Position numbers and translations under genes: made by a program | The notes under the pieces: model-generated | Database searches by the model: none | The model's input: only the letters and a program-made list of their open reading frames with translations | Told to the model about the DNA's origin: nothing | Assembly (NCBI GenBank): GCA_023920165.1 | Contig: CP089275.1 | Location: forward strand, 3,968,001-4,032,000 | From: Curvularia clavata | Lineage: Eukaryota | Direction of reading: 5' to 3' | Length of the DNA stretch: 64,000 bases | Shown: piece by piece, positions 1 to 64,000 of the stretch | Position numbering within the stretch: the first letter of the stretch is position 1 | How the letters are laid out: every line of letters begins with the position of its first letter

Positions 1-22
1 AAAGGCGCTAACATGATTCTAG

Positions 23-439
23 ACACCAAGCAGACACGCGTCGTTAAGAAGACAGTCCCCACAGAGTCGTTCTTCAACTTCTTCGACCCACCCAAGCCCC
101 CGCAGGACGACGATGACGCCACCTCGGACATCGAGGAGCGTCTCGAGCTCGACTACCAGCTCGGCGAGGACATCAAGGAGAAGCTCATTCCCCGCGCCAT
201 CGACTGGTTCACTGGCGAGGCTCTTCAGTACGAGAACATCGAGGACTTCGACGAGGGTGAATTTGAGGACGAGGATGATGAGGATGAGGACGAGCTCAGT
301 GATGACCGTGAGGAGGAAGAGGAGTCAGATGACGAGGTAAGCACTGGTGGACATTCAATTGCACTGCAGGCTGCTAACACTACTCTAGAATGATGGCACA
401 AAACCTAAGCAGGAAGCGGCCGAGTGCAAGCAGAGTTAA
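23..439 (+). CDS. NAP1: Nucleosome assembly protein, 3' part (gene starts upstream of window); exons 23-336 and 389-439
   Basis: SFFNFF...[19 protein letters not shown] motif and acidic tail. Intron GTAAGC 337..CTAAC..TAG 388. Last exon [16 protein letters not shown]. Confidence 0.93.
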
Positions 440-1417
440 ATTCCCTCACTAAGCATCACATCTCACTTCAACAAGATGATGATCCCTCGAGTCGTTCTGG
501 GGGCTGGTGTTCATCTTGGGCTGCTGTAGCATGGGTCCATGCCCGTGTCAGCTTGCCACGACCTTTGCACGAATCTCTATATCCGACACCTCTTTCCATG
601 ACTTCTTAGCTGGCGTAATACTTGCATCAAGAGAGCGCAGGGGCAATGGTTGATTGGGCATGTCACACACACTAGCCATGTCACCAAGTATTCTAGACCT
701 CCCAACCTTTTTTAACGCATCCCCTTTAACAGGTTCACGGCCCACAACCAACGATCGCTTAGCATAAACGGCGTTGTCTAGGTGGGGTTTTGCTGCATGT
801 ATCTTTTTCTTGGGGGTTGTTAAGGGGGTTTTGATGTTCCACAATGGCAGTAGAATTGGCGTAATTAGGCTCGAACGTGTGTCATGAGGTAAATGAAAAA
901 GAACTGTTTCAAGGCCCTGTATAGGAGACGGTGTGCTATTGTCATTGTGAATGTGAGTTTGGTGATGTTACTAGGGGACGGTCGGCGTGGGGGGTTCGTT
1001 GGGTTTATCGGAGTTATCTAGACAGGAACACCTGCATGTGTCTTTTTTGTTGGATTACTAGCTGCAGCTCCCCTGATAGAGGCTTGCTGCTTGCATCGTG
1101 CGCTCCGTTCGTTGGGAACCAGGACCTGTACGTCCCGATGTGAATACGATACACATGGAGGTTAGCGCGGGGTAAGAATTGCTTAGTGGCCGAGGGGCGG
1201 GGCTGCGCAGCAACCGGGTGAAGTTCGGGCATGGGTTTTGGAAAAATAATTTTGGTACGACTACTACTTGAACGCGACCACACGCGCCATTGGTGCAACT
1301 TGGAACACTGGTAATTGTCCTTGATTTTGTTTACGTGGAACGCAATTGGCGAGAAATACGAGAGCGAAACAACGTCTTCTTACGACTTCTTACGCTGTAC
1401 AGAGATATACTCGGTAT

Positions 1418-1453
1418 ACGACGACGACGACGACGACGACTACTACTACTACT
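1418..1453 (+). repeat. Compound microsatellite (ACG)7(ACT)5 upstream of FAP7
   Basis: Read directly from the sequence. Confidence 0.9.
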
Positions 1454-1519
1454 ACCGCCGCGCAATACGATACTCTGTCCCACGATAAGTCAAAGACAAA
1501 GAGAGGTAGAGAAACAAAA

Positions 1520-2129
1520 ATGGCGCGCAAGAGCCCAAACATTGTCATCACAGGCACACCAGGCGTAGGCAAGACGACGCACGCCGAGCAACTGGCGCAA
1601 GCGACGGGACTGAAACATCTCTCTGTGAATACAATTGTCAAAGACGAGGGGTTCCATGAGGGCAAAGATGAAGAGACGGGAAGTTGGATTGTGGATGAGG
1701 ATAAGGTACGCTATACCACACATACACATGTACATGTCCTAACGCTGTTGTTCAAAAAAGCTCCTCGACTACCTCGAGACCCTCCCCCTGCACTCCACCG
1801 GCGGCTACATCCTCGACTGGCATGCATGCGACCTCTTTCCCGAGCGCTGGATCGATCTCGTAATTGTTCTGCGATGCGAATCTTCCATCCTGTACGACCG
1901 CCTTACCGCACGAGGATACAGCGGCAAGAAGCTAGAAGAGAACATGGACAGTGAGATCATGCAGGTGTTGCTGGAGGAGGCGAGAGAAGCGTACAGAGAA
2001 GAGATTGTGATTGAACTGAAGAGCGAGACGGCGGCGGATGTCGAGGGGAATCTCGAGAGGTGTGAGAGGTGGGTGGAGGAGTGGAGGAAGGATAGGGAGA
2101 AGGAGGGCGAAGGCGAGAAAGAAGAGTAA
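1520..2129 (+). CDS. FAP7: Adenylate kinase 6 / Fap7 (40S maturation ATPase); intron 1706-1760
   Basis: NIVITGTPGVGKTT P-loop. Splicing joins to the LDWHACDLFPERWIDLVIVLRC exon and NMDSEIMQV. Confidence 0.92.
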
Positions 2130-2227
2130 AAAGAGAAGCAAACAGGGAAAGGGAGGCTACATGATACCAATATATAATGAATTTATGAGATTGATTCATT
2201 TTTACGTTTCATTTGTGGATAGGCTTC

Positions 2228-3069
2228 TTAAGAGGAGTTGGCCTCACTTGCAAGCCACGCCTTGAGCTTCTCGAGCGCCTTTCCCCGATGGCTAATCTTG
2301 TTCTTCTCGCTCTTGTCCATTTCAGCATATGTTTGGCCCTCGTACTCGAAGCATGAGTCCCAGCCTATCATCCTTGTTAGCTAAAAACGACCACAAACAA
2401 CACATCTCTTGGGATTTGTCTGGATATGGAAGCAACTTACCGAAAACAGTCGATCCCCGGCTTTCAACCAACTTTCCATCAGTCCGGCCTTGGAACAAGA
2501 TTGCTTCCTGGCCTGGGCCAGCGCAGTACCCAAAGGTGCACACGGCTTGTGCAGATTTGTCGTCGAAACCGGCGAGGAGCTTGTGCAGGTTTGGGGCACC
2601 GAGAGAGAGCATGAACCATTTGCTGTGGGGAAAAAAATGAGAGTGTTAGGAGAAAGCTTGCGGAATGAACTAATGGGGACGTACATGTATGGTCCGGGGA
2701 GGTCGTTCATGGCTTTGAAACAGAGGCATGTGTCTTCGACTAGAACGGGACCTTGGATCTGGGAGAGAGTTAGCGTTGGGGAAAGAGATGCGGAGGCATA
2801 GTCTGGTATGGCAGAGTCAAGACGTGTCCCGTCCGGATATACCCCTTCCATTTGAAATTAGACCTAAGGTAGTAAAGAAAAAAACCCACAGCTTCAGCGG
2901 CTCTTCGCGCCTTGTCTCTGGTGACCTCTTCAACGGTGCCCTGAATCTCGACCAAATCAACGTTCTGGTTTCGTAGCTCGATGACGCCAGAGAGAATGGC
3001 TTGGACCTCGGCCAGCTTATTCTTATTGCCGGTTATGAAGTTGAGGTGTTTGGGTACTGAAGATGCCAT
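2228..3069 (-). CDS. HAM1: Inosine triphosphate pyrophosphatase (ITPase), 4 exons
   Basis: [25 protein letters not shown](I)KWF, FGWD and [11 protein letters not shown] motifs joined across three GT-AG introns. Confidence 0.95.
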
Positions 3070-3857
3070 TTTGAAAATTCTGGTTACTCTGATGTGCAGT
3101 GTCTTTCTCGTGTGCTGATAGGTATTAGAGTAAGATTTTTGCTGTGCTGAGTTTTAGCAATTGAGCACTAAAATCGTAAATTGGTTGTCAATATACCCTC
3201 TCGAAACCTCTATTCCGCTGATTTGCAATCAACGCCTCGAAAATACAAAATGACTCTACAAGCGGAATTAGCAGTGTAGGTGATAAGGGCGCAGTGCATC
3301 CAAGGGCAGAAAACGCCAATATTAGCCTAGCCTCACCAAAGGGCGTCCGCCAAGAATACTGCCACACTTTTAGCGTGACGGAGGTCAGTACCTACAATTT
3401 TTAGAAACACGTTCCTCACACGATATCTGCGTTGCAGAGTCAATCTTGCAAACACGGTGATAGGACCGAGGGGTTCTATGATTAGCTTCTCACATGTAAG
3501 CGAGCTGAGCAGGGGTCCCACTACTGGCATGCCTCGAATGTAACCGTGGCCGACAAAACCGTTGCTCTCAGCCGCATCAATCACACCCTGCTATGTACCT
3601 GCACATGCAGTTCCACCGTTTGAACCATCTGTTTGCAGCTTAGAGAACTGTATAATCGCCGAAGCAAAGAGCCTCATGGCTTGAGGCTGAGCCGTTACCG
3701 CTCTTCGATTATCCAGCAACGCACCTCACGACATTAACAACTTCTTTGCAGCTGATTCCAAACACCGTGCCCAACGCAGCTGGGCATTGGCATTTTCCAT
3801 TTTCTTGCTCTCATCACCGAAGAGCAGGCAGGGTACTGGCGCCTCGTCACCGCCAAA

Positions 3858-5902
3858 ATGGGTTCCCTCAGGATGTTGTTTCTAGCGGTGCATGCCTCCA
3901 ACGGCATAATAAGGGCTTTATTCCTGCCAGCATGCTATCTCACGCTCTTCAGTCCTTTTGTACTTGTCTTCGCGTGGTACTTTGGCTTCCTACAAAGATT
4001 CGAAAATTTCATACCCGAAGACTTTTCCTGGTTCGATCTCTTGCCACAATTCGCGCTTTCAGCAGTCCTATTCTTGTTGCCTACAAGATTCTTATCAGCC
4101 TCGAGTGCTACAAATAAGAGCAAAGATGGGAAGAGACGGATACAATCGCTGCCCTACTGGATCCCGGGACTCAGAAACTTTACGAGCATCGCGTTCAGTG
4201 GTGAGGAGTGGTTAGGCGGTGTCAGGTTAGTTTAAGAAATATTATCCTAGAGCATCAGTTGACCATTTTCAGAGAATCTTCGACAGTAAATGTGGTTGCG
4301 TACAAGGCAGCAGGAACTAAACACAATGTGCTGCTTGCAGAGTCCCTGCTCAATCAGACATACAAAAACTGGCAGAACTTGGAGACACCAGACAATAATC
4401 TACGCCCCATCCTTCGAAATGCATTCAAGCTTCCATCAGCAATGGAAAGCCACTATCTCGAACTATTACCGGAAATCAGTCGAGTTGTGGAAACGGAACT
4501 GTATGGAGGACCAAGCAAGGAGGACCTTATCAAAACATCGCTCAAACACTTATCCGAATCTTTTCCCGACCTCGTCACTTTTAACTCATCGATTGTCGAC
4601 CAGATGCAATGGGAACGCGTCTCAAACATGGAACTTACCGACGGCACATCGGAAGTCGAGTGCGATCTGTTTACGCTCATCAATGAATTCTGCTGCAACG
4701 CCATCCTGCCGCCAATTGTTGGAGTCCAGTTTTCCGAATCATATCAGTTACTCCCTACAGACCTGGCTTCTCTCAATGAACGTTTCTGGGCGCTCGCTCT
4801 CGGGCTACCGCGGTTGTCACCTATCCAAGGCTTACCGGCGTCAGCTCTGGCCCGAAAACGATTGATAAGGAACTTTGAAAATCACTTCGCCGATTTGACA
4901 AACCCACCAGTAAAGAGAGTACCAGATGATGACGAAAGCGTGAGCGGCGAAGAAGATACGGATGCCGATACAGTTACGCCTCTCATGAAACTCAATCAAG
5001 TGTTCACCAAGCATGAGCTGCCAATGGAACTGAGAGCCTCAATTGCTCTTCATCTTGTGCATGATCTAGTCTCGGAAGTAGTGCCGCTTGTGTTTTGGAC
5101 GTTGCTGCATATTCACTCGTTATCGAGGGTGCAAGAGTCGGCCTCAGAAGATCTGCCACTTGAGAAGATTAAGAAAGAAACTAAAAACTGGGCTCGGGCA
5201 TTCCAACCACCATCAATTCACCCGTCATTCCCGGCGCCACCAGAGATACGCTTCGGGTCAGCAGCTGAGGCTCTCACTCCCACATCATTTCCTTACCTTC
5301 GCTCTTGTATCAATGAGGCACGACGTCTGTATAACTGCTCTATCAGTGCGTACAAGATCAAACAACCAATTACACTAAAGGAAGATGCCATACGAACAGG
5401 CGAGGAAGAGCAGTGGGAGCTGGAAGCAGGATCGTATATCGACATTGGCCTATCTCAGACCATGATTAATTCATCGCCCGTATCACACTCCGATCCACAA
5501 ACCTACAAGCCCGAACGCTTCCTAAATGCTCCGGTCCCATCCTCCATCATCACCCCGAACGATTCATCAGAATCATACAAGACTGCCCTTCTCATACCAT
5601 TGGTTGCAGGCCTCGTGCAGCTGTGGAATATTGCACCTGCGCCAAAGAAGAGCTTTTTCGATCAGATGCAGGAAGCAGGGAATCAAGCGTCCATGGGCGC
5701 AGCCGCGCTTGCCGGAGAGGAAAGAGCTACCGTAGGGGAAGCGGAACGAGCGAGAGGGGATGAAAAGAGAAAGGGAGCAAAATGGATGTTTCCGAAAGCT
5801 ATTGATGGAGCCAGCATCAAGGTTCCAAGAAGCGATGTCAGGGTAAGGATTCGTAGAAGGGAAGGTTTACCAGTAAGCAAGACTATTGGCCGCATTGGCT
5901 AG
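3858..5902 (+). CDS. Membrane-anchored cytochrome P450-fold protein (CYP7-like) lacking a recognisable heme-binding Cys motif; intron about 4226-4272
   Basis: N-terminal hydrophobic segments then LPYWIPGL. VPLVFWTLLHI (I-helix-like), CINEARRLY (ExxR) and YKPERFL (PERF) are present. No FxxGxxxCxG follows. Confidence 0.7.
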
Positions 5903-7491
5903 CGAACATCCGAAGCAAAGCGGGCAGTAGTCCGTCCTCCAACCAGGAGAGACCTTGTATAGAGCCGCGTAAATAGTATCAGTTTGAATTGTTACAGGTG
6001 TCATGTCTTGTCATAATACGCACGCATGTCGGTGATATCTAAACGGTGAAGGCTAACTTTCGGACCGTCCAATACCCCAGACAGCATAGAATCGGACCTG
6101 TCTCAACACCTCGACCATCGACGATGCCAATCAAATCTACATGACACGAATCACACCAAAATTCAATAAACTATCCTGCTATCGAGTCTTGCCCAAGTCA
6201 GCGATCGTGGAGGCGTGGCAGGTAGCCACATCATGATAGATCCTCGTATGGTCTGTAACCAGGGGAACTAGTACCCGTTTCCCCATCTCCCCGAAGTGAG
6301 ACCTTGCATTGCAATGAGAGGAAAAGTCGCGATTCGTCAATTCAATCTCGATCCTCAGGCCAATCTTGTAACGACTATTGTATATGTCACAATGATTGGA
6401 ACATGAGACTAGGAAGATAGTCGAGAGGGGGGACGTGATAGATCTGTCAAACTTACATACATATGTATAATCTTGCATTATCCCCAGTGCAAGTGCAAGT
6501 GCAAGGGGGGAGGCGCAGGGCTGACGTCGTCGCACACCCATCAACAAATCGTCAAAGTAGCGGTGAAAAAAAGCGCAACGGGCGCTCTCTCGAACCGAGT
6601 AACCACCTAACAAACGCAATTGCCGATCGGAGCCACACGTCCTTTCCAAGTAATTACTTCCAACACGCTAGAACAATCCGAATCCACCGACGGAATACTC
6701 TCTCCACATGTCATTACCGGATCCCATCCTTGCTTGTGCACCGGCTGACTCGGGGAACAAGTAAACGCTACCTACCTGCCCTTACCCCTCTCTCCCTTGT
6801 CTCTTTCGCACACGCGACACACGCTATACCACCTCTTCCCGTGTTCCCCGCGACAAAAACCATGAAATAAGCGCGTTCACAAAAGAAGGAAATCCCCGAT
6901 ACGGCGCTTGGACATGCCGGTGAGGTGGGTATGTGTGTTAGAGAGAAAGAGAGTGAGAGGGCATATACCGATCATCAGACGAGTCTAGAAGGGTCCAGGG
7001 GTGAGCAAGCGGGTTAGCGAGGAGAGGATGTGTCAGCTGGACGGTGTAAGAGATGTATTGTGTACGTATGTACAGTAGACGGAGGGAGAGATGGAGAGAT
7101 GTGGTGCGTCATGCTTGTGTATTCATGTATGTAAGGTGGACTGATTATGCATGCAATAGCTACGTATGTGGATAAGAATACGGTGGGAAAAGTAAATACG
7201 GAATGCAAAGGGACACAGGGCTGATCGGAGGTGGCCGAACTGAGGGATAAAGTTCCTTGTACATACATACTAGGCGAGGAGGGGAGGGGAAGGAGGGGGG
7301 CTGGAGAGTCACGTGGATAGACTAAAGTAGGTGGAAGGATAATCCGCCGGACATGTTGGTGTTCCCCTGAACCGAGCTCCACAACACGAACAGGATGATT
7401 GGGAAGTCGAAAAATACCACAGCTGTACAAACAATATAAGTGATGTTTCTGTCTGATCTTCCATCAGAGAAGCACTAACTTCTGCATCACA

Positions 7492-7563
7492 GCCTTCCTA
7501 GCTCAGTGGTAGAGCGCGTCACTAGTAATGACGAGGTCGTCAGTTCAATTCTGGCGGAAGGCA
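7492..7563 (+). tRNA. tRNA-Thr(AGT), intronless
   Basis: Acceptor stem GCCTTCC/GGAAGGC, D-arm GCTCAGTGGTAGAGC, anticodon arm CGTCA-CTAGTAA-TGACG, T-loop TTCAATT, followed by a T-run Pol III terminator. Confidence 0.97.
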
Positions 7564-8158
7564 TCTTTTTTGCTACCGGCATTGTTAGGAGAAGAATTGC
7601 CTTGTTTAAACGACTGTTCTCATTGCTGGCGGTCTCCATGTCATGTGCACGACGCCTGAGCATGAGCGGGAAATTGATTTTGATTTTTTTAGACTTTATT
7701 CATTCAACGCCATATACACATTCATTGCAAACAGAGCACGTATTGTTGGTGCAGCCAGTTGGGAAGCGCGCATAGTCCTCTTGAACCGAGTTTTGTTGAT
7801 TGTGCGAAAGTTCGCAAGCCGAACATTATCATTCAAAATGCATTGACCATGGCGTCAACACAAACCATATTTGCATTCGACAAAGTCAACATTCACAGCA
7901 CAATACCGCGACAACATAACAGTGCACAGCAAAGGTGCGTGAAATTGGAACTCGTCAATGTCATTTCCATGATACTTTTCCCGCACGACCTGATAACACC
8001 AGATGCGGATTGTACCCCATGCACGCCATCACTGCCGCGGACTCGCATGAAGGGTCATGTTTATCTTTTATTTGTAAACACAAACACCTTTGGAATGCCG
8101 ATATCATGCCGCAGAAAGTTGAAAAGACCCAGAACCCCTTGGCTATCCAATGATGCCC

Positions 8159-9040
8159 TTAAACCTGATCAAGGACAGTCTCCTTGAACTCACGCTCAAC
8201 CTTCTGGCCAGAGTCGTCCTGGCTCGACTCGCCGTGGAGACCGAGGAGGGCACCAAGGTCGAACTTGGGTGCCTTGAGGAGCTTGACCTTTCGGACGTGG
8301 ACCTGTGCGCTGGGTTAGTCTTTCTTGTCATGTGTGAATTTCCATGCGAACACCTACGTTCTGGAGGGGGTAGATGCCCTGGGTGGCCTTCTCAATCTCG
8401 CGACCAATGACCTCGGGAATGAGCTTCTGGGTGAGCTGGGCGAGGGTGCATGAGCTGGCGTCGCGGGTCATGATTTCAATCATCTTCTTGCGGATAGCCC
8501 TAATCTGCGACGATTGAGCGTAGGTGGTCTTCTTGACCTGGTTTGGTCGTCGCTTGGTGAAGGCAATGCAGAAGAGGCGGATGAGGTAGTCATCGGTGGT
8601 CTTGACGACGACGTTGGCCTCAATGAGGGATTGCCACTTGCGGACGAGGGAGCGGAGCTTGTCGGAGGTGAAGTCGAGACCGTGGAAGTTGGTCAGGCAG
8701 TTCTTGCCCTGGACCTCGTCGACGCGGAGCTTGACCTTGCGGAAGGCGTGGTCCTCGTCCTTCTGGAGATCGGCGAGCGAGACCTCGAATATCCGGCCCT
8801 TGAGAGCATCGTTTGCGTTCTTGAGACCGGTGGTGCGGTTGACGAGGGTCTTTCCAACACTGCGAAGAACGTAGAGTAAGCATGGAGTCCCCGCGTGTAT
8901 GGCAACGGGCAGTCTTACTCTCGGACCGCGAAAGTTCCTGGGGCCTTGATGTTGTACCAGTCCTTCTTAGCGAAGGTGTCGGTCTTCTTCTTGAGACCCT
9001 TCTTTCCCTTTGAAAGACGCTTGTTCTTGCCGACAGCCAT
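8159..9040 (-). CDS. RPS1: 40S ribosomal protein S1 (eS1/S3a), 3 exons
   Basis: [15 protein letters not shown]...[19 protein letters not shown] and the C-terminal ..ETVLDQV*. Confidence 0.97.
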
Positions 9041-10141
9041 GATTGCGAGTCTTGTTGTCGGGCGTCGAGGTGTGGTGGGTTGTCGTCGTCAATGTCGAAA
9101 GCGAGAATCCGACGCCAATGTGGTGTTGAAAATCTAAGCGAGCCCAGTAGCGCATCACGTGCGCCAAGACCACCACAATAGGGCGGGCGATCACAGCAGC
9201 ACCACTGCAACAACACTACACAACATGGAATGGAAAAGGTACTTGATGGAATAAATTGACCGAGTTTGGAGCAAATTCTGGAATGTGAAAGAGGCCAGAA
9301 TTTTGCCATTCGCCATCTGCATCAGGCGTTTCACTATTGCGAGTGGTTCGGCAGTCCAGGAACGTGACCTGTACGCCCTCTCCTTGTCGCTAGAAGTCAC
9401 TGGTAACCCATTTGTAATAGCACAGTGGCACGTAGTCTGATGTCCATCACGAGCCGTGGTAGTGGTCGTGTTACAGCGGCGTGGCGACTGCAAGCCTCGG
9501 CCGTGGGCAACCGGAGAGGCAAAGTCACGAGATGATTACAATTGCTTGATAAATACGAGACAGAAGATTAACATGTGAAAAGGTATCAATATTGTGATGT
9601 TGTTACAGATATTACAATCCTAATATGGGAGTAGCTTAGGTACGGGCTAACAAAGCCTCACGTGCCTAGCCCCTCAACCTGAAAGTGTTTCGCTTCGCTT
9701 CTCTGCCCCTCGTCCCCCCTTTGACACTCGCTAGCATCTCGCCGACCACAACACGTGCACTGCGGCATCATGGCCACGGCGACGGCTGAGTCGTGGTGCT
9801 GTAGTCATCAGGCCGGTTCATTCCACCACCACGTAAGTTTCCGGATATGTCTCCACGTGGCACGGAAGGGAGTGCCCAATTTCGCCAGTCTGAGCCTCAG
9901 CAGACGGCTGAAGTGGCGCAGTGGCTTGAGTGCGGCGTAACATTGGGCTGGGTCCGATTGCGTAGTAGGCTGTACATTGCTGACACTCTTGACATCGGCA
10001 CGCAGTCAAGGTGCGCTGCCCCTGGGAAGAAGAGCGATGGATGGCCTAGTAGATAGCATGATGGTCGGGTCTGGCAAGTCTCGATGCATGTCGAAGATTG
10101 TCTTCGCTACAAGGCATTGTCGACCTGGTCCGGACACGCAT

Positions 10142-10642
10142 TCACGCCTTAACGTCGGCCTGTTGGTCCTGCTGACCATAGGGACTCTCGTTCTGGCAGA
10201 ACTTCTCAAAGTCAGGGAAGCTGATGTAGCCGTCTGGAGCGATGTCAGATGTTGCTAAAGGTGAGCTTCTTCGGGTATGCGTACCCTGCTGCCTGTACTG
10301 GCGGACATAGCGATCACTCTCGGTCCTTGACATGGCCGGCCTGTCGGAAGAGTAGGATGGTTCCGAGTTGAGCCTGGACCTTGGGGAGAGCATTGGGCTT
10401 CCTGGAGGAGTCTCGCCTCGTGGAGTAGTGGGCGAAGAAGCGACCTTTGCTAGGAGAATGGAGGCCTTGATAGGGCTCCCTGAGGTGGCCGAGTCGCGGC
10501 GAGAGGTAGTAGGGACAAGAGTGGTGAGACAGGGCGAGGAGACGGTTGATGGTGTCAGAGGAGGCCGTCGGCTACCTGATCGGGAGCGCTGAGGAGCCTC
10601 TGTGGGCAGCGAGTAGTAGTATCGTGGGTTGGCAGCGGACAT
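10142..10642 (-). CDS. Small Ser/Pro-rich hypothetical protein with C-terminal YISFPDFE motif
   Basis: ATG in AAC-ATG context, disordered S/P/T-rich ORF, long upstream non-coding region. No family recognised. Confidence 0.55.
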   Translation of the reverse strand: MSAANPRYYYSLPTEAPQRSRSGSRRPPLTPSTVSSPCLTTLVPTTSRRDSATSGSPIKASILLAKVASSPTTPRGETPPGSPMLSPRSRLNSEPSYSSDRPAMSRTESDRYVRQYRQQGTHTRRSSPLATSDIAPDGYISFPDFEKFCQNESPYGQQDQQADVKA

Positions 10643-13600
10643 GTTGGCCAAGGGTATGTGTGTTTGTGTTTGTGTTTGTGTAGTGGTGTGCGAGTAGTCG
10701 GCTTCGGAGAATTGGACAAGTGCAACGGCGGGACTGAAGACTGATGGAGAGGATAGTGGCCGTCGGGTAGCATGTATAAGAATGGAGTCGGACCTGGCTG
10801 GCTAGACGCGATTGACCCCATGCGGGCGACATGAGAGTGACGCCTGTGGTCGGCCCAGGCACCCTGGTCGAGTCGACTTGTTACAAGTGGGGAGCGTGCT
10901 GATGCAGCTGGCCTCGAGTGGGCACCGCCAGAAAACGTGGACGGTCAGAATTAGTCTGCCACCCAGGGGCCGTGCTGTGCTGTCTTGTCGGCTTCTGGCG
11001 CGCCCTGACTCGCCCCCGAACGCGCACCAGACCGTCTCACCTCCCTTTGGCCTGCTGCAAGTGTGAGCTGGCCGCAACCACACGAGCCGGATGACTGCCA
11101 CTGAATGCCACCCTCTCACACGCTGCTGGCACGCCTTAGTCACGCCCGCTGCCCACGGCACTGCTGTGCTGATTGGCACCGCCCGCTGCCAATCCCAGCC
11201 TGCGTCGGAACCGCGGGTGCACTGCCATAGCGGCGCCGTCCCAACCTACCGTGAGCCTGCCATCGGCTGTCCATCCGTCTCCCAAGTCGCCCGCTGCGCA
11301 GTCATGACAAAACCAACCACTCTTGCCTGTCTCCGAAGCCCATGGGTCGTCCGCCGGCTGCTGGGCGACCATTCCTTGCCGGCCATCAGGAACGCCCCGA
11401 TGAAAGCACTAGGACCATGGCATGGCCTATGGCCTAAACGTTATCAATGCCTGCATCTCCTATGAACATCTATACGTACATGAAATGTACATACATGTAC
11501 AAACTGTACATGGCCGGCCGTGACATACATACATGGTACATACGCACATAGTACTCTCTCATCTCCCCAGACCACCAGATGGATCGTGCGACATTGAGAC
11601 AGGTACCATACCGTCATTGCATCAGCCTCGCCGCGGCCTCTCTTGCTGGTGACGACATGGCCTCAGCTGAGTGCGTCCATTTCCTGCCGTGTCATGCAAG
11701 CACCAAGACAGCCCCGGTCCTTCAGAAGTCGAGAACATTGACTTGGCCAAGCCCTGCGCGTCTGGCACAAAACCACCATCATCTACTTGCCTGTACACCG
11801 GTCGCCACAACCCTGGCCATGTTCTGATACAGAGCCCTCGCATACAAATGACATACCCCTGGCTCCACCTCTGTCATCCATATGTACTCATTTGCTGCGG
11901 CAAGGCGATAGAGGGCAAGCCACGTGCCGACTTGTCCGTCCGTCCACCACCACCATGTCTTTAGCCGGGCGAATACTACGAAACTTCAATGTGCTTGACT
12001 CTTGCCTCAAGTTCGAGAACCTTTTGCTCCGCGTTTCCGTCTCCACCTCCACGTCAGCTGCCTTCACATGTTGCCAATGTCTATTTTGGAGCGGGCAACG
12101 TGATGATTTGCTTGTCAGCTATCTGATGGATGCATTTCTCAGCCAAGCGCCTAATAAATACGATTCAACAAAATATTGAAGAGAAGCCATCCAGGAACTT
12201 TCGGAACTTGGCCATGGCCCCTTGGGCACACAACCTCTATTTTTTCTTATTTTTTTTCTTTTCTAATTTTCGCTTGCACGTACACATACTGGCAAAGTTT
12301 GGTAAAAGCCCACTTCGCAAAGATAGTTTTTACACACCAAGCCCCCGGTCCGCTTCCATGCGAACTCGCCAGTGCATTTAGCATCATGTCGTGCTGCCCA
12401 GTCCGTTCCATCTGCACCAGGTTAGTCACACCGACGTGCATCATTGTCCCGAGAAGCGGGTAACGCATCCACGCCGTCATACCCGCGGCCGTTTTCCCTT
12501 CAACTTATCCGTTTTTGCTCCCTCGTCAAACTTGTAAAATCCCATCAACTCGTCTCGGCCCGGAATGATCACCGTTGCTCCAGCAAAAGACTGCTTGCTC
12601 CCCGGATTTTCGTGCCCATCACCATGAAAAGGGAAGTCGGTCGTGGTGGTTGGGTGTGCTTGTTGAGCATGTTGGCGTCCAATGCCCCGCACCAAGCGAC
12701 CCTTTACCACCACACCCTCAGCTTACAACGCCTCTGGAGTTAATTCTCCGCAAATCCAGACACGCTTCCATGGCAGATCTCGCTGCCGATCCCATCCGGA
12801 TGCTGGTACACACACCGGTCGCAATCGTGCTTTAGTTAATGTTTTGTCGGGGCAACCGACCACACAAGCGCCTATCACTGCAGCAACCTTTGACAAGGCA
12901 AGCCGAAAAAAGCCTATCAAGATAGCCGCCACGATGCGTCTGACAGACAACGGGCAACGCGGCACTTTCATTTACTGGTCGTGTCTGCATCCTCGATTGC
13001 CTACAGAGCCAAACCCACATGCAATCGGGCCTTGATGCTTGCCCAGGAAACACCGGAGAAATCAATAACCAGCAGTCCAACAGCTCTACTGTTTCAATTT
13101 CAACAGTTCGCACAACCAAAGCAACTAAGTGGGGGTTCCAATTTTTTTCTTTTCCCACCAAAGCGTAAAAAAAGTCTAAGAGACGGACGGCGGGAGGGGC
13201 AGAAGCCGGCCATTAGGTGGGAAAGAAAAGAGCGGTAAATAAGTAAGACCATTTACACACGCACACATAACACACTATTACACACACCATGGCGGTGACC
13301 GAAAAAAACAGAGCACATTGTGTGCCCAACTGCGGGCCGCTCCCGGCTGCTTATCGCCATCGCCCTCTTCCGTTCTGACAGCGACCTGTTTACCCCACCT
13401 ATGAAACACATTAACCAGCGCATACACACACCACCACCTCCCACGCACACATAGACAAACACATGGCTGTCAATACAAACAACCCACTCTCCTGCATCTG
13501 GCCCCAATCGCTCGCCCACCTGGGGTGCGCCCGCCGCCCTGCACCCACGCATCATGCGCCCCTCCCCCAAAAAGGCACACATCTTCGACACGTGCGCCAG

Positions 13601-14333
13601 GTGCGGGTAGGGCGCGCGCGGCAAGTTTTGAAGGAAAAAAAAGGGACCAGGCTACGTATCTTCCCGCCTGTCTGTGTGTTCAGTGGGGGCTAAGTTGTGC
13701 GGCCTGGCGGTCACTTAGCGTGATTTGTTTGTACTGTCGTGTCTGCTAACTGGATAGTGTGTTTCGAATGTATGCATGTGGACGGTATGACTGGAAGTGA
13801 GACTTGGCTGGGAAGGCAAGTGGAGGTGAAGAGGCCAAAAGAGGTCGGAGAGAGAGGCAGAGGGTTAGACTGCTGACTTCTTCGTTGGATCTTTGCTCAT
13901 CTTCATCCCGCCTCACGTCTGTGTATGTTTGTCTCTTCGTTTCGTCTCTCATCTGTCCGTCTCTATCTCTCACCCCCGCTTGTGACGTTAGACGATGAGA
14001 TTATTCTCTGGGGTTCGTGAAGAGCGACAATGTACGTGATGAGTAGCTGCTTCCTGCTCACGAAAGGGAAGGTGGGTCACCAAAAGTTACCACGAGTAAC
14101 CAAATCGGGGACTGAAAATTTCCCATCGTCACGAACACAGACAAGCTTGCATATGGCAACATCTAGTTTGACATTGTACCTCGGACTTTTCTTCTCTATC
14201 CTCTCTTCTCATATTCACATCAAACTCACAGACCAGTGTCATGCCACATGCGTCGCGTGCAATACATGTACTCAGATGACCTGGGTTGATACAATAAAAC
14301 CGCAATTTGCGCCGATGACAAAACTTGCGCTGC

Positions 14334-16118
14334 TCAGTGCTGTGACAGATGGAGTTAGTGTGTGCGCCAATTTCCAGACAAAACAAGTCACTCACATCGA
14401 TGTCTTCCCATCCGCGACCCTTAACGTTTGCCAGCTCATCCATCGACATAACATGACCGGTTGTGACTGTGCGATCCACGTCAGCATAAGCTTTCTCACA
14501 TGACAGACAGCATCAATAGCAAAGAGGCACTTACAGTATCCCGCCTGGATCTTGGCGTCAATCTCGACACGACTGTCAGCCGGAATCATCTCATCGGGAA
14601 TCGGTATCCGCTCGTGAATGGGGATGCCCTGTTCGACAATAGCATCGTGCTTCATGTTGGACATGCTGAGCATCCTGTCAATTTTAGTGATACCCAGCCA
14701 GTGAAGGATGTCCGGCATCAGAGCCTGGAAACGCATGTCCTTGACACCGGCAATGTTCTCGGTACGCTTGAAGTACTCGCTCGCTCGGTCTTCGCCTCGC
14801 TTCCTGGCGTTGTAGACGAGGTACTTGGTTACTTCACCAAGGGCACGACCTTCCTTGCGGAAGTAGATGACAACACCGCTGCCACCTCGCTGGGCTTCCT
14901 TGACCGCCTCTTCGATACCGAAAGTGAGGTAGGGCCGGCACGTGCAGATATCGGAGCCGAACACGTCACTTCCGTTGCACTCGTCGTGGATGCGGAGAGC
15001 AAGCTTGGCATTTGGATCAGACATCTTTGCTGGGTCACCGAAGATGTAGACTGTCAGACCGCCAATGGGAGGCAGGAAGAGCTTGATGTCATGACGAGTG
15101 ATGAGCTCGGGATAAGATCCACCAGTCTCCTCAAACAGTGTCCTGCGGAGAGTTCCCTCGTCTGTGGGTTGGGGTTAGCTAACAAATCGTGATCGCTGCA
15201 GAGCTGGAACCTACCAATGTTGAAACGCTCAGCTACTCCAGGGAGGTACCATACTGGTTCAACGGCAACCTTAGTGACAGCAATCTCGCCTGTCTCGTTA
15301 ATGCAGATCTTGCCGTCAGGCACAAGCCGGCCTTTCCTCACGCTGTCCTCGAGCTCAGGCACCTTCATATGAGCTTTCGTGATGGCGATGGTGGGTCGGA
15401 TCTCCACATCATCCTTGTCCATGATATCCTTGTACAACCATGGTGCGAGATGGCCATACGGATCCATAGCAACAATCTTCTTCTTGTCGCTCCATTGCGG
15501 GAACGGGCCAATCTTGGCCGCAGGCTCCGTGTTGGTGAAGTCTGGCTTGTGGGTGATGTCGAGGTTCTTGCTTGCTACAGCAAGAGCGTTGTATATGGAG
15601 TATGAACCTCCGTGGGCACCAATGGCTATGACACATTAGTAAGTCTTACATTGATCTGAGAGTATCCGACACATACCATTACGCTTTCGGATGGTGTTTG
15701 GGTGTCTGGACACAACAACAGGGCCACGAACAGCAGGGTCTTTGGCACCCCATTCCATTGGCAGTGGATCAACGCCAGCCTGGCCAGGATACGAAGTCAA
15801 GATGATCTTTGAGACCTTTGAGACACTGGTACGGCGTGGCTGAGCCTCTGCACTTGAAGGCGGTTGCTCATACTGTTCGCTGACAGCTTCTACGGTTTTG
15901 CCAGACTCGGCTTCAGTGGCCTTATCGCTGGTCAATGTACCATTGGCAGCTTCACTGGCAGCTTCATCCTTGATTTGCTTGATGCCCGCCAACATGTTTA
16001 CGCGTCCATTGATCTTATCGACGGAAGCTGCAAGTACAGAGTTCTCCGCTCGGAGAGCCTTGAGCCCTTCGAGGATCTCTTTGAGGACGACATCGCTAGT
16101 AGTGCTTTGGCCAGACAT
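14334..16118 (-). CDS. URG1: Uracil-regulated protein 1 / URC1-type GTP cyclohydrolase II-like protein, 5 exons
   Basis: RNAIGAHGGSY, MDPYGH, RIHDECNGSDVFGSDICTCRPYL, GRALGEVTKYLVYNARKR. Terminal micro-exon CAC TGA at 14334-14339. Confidence 0.92.
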
Positions 16119-16705
16119 GATGGATGGAACCAGATGTCATGCAATACAGTATGACGTCTAGGAACTTTTGTTTAGATGAAAGAGAAACCAATTGGATTCT
16201 TTCGCTGGAATGGAATCGTAGAACAAAGACCGGTGAGCTCCGAAGGTGGGATAACTTGGTCAAATGACCTGACGGTAGGGAGAGAAGAGGGGCACGAATA
16301 CAACTTGGAACCAGGAACCAAGGGGAAATCCAGAGAATCCAGAGAGAAGAGGAAAGAAGGAAAGAAGAGAGCAACGTGGTCGAATATGAGTAGATCTGGA
16401 GCTCGCCGACGATGCCAGCACCGTCGAACAGCTGACTACTCACGTGCCTGCGGCTTCGGTGTACGCTGATAGGAGCGGGGCCGCTTATCGAATGGGGCAG
16501 CTCATGGGCAACGGCAGGGATCTTGGCGGTCGGAGCCACGCGAAACCTCACTTTCGCGATCGCGCGTCTTCTGCCGGCGAAGAGCGCAACACCCGACGAC
16601 ATCACTCCTGGGACTCGCCGCCGCACGCACCGATTTGGACAACCACCGCTCCGGACAGCGTAAACTTATCTTGAGAAACCCCGCACATTCATACACTGCG
16701 ACAAA

Positions 16706-17225
16706 ATGGTTTGTTTTTTGACCCACCCAGCTGCACTTTGCCGCACTGCGCAATTACTGACCGCAATGACAGGGCAAGCGCAAATCTTCCAGTAAGCCGC
16801 AGGGTCCCAAGAAGGTACGTCACGCTCAGAGTTTCCCTTTTTCTCTATTCGTACGGTAGATTGACGCCTTTGAACAGAAGGAGAAGCTGCCTACAACCTT
16901 CCAGTGCCTCTTCTGCAACCACGAGAACTCCGTCAGCGTCTCTATCGAGAAGAAGTCGGGCGTCGGCAATCTTCAGTGTAAAGTCTGCGGGCAGACTTTC
17001 CAGACCAATATCAACTATCTAAGCGCCCCCGTCGATGTCTATGCCGACTGGATTGATGCCTGCGATGCGGTAGCCAAGCAGGCCGCAAAGGGCAATGCTG
17101 AACTGTCGCGGAGTACCCATCGCATGGGCAGGATGCCTACAGCACATAACCAGGAAGACGATGACGGAGATGGCGGTTTTATTGAGCACGACGATGCAGA
17201 TGCGGAGGGCGAATATGCGGATTAG
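16706..17225 (+). CDS. ELF1: Transcription elongation factor Elf1 (Zn ribbon); exons 16706-16708, 16773-16814, 16879-17225; absent from the ORF track
   Basis: Spliced product [34 protein letters not shown]...[29 protein letters not shown] with acidic tail. Confidence 0.93.
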
Positions 17226-17643
17226 AGCACCATCGCTTCCCTTTGGTGAATTGGACAGGCGTTGCGAGGCTGAGGGTCACTTGGAAGTGATATCGCAAGA
17301 GAGCTTAGGACCTTGTATAACACATGGGGGCAACGGAGATGATGGGCTATCATTATGGCTTTGTAAGGCGTTTTGGGTGATCAAAAGGGCCCGCGGATTT
17401 GCGGCGGCGTTTCCATCTTCAAACACGAGGCTGATGTACCCCCTCCTCACCACTAATGGTTGGGCACGGCTAGTGCAATGAGCATGCAATCTTGATGCAT
17501 AAAAACAGTTCATGTGACTTTCATTGTGTGTTTTTTTTTCCTTGTGGTATTTCCAAACGATCATGCTAAAAATGCCAAAGCGATCCACAGCTAGCTTGCG
17601 CCCGTCAAATGCTCGTTAGACAACTATGACCCAGCGTGTCTCT

Positions 17644-18547
<904 letters not shown>

Positions 18548-19234
18548 GTTGTAGGCTGAAATATTGTGTCCTAAGTGAACTGAGATGAACGAGGCTACGA
18601 AACAGTCAGTTGAGATTTTGGACTGAACGACGAGAATATGCACTTCTGCACAAACTCAGTTAATTTTGGGGGACGGAGAGATTAGATAATGGTGTTTTGA
18701 CACCTAGGACTTACCTCAAAATGCGTCCTCGGACCAGAGCTGGCAGCAGTCAAAATAAAATGTGGAATTGGTGGGGTCGTATATAGCCTGGAGCTCTCCA
18801 AAAGACGGACCGAGGGATACAGCAGACTTGAATTGATAGAAATAGCGTAAAGATAAGAAGAGGAGAAGAGGAGCTGAAGCGCAGGTGGAGTAGTAGTCTA
18901 GGCTCGTGACCGTCGGCGAACTCCTTCACACTGGGTTGGGAAGGAGCGACCCTTGCCCCGCTGTTGGCGAGATCTGATAGCGGGTCCCTGCCTGCAGCCG
19001 TGCAGCCACTCCGACCGCCGGCTTCGTCATTGCCTGCAAACCCATGCAAAACATCCACATCCTCTCGTGTCACCGGCATTGTTTGGACTTGAGAACAGCC
19101 TTGTTCGTGCCTGTACGCGTCCTCCGCCCAAATGTAAACGCGGAAAATTGCACAGACATCCACTGCTACCACCTGCGACCAAGATGCGCGTCTGAAGCAC
19201 CGTTCCAAAGTGTCACCACAACACGACCGCGGCT

Positions 19235-22200
19235 ATGGCAACTACCATGTTTTCCGGCTTCACCTCGTCTGATCGCCGCAAGAAGGTCGTCTACGGTAAA
19301 TCGTCACGTCTGTCTACAGTTCCGCCGCCTGCACCCGATCCTAGCGACGATGCGCCTCCATCTCCAGACCGACCGCGAACGCAGACCGCCACCTCTCGTG
19401 GCGCATTGAAGGAGGCTGGAGGCACAACCAAGGTTGGAGGCAGTCTTGCAAACGCGCGCGCAAAAGCAGACAATGTCGACATCTTTGACATACCCTCCGA
19501 GGACGAGTTTGTGGCGCGCCCAAAGCCTACAAAAAGATTGGGAACGAAGCCTCGGATACCTGATGCCGGCCCTGGCGCCCAAGAAGAGGCTCCCTTTGAG
19601 TCAAAAAAGCTGAACAAACCGACACAACCATTGCGCAAGCCCGTAGCCGCGAAGCCAAGTACAGCACCCAAAAAAGCTGCCGAATTGCCCAAGCTTTCCC
19701 AAGCGCCATTGCCCTCCTCTAATTCGATATCATCCCGGATGTTGCGTGGAAAGACACCTCAACCCTCTGAATTACCGAAACCGACTGCAGGCAAGGCCCA
19801 ACAAACAACTGCTCCAGTATCAGATGCGACAAAGGCTCAAAACGACCGGAAAACGGGTTCAGCACTCCCTAAAAAGAAGCTGCTAGCGAAGCCTGCAAAC
19901 GTACCAAGGCAGCATCTGGATGTGTTTGATGTGCCGTCTTCAGAAGATGAAGCATCATTGCCAGTCAAGAAAGCACCACGCCAGACTCAAGCCACAAGAA
20001 GGAAAGAGTCGGTACCAGAGGCTGACCAGAAACAACCTCCAGAGTCGGATGACTCGAGCGCATCGAAGAAGCGAAAGCGCAGAGGCTCTGTTTCTTCTAA
20101 TGCCGCTGTGGCTAAACCAGCTTTGCGACAAAAATCCGGAAGCTCGGTACCCGAGCGAAATCGCAAGTCCCAGAAGAAAGAAGACGACGATTCGCCTGGC
20201 TACACTTCACAGACTCAGACAAATGCAAGTGTGAACCGCAAAGCTCCATCTGCAGCGCCACCGGCCACGGCGCCAGCGACTGACAAATCAAGACGGACAA
20301 ACCAGCGAACTGTGCCCATGCTTGGACCGCCGAAAACCATTAAAGGTCAATCTTCGCCAGCCATGCTGAGCAGTATGCTTCCCAGCCGTCAACCAGCTAA
20401 ACCGTCTCCTGTAACCGAAGAAACCCCAGTCTCTGAATTGGATGACCAAACCATGTACGATATTCCGGACCCGATGACTACTCCAGTTCGTGCACAAAGA
20501 GCTGTCGTGCCTGGGTCGACGACTCCAAGACAGAGAACTCTCTTTAGCGGCTTGTTAGGGGATGATGCATCAGCGAGCACACCAATGCCTAGCATCTCCA
20601 ATCTGCAATTAACAGACAAGAAACCGAGGTCTCTGGTAGGCAGCCTATCAAGATCGAAATCTGATCTTACACACAGTGCTCAAGCCCGCAAAACCAGGCT
20701 TATTGACACGCTCAAGCCAGCCGAGAGCAGCTCGGATGACGATGAAGAGAGCAGTAGCGAAGATTTGGAAGTACGCCGTGACAACCGCCGAACTATACAG
20801 CGGCCTGCTCAAGCGCCCGTGGGCGTACGCCCGTCGGCCAATTCTACCTCTGACGACATGGACATTGAAGTGCAAGCAGATTCGCAAACATCCCAAGGCA
20901 CATCAGGGTTTGGCATGCGTCCAAAGCTCACCTATGCTATGTCACGATCGTATCTACGAGAAGCCAACCCAGAGGATGATCTCATGATCACTATGGATTT
21001 GGATGACGGATTCGGTGGCCACTCTCCATCTCGAGATACTGTGTCGGCGTCCGAGGATGACCCCGATCAGACGAGCCAGGCACAAGCTCATCATGAGTTG
21101 AAGAGCCGAGGGCGCAACTACGTCTTCCAGCAGGAGGCACAGTCGATGATTGATGATATTTCGAGCGCGTCCACGACCAGCATACGCCGAAACGCCATGA
21201 TGGAGTTGTGTACCAAGATGGCCGACGAGACGTTCTGCAGTCAACTTCTCGACTCACCATTAGCTCACCAATTCTTCCGCAACATTTCGGTGGGTGGGGA
21301 GATTGTATTTGAGTTTGCTACCGCTGTTGTCACCATTTTCATTTTGCGCACCAATCCAGCCTACAGTGTTCTGGACCAGCTCCATGAAGCTGGCATTCTC
21401 GCCAATCTATGTAAACTCCTTAGTAACGATTCGGACATACAAAAGATTGCAAAGGATCGCAAAACGAACCTGTCAAAGATAGCCAAAGATGCGACAATAG
21501 CACTCCGCAGCCTCGTTCAGCAATTTTCCGTCTGGTCGCCGGCCACAACGACCAAGGTGACACCCCAACTGGTATCCATGAAGGCCATTGAGTTACTAGT
21601 GCTAGGGTTACGCAAGACTGGCAATGCTGATGCACTGCTTGACCAACAAATAATCTCACGACTGGTTGAGATTGCCACATCGTCAAACCAACGTCTCGAG
21701 GCCAACGAGGGAGAACCGGACGATGAGGCCATTCTATTAATGGTGCTCTCGACGCTGGAATCAATTTCGGCTACGAGACAGAGGCAAGCTGCTTGGCCTG
21801 CTGCTGTTCTCCAGCGTATCGCGGACTTCATGCCCAGATTCTTCCAGGGTGATGCAGCCGCTTCGACGATGTTAGCCGTCAAGCTTTGCATGAATCTTAC
21901 TAACAACAAGCCCAAAGCTTGTCAATCATTCTCAGCAAAGACGTTTGTGCAACCACTTGTGCTATCGATAATTGAGCGGTTCCAATTACTCAACGAGGGA
22001 TCCACAGGCGAGAAGCGAACAGAGACTTTGGAAAGTCTGATTCTGAGCCTAGGTGCTACTATCAATCTCGCCGAGTTTAGCGATCAGATGAGGCTTAACA
22101 CGGACGACAATAAAGAGATTATTGACAAATTGGTCAGGCTGTTTTTGGATGGCTCTGAGCGCGCTTCACAGGTACGTAGACGATGCAGAGGAACATTTGC

Positions 22201-22507
22201 TGGATTGGGATTGACAGTGTTGCAGGCCCAGTCTGTAGAAGAGTCTCACTCGGGTGTAGCGATTGGATACCTTGCAGTGCTTCTTGGCAATCTATGTCTC
22301 AATGACTTTGTTCGGACCAAGATTCGCGCACTGCTACCGGATCAGCAATTGACTACGCTCATTGACAGTATCAAGGAGTTTGTGCGGGTGCATGAGCATG
22401 TTGACAAGAGGAAGGAAGATTTTGAAGGAGCCGAAGGGCAAGAGGCTTTGCAAAGCTACACTGCGCGCCTCATGCTTGTGGTGGAGAGGCTGCAGGGGGC
22501 GACGTGA
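19235..22507 (+). CDS. WPL1: Wings apart-like cohesin release factor; in-frame intron about 22172-22225
   Basis: N-terminal VYGK, long disordered region, LTYAMSRSYL, HELKSRG, helical WAPL domain with LCMNLTNN and GYLAVLLGNL. Confidence 0.85.
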   Translation: MATTMFSGFTSSDRRKKVVYGKSSRLSTVPPPAPDPSDDAPPSPDRPRTQTATSRGALKEAGGTTKVGGSLANARAKADNVDIFDIPSEDEFVARPKPTKRLGTKPRIPDAGPGAQEEAPFESKKLNKPTQPLRKPVAAKPSTAPKKAAELPKLSQAPLPSSNSISSRMLRGKTPQPSELPKPTAGKAQQTTAPVSDATKAQNDRKTGSALPKKKLLAKPANVPRQHLDVFDVPSSEDEASLPVKKAPRQTQATRRKESVPEADQKQPPESDDSSASKKRKRRGSVSSNAAVAKPALRQKSGSSVPERNRKSQKKEDDDSPGYTSQTQTNASVNRKAPSAAPPATAPATDKSRRTNQRTVPMLGPPKTIKGQSSPAMLSSMLPSRQPAKPSPVTEETPVSELDDQTMYDIPDPMTTPVRAQRAVVPGSTTPRQRTLFSGLLGDDASASTPMPSISNLQLTDKKPRSLVGSLSRSKSDLTHSAQARKTRLIDTLKPAESSSDDDEESSSEDLEVRRDNRRTIQRPAQAPVGVRPSANSTSDDMDIEVQADSQTSQGTSGFGMRPKLTYAMSRSYLREANPEDDLMITMDLDDGFGGHSPSRDTVSASEDDPDQTSQAQAHHELKSRGRNYVFQQEAQSMIDDISSASTTSIRRNAMMELCTKMADETFCSQLLDSPLAHQFFRNISVGGEIVFEFATAVVTIFILRTNPAYSVLDQLHEAGILANLCKLLSNDSDIQKIAKDRKTNLSKIAKDATIALRSLVQQFSVWSPATTTKVTPQLVSMKAIELLVLGLRKTGNADALLDQQIISRLVEIATSSNQRLEANEGEPDDEAILLMVLSTLESISATRQRQAAWPAAVLQRIADFMPRFFQGDAAASTMLAVKLCMNLTNNKPKACQSFSAKTFVQPLVLSIIERFQLLNEGSTGEKRTETLESLILSLGATINLAEFSDQMRLNTDDNKEIIDKLVRLFLDGSERASQVRRRCRGTFAGLGLTVLQAQSVEESHSGVAIGYLAVLLGNLCLNDFVRTKIRALLPDQQLTTLIDSIKEFVRVHEHVDKRKEDFEGAEGQEALQSYTARLMLVVERLQGAT

Positions 22508-23654
22508 TGAGAGGGTGTTTGCATGACGAGTAATATGGTCGTCTTGCCTTGTGTGCAGCAAGCCGGTTTTGCATTGAGACAAGGCGTTGATATTGGTGGT
22601 ATGATACCCGAACTTGATGAAGTTGTTATCTGTAGGCGGAATCGTAGATAGAGACCGGCTATAAGGTTGCAGACATGGGCATCTACAGAGTGACTAATCG
22701 AGTAATATGCCGTCTGTCGGCGGCTGTTTATGCGTTCGTGTTGGGGTCGGGTATGCGGTCAAGGCTAAATGGGGGGTAACGTGGTAAGCTCGCAGGCAGA
22801 GGTAAGGCTGCGCGAGGACCCAGCGAAGCGGTTGAAGTGACGCAACAGCCGGCATGTGGAGAGGTTTGCCGTCGGAACATAATTTACGAGACGGGTTGCA
22901 GCAGCGATGAGACGTGACAATCAAAACGAAGGCGCCTTGTGCACGGAGGCGTGCATGTGATTGTGTGGCCCTTGACTCGCTCGAGCGAGAGGGTTGCGGC
23001 TAGCGGATAGTGAGTCGATGGCGGTCGGGGCTGCGGGACGTGGGCGATGGCGGACAGTCGCTGGTCACGATGGGGTGTAGAGGCAAAGGCTTCTGGCTGA
23101 CGGCGGTGCCGTTTGAGGTTGCGTGGTGTGGTGCAACAGCAGACGCTAGACTGGACAGGATTGACAATACGTAAATGAATGCTTCGAGAAGACCGGGATT
23201 CGTTGGGGACCATGGCCAGGCCCCGATGCCAGCGCCTTGGGGCCAAACCCAAAGCAATTGCACCGTCGTTGCCCAACTATCGTCGCCTGTATATGCACGA
23301 CGCTGCGCCGGAGCAACACTGCAGCATCCACACGCGGGCCTCTTATTTACCCTGGGCATATTTTTTTTCTCAGAGCAACCCGACCCGTGACATTGCCGGG
23401 GGCGTCTCCTTCTCTCTTCTTGGTCTCTTGCACGCTCTCTTAAAGCCTCCCTTCGTCCCCTCACACATCATCACCTGCAGCTCGACGGCGTCATCCCGGC
23501 GCTAGCTCTTCCAGGCAATTGACAGGCCCGAACCACCAAAACGCAACCTAGGCAGCTACTCCCCGTCGCTCGACTGACAACTGAGACGCCCATATTCCAC
23601 CAACGGCAACTTGTTCACCATCCTCACCCCTCTCGCTACAACCCCCACAACACC

Positions 23655-24523
23655 ATGGCGCCCCCCAAGCAGAGAAAGATTGCCATTGTCGGCAGCAGGG
23701 CAGTCGGTACGTCGCGGCGCGTCGCTTGCGCAACCTTCACATGCAAGACCCCAACAAACAGCATACTGACATGTCTCTCTGCCCAGGCAAGTCGAGTATG
23801 ACGGTGCAATTCGTCGACGGCCACTTTGTCGACAGCTACTATCCCACCATTGAGAACACTTTTAGCAAAATGATCAAATACAAGAACCAGGACTATGCCA
23901 CGGAGATTATCGATACGGCTGGACAGGTACGTGAGGTTTTCTTTTCTCCCCGCGCCGCACAGTCTCGCCCAGCTCCACACCCCACTCTTGCGATGCATCG
24001 TGCATGCTACGACTGGAACACACGCCTTGACGCCCACTTGGCCTCGACCATGTACACGAAGAACACTCTGCTGACTCGGCTATTACTTCCCAGGATGAAT
24101 ACAGTATTCTCAACTCGAAGCATTTCATTGGCATCCATGGATACATGATTGTCTACTCAGTAGCTAGTAAGCAGAGCTTTGAGATGGCACGCATCATCCG
24201 GGATAAGATTCTGAACCATCTGGTAAGATGGCCATTCCATGTCATGCTCAAGCATCCCACAAAGCTAATGCAATGCACATCAGGCTGTCGAATGGGTTCC
24301 CCTCGTTATTGTAGGCAACAAGTCTGACCTTCGCCCCGAACAACGCCAAGTCACGCCCGAAGACGGCCGCGCTCTCGCCGCCGAGTTCAAGTGCGCATGG
24401 ACCGAGGCCAGCGCACGCTACAACGAAAATGTCCAAAAGGCTTTTGAGCTCATGGTTGCTGAGGTGGAGAGATCTCAGAACCCTGGTGAGCCTGCTGGTG
24501 GCAGCAAATGTACAGTCATGTAA
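23655..24523 (+). CDS. RHB1: Rheb small GTPase, 4 exons
   Basis: KIAIVGSRAVGKSS, FVDSYYPTIENTF, DTAGQDEYS, GNKSDL, C-terminal CaaX CTVM. Confidence 0.96.
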
Positions 24524-25630
24524 TTTGCTTTCTTGACTGACATGAGCGCACCACGCAAGGCATATCAGTGGATAAGTATAAAGAGATTCAACAAGAGCGT
24601 GACGACAAGAAGAAGAAACGACAGCAACGAAAGGACATGCTGAAGCATCCGGTGGCTCATCTGAAGAAAGTCGTATCCAAGAAAGACTAGGGCGGGGTTA
24701 TGTCATTTTCCTTGATCTCTAGACGGTTATAGACGGTTGGCTGGTTGGTTGGACATTCATGGCTTAATTTTTTTTTCCTTACACGGACATGACTTTCATA
24801 TTCCTCATGAGAGTCAAGGTACGTAATGGCGTAATGGTGCGAGCGGGGATGGGTGGCATAAGGCGTTGTATCTGGGATCTGGCTAGCAGTGTTGCTTCAT
24901 CAGTACGTCTGACCGCCGTCACGGCTGGTAATGCTCAGCGTTATTTTCGAACACTGGACGGTGCATACTATGGTTTTAGCTGACATCTGGCACGCGTACA
25001 CGGTTGGCTTGGTTTAGTCTGGCATAACCGCCAGCCACCCCTCGACCCTGCTTTCTTGACCATAGCTCCACACTGCGCACATGCCTTGCCTGGCTTGCCT
25101 TTTGCCCATGCACCGACCACCCCAAGCCAACCCACAGATCTCGTTTAGGCAGCTCTGAAGCTTTGACAGAAAACCTACTACATTCCACAGTCTTTTGTAG
25201 AGCGCCTACTCGATTGGGTAGTTTGGGACCTAGGGCTCTGTGCGGCCTCATGTGCTCAGCGGCACCCAGCATCTCCTGCGCTCCCTCTCCGCTCAAATCC
25301 GTCACCGCCCACCATGTAGCCTCTTCCCTAACACACCGCACTGATTGGCTCCCGCACTCAAGACGTTTTCCCCATGCGGCAGTTTCTTGAAAAGGCATCG
25401 ATTGCTGAGATCTCGTTTCAAAGGGCTCCCCGGTGCGATTGTGGTTAGTCCTCAGATTCCCTTTACGCTTGTCCGAATTAGTAACTAGTGTGGGCCTTCT
25501 GGACGTGATCCCTGCAACCTGGTTGTGCGGGACACACTGATGAGTCCACCCTCTGGACAGCTTTTGACACAAACCGCACGACGACACGCGATTGCTTGCT
25601 CCCCACGATACAACGTGACCGCGAGACAAG

Positions 25631-27726
25631 ATGCTTGACATGTACGTTGAATCCTAGTTCCTGGCCTTTTTTCATTTGGACAAGAATGCGCCATATGTGC
25701 AAAGAGAGGGGCATGCACCCGACAAGTTGGGTTTGGAGGGGTTTGCACATTGGAAGTGACAGAAGAATGAACAATGCAAACTGGGCAACAATACGCGGGC
25801 AGACAGGATACTGGCTGACAAGATTCTTTTCTACAGAAACGATTTCATCAAGGAGCGAGGCGGCGACCCGGAAGTGCGTTTTCCTCAAAGATGCTCGCGC
25901 GACCTGTTCGGGCGGCTAATTCTCCGTATAGAAAATCCGCGAGTCCCAGAGGAAGCGAAGCGCACCGGTAGAGATTGTGGATGAGATTATTGCCGACTTC
26001 GAAGGCAAGGATAAACCTACAAACTCATATGCAAAGCCAATTCTGACTTTGATCCGCTACAGACCACCGTCGCACGCAATATGAAGCGACTCAGATCGGA
26101 TCCAAGATCAACGCCGTACAAAAGCAGATTGGGGCCAAGAAGAAGGCCAAGGAGAACGCCGACGACCTGCTCGAAGAGAAGAAGCAGCTTGAAGAGTCCA
26201 AGAAGAAGCAGGAAGCAGAGGCCCACGCAAAGCTCCAGAAGCTACATGCAAAGGCAAAGTCGATAGGAAACTACGTGTACAAGGATGTTCCAGTCAGCGA
26301 CAACGAGGACAACAATGCCATTCTAAAGACATGGGCCCCCGAGGCACGGAAAGCAGAGCCTAAGAAGGACGGTATTCCACACCACGGCGTGCTGGCTAGG
26401 TTGGATGGGTGCGTAAACCCTCACACGTTGAGAGTCTACAAGAAACATGCTGAGTTTGCGATGCAGTTACGACCCAGAGCGAGGTACCAAGATTGTTGGT
26501 CACAGAGGATACGGTAAGTACCCCCCAGAACTGGCTATGCTTCGGCATATGCGCGTCGCGCAAGTTGAGCGAATGGCCCCTTATGCTGCATGAAGTGTCA
26601 TACTAACTTATTTGCAGTATGTCAACTCCACTCTTAATATCCCCTCCACCAGACTAGCTACGCTTCCGTTCGGAAAGAAGGCAAGCGTGCCTAGGAATTG
26701 CTTACGTTGGGTAACGTCGTAGCGTTGAGTGTTTGCTAACTTGTACTCGTCTAGTGCCTGACTGGATACGGTGTCTTCCTCAACCAAGCGCTGATCAACT
26801 ACGGTCTGGAGTTTCTGGTAAGTGTTTACATCTGGCGTTTTCCGATGACCGATACTAAAAATATATTCCTAGTTCAAGAAAGGCTTCACCCCCAACCAGC
26901 CACCCTTCTTCATGCTCCGGGACCAGATGGCCAAGACAGCACAACTGTCCGACTTTGACGAGGAGCTATACAAGGTCACCGAGAGCAAGGACAAGCCAGA
27001 GACCGACAAGTACCTTATTGCCACTTCAGAACAGCCCATCTCCGCCCTGCACTCAGAGGAGTGGCTGCACAGCGACCAACTGCCGATCAAGTACGCTGGA
27101 TACTCAACAAACTTCAGGAAAGAGGCTGGATCGCACGGAAAGGATGCATGGGGTATTTTCCGGATACACCAGTTCGAAAAAGTCGAGCAGTTCCTCCTCA
27201 CACACCCAGAGAAGTCGTGGGAAGCATTTGATGAGATGCTTGCCAACTCAGAGGAGTTCTACCAGAGCCTTGGCCTCCCCTACCAAGTCGTTGCCATTGT
27301 TTCTGGAGCCCTGAACAACGCAGCCTCTATGAAGCGCGACCTCGAGGCCTGGTTCCCTGTCACTGGTGGCGGAGAGTACAAGGAGCTTGTCTCCATTTCC
27401 AACTGCACTGACTATCAGACGCGCGAGTTGGAGATTAGGCACGGCGTCAAGAAGTTGAACGCAACTCGCAAGGAGTACGTTCACGCACTCAACGGCACTC
27501 GTAAGTTTTCTTCATTGATGACTGGAAACTGGATATTGACAATACATTAGTCTGTGCTACTGAGCGAACACTTTGCTGTATCCTCGAGAACTACCAAACG
27601 CCCGAAGGTTTCGTGGTTCCTGAGGTCCTGAGGAAATACATCCCAGGCCAGCCCGAGTTCTTGCCTTTCGTCAAGGAGTGGAAGGCGCCCAAGGATGACA
27701 AGCCTCTCCCTGACCGGACCAAATAG
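25631..27726 (+). CDS. SES1: Cytosolic seryl-tRNA synthetase; introns 25642-25836, 25874-25931, 26005-26062 (GC-AG), 26409-26466, 26513-26754 (twin intron), 26818-26872, 27501-27550
   Basis: [93 protein letters not shown]. Confidence 0.96.
26513..26754 (+). other. [D1,2] spliceosomal twin intron: internal intron 26514-26617 nested in the donor of the external intron (26513 + 26618-26754)
   Basis: TAC|G|GTAAGT...TACTAAC..TTTGCAG|TATGT...GCTAAC..CTAG|TGC. Removing the internal intron creates donor GTATGT, and only this route restores GHRGY-CLTGYG. Confidence 0.85.
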
Positions 27727-28098
27727 ATCTGAGTACAGTGTCAGGTTGGAGAAGGCTGGAGAGAAAAGTGTTATGAGCGAATGAGGGCAAAGAGATGGAT
27801 TGATGGAAGCATATGGCGCTGAAAGGCTGTGGTATATGCCATGCCGTAGCATTCGTGATTAGAGAATGCTAAAGATTTCTGTCGCATAAATGCAATGCAT
27901 GAGACTCTGAATGTTTCCTGTTGATTCGCTAAATACATTCGTGGTTGTGATAGCCCTTGGAAATACTTTCGTTCATGTTCGTTACCAAACGTTTAGCCGT
28001 CGTACTCTTTGTCAAGATAATTCTCATATTGATACCAGCAATCCCCAAGGAACATCCCATCCCATCCCATCCCCACCCCACCCCAACCCACCCCGCCA

Positions 28099-29385
28099 TC
28101 AAGCTAACCTGTTCTCCCAACTCCCCAACCATCGAAACCCTTTACACGCGCCCTCCAATTCCTCTAACGCCTTATTCACTGCCCCTTCTTTCCCATCCAT
28201 TCTCCTTCCCTTCAGTTCCACAAAGAATATGTAATCCCAATTCCTAACTCCACTGGGTCTTGTATTGATCGACGTGAGATTAATCCCCTGGCGGGCAAAA
28301 ACACTCAGACAATTTGCCAGTGCACCAGGGTTGTCGTGCTCGACTGTAAATGTGACGAGGGATTTCCAGGAGCCAGTTTCACCGTCATCCCCTTTGGTAG
28401 TATCGTTGGTCCTTGCATCCTGCTGACTATATTCGTCGGACTGTTCTCGTCGCCGAATGACTAAGAATCGTGTCGCGTTTCCCAATTTGTCGTTTACACC
28501 CTCGGCTAAGACGTCAAGGCCGAAGAGCTGTGCAGCGACGATACTGGAGAGGGCTGCGGATGTTCCAGATGCATCGGTAGAAGCAATTTCAGCGGCTTTG
28601 GACGTTGAGCTGACATCATGGCGTTCAGCCGTCTTAAGGTACGTATTTAGAAAGTTTTTGCACTGGCCCCAAGCCTGCGGGTGGGAGTAGATGCGTTGGA
28701 TGTGTGATAAGTCAACATCAGATTCATTTTGTTGTTTGCCTTCTTGTGGTGTGGCGCTCGTTTTGCTCTTCCGAGCAGGATTGGAGTAGCCTAGCAGACA
28801 GTGCCGGACGGCTACGTAGGCTTCCCCGCATACGAGGATGTCCGGGTATTTGGACTGCGCGTCAGCAAAGAGGTCGAGTGTGAAGACCACGCTGCCGTTG
28901 GAGCTATTTTCAAAGGGAACGACGCCCCGATGTGCAGTACCAGATTGCACGGCAGAGAAGACGTCTTCGATTGTCACAAGGGGTGTGAGTGTGGCGGATT
29001 GAGTGTCGTCTTGTTGGGGGAAGGATGAGAGGGCAGCCTGTTGAGTAGGGTTATGTGAGATGTGTGGTTGTTTTTGGAAAAGCAGAGTGTGGCCAGAATT
29101 GATGGATACGACACGGAGAGATGAAGGAAACTAGGAAAGCAAGACGAAAGTTTGAAAGAGCATGAACACGAGTATAATGGAAGAAGAAGTATAGTCATAG
29201 ACGTCTTCAAAAATCCCTTGCCAGAAAGAAAAGAAAAGAACAACATTAATACAGTATGTCAGAGGAGATGGAAAACATGTCAATCGATATGAGAAGTCTT
29301 TAAAAAAAACGTGACTCACCTGATGTGTATAGCTGCCCTCTGGCCCTAGATAGGCGACGACTGGTTTCTTCTCCTCATCCGCCAT
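28099..29385 (-). CDS. PHA2: Prephenate dehydratase; one intron of about 280 nt (about 29038-29319)
   Basis: VAYLGPEGSYTHQ|AA, GVVPFENSSNGSV, YSHPQAWGQC, NATRFLVI, ACT domain INLTSINTRPS. Confidence 0.94.
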
Positions 29386-29976
29386 ATTTGCTGCTGCGAG
29401 TAAGTATTGGATACAGCTCAACTCCAAGTTACGAAGGATGACTATATGGACTTCGGAACGACGTCGGAACCCGGTATCGGCGCTAACTAACGGATGATCA
29501 TCCTAGTAGTGCCTCAGGAATTCAGAACCGTACACGTAGGGCGCATTAAACCAAAACAAAGTACATTCAAAGCGCATTGAACAAAAGTACATACAGGGCG
29601 CAAGACTACGTCACGTCGGCCATCAACTCAAATACAGTCAAGCGCATCATTAGCATTCAAGTGCACGGTCATCAGGCAATGTCTAGCACAGGTTCCAAAG
29701 GCAATTTTTGATTCAGCTGAATTTGAGCGAGCGACGAGCTGGTGCATATAGGCGAACAATCTGCATTTCCTCCTTCCTTCCCCTTGGGACTACTTCTGGA
29801 GAGAGTCGCAGCCGATCAAAGACAATAACCATCCTTCAGAAAGCCACTCATTGTTGGTCCTGATAACAGCTAAGATAGAGCTTCTCGGACCGGATTTGGA
29901 AGAGGCTGAGTCATGGGCGAGACTGCCTCTCTGTGCAAGCGAGAGCGGGTCGTGGTAAGAATGGGTGTTGGTCGAC

Positions 29977-30057
29977 CTGTACGTCATTAGTGGGGGTTTG
30001 TCGGCAAGCACCTCGTAGACATACATTGCAAACCCTCCGTAGGCACTCCCATCTTAC
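29977..30057 (-). other. Putative 3'UTR intron of eRF1 (donor GTAAGA at 30057 or GTATGT at 30024; acceptor CAG at 29977)
   Basis: Minus strand ...CACTAATGACGTACAG| branch/acceptor with two candidate donors upstream. Confidence 0.65.
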
Positions 30058-30203
30058 AATCTGGAGAGGCGAAGCGTCGTTGCTTCGACTACTCCGGTCT
30101 TGACTCTGGACACGTCATTTTGACTTTTTGCGCGGGTAGCGGACGTTCCGTCACTCGAAACGAGTGGAGACGCTACCTCGCAGTCAGCGAGGGCGCACAA
30201 CCG

Positions 30204-31692
30204 TCAATCATCGTAGAACTCGTCTTCATCGTCATCGACTTCGGCAAGTTGTTCAAAGTTGAGAGCATAGCGGAGGATGGCGCCGATACCACCAAAGCCC
30301 TTGACGAACTGGTTACCCTCGGAAGAACGGTCCGAGACAAACTCGAGCGTAGCACCAAAGTCGCGGTACTTCTCAGCAAGCCATTCAAGCATGGAGCCCT
30401 GGTCAATGACCTCCATCTCCTGGCCAGTTTCCTTGTCCATGAAGATGCTTCGGTCTTCTTCCTGGATCTTGGTAGTGTGGAGGATGATTTCCGAGCCGGA
30501 AGAGCTCTTGAGGACCCAGCGAGTGATTTCCAAGTTCTCAAAGACAATAAGAGTCTCGGCCGCACCAGCCTCCAAAGCCTTCAAGGTGTCGTCGATACCG
30601 TAGCAGACCTTGCCAGAGTCCTTGGAGATGTGGTCAAAGTACTCGTTGATGAGCTTCTTCTCTTGGATGAACTTGACGTTGCTGAGGGTCTCGCCCGCGA
30701 GTTCGATAGCCTGGTTGAAACCGTTCTCGCCTCCGTAGGACACGTCGACAACCTTGATGACCTTGGACTGCAGGCGGTTGTCGAACAGGTCGGACTGGTT
30801 CAGGTCGTTCTTGAAATCGGCCGAACCAGCGAGAATGATACCGGCGACGTTGACCTTGTCGGCCGTGATGAAGTTCTGGACAGCCAATTCGGCGACCTTG
30901 CGGACGTAGTTGTGACGCTTTTCTTCACGCAGACGGGCGAAACGCAGGGCAGACTGACCACCGCGGCCGTGCTTCTTGGGAAGATCGACCGAGAACCTGG
31001 TGTTGTTGTTAGCATCAGGGCGTCGTGAGGTAATAGATTGTCGACTCACTTGTGGACGATTTCACGCGTGTTTCCAGACAGTGTACCGAAAAGGGCACCG
31101 TTTCCGTCCATGATGATGAAACCAAACTTCTGGTCCGACTCGAGCAGCTCGCTCAGGGCCTCTGTATGAAATTTGTTGTCACAGAGGTACAGCGAGGTGT
31201 TGATGGGCTTGAAGGGCTCAAAGTCAATGTTGATCTTGCGCTCCTTGCCTTCAGCGGTGATAATTTCACCACAGTAGACAACGAGGCCATTGGGCGGGAC
31301 CTTGGAGTAGAGCTTCAGACGCTGCTGGGTGGATGTGATGGCAGACAAGACGGAGAGACGGTTGACACGAGACTTGATGTTGGAGGCAGTACCCTGGGCG
31401 CAGGCACGTTAGTCGTTGGGCATGGGGTGGCAGGTGGCGATTGGGACAGACGTACAAACTCCTCAGCCAACATCTTTGCGGCACGCGAGATCTGATCCTT
31501 GGGGGCTTTGGACAGTCAGTCGATGGCTCAGTGGCTTGCCAGGTCGCTGGGCAGCGGTGACGTACGGATAATGAGCGAAATCATGGATGTGCCATTTCCA
31601 CGGGCGGCCTCGAGACGCTTGATGAGCTTCTTGACCTTCCAGATCTCAATGTTCTTCTCAGCCTCATTGGGCTGCTCGTTCTTCCCGGACAT
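30204..31692 (-). CDS. SUP45: Eukaryotic peptide chain release factor 1, 4 coding exons
   Basis: [20 protein letters not shown] (NIKS), [18 protein letters not shown] (GGQ). Stop is TGA followed by CGG. Confidence 0.97.
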
Positions 31693-32458
31693 GGTCGCGG
31701 TGTCTTTGTTGGTGTGCTAGAGAGGGTGAGGTGGGCAGGATGGGTGGGGTCGAGAGATTTTCTTGAGCTGCGGAGGGGCAGGCCCAGCAAGCGACGACGT
31801 AGTGTCACGCACGGCTTCTGCGAGCACGCGTTCGCAGAGTGCAGACGGACGGCAGGGCGGTGGTTGATTGCAGCCGGCGGGCGAGAGGGAAAAGATTTGT
31901 GCTGTCCGGGCTGCTGACTGGGAGTGTGGACGCACTGCAGGCGTCATATCTGGCATCAGGCACACACATAGACACCCACAGACTACGCAGCCCATGGCCA
32001 GTGGCAGCCTACCCGCCAGGACGCGGTGCCATTGGCTCGTTTGTGCAGCCAACCAGCGGCCAGCAAGCGCGAGGCTGCCTGCCATGCGCGTTATCAGCCG
32101 TAGCTCCCCCCGTGCGTGGGCGCGGGCTCCTATGACGGCTACGGTGCGGGGGCCCTGGCCTGGCGACCCTCGTGATATCGATCCACGGCTCCTGGTCTTC
32201 TGTGTCTTTCGATGCTTGCGCTTGCAAGGCCTTGGTCGGCGCTTCTTTATATAATCCTATCCGTCATGGCTCCGTCGCTGCTATCTCTTGCCTCCACAGG
32301 GTGCAATCTCAACCCGGCGATAGCCAGCCGTTGATTCAGGTAGCTCCCGCCTCCCTGCAGGGTTTGAATCAAGCCAGTTTTTCTATATCAAGCCTCCTGC
32401 TCCACCTGCATCCCTGGAACCGTGTTTTCTGCTTCTCGCCTGATCACCCGTTTTCGCC

Positions 32459-34516
32459 ATGGACATCAGAGGCAAGCAGCCCTCGACCTGGGACGCTTAC
32501 GAAGGCTCGGCCAGAGCATCCGTCGACTCGGACACTGCCAGCCGCGTGCAATGGGACCAACTCGAGCGCCGCCCAAGCGGAGAAAGCAACGCAACCAACG
32601 GGGGACGCTGGTCGGAAGCGGCCACTGAACTGCGCAGACGGCGGTGAGCATGACCTTTCGGCCATCTTTGTCTACGTCGCGTGCCACCAAGCTAACATAA
32701 ACCACTCAGATCGTCCATCGGCCAGCAGTTTGGCGCCCTAGGCGATGCCGGCGGTGTCAACAGTATCAACAACTTTGCGCGATCATGGCAGCGTGCTGCA
32801 GGCTTCTTCGAGATTACCCCCGTGCGACCCGCTTTCCGCGTAGAACATGACGAAGGCGGTGGCCAAGACGGCGACACCGAGGGCTCTGATTTCGCCCGCA
32901 GCGACCTGCCGACTCCCGTGCCAGACCAAAGATCGGCTCTGCGCCATGCCTTGCAGACTGAGGGAAGGCGCGCATCAGACAATGCCGTCGCGGACGAAGA
33001 GCAAGGCGTCAACGAGCAGACACAGCTGCTGCCCCAGACCGTCGAGCAGCGCCTGAGGGGAAGAGGATCGAGCATATTCCAGATTGAACCATCGCTGACA
33101 TCGCCCTTTGGATCGAGCTATGGCACCGCATACGGCAGTTTGAGCTCGCGCGTCAACGAGTCCTCGATGCGCCATGCTGGGCGTTTGTTCGCAGAGCAGC
33201 AACTCAAGGGTGCTACAGAGCCTGAACAAGAGCGAGAGCCGCTTCTCGTCAAGCAGGTCGAAGAGGATGGCCACATCATCAATGTCGTTGTGGGCCAGTC
33301 TACCATGCCACAGACTATTTTCAATTCAGTCAATGTGTTGGTGGGCGTAGGTCTGCTAACTCTTCCTCTGGCCTTCAAGTACTCTGGCTGGCTGATTGGA
33401 ATGATTTTCTTGGCATGGTCAGCCGTTGTCACGGCTTACACTGCAAAATTGCTTGCCAAGTGTCTAGACGTTGATGGCTCTTTGATCACGTTTGCCGATT
33501 TGGCATATGTTTCCTATGGCTCCAAAGCCCGGATAGCTGTCAGCATGTTGTTCTCCCTCGAGCTGCTAGCCGCCTGTGTTGCGCTCGTGGTACTGTTTGC
33601 TGACAGCATGGATGCGCTGATTCCCGGATGGGATATTCTGCAATGGAAGCTCTTGTGCGGCGTAATCCTAATTCCGCTGAGCTTCTTGCCTCTCCGCTTT
33701 TTGTCATTTACATCCGTCTTGGGTGTCATGTCTTGCTTTGGAATCACTATTGCCATATGGATTGACGGTCTTGTAAAGCCCGACGCCCCCGGTTCCATCC
33801 GCCAACCAATGACCCAGTACCTGTTTCCAGATAATTGGCTTACCGTGCCGCTCTCCTTCGGTCTCCTCATGTCCCCATGGGGTGGTCATTCTGTTTTTCC
33901 CAACATTTACCGCGATATGCGACACCCGTACAAGTACAGAAAGTCTGTCAACATAACCTACATCTTTACTTACATCATCGACGTGGGAATGGCATGCGCC
34001 GGTATCCTCATGTTTGGCGATGGCGTCTTGGAAGAAATCACGAGCAACATCTTCCTGACCGAGGGTTTTCCTAAGGGGATTTCCGTCTTCATTGCAGTTT
34101 GCATTGCCATCATCCCGTTAACCAAGATCCCGCTGAACGCCAGGCCCATTGTCAGCACCCTCGAACTTCTTTTCGGACTAGATGCGCGCTCTCTGTCCAT
34201 GTCCTCGTCAATTGACGGCATGGATGGCCTCACCAGGGGCGCCTTCAAGATCTTCCTGCGCATGATCACTATTGTCATTTTTGTCTTCATCGCCATTGTT
34301 TTCCCCTCGTTCGATCGCATCATGACACTGCTAGGAAGTGTCGCTTGCTTTAGCATTTGCATCATCCTACCATTGATGTTCCATTTGAAGCTTTTTGGAA
34401 AAGAGATATCCAGCGGAGAGAAGATGATGAACTGGGTACTGATCATTGTCAGCGCCATCATGGCCATTGTCAGTACCGTTTTTGCCTGTATACCTAAAGA
34501 GCTGCTTGAGTCTTAG
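32459..34516 (+). CDS. Vacuolar amino acid transporter (AVT1-like, Aa_trans family); intron about 32644-32709
   Basis: GGVNSINNFARSWQRAAGF, STMPQTIFNSVNVLVGVGLL, GGHSVFPNIYRDMRHP, multiple transmembrane segments. Confidence 0.88.
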
Positions 34517-34874
34517 GCATAGAAGATGCATGGGGGGGTAGAAGCGCGAAAAGTCTATACGCGATGGTGTTTGTCAATTTGTACGAAACGATATCCGGTA
34601 TTAATTTTGGCGTTTTGAGGCATTTTCTCCAATATCATTTTTTATTATGAGCTGTGTAATTCACAAATTGCAAGTTTGGGCGTTGGTTGTACTACTTTCG
34701 TATCCTGTTACCTCATTTTGTAATTTCGTTGAACCTAGTGCTGCGTGCTGCATTCACTTGGACCAACGTGCTCCGTACCTACCACTCTAGTCTGAAACAT
34801 CACACGGCAAAGGGAAGATAGTCTCTCACCTGTTTTTCATTCTCTACCCGTGCCTCGGTCGCGTGTCGCCCTCC

Positions 34875-36083
34875 ATGAAACCGTTTCTTCCAACTGTATT
34901 CGCTCTATACGCCGCTTCCGTATTCGCACTTGTCGTCCCCGACCTCTCCTCCGAGCCCGTCAGCACCGCAAACGGAACCCTTCTCAACGATACTCCATTT
35001 GAAGAATGGTTTAGGCCAACAAAAGCAGCTGGCGGTGACGAAGACGGCCTATGGACCCTTTCTGTCGCTCGCGGCACAAAGCTACTGCAAGGCATGAAGG
35101 GCAGTGACGCGGAGGCAGCAAACCTCTACGGCTTGGAAAAGACAGCCGAATCACCTTTTGACGGTGACCTCATCGATACATTGCGTGAATGGGGTTACAA
35201 CGACCACACCGATGCGCTGGCCAAGCAAGCAGACCCTGAGTGCAACTTCGACAGTCGCGACGGCCATATGCTTAGAGAAGCCTTTTCGGATCTAGGAATC
35301 GGAACAAAGAGCAGGAATCAAGGTGGTCAGAACCAATGCTTCTCAATTGAGCACTTCAACGGCGCGGCAGTCAAGTTGGATGACGACGGAAAGCTGCCTG
35401 CCAAAGCCAACCAGCGATACGACGTTTGCGGAAAGGAATACCGCGTCACAAATGCCGAGCATACAATCGGTGTCAACGCAGAAGCCGGAGCCGTATATGC
35501 TATACAACTCTCCTCAGCAGCCAAAGCAGCCCGCAGGTTATGGAAGAGAGCGCCACTCACTGAGGAGCTTCCAGCGATCCGCAGCCTCTCTGACATAGCC
35601 TGGGCATTTTGGAACCGGGCACATGCCGGGCAGGGCTTGCAGAACGTCAAGTATCTCTTCGTTACTATGATCATCAACAAGGAAACCAACCAACATGTCA
35701 AGCGCGCGTTGGGTACCCTGTCGCCGCCCAAGTACGAACCAGACGGCTGGCCAGGCCACGACTTCAATATGGACACAGATGCTGGCAGGGCGCTACTTGG
35801 ATCCCCAGTCGGGCGGTGGGCAGGATACTTCCTGATGCAACACAAGAGGCAGCTGGGTGGGAGCAAATACATTACTAACGTGAGGGTGTTCAAAAGTGAA
35901 AAGGAGGGAAGTTGGCCTTACTTTTTATTTTACGTCAAAGGCCCTGGGATGGCACCTATCTGGAAGCGCAACGGCAGTGAGGAGGAAGCAGAAGAAAATG
36001 GGTATGAAGGACCCAAGGTTGTCATGCGGAGCGAGAATGGAAGACATGTAGTTAGAGAGCATGTTGTTTGGGCAGGTATGTAG
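34875..36083 (+). CDS. Secreted protein of unknown function (about 400 aa), intronless
   Basis: Signal-peptide-like MKPFLPTVFALYAASVFA, long globular-looking ORF. No family recognised. Confidence 0.75.
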   Translation: MKPFLPTVFALYAASVFALVVPDLSSEPVSTANGTLLNDTPFEEWFRPTKAAGGDEDGLWTLSVARGTKLLQGMKGSDAEAANLYGLEKTAESPFDGDLIDTLREWGYNDHTDALAKQADPECNFDSRDGHMLREAFSDLGIGTKSRNQGGQNQCFSIEHFNGAAVKLDDDGKLPAKANQRYDVCGKEYRVTNAEHTIGVNAEAGAVYAIQLSSAAKAARRLWKRAPLTEELPAIRSLSDIAWAFWNRAHAGQGLQNVKYLFVTMIINKETNQHVKRALGTLSPPKYEPDGWPGHDFNMDTDAGRALLGSPVGRWAGYFLMQHKRQLGGSKYITNVRVFKSEKEGSWPYFLFYVKGPGMAPIWKRNGSEEEAEENGYEGPKVVMRSENGRHVVREHVVWAGM

Positions 36084-36600
36084 TTAGTAACTTATGCTCA
36101 AATCTGGTGATGTATGAGTATTGCTTGTATTTTCTACCCGTCAATCAGATCAGAATCTTCATTGCCTAAAACATCTATAACAAGTCATGTCTAACAATTT
36201 TATTTACAAGAAGGTCACGATCTCAAAACTGTTAGTTGACTATCGGTCACCCTCTCCCACAACCAGTAAAACCGGAGATACGAAACGAGCTCACCTACAG
36301 TGAAAAGACGCACTATAGCAACGCAACAGTTAATAGACAAACTGTGAAAACTACAGTTACTTTTAAAAGTAGGGTGGCCGTCATTTTCCAGTTTCACCGG
36401 CTGTGCCCACCCATCGGCGCCAAACCCCAGAAACCCCCGACCTCCGCCCATCAAGTACGTCAAGAAATTCTAGCAAGCAGCACCTAACCACCCCGTCGCA
36501 CCCGCATTAACCTCCCTTCGTTCCGAAACAAAACGCTTTTGCAACAAAAAGAGAATCTAACGTCTCGCGACCATCTGCGACACTTTTTCCAAAAACAAAA

Positions 36601-37028
36601 ATGGACTCCCTCGGCGGCAGCAGCTTCGGTAACCTCGACCTGACCAAGCTCTCGGACCGCGACAAGCAAGAGCTGCAACAATTCGCCATGAACGAGGGTC
36701 AAAAGGCGAGAATACAATCTTGTATGTCCCTCCTTCCCCCCTTCCCCCTTCCCTTCTTTTTACCCACTTGCACACCCACACGCACCTTGTTCTCAAACCC
36801 AGAGGAAGAAAAAGAAAACTAGAGAGCGGATGCAAGGCATGATGCTAACGCAAAACCGTAGCCATCCATGCCCTAACCGATACCTGTTTCCGCAAGTGCA
36901 TCCCCGCTGGCAATGTCAAATCGGGAAAGCTGGACAAGTACGAGGAGCCGTGCATGCGACAGTGTGTGGATCGGTTTTTGGATGCGAACATGGTTGTTTT
37001 GAGGGAGCTGGAGAGGCTGAGGGGTTAA
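36601..37028 (+). CDS. TIM8: Mitochondrial small Tim chaperone Tim8; intron about 36722-36860
   Basis: ELQQFAMNEGQKARIQS|..IHALTDTCFRKC...CMRQCVDRFLD twin CX3C motif. Confidence 0.9.
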
Positions 37029-37459
37029 GGTCTAGGTTGAATGAGACATTGAGAATGAGGGATTTGAGTGGGAAGAGGTGGCAGTGTACGATATGATACG
37101 ACACGATACGATATGGCAGACTGCGCTGGGATAGCATATCACAGTTGGCTATGTAGGATATGCGTGTACAAATACATCCAATGAGTATGACTACAACCCA
37201 AAGAGCAGAGCAACAACTCATTGGCTTGCGATTGCGGTCGCAGCCAATCAAACATCACAAATCCATTCAACAATCGGGGAAAAATATGCTTAGGACCAAG
37301 TTCAATACTGGCGCCATGTGGAAATTGATTCATTCGAGTCACCGTGACTACGTTTATCCCATGAACGCCCGCCATGCATATCACATCGCTTTTTCTTTTG
37401 CTGGGTATAACCAGGACCCTATCATGACCATGCCCTTTGCTCATACAAACACCACCTCT

Positions 37460-38223
37460 TTAAACAATGGCGAGCTTGGTAGCCGCAATGTCGAGAGCGT
37501 CGACGTCGGCGGTGAGACGGCAGAAAGCCTTCTTGGAGCCGTCGGGGCGGATCAAGGTGTTGATCTTGACGCAGCTGACGTCGTACTGCTTCTTGAGGGC
37601 GGCAGCGATTTGGCGCTTGTTGGCCTTGACGTTGCAGATGAAGACAAGGGTGTTGTTCTCCTCAATCTTCTTCATGGCGGACTCGGTGTTGAGAGGGTGG
37701 ATGAGGACCTTCTCGGCGTCCATGCGAGGGGCATGGGGGACCGACTTGCGAGGGTACTTGCCGGCGCGGGACAGCTCGAGGGTCTTGGGACTGCAAGAAC
37801 GTCAGCACGTAGGAGTCTGGCAAAGTGTTATGGGACATACCGGTGGAAGCTAGTGCTCGTCCTGATGGCGCGCTTCTTGTTCGCATACGACTGTCATCTC
37901 GTTAATTGTGTCCGTCACACGAGAAGTCCAGCCCGTCAGATATATGTTTCTGACACGACTCAAGAGGATCAGGGGAGGCTTACGCCGCGAAGGGCCGCTT
38001 TGGCAGCGGCATTGGCCTGCTTGCCGGTCTTGGTGGCGGCTGCGAATATTGTTAGCCATGAGCGCAAACTGAAGGGAGTTGATCGAGGCGCATTTGCGAA
38101 GTTCCTTCACCAAGGTTACGCTGCTGATATGCAAGCGTTGCTTCGCGATTTCTTGCTCCTTTTTCGATCTCGCAGCTGCGATATAGGCGTGAACATACTC
38201 TTGGATGCTGGCTTGGGTCCCAT
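37460..38223 (-). CDS. RPL25: 60S ribosomal protein L25 (uL23), 4 exons
   Basis: [49 protein letters not shown]. Confidence 0.96.
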
Positions 38224-38401
38224 TTTGGCGGTGTTGGTGGTCCTGGTGGTTAGTGTCGAGAATCGCAATTCATTTTTGCGGCGGACAGAAAGCAGGTGCG
38301 AGGGCTCGGCTAACTCGCGCTAGCACTCGCGCTAAATCCTGCACTGCGAACTCTCAGCACGTCGCTACCTGACCCATGTGACTTGCGACGCGAGCAGCAT
38401 C

Positions 38402-39265
38402 ATGGCTGTCAAGAAGCGCCCGAAAACTCTGTCGCATGGCCGACCACCCATCAGCAAGCCGAAGGAGCGCATGACCTCTGAACGGTCAAGGACCATCATT
38501 CGCACCCATCACCGTTTACAAAAGGAGCACGCAGCAGCTCTAAAGAAGGCAGATTTGTCAACTGCAGAAGAGATTGCTCGCGCCATCGAAAAGAATGGAG
38601 GTATAAAGACTTATCAAGCTGCAAGCAAGCAAGGACAGGCAAAAGATCGGGGCGGTGATTCGAGCAAAGTTTTGGTTGAATGGCTGCAAAAGTCGCACGT
38701 GCTACCAGCGAAAGGAAAAAACCATAGCATTCCTGAACTTCGATGTCTGGAAATCGGCGCTCTGTCGACCAAGAATGAGATCTCCAAGTACTCTGGCGCC
38801 ATCAACATGACAAGGATCGATCTTAACAGCCAGGGTCCGGGTATTGAGAAGCAAGATTTCATGCAACGGCCGCTTCCTACGACTGATAGCGAACGCTTCG
38901 ATATCATCTCATTGTCATTGGTACTCAACTACGTCCCAGACGCAGTCGGTCGGGGCGAGATGCTGAAGCGTCTCACCAAGTTTCTGCGAACGAACACAGC
39001 AAAAGTGGACAGTTCCCTCCCCACACTACCAGCACTGTTCTTCGTTCTGCCACGTCCATGTGTCGACAATTCCCGTTACCTGGACGAGGCGCTGCTTCTG
39101 CAAATCATGGGTCGCCTTGGCTTCAATATGTCATGCAGCAAGAAGACATCGAAATTATCCTATTACATGTTTGTTTCAACAACGGAGCCGACCAAAGCGA
39201 CCACGGAAAAAAGGAAGATTCGAGATGGCCCAGGCATGAACAATTTCTGCATCGTTGTGGAATGA
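38402..39265 (+). CDS. BMT2: 25S rRNA adenine-N1 methyltransferase
   Basis: YQAASKQGQAKDRGGDSSKVLVEWL, LEIGALS, IDLNSQGPGIEKQDFM, SLSLVLNYVP, GMNNFCIV. Confidence 0.9.
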   Translation: MAVKKRPKTLSHGRPPISKPKERMTSERSRTIIRTHHRLQKEHAAALKKADLSTAEEIARAIEKNGGIKTYQAASKQGQAKDRGGDSSKVLVEWLQKSHVLPAKGKNHSIPELRCLEIGALSTKNEISKYSGAINMTRIDLNSQGPGIEKQDFMQRPLPTTDSERFDIISLSLVLNYVPDAVGRGEMLKRLTKFLRTNTAKVDSSLPTLPALFFVLPRPCVDNSRYLDEALLLQIMGRLGFNMSCSKKTSKLSYYMFVSTTEPTKATTEKRKIRDGPGMNNFCIVVE

Positions 39266-40629
39266 ACGCCTAATCCTCAGGGGTCGAGACCTAATCTACC
39301 AACTGCTCTAGAGCGAGACCACAACCCACCGTGCAAGCTACGGCCGAATAAGCTTATCGAAAAGTATGAGTAACATCTCTGATTCTGCACAGAGCACTTG
39401 CAATGGAGGACGCTCTATCCGCCTTGGCGCTATCCTAGATACACCATAAACATGCGGCGACTACTACTACGAGAGGATTGTTTTTGCTTAATCGGGAGAG
39501 CTGTTCGATCGCAGTATCCATCAGAGATTATCCGCGACTTGTATGGACTCTCAATCTTACCCCACTTCTCTCCATGCCTGGTGATGGCATCGGATCTCTC
39601 CGCATTGTCCTGGTTTGCTACAGACTGGTAATGGCGACAAGCTTGGCCTGTACCAGGCATCATACCGGCATCTTTCCAGTGGCCGAGTGTTGTCTTAGTA
39701 TTTAAAGCAGAGTCATAGCACAGCAGCGGGGCAGAAATTTCGCCGAGGCCAGCTATACCGTCTACATACATGCCAATTTCCACCGGTAATCTGCGGTATT
39801 ATCGCATGTGTGGAGTACAGGCTCTAGACTGTTCGGCAGTAACTACATGATTTTGTCGTTGGGCCGACAAAGTTCCGAACGGTGTTCCAAGATGTTTGCT
39901 AGAAGGCCTCGTCCCATGTGCATCGTGCGCCTATAGATACGATACTTGCCTTTTGCGCGCGCAACGACTGTTCCCCTGCAGAAACCCGCTCGCACCGTTG
40001 GACGCTAAAGAGCCGGACGCCGAAGAACAATAAATTCTCATTGTGTTGCCGCCGTGTTATCTCGCTCCCGTTTGATGTTCCACTAGCGCGCCCTTCATCC
40101 TAGCATCGCTGCTCACGGCCCCGTTTCCCATCTCGCCAAGCATAACACAAGCCTTTTTCTGAAACAACTTTAGCACACCCGAATCCCAGACACCGGCTTG
40201 TTAGAGTATATTTTGGTCGCGGGAACAGCCTGCCAGAGGCGCAATGCGCATCGCGTCTGTGAGACGTTTGCCCGTCTTTGGCAGGTTGAGCAGGGGCAGG
40301 TCAAACAGGAGATGAGCTTATTTCCAGTCGCTTCCGGAGACACAATCTCCACATGGGAGTTTGTCCGAGCTGGTGGGCGCTGCCCTGCTCTCGTGAAATG
40401 AGGTGTCAGCCGGGCCTGGGGTTTATGTACCTGGGCGGGGGCGCTTGTTGTTGGTGGAGTGTTGTTCATTTACTACCTCGTCCGCCTCGTGGCAAAGCCA
40501 AACTCAAGTCATTCTTTCCAGTCACTCATTTTCAAGCCGCTGTGCTGCTGTCGTTCGTTACCTGAATCACTGCCACGATTCTTCGCATTACTTGTCAAAA
40601 CTAAACCAGTCGACTAGAAGTCAGACATT

Positions 40630-41778
40630 ATGAAGTCCACTATCTTCTCCATCCTGCCCATTGCTGGTCTCGCTGCCGCCGCTGGCTCTTCCTGCCCGGC
40701 TCAGCAGACTTACACCAAGACCGAGTATGAGACTGTCTATGAGACTGCTACCGGTGCGAAGGTTGCCGACGTCACGAGCAGCAAGCCCATTACTTGCTCA
40801 AGGCCCACTGTTACCGCTACCACCTATGAGAAGGTCTACGTCACTGTCACCCCCGGTTTTGGTTCCATGCCCCCCAAGCCAAAGTCAACCAGCACTGTTG
40901 ATGTCACCACCACCGTGACTGTCCGCCCAACAGCTTCGGTCTGTGAAAACAGCCCATCCTCGGCTCCCTTCAAGTCCAGTGCTGCGCCATCCTCTTCCAA
41001 GGCTCCCGCCTCGACTCCTGCCATGAGCTCCAGCCCAGCTGCCAACTCCGCCGCGTACCCCACTTCTACTCCTGCTGCTGCTGCGGCGTCTTCCCCAGCT
41101 GCCTACTCCTCTGTTGCTGCTGCTGCGGCTTCTCCTAAGCCTGCTTCCACCAGCAGCCCCAGCACTGGCTCTGCAGGCTCCAAGCGCGGCGAGGCTACTT
41201 TCTATGGAGGCAACACTGATGGTGGCATGTGCTCCTTCACTGGCTACACCATTCCCAGTGGTGTCTTCGGTACCGCGCTCACCGACTCTGACTGGAATGG
41301 CGGCAGCGCCTGCGGCACCTGTGTCAGCGTCACTGGTCCTTCCGGTGACAAGATCACTGCCATGGTCGTTGACCAGTGCCCTGGCTGCGGTCCCCATCAC
41401 CTCGACCTGTTCCCTGACGCCTTCAAGAAGCTCGCCGATCCCTCCAAGGGCGTGATCAACGTCTCATGGGAAGTTGTTCCTTGCGGAATCACCACTCCCA
41501 TTGTCCTCAAGAACAAGTCCGGTACCAGCAAGTTCTGGTTCTCCATGCAAGTTGTGAACTCCAACGTCGAGGTCAAGTCTCTCGAGGTCTCGACCGACGG
41601 CGGTAACACCTGGAAGGCCACCCAGAGGAAGGACTACAACTACTTCGAGAACGCTGCTGGTTTCGGTGCTGATACTGTCGACGTCAAGGTCACTGGTACT
41701 AGCGGCTCGCCCATCATTGTCAAGGGTGTCAGCGTTGCTTCCGGCACCACCAAGACCGCCTCTAGCAACTTTGCTTAA
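40630..41778 (+). CDS. Secreted expansin-like protein (signal peptide, S/T/A-rich linker, DPBB domain, expansin C-terminal domain)
   Basis: GEATFYGG, GSACGTCVSVTG, MVVDQCPGCGPHHLDL, WFSMQVVN, RKDYNYF. Confidence 0.9.
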   Translation: MKSTIFSILPIAGLAAAAGSSCPAQQTYTKTEYETVYETATGAKVADVTSSKPITCSRPTVTATTYEKVYVTVTPGFGSMPPKPKSTSTVDVTTTVTVRPTASVCENSPSSAPFKSSAAPSSSKAPASTPAMSSSPAANSAAYPTSTPAAAAASSPAAYSSVAAAAASPKPASTSSPSTGSAGSKRGEATFYGGNTDGGMCSFTGYTIPSGVFGTALTDSDWNGGSACGTCVSVTGPSGDKITAMVVDQCPGCGPHHLDLFPDAFKKLADPSKGVINVSWEVVPCGITTPIVLKNKSGTSKFWFSMQVVNSNVEVKSLEVSTDGGNTWKATQRKDYNYFENAAGFGADTVDVKVTGTSGSPIIVKGVSVASGTTKTASSNFA

Positions 41779-43580
41779 GCGTAGTGTAGATCAGAGCTGG
41801 ACCCAAGTTAGTATGGGCAGCTTTTTCTTCTCTTGACGATCTGGACGGGATGATATACTTATTCTTAGTTTTGTATATTCGGCCAACCTCTCTTCTTAGG
41901 GCACCAGCCTTGATGGGCGAATTTCACTTCTTTTCACATTGGTTTTAGCATTTCACAGTTTATCTCTCTACATTCTATAGACTTGGTCTTGGCCGTAGAA
42001 AGGCTATGCTGGGTTTAAACTCCATAAAATGGAAGTTTTTTTCTACTGTGTTGTATTCCATCCACTTCTCTCCTATATCCCTAGCCATGTGCCCTCTTTT
42101 ATTTTGAGCGCAAAAAAGCAACAACATCAATGTTTAAATAAGAGGAGTTGTCAGTCTCGATAGTAATCCAGAAAACAATAATTCTCCCTCTTGCACTCTT
42201 ATCGGCCGCACTTCATCAATCCCAAACATGACCTAGCCCACCACCAACCAACATAACCTCATGATGCCGACAAGACACGAATATTACGCCCTGAAATCAT
42301 CTACATATATGGTTCTGCTCCCTGGTCGACCCCTACGCCAAATACACACCCAATCCCTGCCTACGACCAGAATCTCAAGCTTACCAAGAGCATCCCTGCA
42401 TCCCCACCTCCACCTCCACCTTCTCCACACGTTCAATCCACCAAACATCCGCATCCTCATGAATGCGACAGTATGCCCCGAAACGAAACATGATAACTTA
42501 ATTTTCTTCATTCTACCGCACTTTCCTCGGGTAAACACAATGAAGTGCATCTCTCATGTATTGGGGAAACAGGGTAATCCTTGACCGAAGGGCAGAACAA
42601 CCGGAGATTAAGCTTGAATGTTTGTGACATCTCAACAAGCGTGGGGGGATATCGGCTTGAGATATTTAGGAATGACGTAGGTCAAGGACAGTTAGTGCGG
42701 GATTACTCTAGGGGCGAGTTTAATAGGGTTTATGGTGCTGGGATATTAGCATCGAAAGGCTTTGTAGTAGAAAGAGGTTTGTTTGTTTAAGAATATTGGA
42801 TAGTCACTATTCTACAGTCTTTTTTTTCTTTTCTTTTTGACTTGGTACGAAAATCGGCATCAAGGTACAAACTCAATTCTTTTTCGTTCTTCTGAGAGTG
42901 CGATGCGAAGATAAGTTAGTAGCTCGGGGCGAGATGTCGTGATTGGAAAGTGTTTCAAGGCAGGTAGGAAAAGCTCAATTCTTTTCTTGGAAGAATTAGA
43001 GGCTCTGTAAGTCTGGCTGCCGTAGACTTGATGGGAAAGAGATGTGGTCTTTTCCAAGGGGCATGTTGTTCTTGGGTGGATAGCGGGTATGACACCATAG
43101 CATCATAACGATTATTGTGGCTAGAGAAAAGTAGGTTGTGAGTTTGGGAAGGCCGTATAGATTAAGTTTCTTGGGAACACGTGCAGGAAAAACATAGAAA
43201 TGCACTGTTTTGTCTGTAGCGCAGTTAGGTGGTATACGGACAATACAATACTCACTCACATACACGTCGTCCCTCCCCCGTGAAACTCAGTGAGAAGTCT
43301 CAAGCAGAGACTGGAGAGAAAAAAGAGGATAAAGGGCGAGGTATGACTGTCATAGCATATAGGCATCCTGCACTACCAAACAACACAGCTCTGGAATATG
43401 CACGAGACAAATGGTTGAAGATAAAAGTGAATTGATTAATTTAAGCCCTTGTATATCCCATATCACACGCCCATTTCCCGTCACACATGGTATAATACAC
43501 CCTTTCGCTACTGTTTTCCATGAATACAGATGAGCGATCCCTTCTATAAGCCGAGAACATTGTAATTGACTTGTATGACT

Positions 43581-43790
43581 TTACAACAGGCCCAAGGCGG
43601 CGATACCCATGGCGCCGAGACCAATGGCAGCGGCATCGGCGGTCATCATGGGAGCAGGGTTGCTGTGGTGGGTGCTGGTGGCCGATTTTGTTTCGGTAAC
43701 GGTGGTCTTTTCAGACTTGGTGCTTGTTGTTGTATCGGCGGCACCGGCGATGGCCAGGAGGGCAGAGAGAAGAACGGCCTTGAAGAGCAT
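43581..43790 (-). CDS. 69-aa secreted, probably GPI-anchored Thr-rich microprotein
   Basis: Signal peptide MLFKAVLLSALLAIAGA, T/S-rich core, hydrophobic C-terminus AAAIGLGAMGIAALGLL. AAC-ATG context and TATAAA about 120 nt upstream. Confidence 0.75.
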   Translation of the reverse strand: MLFKAVLLSALLAIAGAADTTTSTKSEKTTVTETKSATSTHHSNPAPMMTADAAAIGLGAMGIAALGLL

Positions 43791-45809
43791 GTTGGCAAGA
43801 CTTTTCAGAGAGAGTAGAATTTCTGAAGAGCGAGTGAGAGAGTGAGAGAGAAGTAGTGAGAGAATGTAGATTTGGCTTGATAGAGTTTGGAGGGGCGGAT
43901 ACGGCAGCCTTTATACTGTGGTTTACCCCCTTCAACGTCTCCCTAAGCTTGCCCTGGCCATGGCAACAGCAGTGAGAATCCAGCACCAAACAAGGGAGCC
44001 GATGTATCCGGACCCGGCTGCTTCACTTGTCTGAGGTTGCATGCACGGCCGGGGTCTCGCTGCAGCAGCTTATTCGACCAGACATGTGGCTGTGCCGAGA
44101 CTGGAATGGCTCAGGATGAAGTGTGGCACTATGTTCTTTCACGTGTGATCTTGCATGATGTACAGTAAAAGACGCAGCTGGGTCAAAGCCAAGGGCGCCA
44201 TACGCTTTGATCAAGGCTTGTTTTGACCATGCAATGGGTACGGAGGGCGAGCGGCATATGCTCATTGGCTCTGGCGTACCCTGGAATGAAGCTAACTGCA
44301 CAGCCAAGCAATGGCGACGGCTCCACAAAGCTTGTCTGCTGTTTATTGTAATCTGCTAGCCAATGTTGCGGAGAGAACCTTTGGTGAATTGTATTATAAC
44401 GTTCATAAAACTCACATGGTATGGTTGCAAACAGTGGTCGAACCGATATAGGAATACCCAGGTATTCCATCTGGTGTAGTGAACACGCACGCTGTAGCTC
44501 CGCGCCATTTAAAGATGGGTTGTCAGCGGTACCACTAGCAGAACCAAGGCCGAGTGAGCTGGCTGTCAACGGCTACCAGCTCGTTAAGAAACCAGATGTC
44601 GACATCGGTTCGGATGAGCCGGGGCGAATCAAATATGGTGATGCGGAATTCGGTGTGAGCAAAGACTGGATAGGGGTGCATGTGGCGAGTGTGCACGGGA
44701 AGGGCCTGGATGGCCATGGACTGACTGGCTTGCGTGGCTGGTGGAGGCAGGTCCGTAGCTGAACCTGCATCTGCATCAGCATAGCCGTGCTTGTGCAGCC
44801 TGGGATTGGTAGACATAGTCGGGTGCAGAGTGTGGCTAGCACCGTGGAACAATCAACACCCTGTCTACCAGCGGGACACACCATTGATAGTTCAAGTCTA
44901 ACGCCAGCTGCTTGCAGAGGCTCGTGTTGGGTTTCACTAAAACGTACTGCCGCGCGTCGTTGTGATGGTAAGCTATTTCCGAAAAAGAAGTTTGGACCGG
45001 ACCACGACTTTGGCAGAATTCAATTGCAATGATGCGAGCTACTGGCATCGCAGCCACGTCAGTATTACTTCGTCATGGACCGCTCGTCCCAAGCAGCAGC
45101 AGCAGCAGCAGCAGGGCGGTATTTTGGCAGTCTGGGTGATGGTGGTGTCTGCTACGGAGTTACAAGCATCGAAGAGGAGGTAAACAAGCCTTCGGCCCTT
45201 TTCGACAAACAAGCCAATATAAGTGGCGCAGCAGTGGCGTGGTTGCGGCTAGGCGAGCAACGTAGCGCCAAATCAGACATGCCGTTGGAGCCGTGTATAT
45301 TAGGCATGCGCCAGCCCAAGCCGTATATAGATGTGCACTGGCCGATGCAGTCTGGCTTTCTTCTTCGTCACCGCTGCCATTCGACACTGCGTTTGGCTGT
45401 TCTCTGCCGTCTTCGTCGTCGTGTCAGGGGTGACTACGGAGTGACATACAGTATCATGGATGGCGTGCTTCAATCACTGCACTGGGAACGTGGCCTGTGT
45501 CCTCGTATCACATAATAATGGTCTAAAGTTCGGGTCAGATGCTACTTTTGACTCTTTACATCTGTAAGTTGACAATCATGACAACAATTCCGTGAGGTTG
45601 CTCCTCATTATTCATACAGTCGTGCGCTGTATTTGGGTATCATTTCGTACATGGCTGCAGGCACGCCGCCCATACATGTATCATGTCCAGCACCTCCAAA
45701 AATGGCATACATCTCCCTCCTGACCAACATGATCGTCCAGTCCTGAGGGTAGATATGAATCTCAACAAGGCATGGATAGCCGCGTCACAAAAAACAAGAA
45801 TGCCGTCGT

Positions 45810-47679
45810 TTACCGTGGTTGAACAGCAGGGAAATAGCGGGGGCCCGAGTAGCCGTAGAATTGAACGCTTTCGATATCAATGTTCCCGTCTCGCTTTGGA
45901 CTCCAGAACTTGAGCAGGACATATCTTCCTGAACTGTACAAACAATGTCAGCACAGGGCCTTTTGAGTGCGTCTATCATGGACCTACATTGCTGGGTGGA
46001 ACTTGATGGTAATCTTGTTCTTGTTCTTGGCGATGAAGAAGCGTGCATGGGGCGCGATGATCGGCTCCGTATCCGGTGTACGTTCAGACGGCTCAATTCG
46101 GCTGGGTGTAGTGATGCGCGATGCACGAATAGGCTCTAGATATCGTTCTCTCCGCTCTCGCCACTCGCCATATGGACTGTATTCTAGCGGTACTGCCCGT
46201 GAAAGAGATGCCAAGCGCGGTACCGTCTCGTCATCTTCGTCTTCGCTGTCTGGATGCCAGCGGCTCTCCCTTCGCAGACGGTCTGCCATTATCGCAGCAC
46301 TGGGCACTTCTTCGTTAGAGTCCGAATCGTCATCTTCACTAGCAGCTGTAGTGACGGTAAAGGGTGGCGGGGTCGGCGCAGAAATGCCAGCAGCACCACT
46401 GTAAGCATCGTCTGCTACATGGTCACAGTTATCACCGTCGGTTTCGTCTTCGTGCTCTACCATCTGGCGCAGGACCCGCCGACGGTCCGAATCGGAGCGC
46501 AAAGATGACATCAAGGTCGCGGATTCGGCATTCAGCCGCTCACTGCGAAGACGCAGGTTCTCAATGCGTTCTTCCATCTCTTCTTGAGTACCTTGGCGAG
46601 AGTACTGCCACACCGACGGGTCTTCCAGAGCTTCTCTTAGAGATATCTGCTCGTTGTCCTCGTTGGGCAGGCTAGGTGTGGGCGACATGAGCGGGGAGCG
46701 AGCTTCATAATGCAAATTATAGGCAGAGGTTCTGGACAAGAGTTCATCGGCAGACATGGACACGAAAACAAGACCCTCTTGGACACTGGTACGAGGTTAG
46801 CGGTGGGACCAGACGACCAACAGGAGACACATACGGAGCCGTAAATCCACGGTCCGGTGCTCGGATGACGACCTTCTCCAGGGCAAAGGGGGCTTCGCCA
46901 ATGTGCTTGAGCAGGAGGTTGCACTGTGAGCTCTCGCTGCAGTAGACGCTCTTATCGTTTCTTAACACGTTCTGAACCTTGTACAGGCCGGGCGGGTTGT
47001 CTCTACGGTGCTCGCCGCCGTCGCAGCTCACAATCTCCATGCGCAGGCGGCCCGACACCACCTGACCCTTGTGGCCGTACTTGAAGCACATGTACTCGGT
47101 GGCACCACTCGTATCGTGCTGTAGCTTTCTGCGCTTGTGAGTGCGCTCCGTGCTGACCTGAACAATGGGGCTTCGGGGCCGGGCGTGGGTACCAATGTTT
47201 GCATTGGCAGTGAAGGGGTTGTTGATGGGCACATCACTAAGAGAGTCTAGCATGTCATTCGACAGGTCCATGGCCGCCGAGCGCTGTTCGCGTATGCGGG
47301 CTTGTGAACGGCGGAGGTAGCGTTCGCTAGGGGTGGCACGGGGACGGCTGGGATTTGCTGTGGGAGGCCGCCGCGACAAGTTATCGGGAGCGACAGTGGT
47401 TTCACGTGGAGGCCCAAAAATACGGTGCAGCTGGCCTCTTCTGGTCGAGGTACGAGCGCGCGCGCGCCTGGCTGGCTCTCGCGATGCCGATGGCGCCTCG
47501 TCATGTGTAGGGTCCTGGCGCTGGCCGGCTACAGGGCGCAGGCCGTTCCTCGAGGCCGTCGAGCTGGCAGCGCGGGAAGCAGTAGGCGGCGAGGTTGAGG
47601 CATGGGGAAAGTCAAAGCTGCCGGTGGTGAAGGGGAAGGTTGCGGGGGGAGGCGATGGGGATGAGGGTGGTCTAGGCAT
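45810..47679 (-). CDS. Hypothetical protein, 3 exons; beta-rich N- and C-terminal segments separated by an acidic disordered insert
   Basis: Exons join in frame: RAPDRGFTAP|VQEGLVFVSM...ITIKFHPAI|SGRYVLLKFWSP..NIDIESVQFYGYSGPRYFPAVQPR*. Confidence 0.8.
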
Positions 47680-48121
47680 TGGTGACGTCGGTGCTGTGTC
47701 GCATGGGGCCTGGTCGAGCGTGCGGGCGATGGTCCAGGATGTCAGAACAGCGTAGAGAGGAGCAGGTTGGGCTATGGCGCGGCGTGTAGGGTGAGGCTGA
47801 AGGCGAGTCGAGGGTGATAGGGTTGAGGATGTGGCTGAGGTGGAGGCTTGTCCCGTGCTGTCGTCAGTCGCGGGGTGGGGGCGCAGGTCGGACTGTCACT
47901 GGCCATCGCCGGGCCTCCCCTGCAGAGCCGCATTCCATTCCTGGATAGTACCAAAACGAGCCAAGTGAATGCATGCCATCATCGTCACTTAGACACGACA
48001 AACTCTCCCAGCCGCCCAATTGCTTCCTTTACCTTCCTCCTCACACGCGCCGCGCTTGCCCGCTCGTCCACGGCACGACCGACCTCTACACCCTACCCGC
48101 TCGTCCACACTTGTCAACACC

Positions 48122-49339
48122 ATGACTGACATCACCGAGCCCGCCGCGATACCTCCGCCCGCAGCCAATGGCGCCCTAACCGTAGAGGACGCGGCCGGGG
48201 CGACTGTCGCTGCCATCGCCGAAGCCAATAGCATCTCAGCCGACGAGATCGCTCTCTACGACCGCCAGATCCGCCTCTGGGGCGTCCAGGCCCAGCAGAA
48301 GATTCGCACAGCCAACATTCTGCTTGTCTCCATCAAGGCCCTAGCCAACGAAATCGCAAAGAACCTCGTCCTCGCTGGCATAGGCTCTATCACCCTCGCA
48401 GACCACGAAAATGTCACAGAAGAGGACCTGGGCGCGTCCTTCTTCGTCAGCGACGCCGACGTTGGTAAGAACCGCGCAGAAGCAGCGAAGCCTCAGGTTG
48501 AGAAACTCAACCCGCGCGTTACTGTCAAGACTATCACCACCGACATCCGTCTGGAGCAGGACACTGGCTTCTATGCCGCCTACGACGTCATCATAACAAC
48601 CGATATGGACTTCCTCTCCACATCCACTGTCAACGCCGGTGCGCGCATCGCAATGAAGCCCTTTTATGCAGGCGCTTCGCATGGCATGTACGGCTACATC
48701 TTCGCCGACCTCGTCGAGCATAACTTCGTCATTGAGCGCGAGAAGAGCAACCGCGACACCCAGCTCGGGCCCGAGACTACAACCAGGCGCGTCAAAGATG
48801 TCCAGGTCAAACGCGAGAATGGAAAGGTGGTCGAGCTTGTTACCAAGCAGGAGCTCTATAGCCCGCTCATGCTGGCCAAGGACTCACCGCTGCCCAGCGA
48901 CATTGCAAACAACCCACGGAGACTGAAGAGGGTCCACCCTCTGCTCACCTGTGTACGTGCCCTCTGGGAGTACCAACGAAACGGCCATGGCATCTATCCG
49001 TCCCATACGCCTCAAGACCTCCAGCTCTTCACCACCATTGCCAACGTCAAGCACAAGGAGCTTCTCCTTCCTATCGAATCGCTCAAAGCAGACGTTCTGA
49101 GAAGCTTCCTCCAGAACCTGGGCAGTGAGCTAGCACCCGTCACTGCTTTCTTGGGTGGTCAGCTGGCGCAAGACGTTATCAACGTGCTGGGCCAGCGCGA
49201 ACAGCCAATCCAGAATCTGATGTTGTTTGATGGCGAAGACAGCTCGGGTCCGGTATATGCGCTTCACCCCATTTTCCCAGGCAACCCGGTGCCAATCATT
49301 CCGAGCATCCCCGTCGATGCGCCAGTGACTGTAGTTTAG
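48122..49339 (+). CDS. AOS1: SUMO-activating enzyme E1 regulatory subunit
   Basis: EIALYDRQIRLWGVQAQQKI, ANEIAKNLVLAGIGSITL, APVTAFLGGQLAQDVINVL. Confidence 0.92.
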   Translation: MTDITEPAAIPPPAANGALTVEDAAGATVAAIAEANSISADEIALYDRQIRLWGVQAQQKIRTANILLVSIKALANEIAKNLVLAGIGSITLADHENVTEEDLGASFFVSDADVGKNRAEAAKPQVEKLNPRVTVKTITTDIRLEQDTGFYAAYDVIITTDMDFLSTSTVNAGARIAMKPFYAGASHGMYGYIFADLVEHNFVIEREKSNRDTQLGPETTTRRVKDVQVKRENGKVVELVTKQELYSPLMLAKDSPLPSDIANNPRRLKRVHPLLTCVRALWEYQRNGHGIYPSHTPQDLQLFTTIANVKHKELLLPIESLKADVLRSFLQNLGSELAPVTAFLGGQLAQDVINVLGQREQPIQNLMLFDGEDSSGPVYALHPIFPGNPVPIIPSIPVDAPVTVV

Positions 49340-49554
49340 ATTTGGAAAAACTAGAAGCGAGAGCAAACTCAAGAACCCACAAAACGCAATGCCAAAAGGA
49401 CCCTGTGGATGGGATTTGTATGAGGGAGGATATATAAGTAGTGAAAAGATACCCAAATGACTAGCGCTGCATGACAGCGAGAGAGCAAATGAAGCTCCAA
49501 AACCACCTAGACCTTTTCAAGTCGTTCAACATGACATGTGTATGCCCCTCGTGC

Positions 49555-51334
49555 CTACTGCGTCTTCTTTCCTCGGCTTTCCTTCTTCTCTTGTCCTGCT
49601 TTCTTCGCGCCACCCCTAAACAGCACCCAGCACAGTCCCAAAAACGCAACAAACACCACTCCCATAGTCCCCGGCCCAACCCATCCCGCTTGTCTTGTGT
49701 CAAGCACAGGCACCTTGATCCATTCAACCAGCTCCTGCTCCCCTTTGAGCTCCGGCTGCACCGTCATAAACCGCGTCTTGGGCCCGAACAAGCCCTCATA
49801 TCCCAAGTGCACCCGGTCAAACGGATTCGACGGATGCTGTGCCCCAGACTCTGCTCTGCACGCCCAAAACGCCACAGGCCACGGTAATGGCAAACTCGTG
49901 TGCGCGCGCGGCGCAGCACCTAAGTACCGCAAATGCAACGGAATACTCACGTTCCAGTCTCCCTCGCCAATCTCCTTGTGCGTGGGTAGACCTTCCCAAA
50001 CGTTCTCGCCAGGACCCACTTCTACTTCCGGGTACTCGATCTTCTCGGGCTTGGGCACGTCGAGTTCGAAGAGCGCGGCGGAACCCCACTGTGGAACGGC
50101 CCAGTCTGGGGCCTCGAGATCAGTGGCTCCAGAGAGCGCGCGCAGACGCTTGAGGTTCTTGGATTGCAAGAAGAGCTTGTCGTTGAATTGGTACTGGTCG
50201 ATGAACAGGTACGAGGGGAGCGTGAGGTATGCATGCAGTTTGCAGCCAGTGGCAGGCGGAGTCAGGTTTTGCGCAGGGAAGGTGAGAGTCAGCGTTGGGT
50301 GGAGGCCTGTGGGCTGATTGAAGCTGGTGCTGTAGGTTAGAGGGTGAAGTTTTGGTCTCAAGTTGACATTGTTGGAGGCTTCGACGTGGGGATAGTGACG
50401 TGTTGGGGTTTGGAAGCGTGTAGGTTCTGTCCACTTAGTTAGCTTTTTTTTGTCACACAATTCAGTTCAGCAACAAAAGGGTACTGGTATAGCTTCCAAA
50501 AGAGAAGGCATACTTGGTCGCTCATCCTGCCCCAGAACAGTCAGGAAGCCACCGAACTGAATGTCTTCAGGATCAGTGTTTCCCTCCAAACTCAGCACTC
50601 CTATCTCAACCGTAGCGTCTTTCTTCGGTAGCCTAATCTCCTCATTCCAGCCGTTCTCGTCTTCAGGGGCATGTGGCCAACCCGCTGTGACCACCACTGC
50701 TCGCGAAATGGTGTCGTAATCCACATCCACATATCTCGCCTTAACGATTTCATCAAGCATACTCGCACACTGCGCCGTCCCCTTTTCTCCACACATCAGC
50801 CGCTTCAGCATCTCCTTCCGCGAGTCCACCTCGCCCAGGTAGGCGTAGAACTGCTTGGAAGCCGACATGGCAAAACGCTCTGACAGCACACCTGGCGACG
50901 TGGCACTTTCCTTGGCAGAGACACATTTTAGGTCCGGAGAGACCATATCATGCAGTGCGTCACAGAAAGAATCCTCGGCTGTCTTGTCCAACGGCGTGAA
51001 GAAAGCGTGCAGACCGGGTGAAACACGTGATGTAAATGGCGGAGTGGCAGTGTATGCTTTTGGCGATTGCCAGCGTAGATGCATTTCGTGATATTGAGAG
51101 AAGAATTTCTTGAGCTATGTCCGATTAGCATGATGCAAAAGAAACGACCTGTCTTCTACTCATGGGAGTAGTCGAGCAACATACTTCATCTGGCAGCTCA
51201 TCTAATCCAAGTGTGGTACGGTGTTCCTTTGCGGCCTCAACATCTTTCACGGCAAACAGATCTCCCCGAACGTCGAGTTGTTCCGGGGAGAACTCATCGG
51301 GGTTCTGAACTATGTATGTGATTCGTTGTTTCAT
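49555..51334 (-). CDS. PBN1: GPI mannosyltransferase I subunit PIG-X/Pbn1, 3 exons
   Basis: MKQRITY, PGLHAFFTP, PTGLHPTL, LPSYLFIDQYQ, TDLEAPDW, PLHLRY, C-terminal TM segment and basic tail. Confidence 0.88.
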
Positions 51335-51637
51335 GGTGCGTTTGAGAGGGATGGCTGATAGTCCGTCTACGCGTGGTGCTCGCGGTGTCATGGGAGTGGA
51401 GAGAGACTAGGCTGTACTGAGCGGTAGCGCGGGATAGACCCTGGCGTGTGCCACAGGTTGCGTCATCGTCATTCGTTAGCAGCGCCACTCCCCAGGTTTC
51501 TAGACTTGACCGGCGCAAGGTATTCTTCCTACAACATACCGTGTCCTTTTTACTTATCGTTGCCACCCTCTGGAGTGTTCTTTATCCTTATCTACCTGCT
51601 AGGTGTTGAGGTCTTGAAACTCATCACTGCGAACGCC

Positions 51638-52653
51638 ATGCACGTCTCGCGCTTCTTCTACCCAGCGCTGCTGGCTGCCAGTGGCGCAGACGCCCTTCGT
51701 TCTGACAAAGTCAAGCTATCGAACATTCAAAGCCTCACGCTGCGCAAAGGAAAGCTAACATCAGCGCGACGCGTCGATCCAATCCCCCAGGTACGTAGCA
51801 CCCCAGCTTACCCCGCCATTTTCAAGATCACCTACTAACATACTCTGAACAGCTCAAATGCATCGGCGGCTCCGCTCGCGGCTTATACGAGCCGGAAATC
51901 ATGCGCTGCAAGAACAGCGGCTCCGACTATGACGAAGACTCTATTCAATGGACATGCACGGCGTCGCTCCCAGAAGAATTTAAGCTTGGCTCCACAGACG
52001 TCATTTGTGAAGGCTACGACTACCCCGAGGACCCGTATATTCTGAAAGGCAGCTGTGGCGTAGAATACCGCCTCGTTTTGACAGACAAGGGACGTGAGAA
52101 ATATGGCAAAGGAAGAGGAGGATGGCCGGGCGACGACGAAGACCGACCTGACGGTCCGAAGACTATGGGCGAGAAGATTGCCGGAGCCTTGTTCTGGATG
52201 CTGTTTGGTGGTGTGGTGATATGGATGATTTATTCAGCCCTCAGGAACCGTGCAGAAGCTCAGAACGGTGGGCTTGCTGGAGGAAACCGGCCTGGTTGGG
52301 GTGGAGGTGGTGGCGGAGGCGGATGGGGAGGCGGCTTCAACGACGACAACAACGATCCGCCACCGCCGTATTACCCAAATGACCCCAGGAAGTCTGGTTA
52401 TGGCACTACCCAAGGCTGGAGACCGGGATTCTGGTCGGGAGCCGCGGGTGGTGCTGCCGCTGGCTGGGCCGCTGGGCAATTTGCCAACCGAGGCAGCAGG
52501 AGCAATCAGGATAGCGGATGGGGTGCTGGTAGCGGAAGCGGAAGTAGTCGCTGGAACAATGGTGGCGAGGGCAGCTCGAGGAGTTCTTCAGGCGATAGCT
52601 ACTCTAGCACTAGACATGAGAGTACGGGCTTTGGGGGCACGTCACGGAGATAG
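51638..52653 (+). CDS. SARAF/TMEM66-like store-operated calcium entry regulator; intron 51791-51852
   Basis: Signal peptide, TSARRVDPIPQ|LKCIGG, CEGYDYPEDPYILKGSCGVEY, TM segment, PPPPY, GWRPGFWSG, STGFGGTSRR. Confidence 0.88.
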
Positions 52654-53014
52654 CGTGACGTGAGTGAGTGCTGCAGTGTAGGCTTTTCCCAATTGGCGTA
52701 AGAATGATACCCCGGTTCATATTACTGTTGCTTTTGTACTTCCGACGGAAAGTGGAGTCCAGTGTAGAGTCTGTTGCTCGAGTAGTACCTTATTGTCTAC
52801 TGGGAGAAAGCAGCATATTTACCTACCCTCTTTCTCACGCACAGCCTATGTGGAAAGCGACAAATATATCGGTAACTACTATAACAGCCTAATTCAAGGG
52901 CACGAGAATAATGTAGACCATATTAGCAAAAGCCAAGGAGTCAAGGAATTTATACATCTGTTCAGTCAAGAAATGTCTAAGAGATGTCTAAGATAATTCT
53001 AGTACGGGTATCTA

Positions 53015-54064
53015 CTATTTTTCCTCTAAAAACTCCACGACCGCTGTGCAATGTTAGCATGTCTACTTCACCAATCAAATCATTTACATACCTTTAATAA
53101 ACTCCTCGGGCTTCTCACTAATAACCCAATGCCCGGCATCGATATCCACGAGCTCGAACCTAGGGAAGAAACGACCGATGATCGGGAGCGTCTCATCACT
53201 CACATAGTGACTCTTTGTTCCACGGATGAACAACGCGCGCTTCTTGAACGACACCTCGTCGGGGTTGGTAAACGGGAAGTCGGCCATATTATTCAGCGCC
53301 TTTGTGAGGATCTTGACTGGGATGCGGAACTTGAGGGGTTCTCCAGGTGCGCCGCGTACGAGGTTCGAGAGCAGGAATTGGCGGACGGCTAGGTCAGCGG
53401 CGTACGGCTGCATTAGTTGGTCGGCCTCCTTTTGGCTCTTGGGCTGAGACTTCTCCACGTGTTGCATGCCTTCGGCGTACTTGGGGAAGTCGCTGGATAA
53501 AGCGGCATCCACGGGAGCGTTGTCGACGGGGATTATGTTGGCGCAGCAGTCCGGGTTGCGAAGGGCCATGGCCATGATGACTTTTGCACCCATGGAGTGT
53601 CCGATGAGTGTCGAGTTCTTCAGGTTATGCTTGTTAAGGAAAGCCTCTACGTCCTCGGCAAGCGCGGTGTAGGTATGTACGCTGTCGTGGGGTGAATCAC
53701 CATGATTTCTGGTGTCGATAGCGTAGACGGGGCGTTTAAGGATGCGCGCGAAGGCACTGAACGAAGCATGTTAGTCATTATACAAGAAAAAATGTCGCAT
53801 GTCTTGCGCGTACTTTCCAACGCTCTGGTTGTTCCTCTTGCTTCCAAACAAGCCGTGTATAATCACAATGGGGTCTCCTGTGGCTTTGCCCGAGTCATCG
53901 TGGAGCCGATATGCAAGGTCGACGACCCTCAGGTTCGCAGAAGCATGAAACGAGCGCGTCCATGATGGCAAAGGTGTCGCGTTGAACACACGCACGCTAA
54001 TCGTGTGCTTTAGAGGGGTAAATCCCGCGAAAAGGGGTTGTGTGCATTTTGCTATGGAGCGCAT
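53015..54064 (-). CDS. Mitochondrial alpha/beta hydrolase (ABHD11-like), 3 exons
   Basis: Arg/Ser-rich presequence, IHGLFGSKRN, RNHGDSP, GHSMGAK nucleophile elbow, AGHWVISEKP. Confidence 0.9.
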
Positions 54065-54512
54065 GTTGAAAGTTTGACATGGTGAATTTCGGAAAGCTTC
54101 CGAACTTTTTGCTGCGCCAAGCCTAACGTCATGCCGTACTCTGCCGATCTTTGTCTTCGGTCTACAGCCTCTATGGCAATTACGGATTTTACAGGTTCTT
54201 GTGACGATAGCATAGTGACAAACTAACACGGAGATATAGCTTCTGACCAAAATTTGACTGCATTAAATGGAGAACCGACACCGTCTGGACAGAACAATAG
54301 ACAGCCAGCATCTGCATAACCGACCATCGGAAGTATCGTGTAAATCGTACTTGCGCAAGCGAGAATCCTTAGCAGTACTTATTCCTACGCTAACAATAGT
54401 TGGGTTGCGAGGACCACTGTTGCGTCGGTATCAAGACCACAACGCCGCTTCACAACCCATGACTATCTTGTTGCATCCATGTACTCCGCACAGTCTCCTC
54501 ACCTCAACCCTC

Positions 54513-54942
54513 CTATAGGCACTTCTTGTAATCGTCGTAGTATGGAAGACCACCTGTCCATGATTAGCAGTTTTTCCGTTTCACTTCAGATCCCAAACTT
54601 ACTCTCGCATCCTTCCTGCGTCCACCCTGCCCAGATCCAGCATCCCCAGCCTGGAACGTAGTCCCACTTCTTGTAGCCATTGGATCCGAATGCTTTACCG
54701 CGAGCAGTGCAGCGTACTCCAAAGCGGTCACCGCCTGTAACACCTCGCTTTCGAGTGCCACTGAAGGGCGTGGTGTCGCAGCCCTGAGGATCGTTTTTCA
54801 GGGCATCAGAGTTAAGCCAGCACCAGTTGTCAGCCCTAGGAAGGAGATCGGAAACAACTTCTGCGGTAGGGTTTCTGCTGCTGAGTGGTGATGCAGTTGC
54901 AACAAGGGGAAGGAGAAAAAGGATTGTGGAACTGGACTTCAT
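54513..54942 (-). CDS. Small secreted Cys-rich protein (candidate effector or antimicrobial); intron 54554-54602
   Basis: Signal peptide, pro-region ending LLPR, six Cys after splicing (last exon ..GLPYYDDYKKCL*), TATATAAA upstream near 55040. Confidence 0.85.
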
Positions 54943-55309
54943 GATGGGCGTTGATAGTCGTTATTGCAAAGAAGATGCGTGAGAATAATCTTTGAGCTGT
55001 AAAGGACGCTCTTCTTCATGTTTGAGGCTTCTCGATTTATATACACTACATGTCCTGGGAAGTGTAATTTTACAGTCAGTTCTAGCCTCGCAAGTGTGGT
55101 ATTGCTTCTGGGCATTGTTACCCAATGTTTCCTTAATGACATTCTAGTATAAGTTGTGTACAATTCCGAAATCAATTTTGTCGGTTTGATCGCATTGCGG
55201 ACTACACCAGGAAGGTGTCCGCAGCATAGGACTTCTAGCAGTTCAGCTGCCAAGCCGTGTATAGTGCTCCCCGCGCTTTAGCATCGCACTGGCCAACACG
55301 GCAGTCAGG

Positions 55310-56773
55310 CTCTCGGTGGACTAGAATAGCCGGACAACCATCGCCCCCACCAAAACAATGCAACCCCTGACATGCAACCACCCACCATCTCACCACCACG
55401 TACTCAAATATATTGATTTCATAAGCAAAAGTAGTGTATTTTACTGTCCGAATTCAAATATTACAATGCCAAGATGTAAAAGATTCATGACGCCGCCGCA
55501 GGAGCTAGTCAAAGATGCCGATGCACCACCCCAACTTGACACCCCTCGACGCGCCGCCATTATCGCGATACCCTATTATTGCGAGATACAGAAGCTACCA
55601 TGCAGTTACAGGCGTATTTCCAAAACACTTGGCATACCAAAATCTACGATATCCGACGTTGCCGCGTCCCGACGATGCCGCCGACTGCAGCACTCTGATG
55701 AGCTCGATCCACGCGGCATGCCGCCAAAATTCACCACGTCCGACGCCGACGCTGTTGCCACATATATCAAAAATGCTCCGTTTCATGAGAAGAGTGATTC
55801 TTGGCAAGATTTGGCTGAGAAAGCTGGTGTAGTGAAGGAGTATAAGCATGAGAAAGGTGCAGAAAACATTCAGTGGAGCTCTCATTACATACAACGACGA
55901 GTTACTCGACTCTCAGGCATCAAAACACACAAAGCTATCACTAAAGAACGTCATAGTCCGGCACAACTTGACTTACGTAAGGCATACGTCGACAGGTATC
56001 TTTCTGAGAAGCCGGATGCACGAGACTGGCGCAATGTGCTCTGGTGTGATGAGCTTCACTGGATGACTGGCCCTAGATATCAGAAAAATATCAAAAGAGA
56101 GGCAGGCCAGGCTGCCAAATATCACCCGGATAACATCCAATACGAAAAAAATCACAAGCCAAATCCTGAATTACAAGATCACTTTCACGTCTACTGTGTT
56201 ATCGGTTACGACTTTGCATGGGCTCTACCCTATTCTACTACGTCAGAAAATGGTAAAATGGATAGTAAAACATATACGGAGTACGTCCTGCCTGAGTTGC
56301 AGAAGTACTTACTTAGAGTGGGCGGTGAATATATTCTGTGGCAGGATCGCGATTCGTCTCACACCAGTAAGAAAACTCTCCGCTGGATGGAACTCCATGG
56401 CATGGACTATATCCTCTCACCACCCAAATCACCCGATCTCAGTGTCATGGAGACCTGGGTTTCACCACTCAAGCGCCAATTTTGGCAGCAAAGCTGTGCT
56501 ACGAGGGTTCAGGGGCAGCAGCGTTTTCGTCGGATTTGGCGTGCACTTGAGAAGCTCAAAGTCAACAAAACTATTGACAACTACCCACTACGACTCCAAC
56601 AAGTTCGGGATATATATCAGTATAGAGCCTCGCGCTTCTGATAATTTTTTTTGCATGTTTTGAAATGTAATTTTGGCTGATTTTGGCTGTATTTTAACGT
56701 GTTGTTGCATTGTGACGCGTGTGCGCGACTTTGGTGGGGCGGGGGTTGTCCGGCTATTCTAGTCCACCGAGAG
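55310..56773 (+). mobile_element. Full-length Tc1-like (DD34E) DNA transposon, 1464 bp, 30-bp perfect TIRs, flanked by TCAGG direct repeats
   Basis: TIR CTCTCGGTGGACTAGAATAGCCGGACAACC at 55310-55339 and its reverse complement at 56744-56773. TCAGG at 55305-55309 and 56774-56778. Confidence 0.93.
55466..56641 (+). CDS. DD34E transposase (IS630/Tc1/mariner superfamily), uninterrupted
   Basis: HTH-like SYRRISKTLGIPKSTISD, WRNVLWCDE, WQDRDSSH and SPDLSVME. 34 residues between the second D and E. Confidence 0.92.
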   Translation: MPRCKRFMTPPQELVKDADAPPQLDTPRRAAIIAIPYYCEIQKLPCSYRRISKTLGIPKSTISDVAASRRCRRLQHSDELDPRGMPPKFTTSDADAVATYIKNAPFHEKSDSWQDLAEKAGVVKEYKHEKGAENIQWSSHYIQRRVTRLSGIKTHKAITKERHSPAQLDLRKAYVDRYLSEKPDARDWRNVLWCDELHWMTGPRYQKNIKREAGQAAKYHPDNIQYEKNHKPNPELQDHFHVYCVIGYDFAWALPYSTTSENGKMDSKTYTEYVLPELQKYLLRVGGEYILWQDRDSSHTSKKTLRWMELHGMDYILSPPKSPDLSVMETWVSPLKRQFWQQSCATRVQGQQRFRRIWRALEKLKVNKTIDNYPLRLQQVRDIYQYRASRF

Positions 56774-56948
56774 TCAGGTACCTGTCACTAGCATTTCAGG
56801 GTACATGATTAGGTCCCAAATAAAGAATCAAATTTTTTAATTACGTTTGCCGAAGGTATTATGCATGCCAGCAGATACACTGACCAAAACAATTCGAACA
56901 TTATTTCGCTCAAAAACTTCACAGCTCATTCGTTTCCGATACCACAAC

Positions 56949-57956
56949 TCAGTCTTCTCTGATGTGCACAACGATCTTTCCCTTTGCCCTTCCGGTCTTT
57001 AGTTTCTCATAGGCCTTTGGTACATCGCCAAACTCCCATGTTGAGTCGATGACTGCACGCAGTTTCCCTTCAACCATCCATGCGGCGAGTTGTTCGTATA
57101 CCGCATTGCTCGGTTTCGGATCCACGAAAATATATTGTCTCTTCCCAAAGCTAAGTAAGCTTGCGATATTGTTGGTGAGAAGTTGAAAGATTCCGCTTGG
57201 GCTTATGCCTAGGCCCACCTGGATAAATTTCCCCTCAGGCCGTAGAAAGGCATTCGACACTCGGTAAAGATTGGCTGGAGTACCGACGTTATCGAGCACA
57301 AGATCGAACATCACGCCCCTGTCCTTCAACTGATCGACAATTGGAGCTGCTGTGTAGTCCAGTACCGTGTCTGCGCCCAAGCTCTTGACTAGCTCGATGT
57401 TCGCTGTGGAGCAAGAAGCGGTAACTTCGTAGCCAAGAATCTTTGCTATTTGAATTGCAGCGACACCGGTTCCTCCAGAGCCACCGTTGATGAAAACCTT
57501 GTTTCCGGGTTTCGCGTAAGGAGCGAGGCCAGCGTAGACCGTCATGCCTACGAGAGCGATGGCCACCATATCGTCTTTGTTCAAGCTGTCTGGCACTTTG
57601 GCGAGCAAGTTACGAGAGACTGGCAAGTATTCTGCGAGAGCTCCGTATTTAGCACCTGGGCCGATGGAGCCAAACACAATGTCGCCTTCTTGAAAATTAG
57701 ATACTTTGCTGCCGGTTTTGGCGACTCGACCATATATTTCAAGGCCGGGAGTCACCGAAGGGAAAACCAGACGTGTGATGAGACCGAGCTCGAGGATCTT
57801 GTAGTCGATTGCGTTGAGGCCTGTTGCGTAGTTTTCGACAAGCACCTCATCGTCTTTAATGGGCGGTATGGGAAGACCCGATGGCGGGATGTGAAGATTC
57901 TTCTCCATAGGGCCAGAGGACACCTGGAATTGCCATGCGCGCATTGTATCCGCCAT
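56949..57956 (-). CDS. MDR-superfamily NAD(P)H oxidoreductase (RTN4IP1/quinone reductase-like)
   Basis: GLNAIDYK, YGALAEY, VFINGGSGGTG, LGADTVLDY, GRAKGKIVV. Confidence 0.88.
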   Translation of the reverse strand: MADTMRAWQFQVSSGPMEKNLHIPPSGLPIPPIKDDEVLVENYATGLNAIDYKILELGLITRLVFPSVTPGLEIYGRVAKTGSKVSNFQEGDIVFGSIGPGAKYGALAEYLPVSRNLLAKVPDSLNKDDMVAIALVGMTVYAGLAPYAKPGNKVFINGGSGGTGVAAIQIAKILGYEVTASCSTANIELVKSLGADTVLDYTAAPIVDQLKDRGVMFDLVLDNVGTPANLYRVSNAFLRPEGKFIQVGLGISPSGIFQLLTNNIASLLSFGKRQYIFVDPKPSNAVYEQLAAWMVEGKLRAVIDSTWEFGDVPKAYEKLKTGRAKGKIVVHIRED

Positions 57957-59840
57957 ATGAGTGGGAGGAGATAGTATGATTTTGTCAGGTGTTGAGTAAA
58001 GGAAGCTGTGTCTTAGTGTTCCTGATCGAGAGGTTTGTGTCAAGTCGATAGGGCTTGAAAATATGCTTGTATGTGAGCTTGTTTGCTATGTTGTAATGAT
58101 GACTGTGAGTAGGTTGTATGATGCTAATTTCTTCAATCATTGCTATCAATATATACATACGGCCTGTCAGCCTTGCTACTCATTATCGTTATACGGCGGC
58201 AGCCAAGAGCGAAGAGAGCGAGCTTGGTCAGCCCCACCGGGCGATGTCAGGATTGCAGACCGACATCAGGCAGGCATAGTTGCCATGAATTTGCTTCCAT
58301 AAGAAGAGTTATGTCACGGATCGCGTGTTTGAAAGACCGAGTTGAAGGCTTACAAATGACGTCCGCGGGGAAGATGAGGATGACAAATGCTCGTGCAGGG
58401 AGGCGCTAGACCAAAAGAAGCACAACGAGTTTCGATGATGCGGAGTTAAGGTACAGAGTGGGAATCTTGACCAAACACATGCTCCGGTTGGTTATCTTTC
58501 TGATGCGCGGTTGGATACTCAGGTCTGCTAATAGACATTCCTATTCTGCTACCAATCAAATACCTGATCGCGCTGTAAGCACAAAGCGATACGGTGTTTA
58601 TCGCATACAGAGCGCAGCGCTAATCGCACAGTACCCCATGGCAGTACCTCGGTGTCCTTCAGCCCGACGGGACAAGGGCGCTGGAAGTGTTTTTGTAACA
58701 GAGAACTATCAATGCCCCGCCATTGGCGAACCTGCACAAGCAACAAGAACCTCTTCACTGCGATTAGGGATTGACTGTATCGTGCTTTATGATTCTCAAA
58801 GTGTTTTGTTTACCCTTTACATAGCGATACTATCCAAAAGACGGTAATTACATGTACCACGGATCGCGCCTCCACGGGTTGTAACACCTTGTGCATGTCA
58901 TGAAATACATGCAAAATTCCTGTGGATGCATGGGAATCATTCAACGACTGAATCTCAAACGAGCAACGAATTTGTATTCATCTAATTACTGCGAGTACTG
59001 TATAGCATATTCGTGACCGCATTTCGGACATTTGACAAAGGGAGCTCTCTGCGAGACGAAGGCTGCCCCTTGCCGCAGTACCTCGGCTCTCGTGACTGTA
59101 AATACCAGGTGAGACATGAAGCAACATCCCCATAGCACTGTCCACCCAAAGGAAAATGAGAACATCGCAAGATCATGCCATGCATGCAAAAAGCCATACA
59201 GCTTGGCAAATCAGCACGAATACCCAGGGAAAACAGCGCAATCTCTGGATTTTATGCTTGCTTGTGCCGCAAAGGCGCTTTTCTGCTATGTAAATATAGG
59301 GAGGGTTTGAGTACACTTCTCTGCCTTCGTTGGTCGTGGGTGCACCGACAAGTTGTATATAGATGCAATGTGATACCACGTGGAATACTTTATTGGTGCA
59401 CGCTTGATGTGGATCAGACGCTACCATTCTGGGTTGTACGGACCGTGAGAGAAAGCATTTTTAGGCGTTGTGAAGAGAGTCAAAATTGTATATGCGCTGA
59501 AAACTTTGCAACATATCTTAAGGTTGCGTTTGCTGCGAAAGGTGTATAGCAAACTCTGCTGTGTACAATCGCGCCAGAGAACACGGTCATCAACAGTCTT
59601 CGCGACTTCCGCAATGTACTCACACCTCAGACCATCCTTGTTGTGTGGACGTGTATGAAAATTACCCTAAAAGAGAAGCAGAATGAAGAAATCGTGAGAC
59701 ACCAGAACATTTGAAATCCAGTCCGCTCTCCCCTGGGAGACATTAGCATTGCCCTTCTTCCCTTCCATGGCTCCCAAAAATATCTTTCAGCCAAGAACCG
59801 GGCGCCTGTATTTGAATGGCCACATAAGAAAATCGATCAC

Positions 59841-60965
59841 TCAATGAGTCTTCCTGACCCCTCTGTCTAACACTCCCTCAGCAACCTTTCTTAGCATCTC
59901 ACGATCCTCATCACTCATGTGATCCACCTTCTCTACTAACAGCTTCTTCAGAAATATATTCTCCTTCTTGAGCCCCTCGTTCTCAACCTCCAATTGTTTC
60001 GTCCGCTCCTGCATCTCATGGGCCTTCTCCATAAGCTGTTGCTCACGTTGCTTCTTCTTTTGGCGGAAGCGCGCAGAAGCAGCCTGGTTACGTTTTCTTT
60101 TGTCTTCCTCTGCTTCCACAACTACCGGATCGGTGAGTAGAGTAGAATTTGCGGGATCGGGCGATGGGGCTGATGAGGTGCTTGTCGCATTGCTGTCGGG
60201 GTATGGCGTGCGATAGGCGTTAATGTTGTAATCGTGCGTCGCTGTGGATAACCTTTGAAGATCATCCAATCCTAGATGTATTGAGTTGCCAGGCTCGTAA
60301 TGATGGGAGAGGTGGCTGTTCATGTTTGGCACCGTTGGCGAGGTGTATTGGAGGCCTTGTGAAGACATTAGTGAGCAGGGTATGGTGGAGAGCAAGTCAC
60401 TTTGAAAGTGCGGTGACTGTTGCATATTTTATCGGCAAGTAAATCAATCCAACAAAATGCATCTTTGCTCAACTTGCATAAACGCCTCCCAAAGCAGGTA
60501 GGTCGTTGTTGCATGCGTTGTGGCATTGTTCGATCACGTGCGGCTAGTGGAAGCACGCCATCCGCTCCCGGCCAAACGTCATCGAAAGCCGACAAACACG
60601 GGAGCCGGGCTTGACCCCAGAACCATGAGGCAGATAAGACTTGAAATTGTAAGAAGTATACAGAACATGAGATTAAATAGGAAAATTATGATAGAAGACG
60701 GATGAGGAGTAGCCTTACCTGCGACCGACAAACTGCTGTCTTGCAAGGCGTACACAACATGCTGGTTGTGGGTATGCTCATCGCGAGCTGCTGTCTGCAT
60801 TTGCTGCAGCATTTGTCCGCCAGTATGGTAGGCGCCGTTGGGGTCGTAATAGAGATCGGACGAGTCGATGACATCGAATGTGTCACGTCCAGAGGAACTC
60901 CCACTCGCATGCGCGTCGGTGAAGGTCGGCTGCCCAAAAGCTTGCTGATTGTAGAAATTGGACAT
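59841..60965 (-). CDS. bZIP transcription factor, MetR/CYS-3-like basic region; intron 60356-60718
   Basis: EEDKRKRNQAASARFRQKKKQREQQL plus leucine zipper. Donor GTAAGG and CTAAT..CAAG acceptor join the exons in phase (SVA-G-LQY). Confidence 0.8.
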
Positions 60966-63900
60966 TACTCTCCATCGGCCACATGAAATTCTGCACAGTT
61001 GCTTCGTTTTTTCTGAGATTGTTGGCAGTCAGGCGGGTTTTGTTATGCGGTCGTGGTTGAGCCTCGCGCCAGAGGCCTTAGGGAGGAGGGGTTCAGAGAC
61101 TGACGTTCGTGCCTGCATGGGCGCTGATGCGCTGTCCTATAAGAACGACATAAATGCCCACCAGTTATGCACCAAGGTGGGCTGTTCGCACCCCCACTGC
61201 GAGAACTCTTCGGCGTGTGATGGAATTTCAGGATTGTGTCGAATTGCGCCATTTCTCTCGCACGACACACTCAGGCCCCCACTCTCTGACACAGTACACC
61301 ACGCCGCTGAGTCTAGGTGCGACCATTCACTGTCTTTCTTCTCCTTGGATGCATAGGCTCTCCACAGCCAGGAATCGTGGGGGTAGGATCGCATATTGCG
61401 CATTACGCGGCTGCTGTACGCTTGTGGCCATACACACAGTTCCATGTGCAGTCTCTACGCACACCTCTTTGCGACCAAGTCTATCTCTCCCCAGCTGTGT
61501 TTCGCGCAACGGCAAGGCGGGCAAGCGCATTATTTGCTGATTGCCAAAGTTTCTTTTCAGACCTTTGAAGTGTGTCTCGGTAGCTGTCTTGAACGCAGAC
61601 AAGGTCGGGCCAGAAGATTACCGTTACAAGGTGGCGACTGCTTTCTTCTTGCAATTCTCGATACGTCTCGATGATGCAGGCGTACCTTGACGGCGTTAAC
61701 TTTTTCTCTGGGATGAAGTTGCCGCATAGCCGGGCTGGTAATGCTAACCTGTGCACATTATGTGCTCTCGAACTAGCACTGAACGTGCATTTCGAAATTA
61801 TACGTACAACATAGGGCGCGCTGGTCTAAGACACCAGAAAGTCAAACCTAACATGGGCGAAATGTGCTGCCGTGTGTTAGGAGATCCAAGCAAAAATTCA
61901 GTATCTTGGGTGCTAGGACCCTATGATTGCCTGGAGAGCAGAATCTACAACGATGGGTGCAAGAGGCGCCGGAAGAAGCGGTCTGAAGATAAGAAGAATC
62001 TCGGTTCTGTCGAAAGGTTTGGCCTGAACGGGATGAAACAAATAGTCGGTGATGTTTCAAAGGGCTGCAGTCTTGAACTAAAATGCACACGGTGCGAGGA
62101 GCGACTTTTTCGAAGGGTTGTCGAGGCGTTCAGCGTGAACGCCATCGGTCGAACTTGGACGATGCAAGTATGATCGGTTACGTAAACGCAAAAAAACATG
62201 GGTTTCTCTTGGTCATCTCTCTATCTCGATCAGTCAATGAACACGGTCCTCAAGATGAGTTACCTTACCACCATCATTCCCTGAAACCTGTCTAGGTGCT
62301 GTCTTTCTGTACCGAGTTATTTTGTAAAGCAACAGAGCGTAATATATAGGTGCGACTCGGAATTTGTATGGAAACCTAAAACCGTTCCCTCGATCAAGAA
62401 CAACACCGACTGCGTTTCTTCAGGGAGGGCCCCCCCTGTGGCTCCACTTCCGATAAAACGTGAATGTTACAGACCTCTTCAACAAAATGTTTTTCCTCTC
62501 TTGGCTCCGATTCTCGCTTACTAGCAAGAAAAACAGTTTCGAAGCAGAAACAAGTGTCAAAAATGCCTAACGTATCCTCTTGTAACGTCTGTGATGTAGC
62601 CCTAGTCATGACTCACAATGAAGAACCCCATTGCTCACAGCCTAATCAGCTTGCACCACAGCGTAAGACGCCCATCGAAAAATGTGTCCATAGTAGCAAG
62701 AGCACAGTTGAAAATTCTTTAGACCGTGCGGGGTCACGACGTGGTTTATGGGGGTGTGCATTCGTAAATCAGTTCGACTCAGTAATGGGCTTGGTTCAGG
62801 TTGCCAAGACCCAGCTTGACAGGCGGTAACGAGAGAAAGCTCAGGCGCGAAGGGTATTATATAGGCGAGGACCAAATGACGCCATCGTGGAACATTAATA
62901 AGAACTTTCGGTCGGTCGCAGTGCAGTTGTTTTAAGGTTACAAGGTTAAAGAGGGTCGAGAGTTGCATGCGTGCAGAAAGGCCCAATGGGAGGTATGCTT
63001 GTGGCGAAAGCGGTTTAGTATCGCCCGAATCTTCCCCCCGACAGACCGGATAGGCACGGCGTGCCAACTGCCAATCGGCCCTTCAACCATGTCCTGACCG
63101 CAGTAATGTCTTAGCATAGAAACCTTCACGTATGTAAAACATGTCAAGCATACAGTAACCTCTGTTTGATGGTAATTGATGTCAAGCTGATGTTGCTAAA
63201 ACGTCACTAACCAAATGTGCTGATTTTGGCAGGCGATAAGCGTATCGAGATGCTGGTTCAATACTCTTTCTTCTGATCTTCGCATGTCCATACAAGGCAT
63301 TATTCATAAACGGAACGCATTTCTGTTTTGTCGTACTGGAAAAGGAGTGCATATTTCGCTATATCTACATATTCTATGATATTTCTCTCCTTGGCGGCTA
63401 ATCGTATACCGTTATCAACTGTATGTTGGAATCCTGGATCTAAAGCGTTCATGTAAGCTTGCTCTGGTCTAGACCCAGCGGCAAACAGCGAAGCCCACCG
63501 AAAGTGTGAGGATACCATATACCGTCATGAAAAGACACATACGACTGGAAACGGCGCTGCTCGATGGGCGCAGTCAGACGATCGCTCTACTGCGATACTA
63601 GTTAGTAAGCACCGCTGTTATGTAGCTGCAAAATTCTTTCCAAAAGCGGCGGGTGTGGGCCAGCAACCGCATGATGGCCTCCAAGACTACTCAGACTCCT
63701 GGTAATGCCTCGATTGGCTTGCTGGAGGTTTGCTGGCTCAGGCGTATTGTGCCAATAGAAGGAGTTAGATATAATGCGCTTTGAGCTCTTCCAGGTACTC
63801 CATAATTCCCCGGCACATTATGAGGTGCGCGTTTGCTGTGTAGATGGTATATTTGTTGCGCGTTGAGAAATTCGACGAGTTTCTGGGAGAAGGATTTGGG

Positions 63901-64000
63901 TGGCGGCAGCGTACGTCAAGAGAAGTTGACATGGAATTTAGAGGCGGAGTTGACTGGGAAATCAGGGTCTGCTCCTGTTTGCAGGGCCCATCAAGTGTCA

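Follow-up and report, generated by a model that had tools for sequence, protein, structure and literature searches.

Nested introns of the [D1,2] type, in which a complete intron interrupts the splice donor of another and two successive cuts are needed, are a known but uncommon arrangement. The uniquely occurring [D1,2] stwintrons (spliceosomal twin introns) of Pezizomycotina are known from the work of Flipphi, Fekete, Ag, Karaffa, Scazzocchio and co-workers, and an alternatively spliced [D1,2]/[A2,3] stwintron was reportedly described by Ag et al. in 2015 in the alternative oxidase gene of Helminthosporium solani. Two reactions also follow one another in recursive splicing at the ratchet points of long animal introns, where the first regenerates a 5′ splice site and the second uses it. 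There, however, the regenerated donor lies after a true upstream exon, whereas in the case described here the intron itself contributes the G of the donor, as its opening base, and a complete nested intron would be excised at the first step.

In PMC5639578 and PMC12403724, a [D1,2] stwintron is defined by a GG start and by a complete internal intron lying between G1 and U2 of the external intron's donor, and PMC9024468 gives search models for such elements with spacings A–D. Sister stwintrons, as characterized in PMC12403724 and PMC8469720, propagate, resemble one another in sequence and carry near-terminal inverted repeats (NTIRE-9/10). For Hypoxylaceae and Xylariaceae, PMC9024468 and PMC12403724 present one-step mis-splicing of [D1,2] stwintrons, with NMD, as an error that happens occasionally. 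Table S1 of PMC12403724 includes a [D1,2] stwintron in a leucyl-tRNA synthetase of a Xylaria sp., so that stwintrons in aminoacyl-tRNA synthetase genes are not remarkable as such.

The window analyzed here (the whole stretch of DNA, 64 kb in length) contains the cytosolic seryl-tRNA synthetase (SerRS) gene of a Curvularia clavata-like fungus, and this gene very probably harbors a genuine [D1,2] spliceosomal twin intron that is removed in two steps. The original prediction of a stwintron at this place is supported by the exact removal of 242 nt with GG..AG ends, by the presence of the additional G in DNA and by the existence of a single canonical route. The host gene and the clade are what is new; stwintrons, two-step excision and one-step mis-splicing were already known, and no new mechanism is involved. 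No stwintron in a SerRS host, or in Curvularia, Bipolaris or Exserohilum, was found in the searchable literature; within the searchable stwintron literature and searchable supplements, SerRS is indeed not a reported stwintron host, as had been supposed. One general review mentions both stwintron and Cochliobolus, once each.

The coordinates of the gene and of the elements of the stwintron are collected in Table 1. Pfam matches in exons 4 and 7 are to Seryl_tRNA_N (PF02403) and tRNA-synt_2b (PF00587, the class II core domain), and each of these exons is 100% identical to the NCBI Curvularia clavata seryl-tRNA synthetase entry P0001, with exon 7 also showing 99% identity to entries from Bipolaris, Exserohilum, Pyrenophora and Decorospora. 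The similarity to fungal SES1 orthologues is full-length, and identity to named fungal SerRS ranges from 74 to 100%. Judged by the match of exons 4 and 7 to the C. clavata entry, the host is either C. clavata itself or a species very close to it (Pleosporaceae, Dothideomycetes), and cytosolic SerRS is the product of the gene. Four of its introns are confirmed by RNA contigs.

Table 1. Features of the SerRS gene and of its probable [D1,2] stwintron (positions in the window).
Feature	Position	Strand	Details and basis
SerRS gene, cytosolic	25631..27726	+	8 coding exons, 459 aa; model built and translated
SerRS coding exons 1–4	25631–25641, 25837–25873, 25932–26004, 26063–26408	+	
SerRS coding exons 5–8	26467–26512, 26755–26817, 26873–27500, 27551–27726	+	
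SerRS exon 5, ends ...GGA TAC, phase 0	26467..26512	+	sequence, RNA contigs, gene model
G1 of the external intron's split donor	26513..26513	+	sequence; also in DNA contigs of runs X3 and X5
Internal intron, 104 nt	26514..26617	+	donor GTAAGT 26514–26519, branch TACTAAC 26601–26607, acceptor CAG 26615–26617
Remainder of external intron, 137 nt (138 with G 26513)	26618..26754	+	TATGT 26618–26622, GCTAAC 26735–26740, TAG 26752–26754
SerRS exon 6, starts TGC CTG (21 residues)	26755..26817	+	sequence, RNA contigs, gene model
Whole [D1,2] stwintron, 242 nt	26513..26754	+	missing from mature RNA (RNA contigs of X12 and X9)

Every element of the predicted anatomy (TAC^G^GTAAGT…TACTAAC…CAG^TATGT…GCTAAC…TAG^TGC, carets marking junctions) is in its place, and the lengths of 104 nt for the internal and 138 nt for the external intron, together with the reading frame, are correct by sequence and gene model. 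The stwintron begins with two successive Gs, G26513 and the first base of the GTAAGT donor. The internal intron has canonical signals at fungal spacings (GTAAGT, 82 nt, ACTAAC, 7 nt, CAG), and a separate branch element and acceptor serve the external intron (GCTAAC, then 11 nt, TAG), so that the donor-to-branch distances are 82 nt (internal) and 112 nt (external). At the internal acceptor the sequence reads CAG^TATGT; after internal excision, G plus TATGT gives GTATGT, a canonical donor for the external intron. The joined reading of exons 5 and 6 (18 residues) is conserved SerRS sequence, with the junction at GHRGY^CLTGY.

These features resemble those of the uniquely occurring [D1,2] stwintrons of Pezizomycotina, as documented for Hypoxylon sp. 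CO27-5 in PMC9024468: a GG start, five motifs, phase 0, a length (242 nt) within the published range of 114–313 nt, and a one-step alternative that gives a +1 frameshift. By contrast, the AT content of the SerRS stwintron is 50%, whereas all 117 Hypoxylon stwintrons are AU-rich according to the same paper. The locus agrees with the published [D1,2] search model in each of its five motifs and passes with the extended spacings B and C combined, both donor-to-branch spacings exceeding those of the primary model A. A generic [D1,2] regular expression recovers this as the sole site in 64 kb, matched twice in overlapping form with 26754 as the common end. When the window was block-shuffled, the mean was 0.18 hits and 13 of 100 shuffles had at least one, so that by itself the motif is only weakly significant. 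It is the GG..AG ends at the RNA junction that make it more than chance.

RNA and DNA evidence came from Logan contigs of four public runs (X3, X5, X9 and X12) aligned to positions 26050–27750. Run X9 is a metatranscriptome, run X12 is classed as RNA by inference from its spliced contig, and the two stem from different studies. In the RNA contigs (one from each of these runs, both identical to the exons of the window) 26512 is joined directly to 26755, which is the predicted mature junction TAC^TGC. The 242 nt skipped have GG..AG ends with zero ambiguity, and the junction cannot slide to a GT; the other three introns in the same contigs (26409–26466, 26818–26872 and 27501–27550) are all GT..AG. 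No splicing intermediate (26513/26618) occurs in the contigs from X9 and X12, which have ~5x depth and drop rare forms, and no truncated intermediate-derived ORF of this species is present in the protein collection (62–200 aa) or among the short members of the SerRS cluster. Two other ORFs, P0121 and P0122, are read-through ORFs from genomic contigs of relatives. In the DNA contigs of X3 and X5, which span 26465–26892, the GG is intact, and that of X3 has a 1-nt deletion relative to the window in a C-run at 26521, so that X3 is an independent strain and no copy of this assembly. As the GG is kept in both, the extra G is no sequencing error, and the stwintron claim survives this challenge, which the original prediction had itself named.

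The sequence of the stwintron permits only one canonical nested route. It contains 12 AG dinucleotides, four of which are followed by T, and only the AG at 26617 combines an upstream branch consensus with the regeneration of a consensus donor. Since the first cut of any canonical two-step path has to begin at 26514 and use an AG with T after it, the route runs via 26617, with 26514–26617 out first and the 138-nt external intron second. Prior use of the overlapping intron GTATGT(26617)...TAG was considered and rejected; it would strand the 5′ part without an acceptor. The [A2,3] alternative is closed, as the original prediction had held: exon 6 begins with T, the relevant condition being given in PMC5639578. 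In this respect the locus differs from the [D1,2]/[A2,3] stwintron of the H. solani alternative oxidase gene, which likewise has a Pleosporales host but whose downstream exon starts with G and provides a second productive route (as relayed in PMC5639578 and PMC5587772); the T of SerRS exon 6 leaves [D1,2] only. No single GT..AG excision at the stwintron is in frame, and the alternative isoforms are all truncated: the ORF ends after 197 aa on full retention, after 177 aa if the internal intron alone is removed, and after 220 aa on one-step excision of 26514–26754. The last of these leaves a G behind and shifts the frame by +1, confirming on the gene model the predicted frameshift and premature stop.

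In the mechanism that we favor, the spliceosome would first remove the 104-nt internal intron by intron definition, joining G26513 to T26618 and creating the donor GTATGT. The 138-nt external intron would then be removed canonically by way of GCTAAC and the TAG at 26754, to yield the in-frame TAC^TGC (GHRGY^CLTGY). We infer this order of the two reactions from the anatomy and by analogy.

For Bipolaris and Exserohilum, the topology was worked out at the level of protein models, by codon logic. Of the 13 models that bear the label Curvularia, Bipolaris or Exserohilum, 12 go wrong precisely at GHRGY^CLTGY, with insertions, deletions, frame errors or truncations at the junction. The Curvularia clavata model runs into the intron, with 'GK' after GHRGY; this dipeptide, which fits GGTAAG, is found in four models in all, the other three being from B. 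sorokiniana, B. oryzae and B. maydis. The B. victoriae model has 'GE' at the same place, fitting GGTGAG. Two JGI models have two extra residues each at the junction ('EH' in P0006 and 'ES' in P0013), and further models either have VGHRGY or an 11-residue stretch deleted or have exon 5 translated in the +1 frame, absorbing the extra G (..EDM^CL..). Two recent Exserohilum turcicum models (P0184 and P0188) read GHRGY-V-R-T-L-K...; one stops (201 aa), whereas the second goes on for 20 residues and has one more predicted intron. By codon logic, the valine in both is G plus T.. after removal of the internal intron by the annotation pipeline, with a donor that would have G at +5.

The Bipolaris-like Logan ORF P0121, in the +1 frame, reads M-V-S, extends over 37 codons and ends ...W-T-N-L-F-F-C-S-T-stop. 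This end is compatible with ACTAAC ... TGTAG^TAC.., that is, with an internal intron of ~107 nt followed by T. Its identity to the same frame of the internal intron in the window (22 of 37 positions) argues for common descent of the internal introns. Taken together, the frame-0 reading (G-K-C) and the +1 frame of P0121 (M-V-S) would fix G^GTAAGT in Bipolaris. Models from outside the clade are normal in four of four cases (Pyrenophora teres, P. tritici-repentis, Decorospora and Alternaria), as are the transcript-derived relatives P0002, P0015, P0017 and P0183, with the exact Y^C junction in P0002 and P0183. P0019, labeled Curvularia kusanoi, also has a normal junction; it shows 93% identity in exon 7 and resembles other families, and may be either mislabeled or without the stwintron. 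The G^GT...AG^T pattern predicted for orthologs thus appears, on the reading of public gene models, to be present in Bipolaris and Exserohilum, and we infer that the stwintrons of Curvularia, Bipolaris and Exserohilum are orthologous.

Scanning metagenome contigs with SerRS exon 7 gave 80 related loci, the nearest with ~80% DNA identity to the window. GHRGY and the next exon are contiguous in one frame in 72 of these (67 by a strict and five by a relaxed pattern), and the other eight are truncated or too divergent to judge; the stwintron is carried by none of the informative loci (72/80). The intron-free loci include Pyrenophora teres-like (L001 and L073) and Alternaria-like (L004, L005 and L009) representatives as well as more distant Pezizomycotina; in the variable N-terminal region, L001 and L073 are 100% matches to the Pyrenophora teres model. 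No canonical precursor intron at the SerRS site was seen in the loci and models compared. On these comparisons, the position is empty outside a narrow clade and the stwintron is lineage-specific; the simplest reading would be a single gain in the Curvularia–Bipolaris–Exserohilum lineage, once Pyrenophora and Alternaria had branched off. The gain is recent and datable and lies in a highly conserved housekeeping gene, at a site occupied in one Pleosporaceae subclade only. The SerRS stwintron is for this reason a handy marker, and one on which ideas about the origin of [D1,2] stwintrons outside Xylariales can be tested.

With the sister stwintrons of Hypoxylaceae and Xylariaceae the SerRS stwintron shares, by the accounts in PMC12403724 and PMC8469720, the [D1,2] type, a new position, a narrow lineage and an empty site in relatives. 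Unlike them, it has no near-terminal inverted repeats or terminal symmetry. Its two inverted repeats (26654–26694 and 26596–26624) are both internal, and the 9-nt repeat 26596–26604/26616–26624, which surrounds the internal branch and acceptor, is within chance expectation. No unusual RNA structure was found in the stwintron, whose fold is no better than those of shuffles (MFE z = −0.02), and there is no similar stwintron copy within the 64-kb window. The lack of terminal repeats, of a fold and of a copy in the window, together with the AT content of 50%, therefore likens it to the uniquely occurring class: it looks like a member of this older class and not of the propagating sister type.

It is conceivable, if rather unlikely, that the stwintron was inserted ready-made at an intron-free, non-proto-splice site (TAC^TGC) in the ancestor that Curvularia, Bipolaris and Exserohilum share. 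Such an insertion fits the empty position in all 72 informative outgroup loci and the absence of any canonical precursor from what was compared, but the terminal repeats of young sister stwintrons are missing. Alternatively, a canonical intron may have been gained first and invaded later. If the ready-made insertion were true, the [D1,2] propagation mechanism proposed for Xylariales would also have operated in Dothideomycetes, and further, possibly sister, [D1,2] stwintrons would be hidden behind mis-annotated genes of cereal pathogens.

The original prediction also proposed that competition between one-step and two-step splicing, the former yielding the +G product with its premature stop as a substrate for NMD, tunes SerRS output. 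The early stop of the frameshifted one-step product is in keeping with this idea, as is the apparent persistence of the stwintron across three genera, and for Xylariales, PMC9024468 and PMC12403724 report that [D1,2] stwintrons are occasionally mis-spliced in one step, NMD being the presumed outcome. In those same papers, however, the authors treat the one-step event as mis-splicing and not as regulation. The RNA contigs contain only the mature form, with neither a +G nor a retained isoform—a weak argument, as contigs drop rare forms—and Pyrenophora and Alternaria, close relatives, manage without an intron at this site. Nor does the unremarkable fold of the stwintron favor a regulatory role. 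This part of the prediction therefore fares badly, and tuning appears improbable; the stwintron would instead be the constitutive 'baggage' of a lineage-specific intron gain and no regulatory device.

As to the mode of removal, the RNA contigs contain only the final GG..AG junction, which would also result from a single non-canonical GG..AG reaction, with U1 at GTAAGT, cleavage one base upstream and internal signals that are fortuitous; the occurrence of the full motif by chance in 13/100 shuffled windows can be cited in its favor. To our knowledge, however, GG donors are no recognized class for the U2 spliceosome. The internal signals are moreover perfect (GTAAGT, TACTAAC, CAG), with just one in 12 AG sites regenerating a consensus donor. 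An AG^T with G at +5 is apparently kept in Exserohilum (P0184 and P0188) and a reading compatible with ACTAAC...AG^T in Bipolaris (P0121), and one-step removal would not select for such elements. Many [D1,2] stwintrons, finally, have experimentally shown intermediates, as set out in PMC12403724. A one-step GG..AG reaction is thus very improbable, and two-step removal is strongly preferred. That the G at 26513 arose through an error of sequencing or assembly, making this an ordinary 241-nt GT..AG intron whose mature junction would look identical, is scarcely credible given that two more DNA runs carry the G (X3, with its 1-nt indel at 26521, being independent sequence) and that 12 of 13 independent annotations in the clade fail at the same junction, several with GGT AAG in frame.

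The failure of these annotations is itself of interest. The stwintron explains a systematic annotation error in an essential enzyme of major cereal pathogens, gene predictors being unable to handle a G^GT...AG^T donor. Most of the aberrant SerRS models are also fused to the adjacent Ras-family GTPase gene.

In the cytosolic seryl-tRNA synthetase (SerRS) gene, the third intron appears to have GC..AG ends. The spliced contig from which RNA is inferred in the public run X12 has a loose 5′ end, reading ...GACTTCGA immediately ahead of position 26061; this end is compatible with no cut other than the GC..AG one. Coordinates of this and the other features are collected in the table below.

Features of the SerRS gene and its neighbourhood (window positions)
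Feature	Position	Strand	Details
Ras-family small GTPase gene, separate from SerRS	23655-24508	+	Pfam Ras
SerRS coding exon 1	25631-25641	+	11 nt, ATGCTTGACAT
SerRS intron 1	25642-25836	+	195 nt
SerRS intron 3	26005-26062	+	GC..AG ends (apparent), AAG|GCAAGG...CTACAG|ACC
9-nt inverted repeat	26596-26604 / 26616-26624	+	TGTCATACT / AGTATGTCA, 8/9 complementary
Prephenate dehydratase ORF with ACT domain	28102-29130	-	Pfam PDT 2e-48

SerRS exons 1 and 2 (the latter 37 nt in the gene model) lie outside the RNA-covered stretch, and their placement therefore rests on homology to the SerRS proteins of relatives. The Ras-family GTPase gene has the same orientation as SerRS and precedes it by ~1.1 kb, and many public models from Curvularia, Bipolaris, Exserohilum, Alternaria and Decorospora are Ras GTPase-SerRS fusions of 587-649 residues, which omit the small first SerRS exons. 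At its 3′ end, SerRS is convergent with the prephenate dehydratase ORF.

Two public SerRS models carry exactly two extra residues between GHRGY and CLTGY, the residues on either side of the stwintron junction: EH in P0006 (B. maydis ATCC 48331) and ES in P0013 (Exserohilum turcica Et28A). The same ES forms the final two residues of the 20-residue insert in P0184, also from Exserohilum, and this common ending may point to a predicted 5-nt micro-exon.

Within the stwintron, the arms of the inverted repeat flank the internal intron's branch site together with the AG|TATGT junction. Such a repeat is no more than expected by chance in 242 nt; it might nonetheless be what is left of a central symmetry such as that described for [D1,2] stwintrons.

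Follow-up and report, generated by a model that had tools for sequence, protein, structure and literature searches.

Results

A 1464-bp element between inverted ends

The window, which is the whole stretch of 64,000 nucleotides of Curvularia clavata contig CP089275.1 that was analysed, carries a transposon with a single transposase gene between inverted ends. The features at this locus are as follows.

55305..55309, no strand: TCAGG, left copy of the 5-bp target-site duplication (sequence; single copy in the empty allele of runs X3, X4 and X8)
55310..56773, + strand: whole autonomous element, 1464 bp, ends CTCTCGG...CCGAGAG (sequence, inverted-repeat analysis, junctions of other copies)
55310..55347, + strand: left arm of the terminal inverted repeat, 38 nt, of which the outermost 30 are perfect (inverted-pair search; gapped end alignment)
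55355..55364, + strand: left subterminal motif ACAATGCAAC (inverted-pair search)
55371-55378: a further ATGCAACC downstream of the left subterminal motif (sequence)
55466..56641, + strand: transposase gene, 391 aa plus stop, with a predicted DNA-binding part made of helices at the N terminus (about residues 26-150) and a DD34E catalytic domain
56704..56713, + strand: GTTGCATTGT, subterminal motif on the right, which repeats the left motif in inverted orientation (inverted-pair search)
56736..56773, - strand: right terminal inverted repeat (inverted-pair search)
56774..56778, no strand: TCAGG, right copy of the 5-bp target-site duplication (sequence; empty allele)

Read with its flanks, the window copy runs TCAGG/CTCTCGGTGG...CCACCGAGAG/TCAGG, with GGCAG before and TACC after. 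The two 38-nt arms are 95% complementary, their outermost 30 nt are identical between the arms (any match was found in 0 of 100 shuffles), and beyond the left arm a weaker inverted similarity continues to ~55364. Complementarity is 100% between the two subterminal 10-mers (55355-55364 and 56704-56713), and neither end of the window copy adjoins TA; the perfect 30-bp repeats, the TA-free junctions and the subterminal inverted motifs described in the first-pass annotation were thus all found again. A 5-mer match at the same spacing occurs at 69 of 62,300 window positions (0.0011), and the TCAGG repeat is therefore unlikely to have arisen by chance. Scanning the window with the 30-mer end, allowing at most 3 mismatches, recovered the two ends only and no further copies or derived small elements; the 15-mer end at the same tolerance gave 2 additional weak matches, no more than expected by chance. 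The insertion site is intergenic and lies downstream of a gene for a zinc-type dehydrogenase, ~175 bp from its stop codon.

The transposase is of Tc1 type

The 391-aa open reading frame is stop-free and has the MP(K/R) start common to its homologues. Its catalytic triad is D195, D294 and E329, with 34 residues between D294 and E329, and all three residues align with those of SB100X, a phmmer match of the window protein (E 8.2e-11). The D1-D2 spacing is 98 residues, compared with ~90 in Sleeping Beauty (SB) as judged from the alignment. The Pfam family DDE_3 (PF13358) matched the window protein with E 2.1e-6 and a score of 28.1 bits, slightly below its cut-off (28.6); it also matched 7 of the 13 members of alignment A1 at E <= 0.01 and is a precomputed annotation on P0001, P0002 and P0011. 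On the N terminus, the match to Pfam HTH_SB was weak (E 5.5e-4, 20.1 bits, cut-off 43). The sole NCBIfam family matched at E <= 0.1 was IS630 (NF033545; E 1.2e-11, 44.6 bits, model positions 13-295 of 299), and because this score is far under the cut-off of 100 bits, it indicates a related protein and not a member of the bacterial equivalog.

The AlphaFold2 model of the window protein has a mean pLDDT of 82.8 and places helices in the N-terminal part at 26-68 and 91-150. The best Foldseek matches to this model were SB (5cr4_B, E 1.1e-10), Mos1 (3hot_B, E 3.6e-10; 5hoo_B, E 1.0e-9) and SETMAR (3f2k_A, E 4.2e-8, TM (target) 0.79); the full-length Mos1 alignments extend over 365-393 columns with an rmsd around 11. 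Overall, the sequence, the spacing of the triad and the predicted fold support the assignment of this protein as a Tc1-type DD34E transposase, in agreement with the first-pass annotation, which had described an uninterrupted DD34E protein of this length and type.

The empty site contains a single TCAGG

Contigs of the public runs X3, X4 and X8 contain the same locus without the element, with 55302 joined to 56772. This joint omits exactly 1469 bases, which is 1464 plus 5, and a single TCAGG remains. There was one such contig in X3, one of 26,798 nt in X4 and two in X8, and none among the contigs of run X2. The flanks of the X4 empty allele are nearly the same as those in the window (1 differing letter in 1003 and 1 in 1029). 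The empty site reads ...GGCAGTCAGGTACC..., to which the insertion added the element and a second TCAGG. Together, the 1469-base skip and the single TCAGG show a 5-bp non-TA target duplication at the window insertion. Both the proposal of a 5-bp duplication in place of TA and the expectation of a single TCAGG at the empty site in other isolates were therefore borne out. Because 7 letters at the joint fit either side, the cut position is not placeable from the window locus alone.

The window copy is intact and polymorphic

The same organism has many other copies, and every difference between them and the window copy is C>T or G>A, which is RIP-like. In run X2, 237 contigs lay on the element, 156 of them at a level of at least 99%, and the summed depth was 273-741 over the element compared with 45-52 over the flanks, values that do not represent a copy number. 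The loose contig ends of other copies fell at 55309 (X2), 55306 (X8) and 56773 (X4 and X8), with contigs of other copies beginning or becoming divergent at 55309/55310 and 56773.

The window copy itself is without RIP damage, as had been noted at first sight, and its RIP indices resemble those of the genome around it: TpA/ApT is 0.75 in the window copy and 0.70 in the window, and (CpA+TpG)/(ApC+GpT) is 1.22 and 1.25, respectively. The window element is a recent insertion. Its site is empty within the near-identical X4 flanks, its open reading frame and ends are intact, and X2 contains many near-identical copies. From this polymorphism and intactness, the window copy is probably still mobile, consistent with the potential activity suggested earlier.

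Relatives and their junctions

Four complete copies had both flanks: the window copy, L002, L003 and L004. L003, whose protein is 32% identical to the window protein, has an element at 2863-4270 with CTCTC...GAGAG ends and an exact CCCGG repeat on both flanks; the chance of such a 5-bp flank match is 0.0011 per copy. L002 and L004, which are complete relatives on short-read metagenome contigs, have no flanking repeat of at least 2 bp, and the 5-bp repeat is thus present in 2 of the 4 complete copies. Age alone is not enough to account for the missing repeat of L004, given its 98.4% identity to L003; mis-joining of the flanks of a multi-copy repeat in short-read metagenome contigs could affect L002 and L004. 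The extension of the 5-bp duplication to the whole clade, for which two of these four copies speak, is less certain than the duplication at the window insertion.

One clade of 15 rows (SH-aLRT 99) unites the L003 open reading frame, P0014 (the protein of L002) and the window protein. Relatives occur in Bipolaris maydis, B. zeicola, Setomelanomma holmii and Clathrospora elynae, and the sister clade is of the P0047 and P0048 type, termed 'Tc1-like' in Drechslerella and Trichodelitschia. DD34E was found in 15 of 15 rows on the clade's side of alignment A2, and the residue after the catalytic E is T or S, not N, in all 15 members. TA adjoined the element end at none of 13 junctions (7 left and 6 right) taken from the window copy, other copies and relatives; these counts omit L005, L006 and L007, which are truncated or rearranged fragments with no recognisable ends. 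A palindromic target, CCNGG, fits 4 of the 7 left flanks with at most 1 mismatch, and the unpaired right flanks do not fit; a preference for such a palindrome is a possibility suggested by these flanks. An exact scan with the 20-nt end gave no matches in metagenome_contigs, genome_contigs or viral_contigs, a protein-profile scan with A1 found no relative in genome_contigs or viral_contigs, and a permissive regular-expression search for the terminal motif returned noise only.

Alternative readings of the junctions

CTCTC is directly preceded by G in 6 of the 7 left junctions, and by GG in 4 of the 7. If the left end carried an extra, asymmetric G or GG, the true duplication would be 4 bp (TCAG) or 3 bp (TCA), which would be Zator-like; the 7 letters of the 1469-base difference that fit either side would accommodate this, and so would L003, with CCCG or CCC. 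Further, the first base on the right is A in 4 of the 6 right junctions, and together with the G on the left, this leaves some room for an asymmetric base with a 4-bp duplication. However, the extra base varies (C in L002; AG instead of GG in X2 and L001), the complementary C occurs on the right side in only 1 of the 6 junctions, each of the three families has an inverted repeat that goes no further than CTCTC/GAGAG, and IS630 is the only bacterial transposase family that the window protein matched at the threshold given above. We therefore consider a shorter duplication beside an asymmetric end unlikely. The same 7 letters would also allow a duplication of 7 bp, as the first-pass annotation had cautioned, because AGTCAGG stands on both sides when two end bases are counted, and the element would then measure 1462 bp. 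But the other copies (X4 and X8) retain AG at 56772-56773 and pass into unrelated DNA only past 56773, and GAGAG, the mirror of CTCTC, ends all relatives; therefore this AG is part of the element. The junctions of the other copies at 55309/55310 and 56773 effectively exclude the longer duplication, which we regard as very improbable.

The two complete copies without a flanking repeat (L002 and L004) raise the question of whether the element makes a fixed duplication at all, or whether it usually makes none or duplicates TA and produced the 5-bp repeats of L003 and the window copy occasionally or aberrantly. Against this, exact 5-bp repeats are found in two sub-families, each with the small chance per copy given above, the empty allele is clean, TA is absent from all 13 junctions, and L002 and L004 were both assembled from metagenomic short reads; we consider it quite improbable that the duplication is not fixed. 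The length of 5 bp alone would also agree with another superfamily in which such duplications are normal (Transib and some hAT), the resemblance to Tc1 being superficial. Yet sequence and fold point to SB, Mos1 and SETMAR, the profiles point to DDE_3 and IS630, and no RAG1-like or hAT chain was among the Foldseek matches listed, leaving this reading a negligible probability.

Discussion

The account that we consider likely, taken as a whole, is that of an autonomous IS630-Tc1-mariner DD34E transposon that inserted recently with a 5-bp stagger, a property that extends less surely to its clade, and that is probably mobile. Such an element would move by cut and paste and would be autonomous through its single 391-aa transposase. 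The predicted N-terminal helix-turn-helix part should bind the 38-nt inverted ends, and the RNase-H-like domain is the catalytic part. The strand-transfer attacks on the target would be staggered by 5 bp, compared with 2 bp (TA) in classical Tc1/mariner elements, and gap repair after these attacks would produce the 5-bp duplication. For the clade, which comes from Pleosporales and soil-type metagenomes and shares CTCTC...GAGAG ends and DD34E, the case is evenly balanced that the stagger changed from 2 to 5 bp and that TA was dropped for GC-rich, loosely CCNGG-like sites, with the window copy as a living autonomous member.

The window element is a real and probably active transposon of the Tc1/Sleeping Beauty type in which the TA hallmark is replaced by a 5-bp duplication. 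A DD34E relative that duplicates five non-TA bases means that stagger and target choice can change while the triad and its spacing do not, and the distant cousin L003 appears to share this non-TA duplication. If true, the clade and SB/Tc1 would form a natural pair for the study of what fixes the target and the stagger in this fold, the best studied among eukaryotic transposases. If the property is clade-wide and the element active, it would be a tractable model in which to find the transposase regions that determine the strand-transfer distance and might serve for gene transfer with a different insertion profile, as a Tc1-type vector untied from TA. Further, fungal annotation pipelines that accept Tc1/mariner elements only with TA at the flanks would overlook the CTCTC...GAGAG family or set its boundaries wrongly.

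In our search of the literature, outside which Repbase and Dfam lay, we found no paper that reports a 5-bp duplication other than TA for any Tc1/mariner lineage, in line with the earlier suggestion that the lineage is undescribed. The TA duplication is described in several papers as the signature of the IS630-Tc1-mariner group (PMC4344528, PMC10045372, PMC7386202) and is also reported for Tc1-Mariner in Cochliobolus heterostrophus (PMC4112212). With the DD34E/Tc1 elements (Tc1, Sleeping Beauty), the window element shares the triad, the RNase-H-like fold and terminal inverted repeats around a single transposase gene, and SB is the best match of its protein in both sequence and fold; it differs from them in duplicating TCAGG (CCCGG in L003) and not TA and in the T or S, not N, that follows the catalytic E in its clade. 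The ends of Tc1 and SB are of CAGT type, whereas those of the window element start with CTCTC. Impala is a fungal Tc1-like element, and the structures of the Mos1 and SB complexes explain transposition by the TA dinucleotide.

For Fot elements, duplications of TA, TAA or TAAA are described (PMC7386202). Like the window element, Fot/pogo elements are fungal IS630-Tc1-mariner members whose duplication departs from plain TA, but their duplications contain TA and are 3-4 bp long, whereas that of the window element is TA-free and 5 bp long. The pogo transposases are longer and have a DDxD triad and a different (CENP-B-type) DNA-binding domain; the third catalytic residue of the window transposase is E (DD34E), not D, and our Pfam search found no match to a CENP-B-type family in the window protein. 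Zator/ISAzo13, described as a superfamily within the IS630-Tc1-mariner group (PMC7386202) with 3-bp duplications (PMC10045372), resembles the window element in its group and in the lack of a TA duplication. It is set apart by that description, 3 bp compared with 5 bp and symmetric ends here, and by the match to IS630 alone in NCBIfam, and the solved structure nearest to the window protein is that of SB. Transib, which has a RAG1-like transposase, agrees with the window element in the 5-bp length of its duplication alone; the best matches here are SB, Mos1 and SETMAR, and no RAG1 chain was among the matches listed. Finally, Tc4/Tc5 of Caenorhabditis elegans, which duplicate TNA, and TBE1 of Oxytricha, which duplicates ANT, are Tc1/mariner relatives with 3-bp duplications. 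They have an A/T-rich core and animal or ciliate hosts, compared with 5 bp in a fungus, and their 3-bp duplications indicate that members of the group can differ in stagger.

Insertion at a polymorphic site

The Tc1-like element, its flanking repeats and its gene are placed in the window as follows.

55310-56773: whole element, 1464 bp
55305-55309: left TCAGG, immediately outside the element end
56774-56778: right TCAGG, immediately outside the element end
55466-56641, + strand: transposase ORF, 391 aa, starting at the MP(K/R) where homologues begin

The terminal inverted repeats span 38 nt with 95% complementarity (inverted-repeat pair I1), and their outer 30 nt are the same on both arms; when the window was shuffled 100 times with its dinucleotide counts preserved, no shuffle contained a match to that 30-mer. 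Inward of the 38-nt arms, gapped inverted similarity continues (pairs I20 and I21; gapped alignment) and includes the 10-mers at 55355-55364 and 56704-56713. Both the perfect 30-bp ends and the subterminal inverted 10-mers described in the first-pass annotation are thus present in the inverted-repeat pairs, shuffles and gapped alignment. Just within the left end (55358-55378), ATGCAACC is present as two direct copies 13 bases apart, and one inverted copy lies within the right end (56704-56713); these copies could be inner transposase-binding sites comparable with those of IR/DR-type Tc1 elements. No TA adjoins either end of the window copy, as read at both junctions.

The element lies ∼175 bp past the stop codon at 56949 of a zinc-type dehydrogenase gene on the minus strand (ADH_N, ADH_zinc_N), and a small ORF to its left had no match in the domain-family search; the insertion is intergenic. 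Elsewhere in the window, a motif scan came by accident upon a stretch at ∼7502-7540 (+), ...CTCAGTGGTAGAGCGCGTCACTAG..., which looks like part of a putative tRNA gene.

Public sequencing runs were searched with window 54900-57200 (23 runs, 19 studies), and the contigs of four runs (X2, X3, X4 and X8) were compared over 54300-57800. Contigs joining 55302 directly to 56772 were present in X3 (one, 367 nt), X4 (one, 26,798 nt, differing from the window at 1 of 1003 letters on the left flank and 1 of 1029 on the right) and X8 (two, 1123 and 598 nt). Because 1469 bases (1464 + 5) are skipped at this joint and 7 letters fit either side, the empty allele reads ...GGC AGTCAGG TACC... and holds one TCAGG only. 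The single TCAGG that the first-pass annotation had expected of an empty site is therefore found in all three runs, and at this polymorphic site the window insertion left a clean duplication of 5 bp. The X2 contigs contained no joint of 55302 to 56772. The element is likely present at the locus in this run, whose organism label is that of X1, the run with the best match to the window; the X2 flank contigs end 28 and 10 letters inside the element, short of the 31 letters that the bridging rule needs, so the filled state is no more than likely.

Two further joints were seen at the locus. One X3 contig joins 55309 to 56948, just before the dehydrogenase stop codon, skipping 1638 bases, and may represent another structural allele at the insertion site. 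In X8, 55275 is joined to 56768 in a diverged empty-site allele with 26 letters replaced; its target, ...CGAGAGTCAGG..., happens to look like the right end of the element plus the duplicated bases.

The transposase is Tc1-like

The sole long ORF of the element lies on the + strand. We placed its start at 55466, giving 391 aa with the end at 56641, because homologues begin at the corresponding MP(K/R); an upstream in-frame ATG at 55358 was rejected, as it falls in the end region and lacks homologue support. A phmmer search against PDB sequences matched a single chain, the catalytic domain of the Sleeping Beauty (SB) version SB100X (5cr4_A, E 8.2e-11), and aligned WCDE, QDRDSSH and SPDLSVME on the catalytic D, D and E of SB. 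The triad is D195, D294 and E329, with 98 and 34 residues between, and the latter spacing makes it DD34E. Pfam DDE_3 matched just below its curated cut-off (E 2.1e-6, 28.1 bits versus 28.6), HTH_SB matched the protein only weakly in strength, and the sole NCBIfam match was a bacterial IS630 model (E 1.2e-11, far below its cut-off). An AlphaFold2 model from a 33-row alignment (mean pLDDT 82.8) was compared with the PDB using Foldseek, which ranked SB 5cr4 at the top (1.1e-10), together with full-length Mos1 complexes (3hot, 5hoo, 4u7b and 3hos, 3.6e-10 to 1.8e-8) and the SETMAR transposase domain (3f2k, 4.2e-8); retroviral integrases ranked much lower. Sequence and predicted fold place the window protein among the Tc1-like members of the IS630-Tc1-mariner group, and the ORF, the triad spacing and the SB, Mos1 and SETMAR matches bear out the earlier description of an intact 391-aa DD34E transposase of Tc1 type.

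Relatives and the length of the duplication

A word-indexed protein search gave 13 proteins, the window protein among them. Four have a named source: Bipolaris maydis, B. zeicola, Setomelanomma holmii and Clathrospora elynae. By taxonomy look-up, B. maydis, S. holmii and C. elynae belong to the Pleosporales, and B. zeicola is of the same genus as B. maydis. A profile search with the 13 proteins returned 3079 representatives at E <= 1e-3, 411 at <= 1e-10 and 80 at <= 1e-30. The profile-guided scan of metagenome contigs yielded seven loci, with complete elements in three and a left end in one; the other three (L005-L007), truncated fragments without ends, are omitted from the junction counts.

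Relatives of the element on metagenome contigs, with positions of each locus's own contig
L003: 2863-4270, 1408 bp; ends CTCTCAGGTGGAG...; CCCGG on both flanks (left, 2858-2862); exact 5-bp repeat
L004: 1461-2868; 98.4% identity to L003, same ends; CATGG left (1456-1460), AGCAG right; no repeat
L002: 2458-3837, 1380 bp; ends CTCTAGGTTGAC...; CCGGC left, ACCCC right; no repeat
L001: left end at 276, ends as L002; CCAAG left (271-275); single flank

The transposase frame is broken in both of the near-identical loci L003 (3310-4188; N-terminal part not open) and L004 (1452-2531; early stop), and neither locus holds an intact, autonomous element. A quick maximum-likelihood tree (34 rows) placed the window protein, P0014 (the protein encoded in L002) and the L003 ORF together in one 15-row clade (SH-aLRT 99), and the remaining 18 rows formed a sister group that includes UniRef "Tc1-like" proteins of Drechslerella and Trichodelitschia. 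In alignment A2, all 15 rows on the window side are DD34E, with T or S after the catalytic E; in the sister group the spacing is 34 in 3 of 18 rows and 36-46 in the rest, with EN in most.

Two of the four complete copies (window and L003) carry an exact 5-bp repeat. A 5-mer matches at the element spacing at 69 of 62,300 window positions, and at this chance rate of 0.0011 per copy the two repeats are not accidental. Both copies without a repeat (L002 and L004) come from metagenome contigs assembled from short reads; for a repeat with many copies, the two flanks on such a contig may stem from different copies. TA adjoined the element at none of 13 junctions, seven left (window, X2, X8, L001 to L004) and six right (window, X4, X8, L002 to L004).

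The first-pass annotation had allowed for a duplication of 7 bp, AGTCAGG. The ends of other copies settle this in favor of 5 bp. On the left, unrelated DNA lies beyond 55309 in an X2 contig and beyond 55306 in an X8 contig, and several X3 and X4 contigs start exactly at 55310. On the right, unrelated DNA starts straight after 56773 in X4 and X8 contigs; consequently, AG at 56772-56773 is part of the element, and these break points (55309/55310 and 56773) rule out AGTCAGG. A G or GG before CTCTC might belong to the element as asymmetric end bases, leaving a duplication of 4 or 3 bp; of the seven left junctions, six have G before CTCTC and four have GG. We consider this improbable because the preceding base varies among left junctions, a matching C on the right occurs in only 1 of 6, and in each of the three families observed the inverted repeat goes no further than CTCTC/GAGAG. 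The element is thus a symmetric CTCTC...GAGAG unit with a 5-bp duplication.

Among the left 5-mers, read at window 55305-55309, in L001 to L004 and in the copies in X2 and X8, four of seven (TCAGG, CCCGG, CCAGG and CATGG) agree with the palindrome CCNGG when one mismatch is allowed; on the right, A is the first base in four of six junctions, two of which, from different families, start ACCCC. The pattern could reflect a preferred target, one more base at the element end, or chance in a small sample.

Age and activity

In the window copy the ORF is intact and the outer ends match perfectly; its RIP indices resemble those of the surrounding genome, in keeping with the initial impression of no obvious RIP damage. 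In X2, the locus comparison returned 237 contigs, 156 of them at >=99% identity, with a summed contig depth, which is not a copy number, of 273-741 over the element versus 45-52 on the flanks. The differences listed for X2 comprise 38 kinds, 17 of them C>T and the other 21 G>A; in X4, C>T and G>A account for 47 of 55 kinds. Some other copies therefore look RIP-mutated, unlike the window copy. In X4, the site is empty though the flanks are ∼99.9% identical. Together, the intact copy, the RIP-like pattern of differences, the many near-identical contigs and the X4 empty site point to recent transposition. Copies in X2, X3 and X8 depart from the window copy in the segment that separates the stop codon from the right end (∼56640-56700; loose ends at 56664, 56680 and 56695), and the family thus holds variants differing in the 3' non-coding part.

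Proposed mechanism and comparison with known elements

A Tc1-type DDE transposase gene sits between the inverted ends, and end binding, excision and strand joining are established chemistry for DDE cut-and-paste transposases. By this chemistry, the transposase would bind the element ends via its N-terminal helical part, excise the element and attach its 3' ends to phosphates that lie 5 bp from each other on opposite strands of the target; gap repair would then duplicate five target bases. Tc1/mariner enzymes carry a clamp loop between the first two catalytic residues. At this place the window protein has 98 residues, compared with ∼90 in SB (phmmer alignment), and we speculate that the longer stretch may change how far apart the two active sites lie.

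A full-text literature search, with the Repbase and Dfam catalogues outside its reach, found no paper pairing Tc1/mariner with a 5-bp duplication. PMC4344528 calls TpA the signature duplication, and PMC4112212 gives TA for the Tc1-Mariner elements of Cochliobolus heterostrophus, whose genome contains a relative of the window protein. According to PMC10045372, IS630, mariner, Tc1 and pogo in general have 2-bp TA duplications, in contrast to TCAGG at the window element, and Zator has 3 bp rather than 5. Fungal Fot elements, according to PMC7386202, use TAA and TAAA besides the classical TA, whereas the window element has a non-TA duplication of 5 bp.
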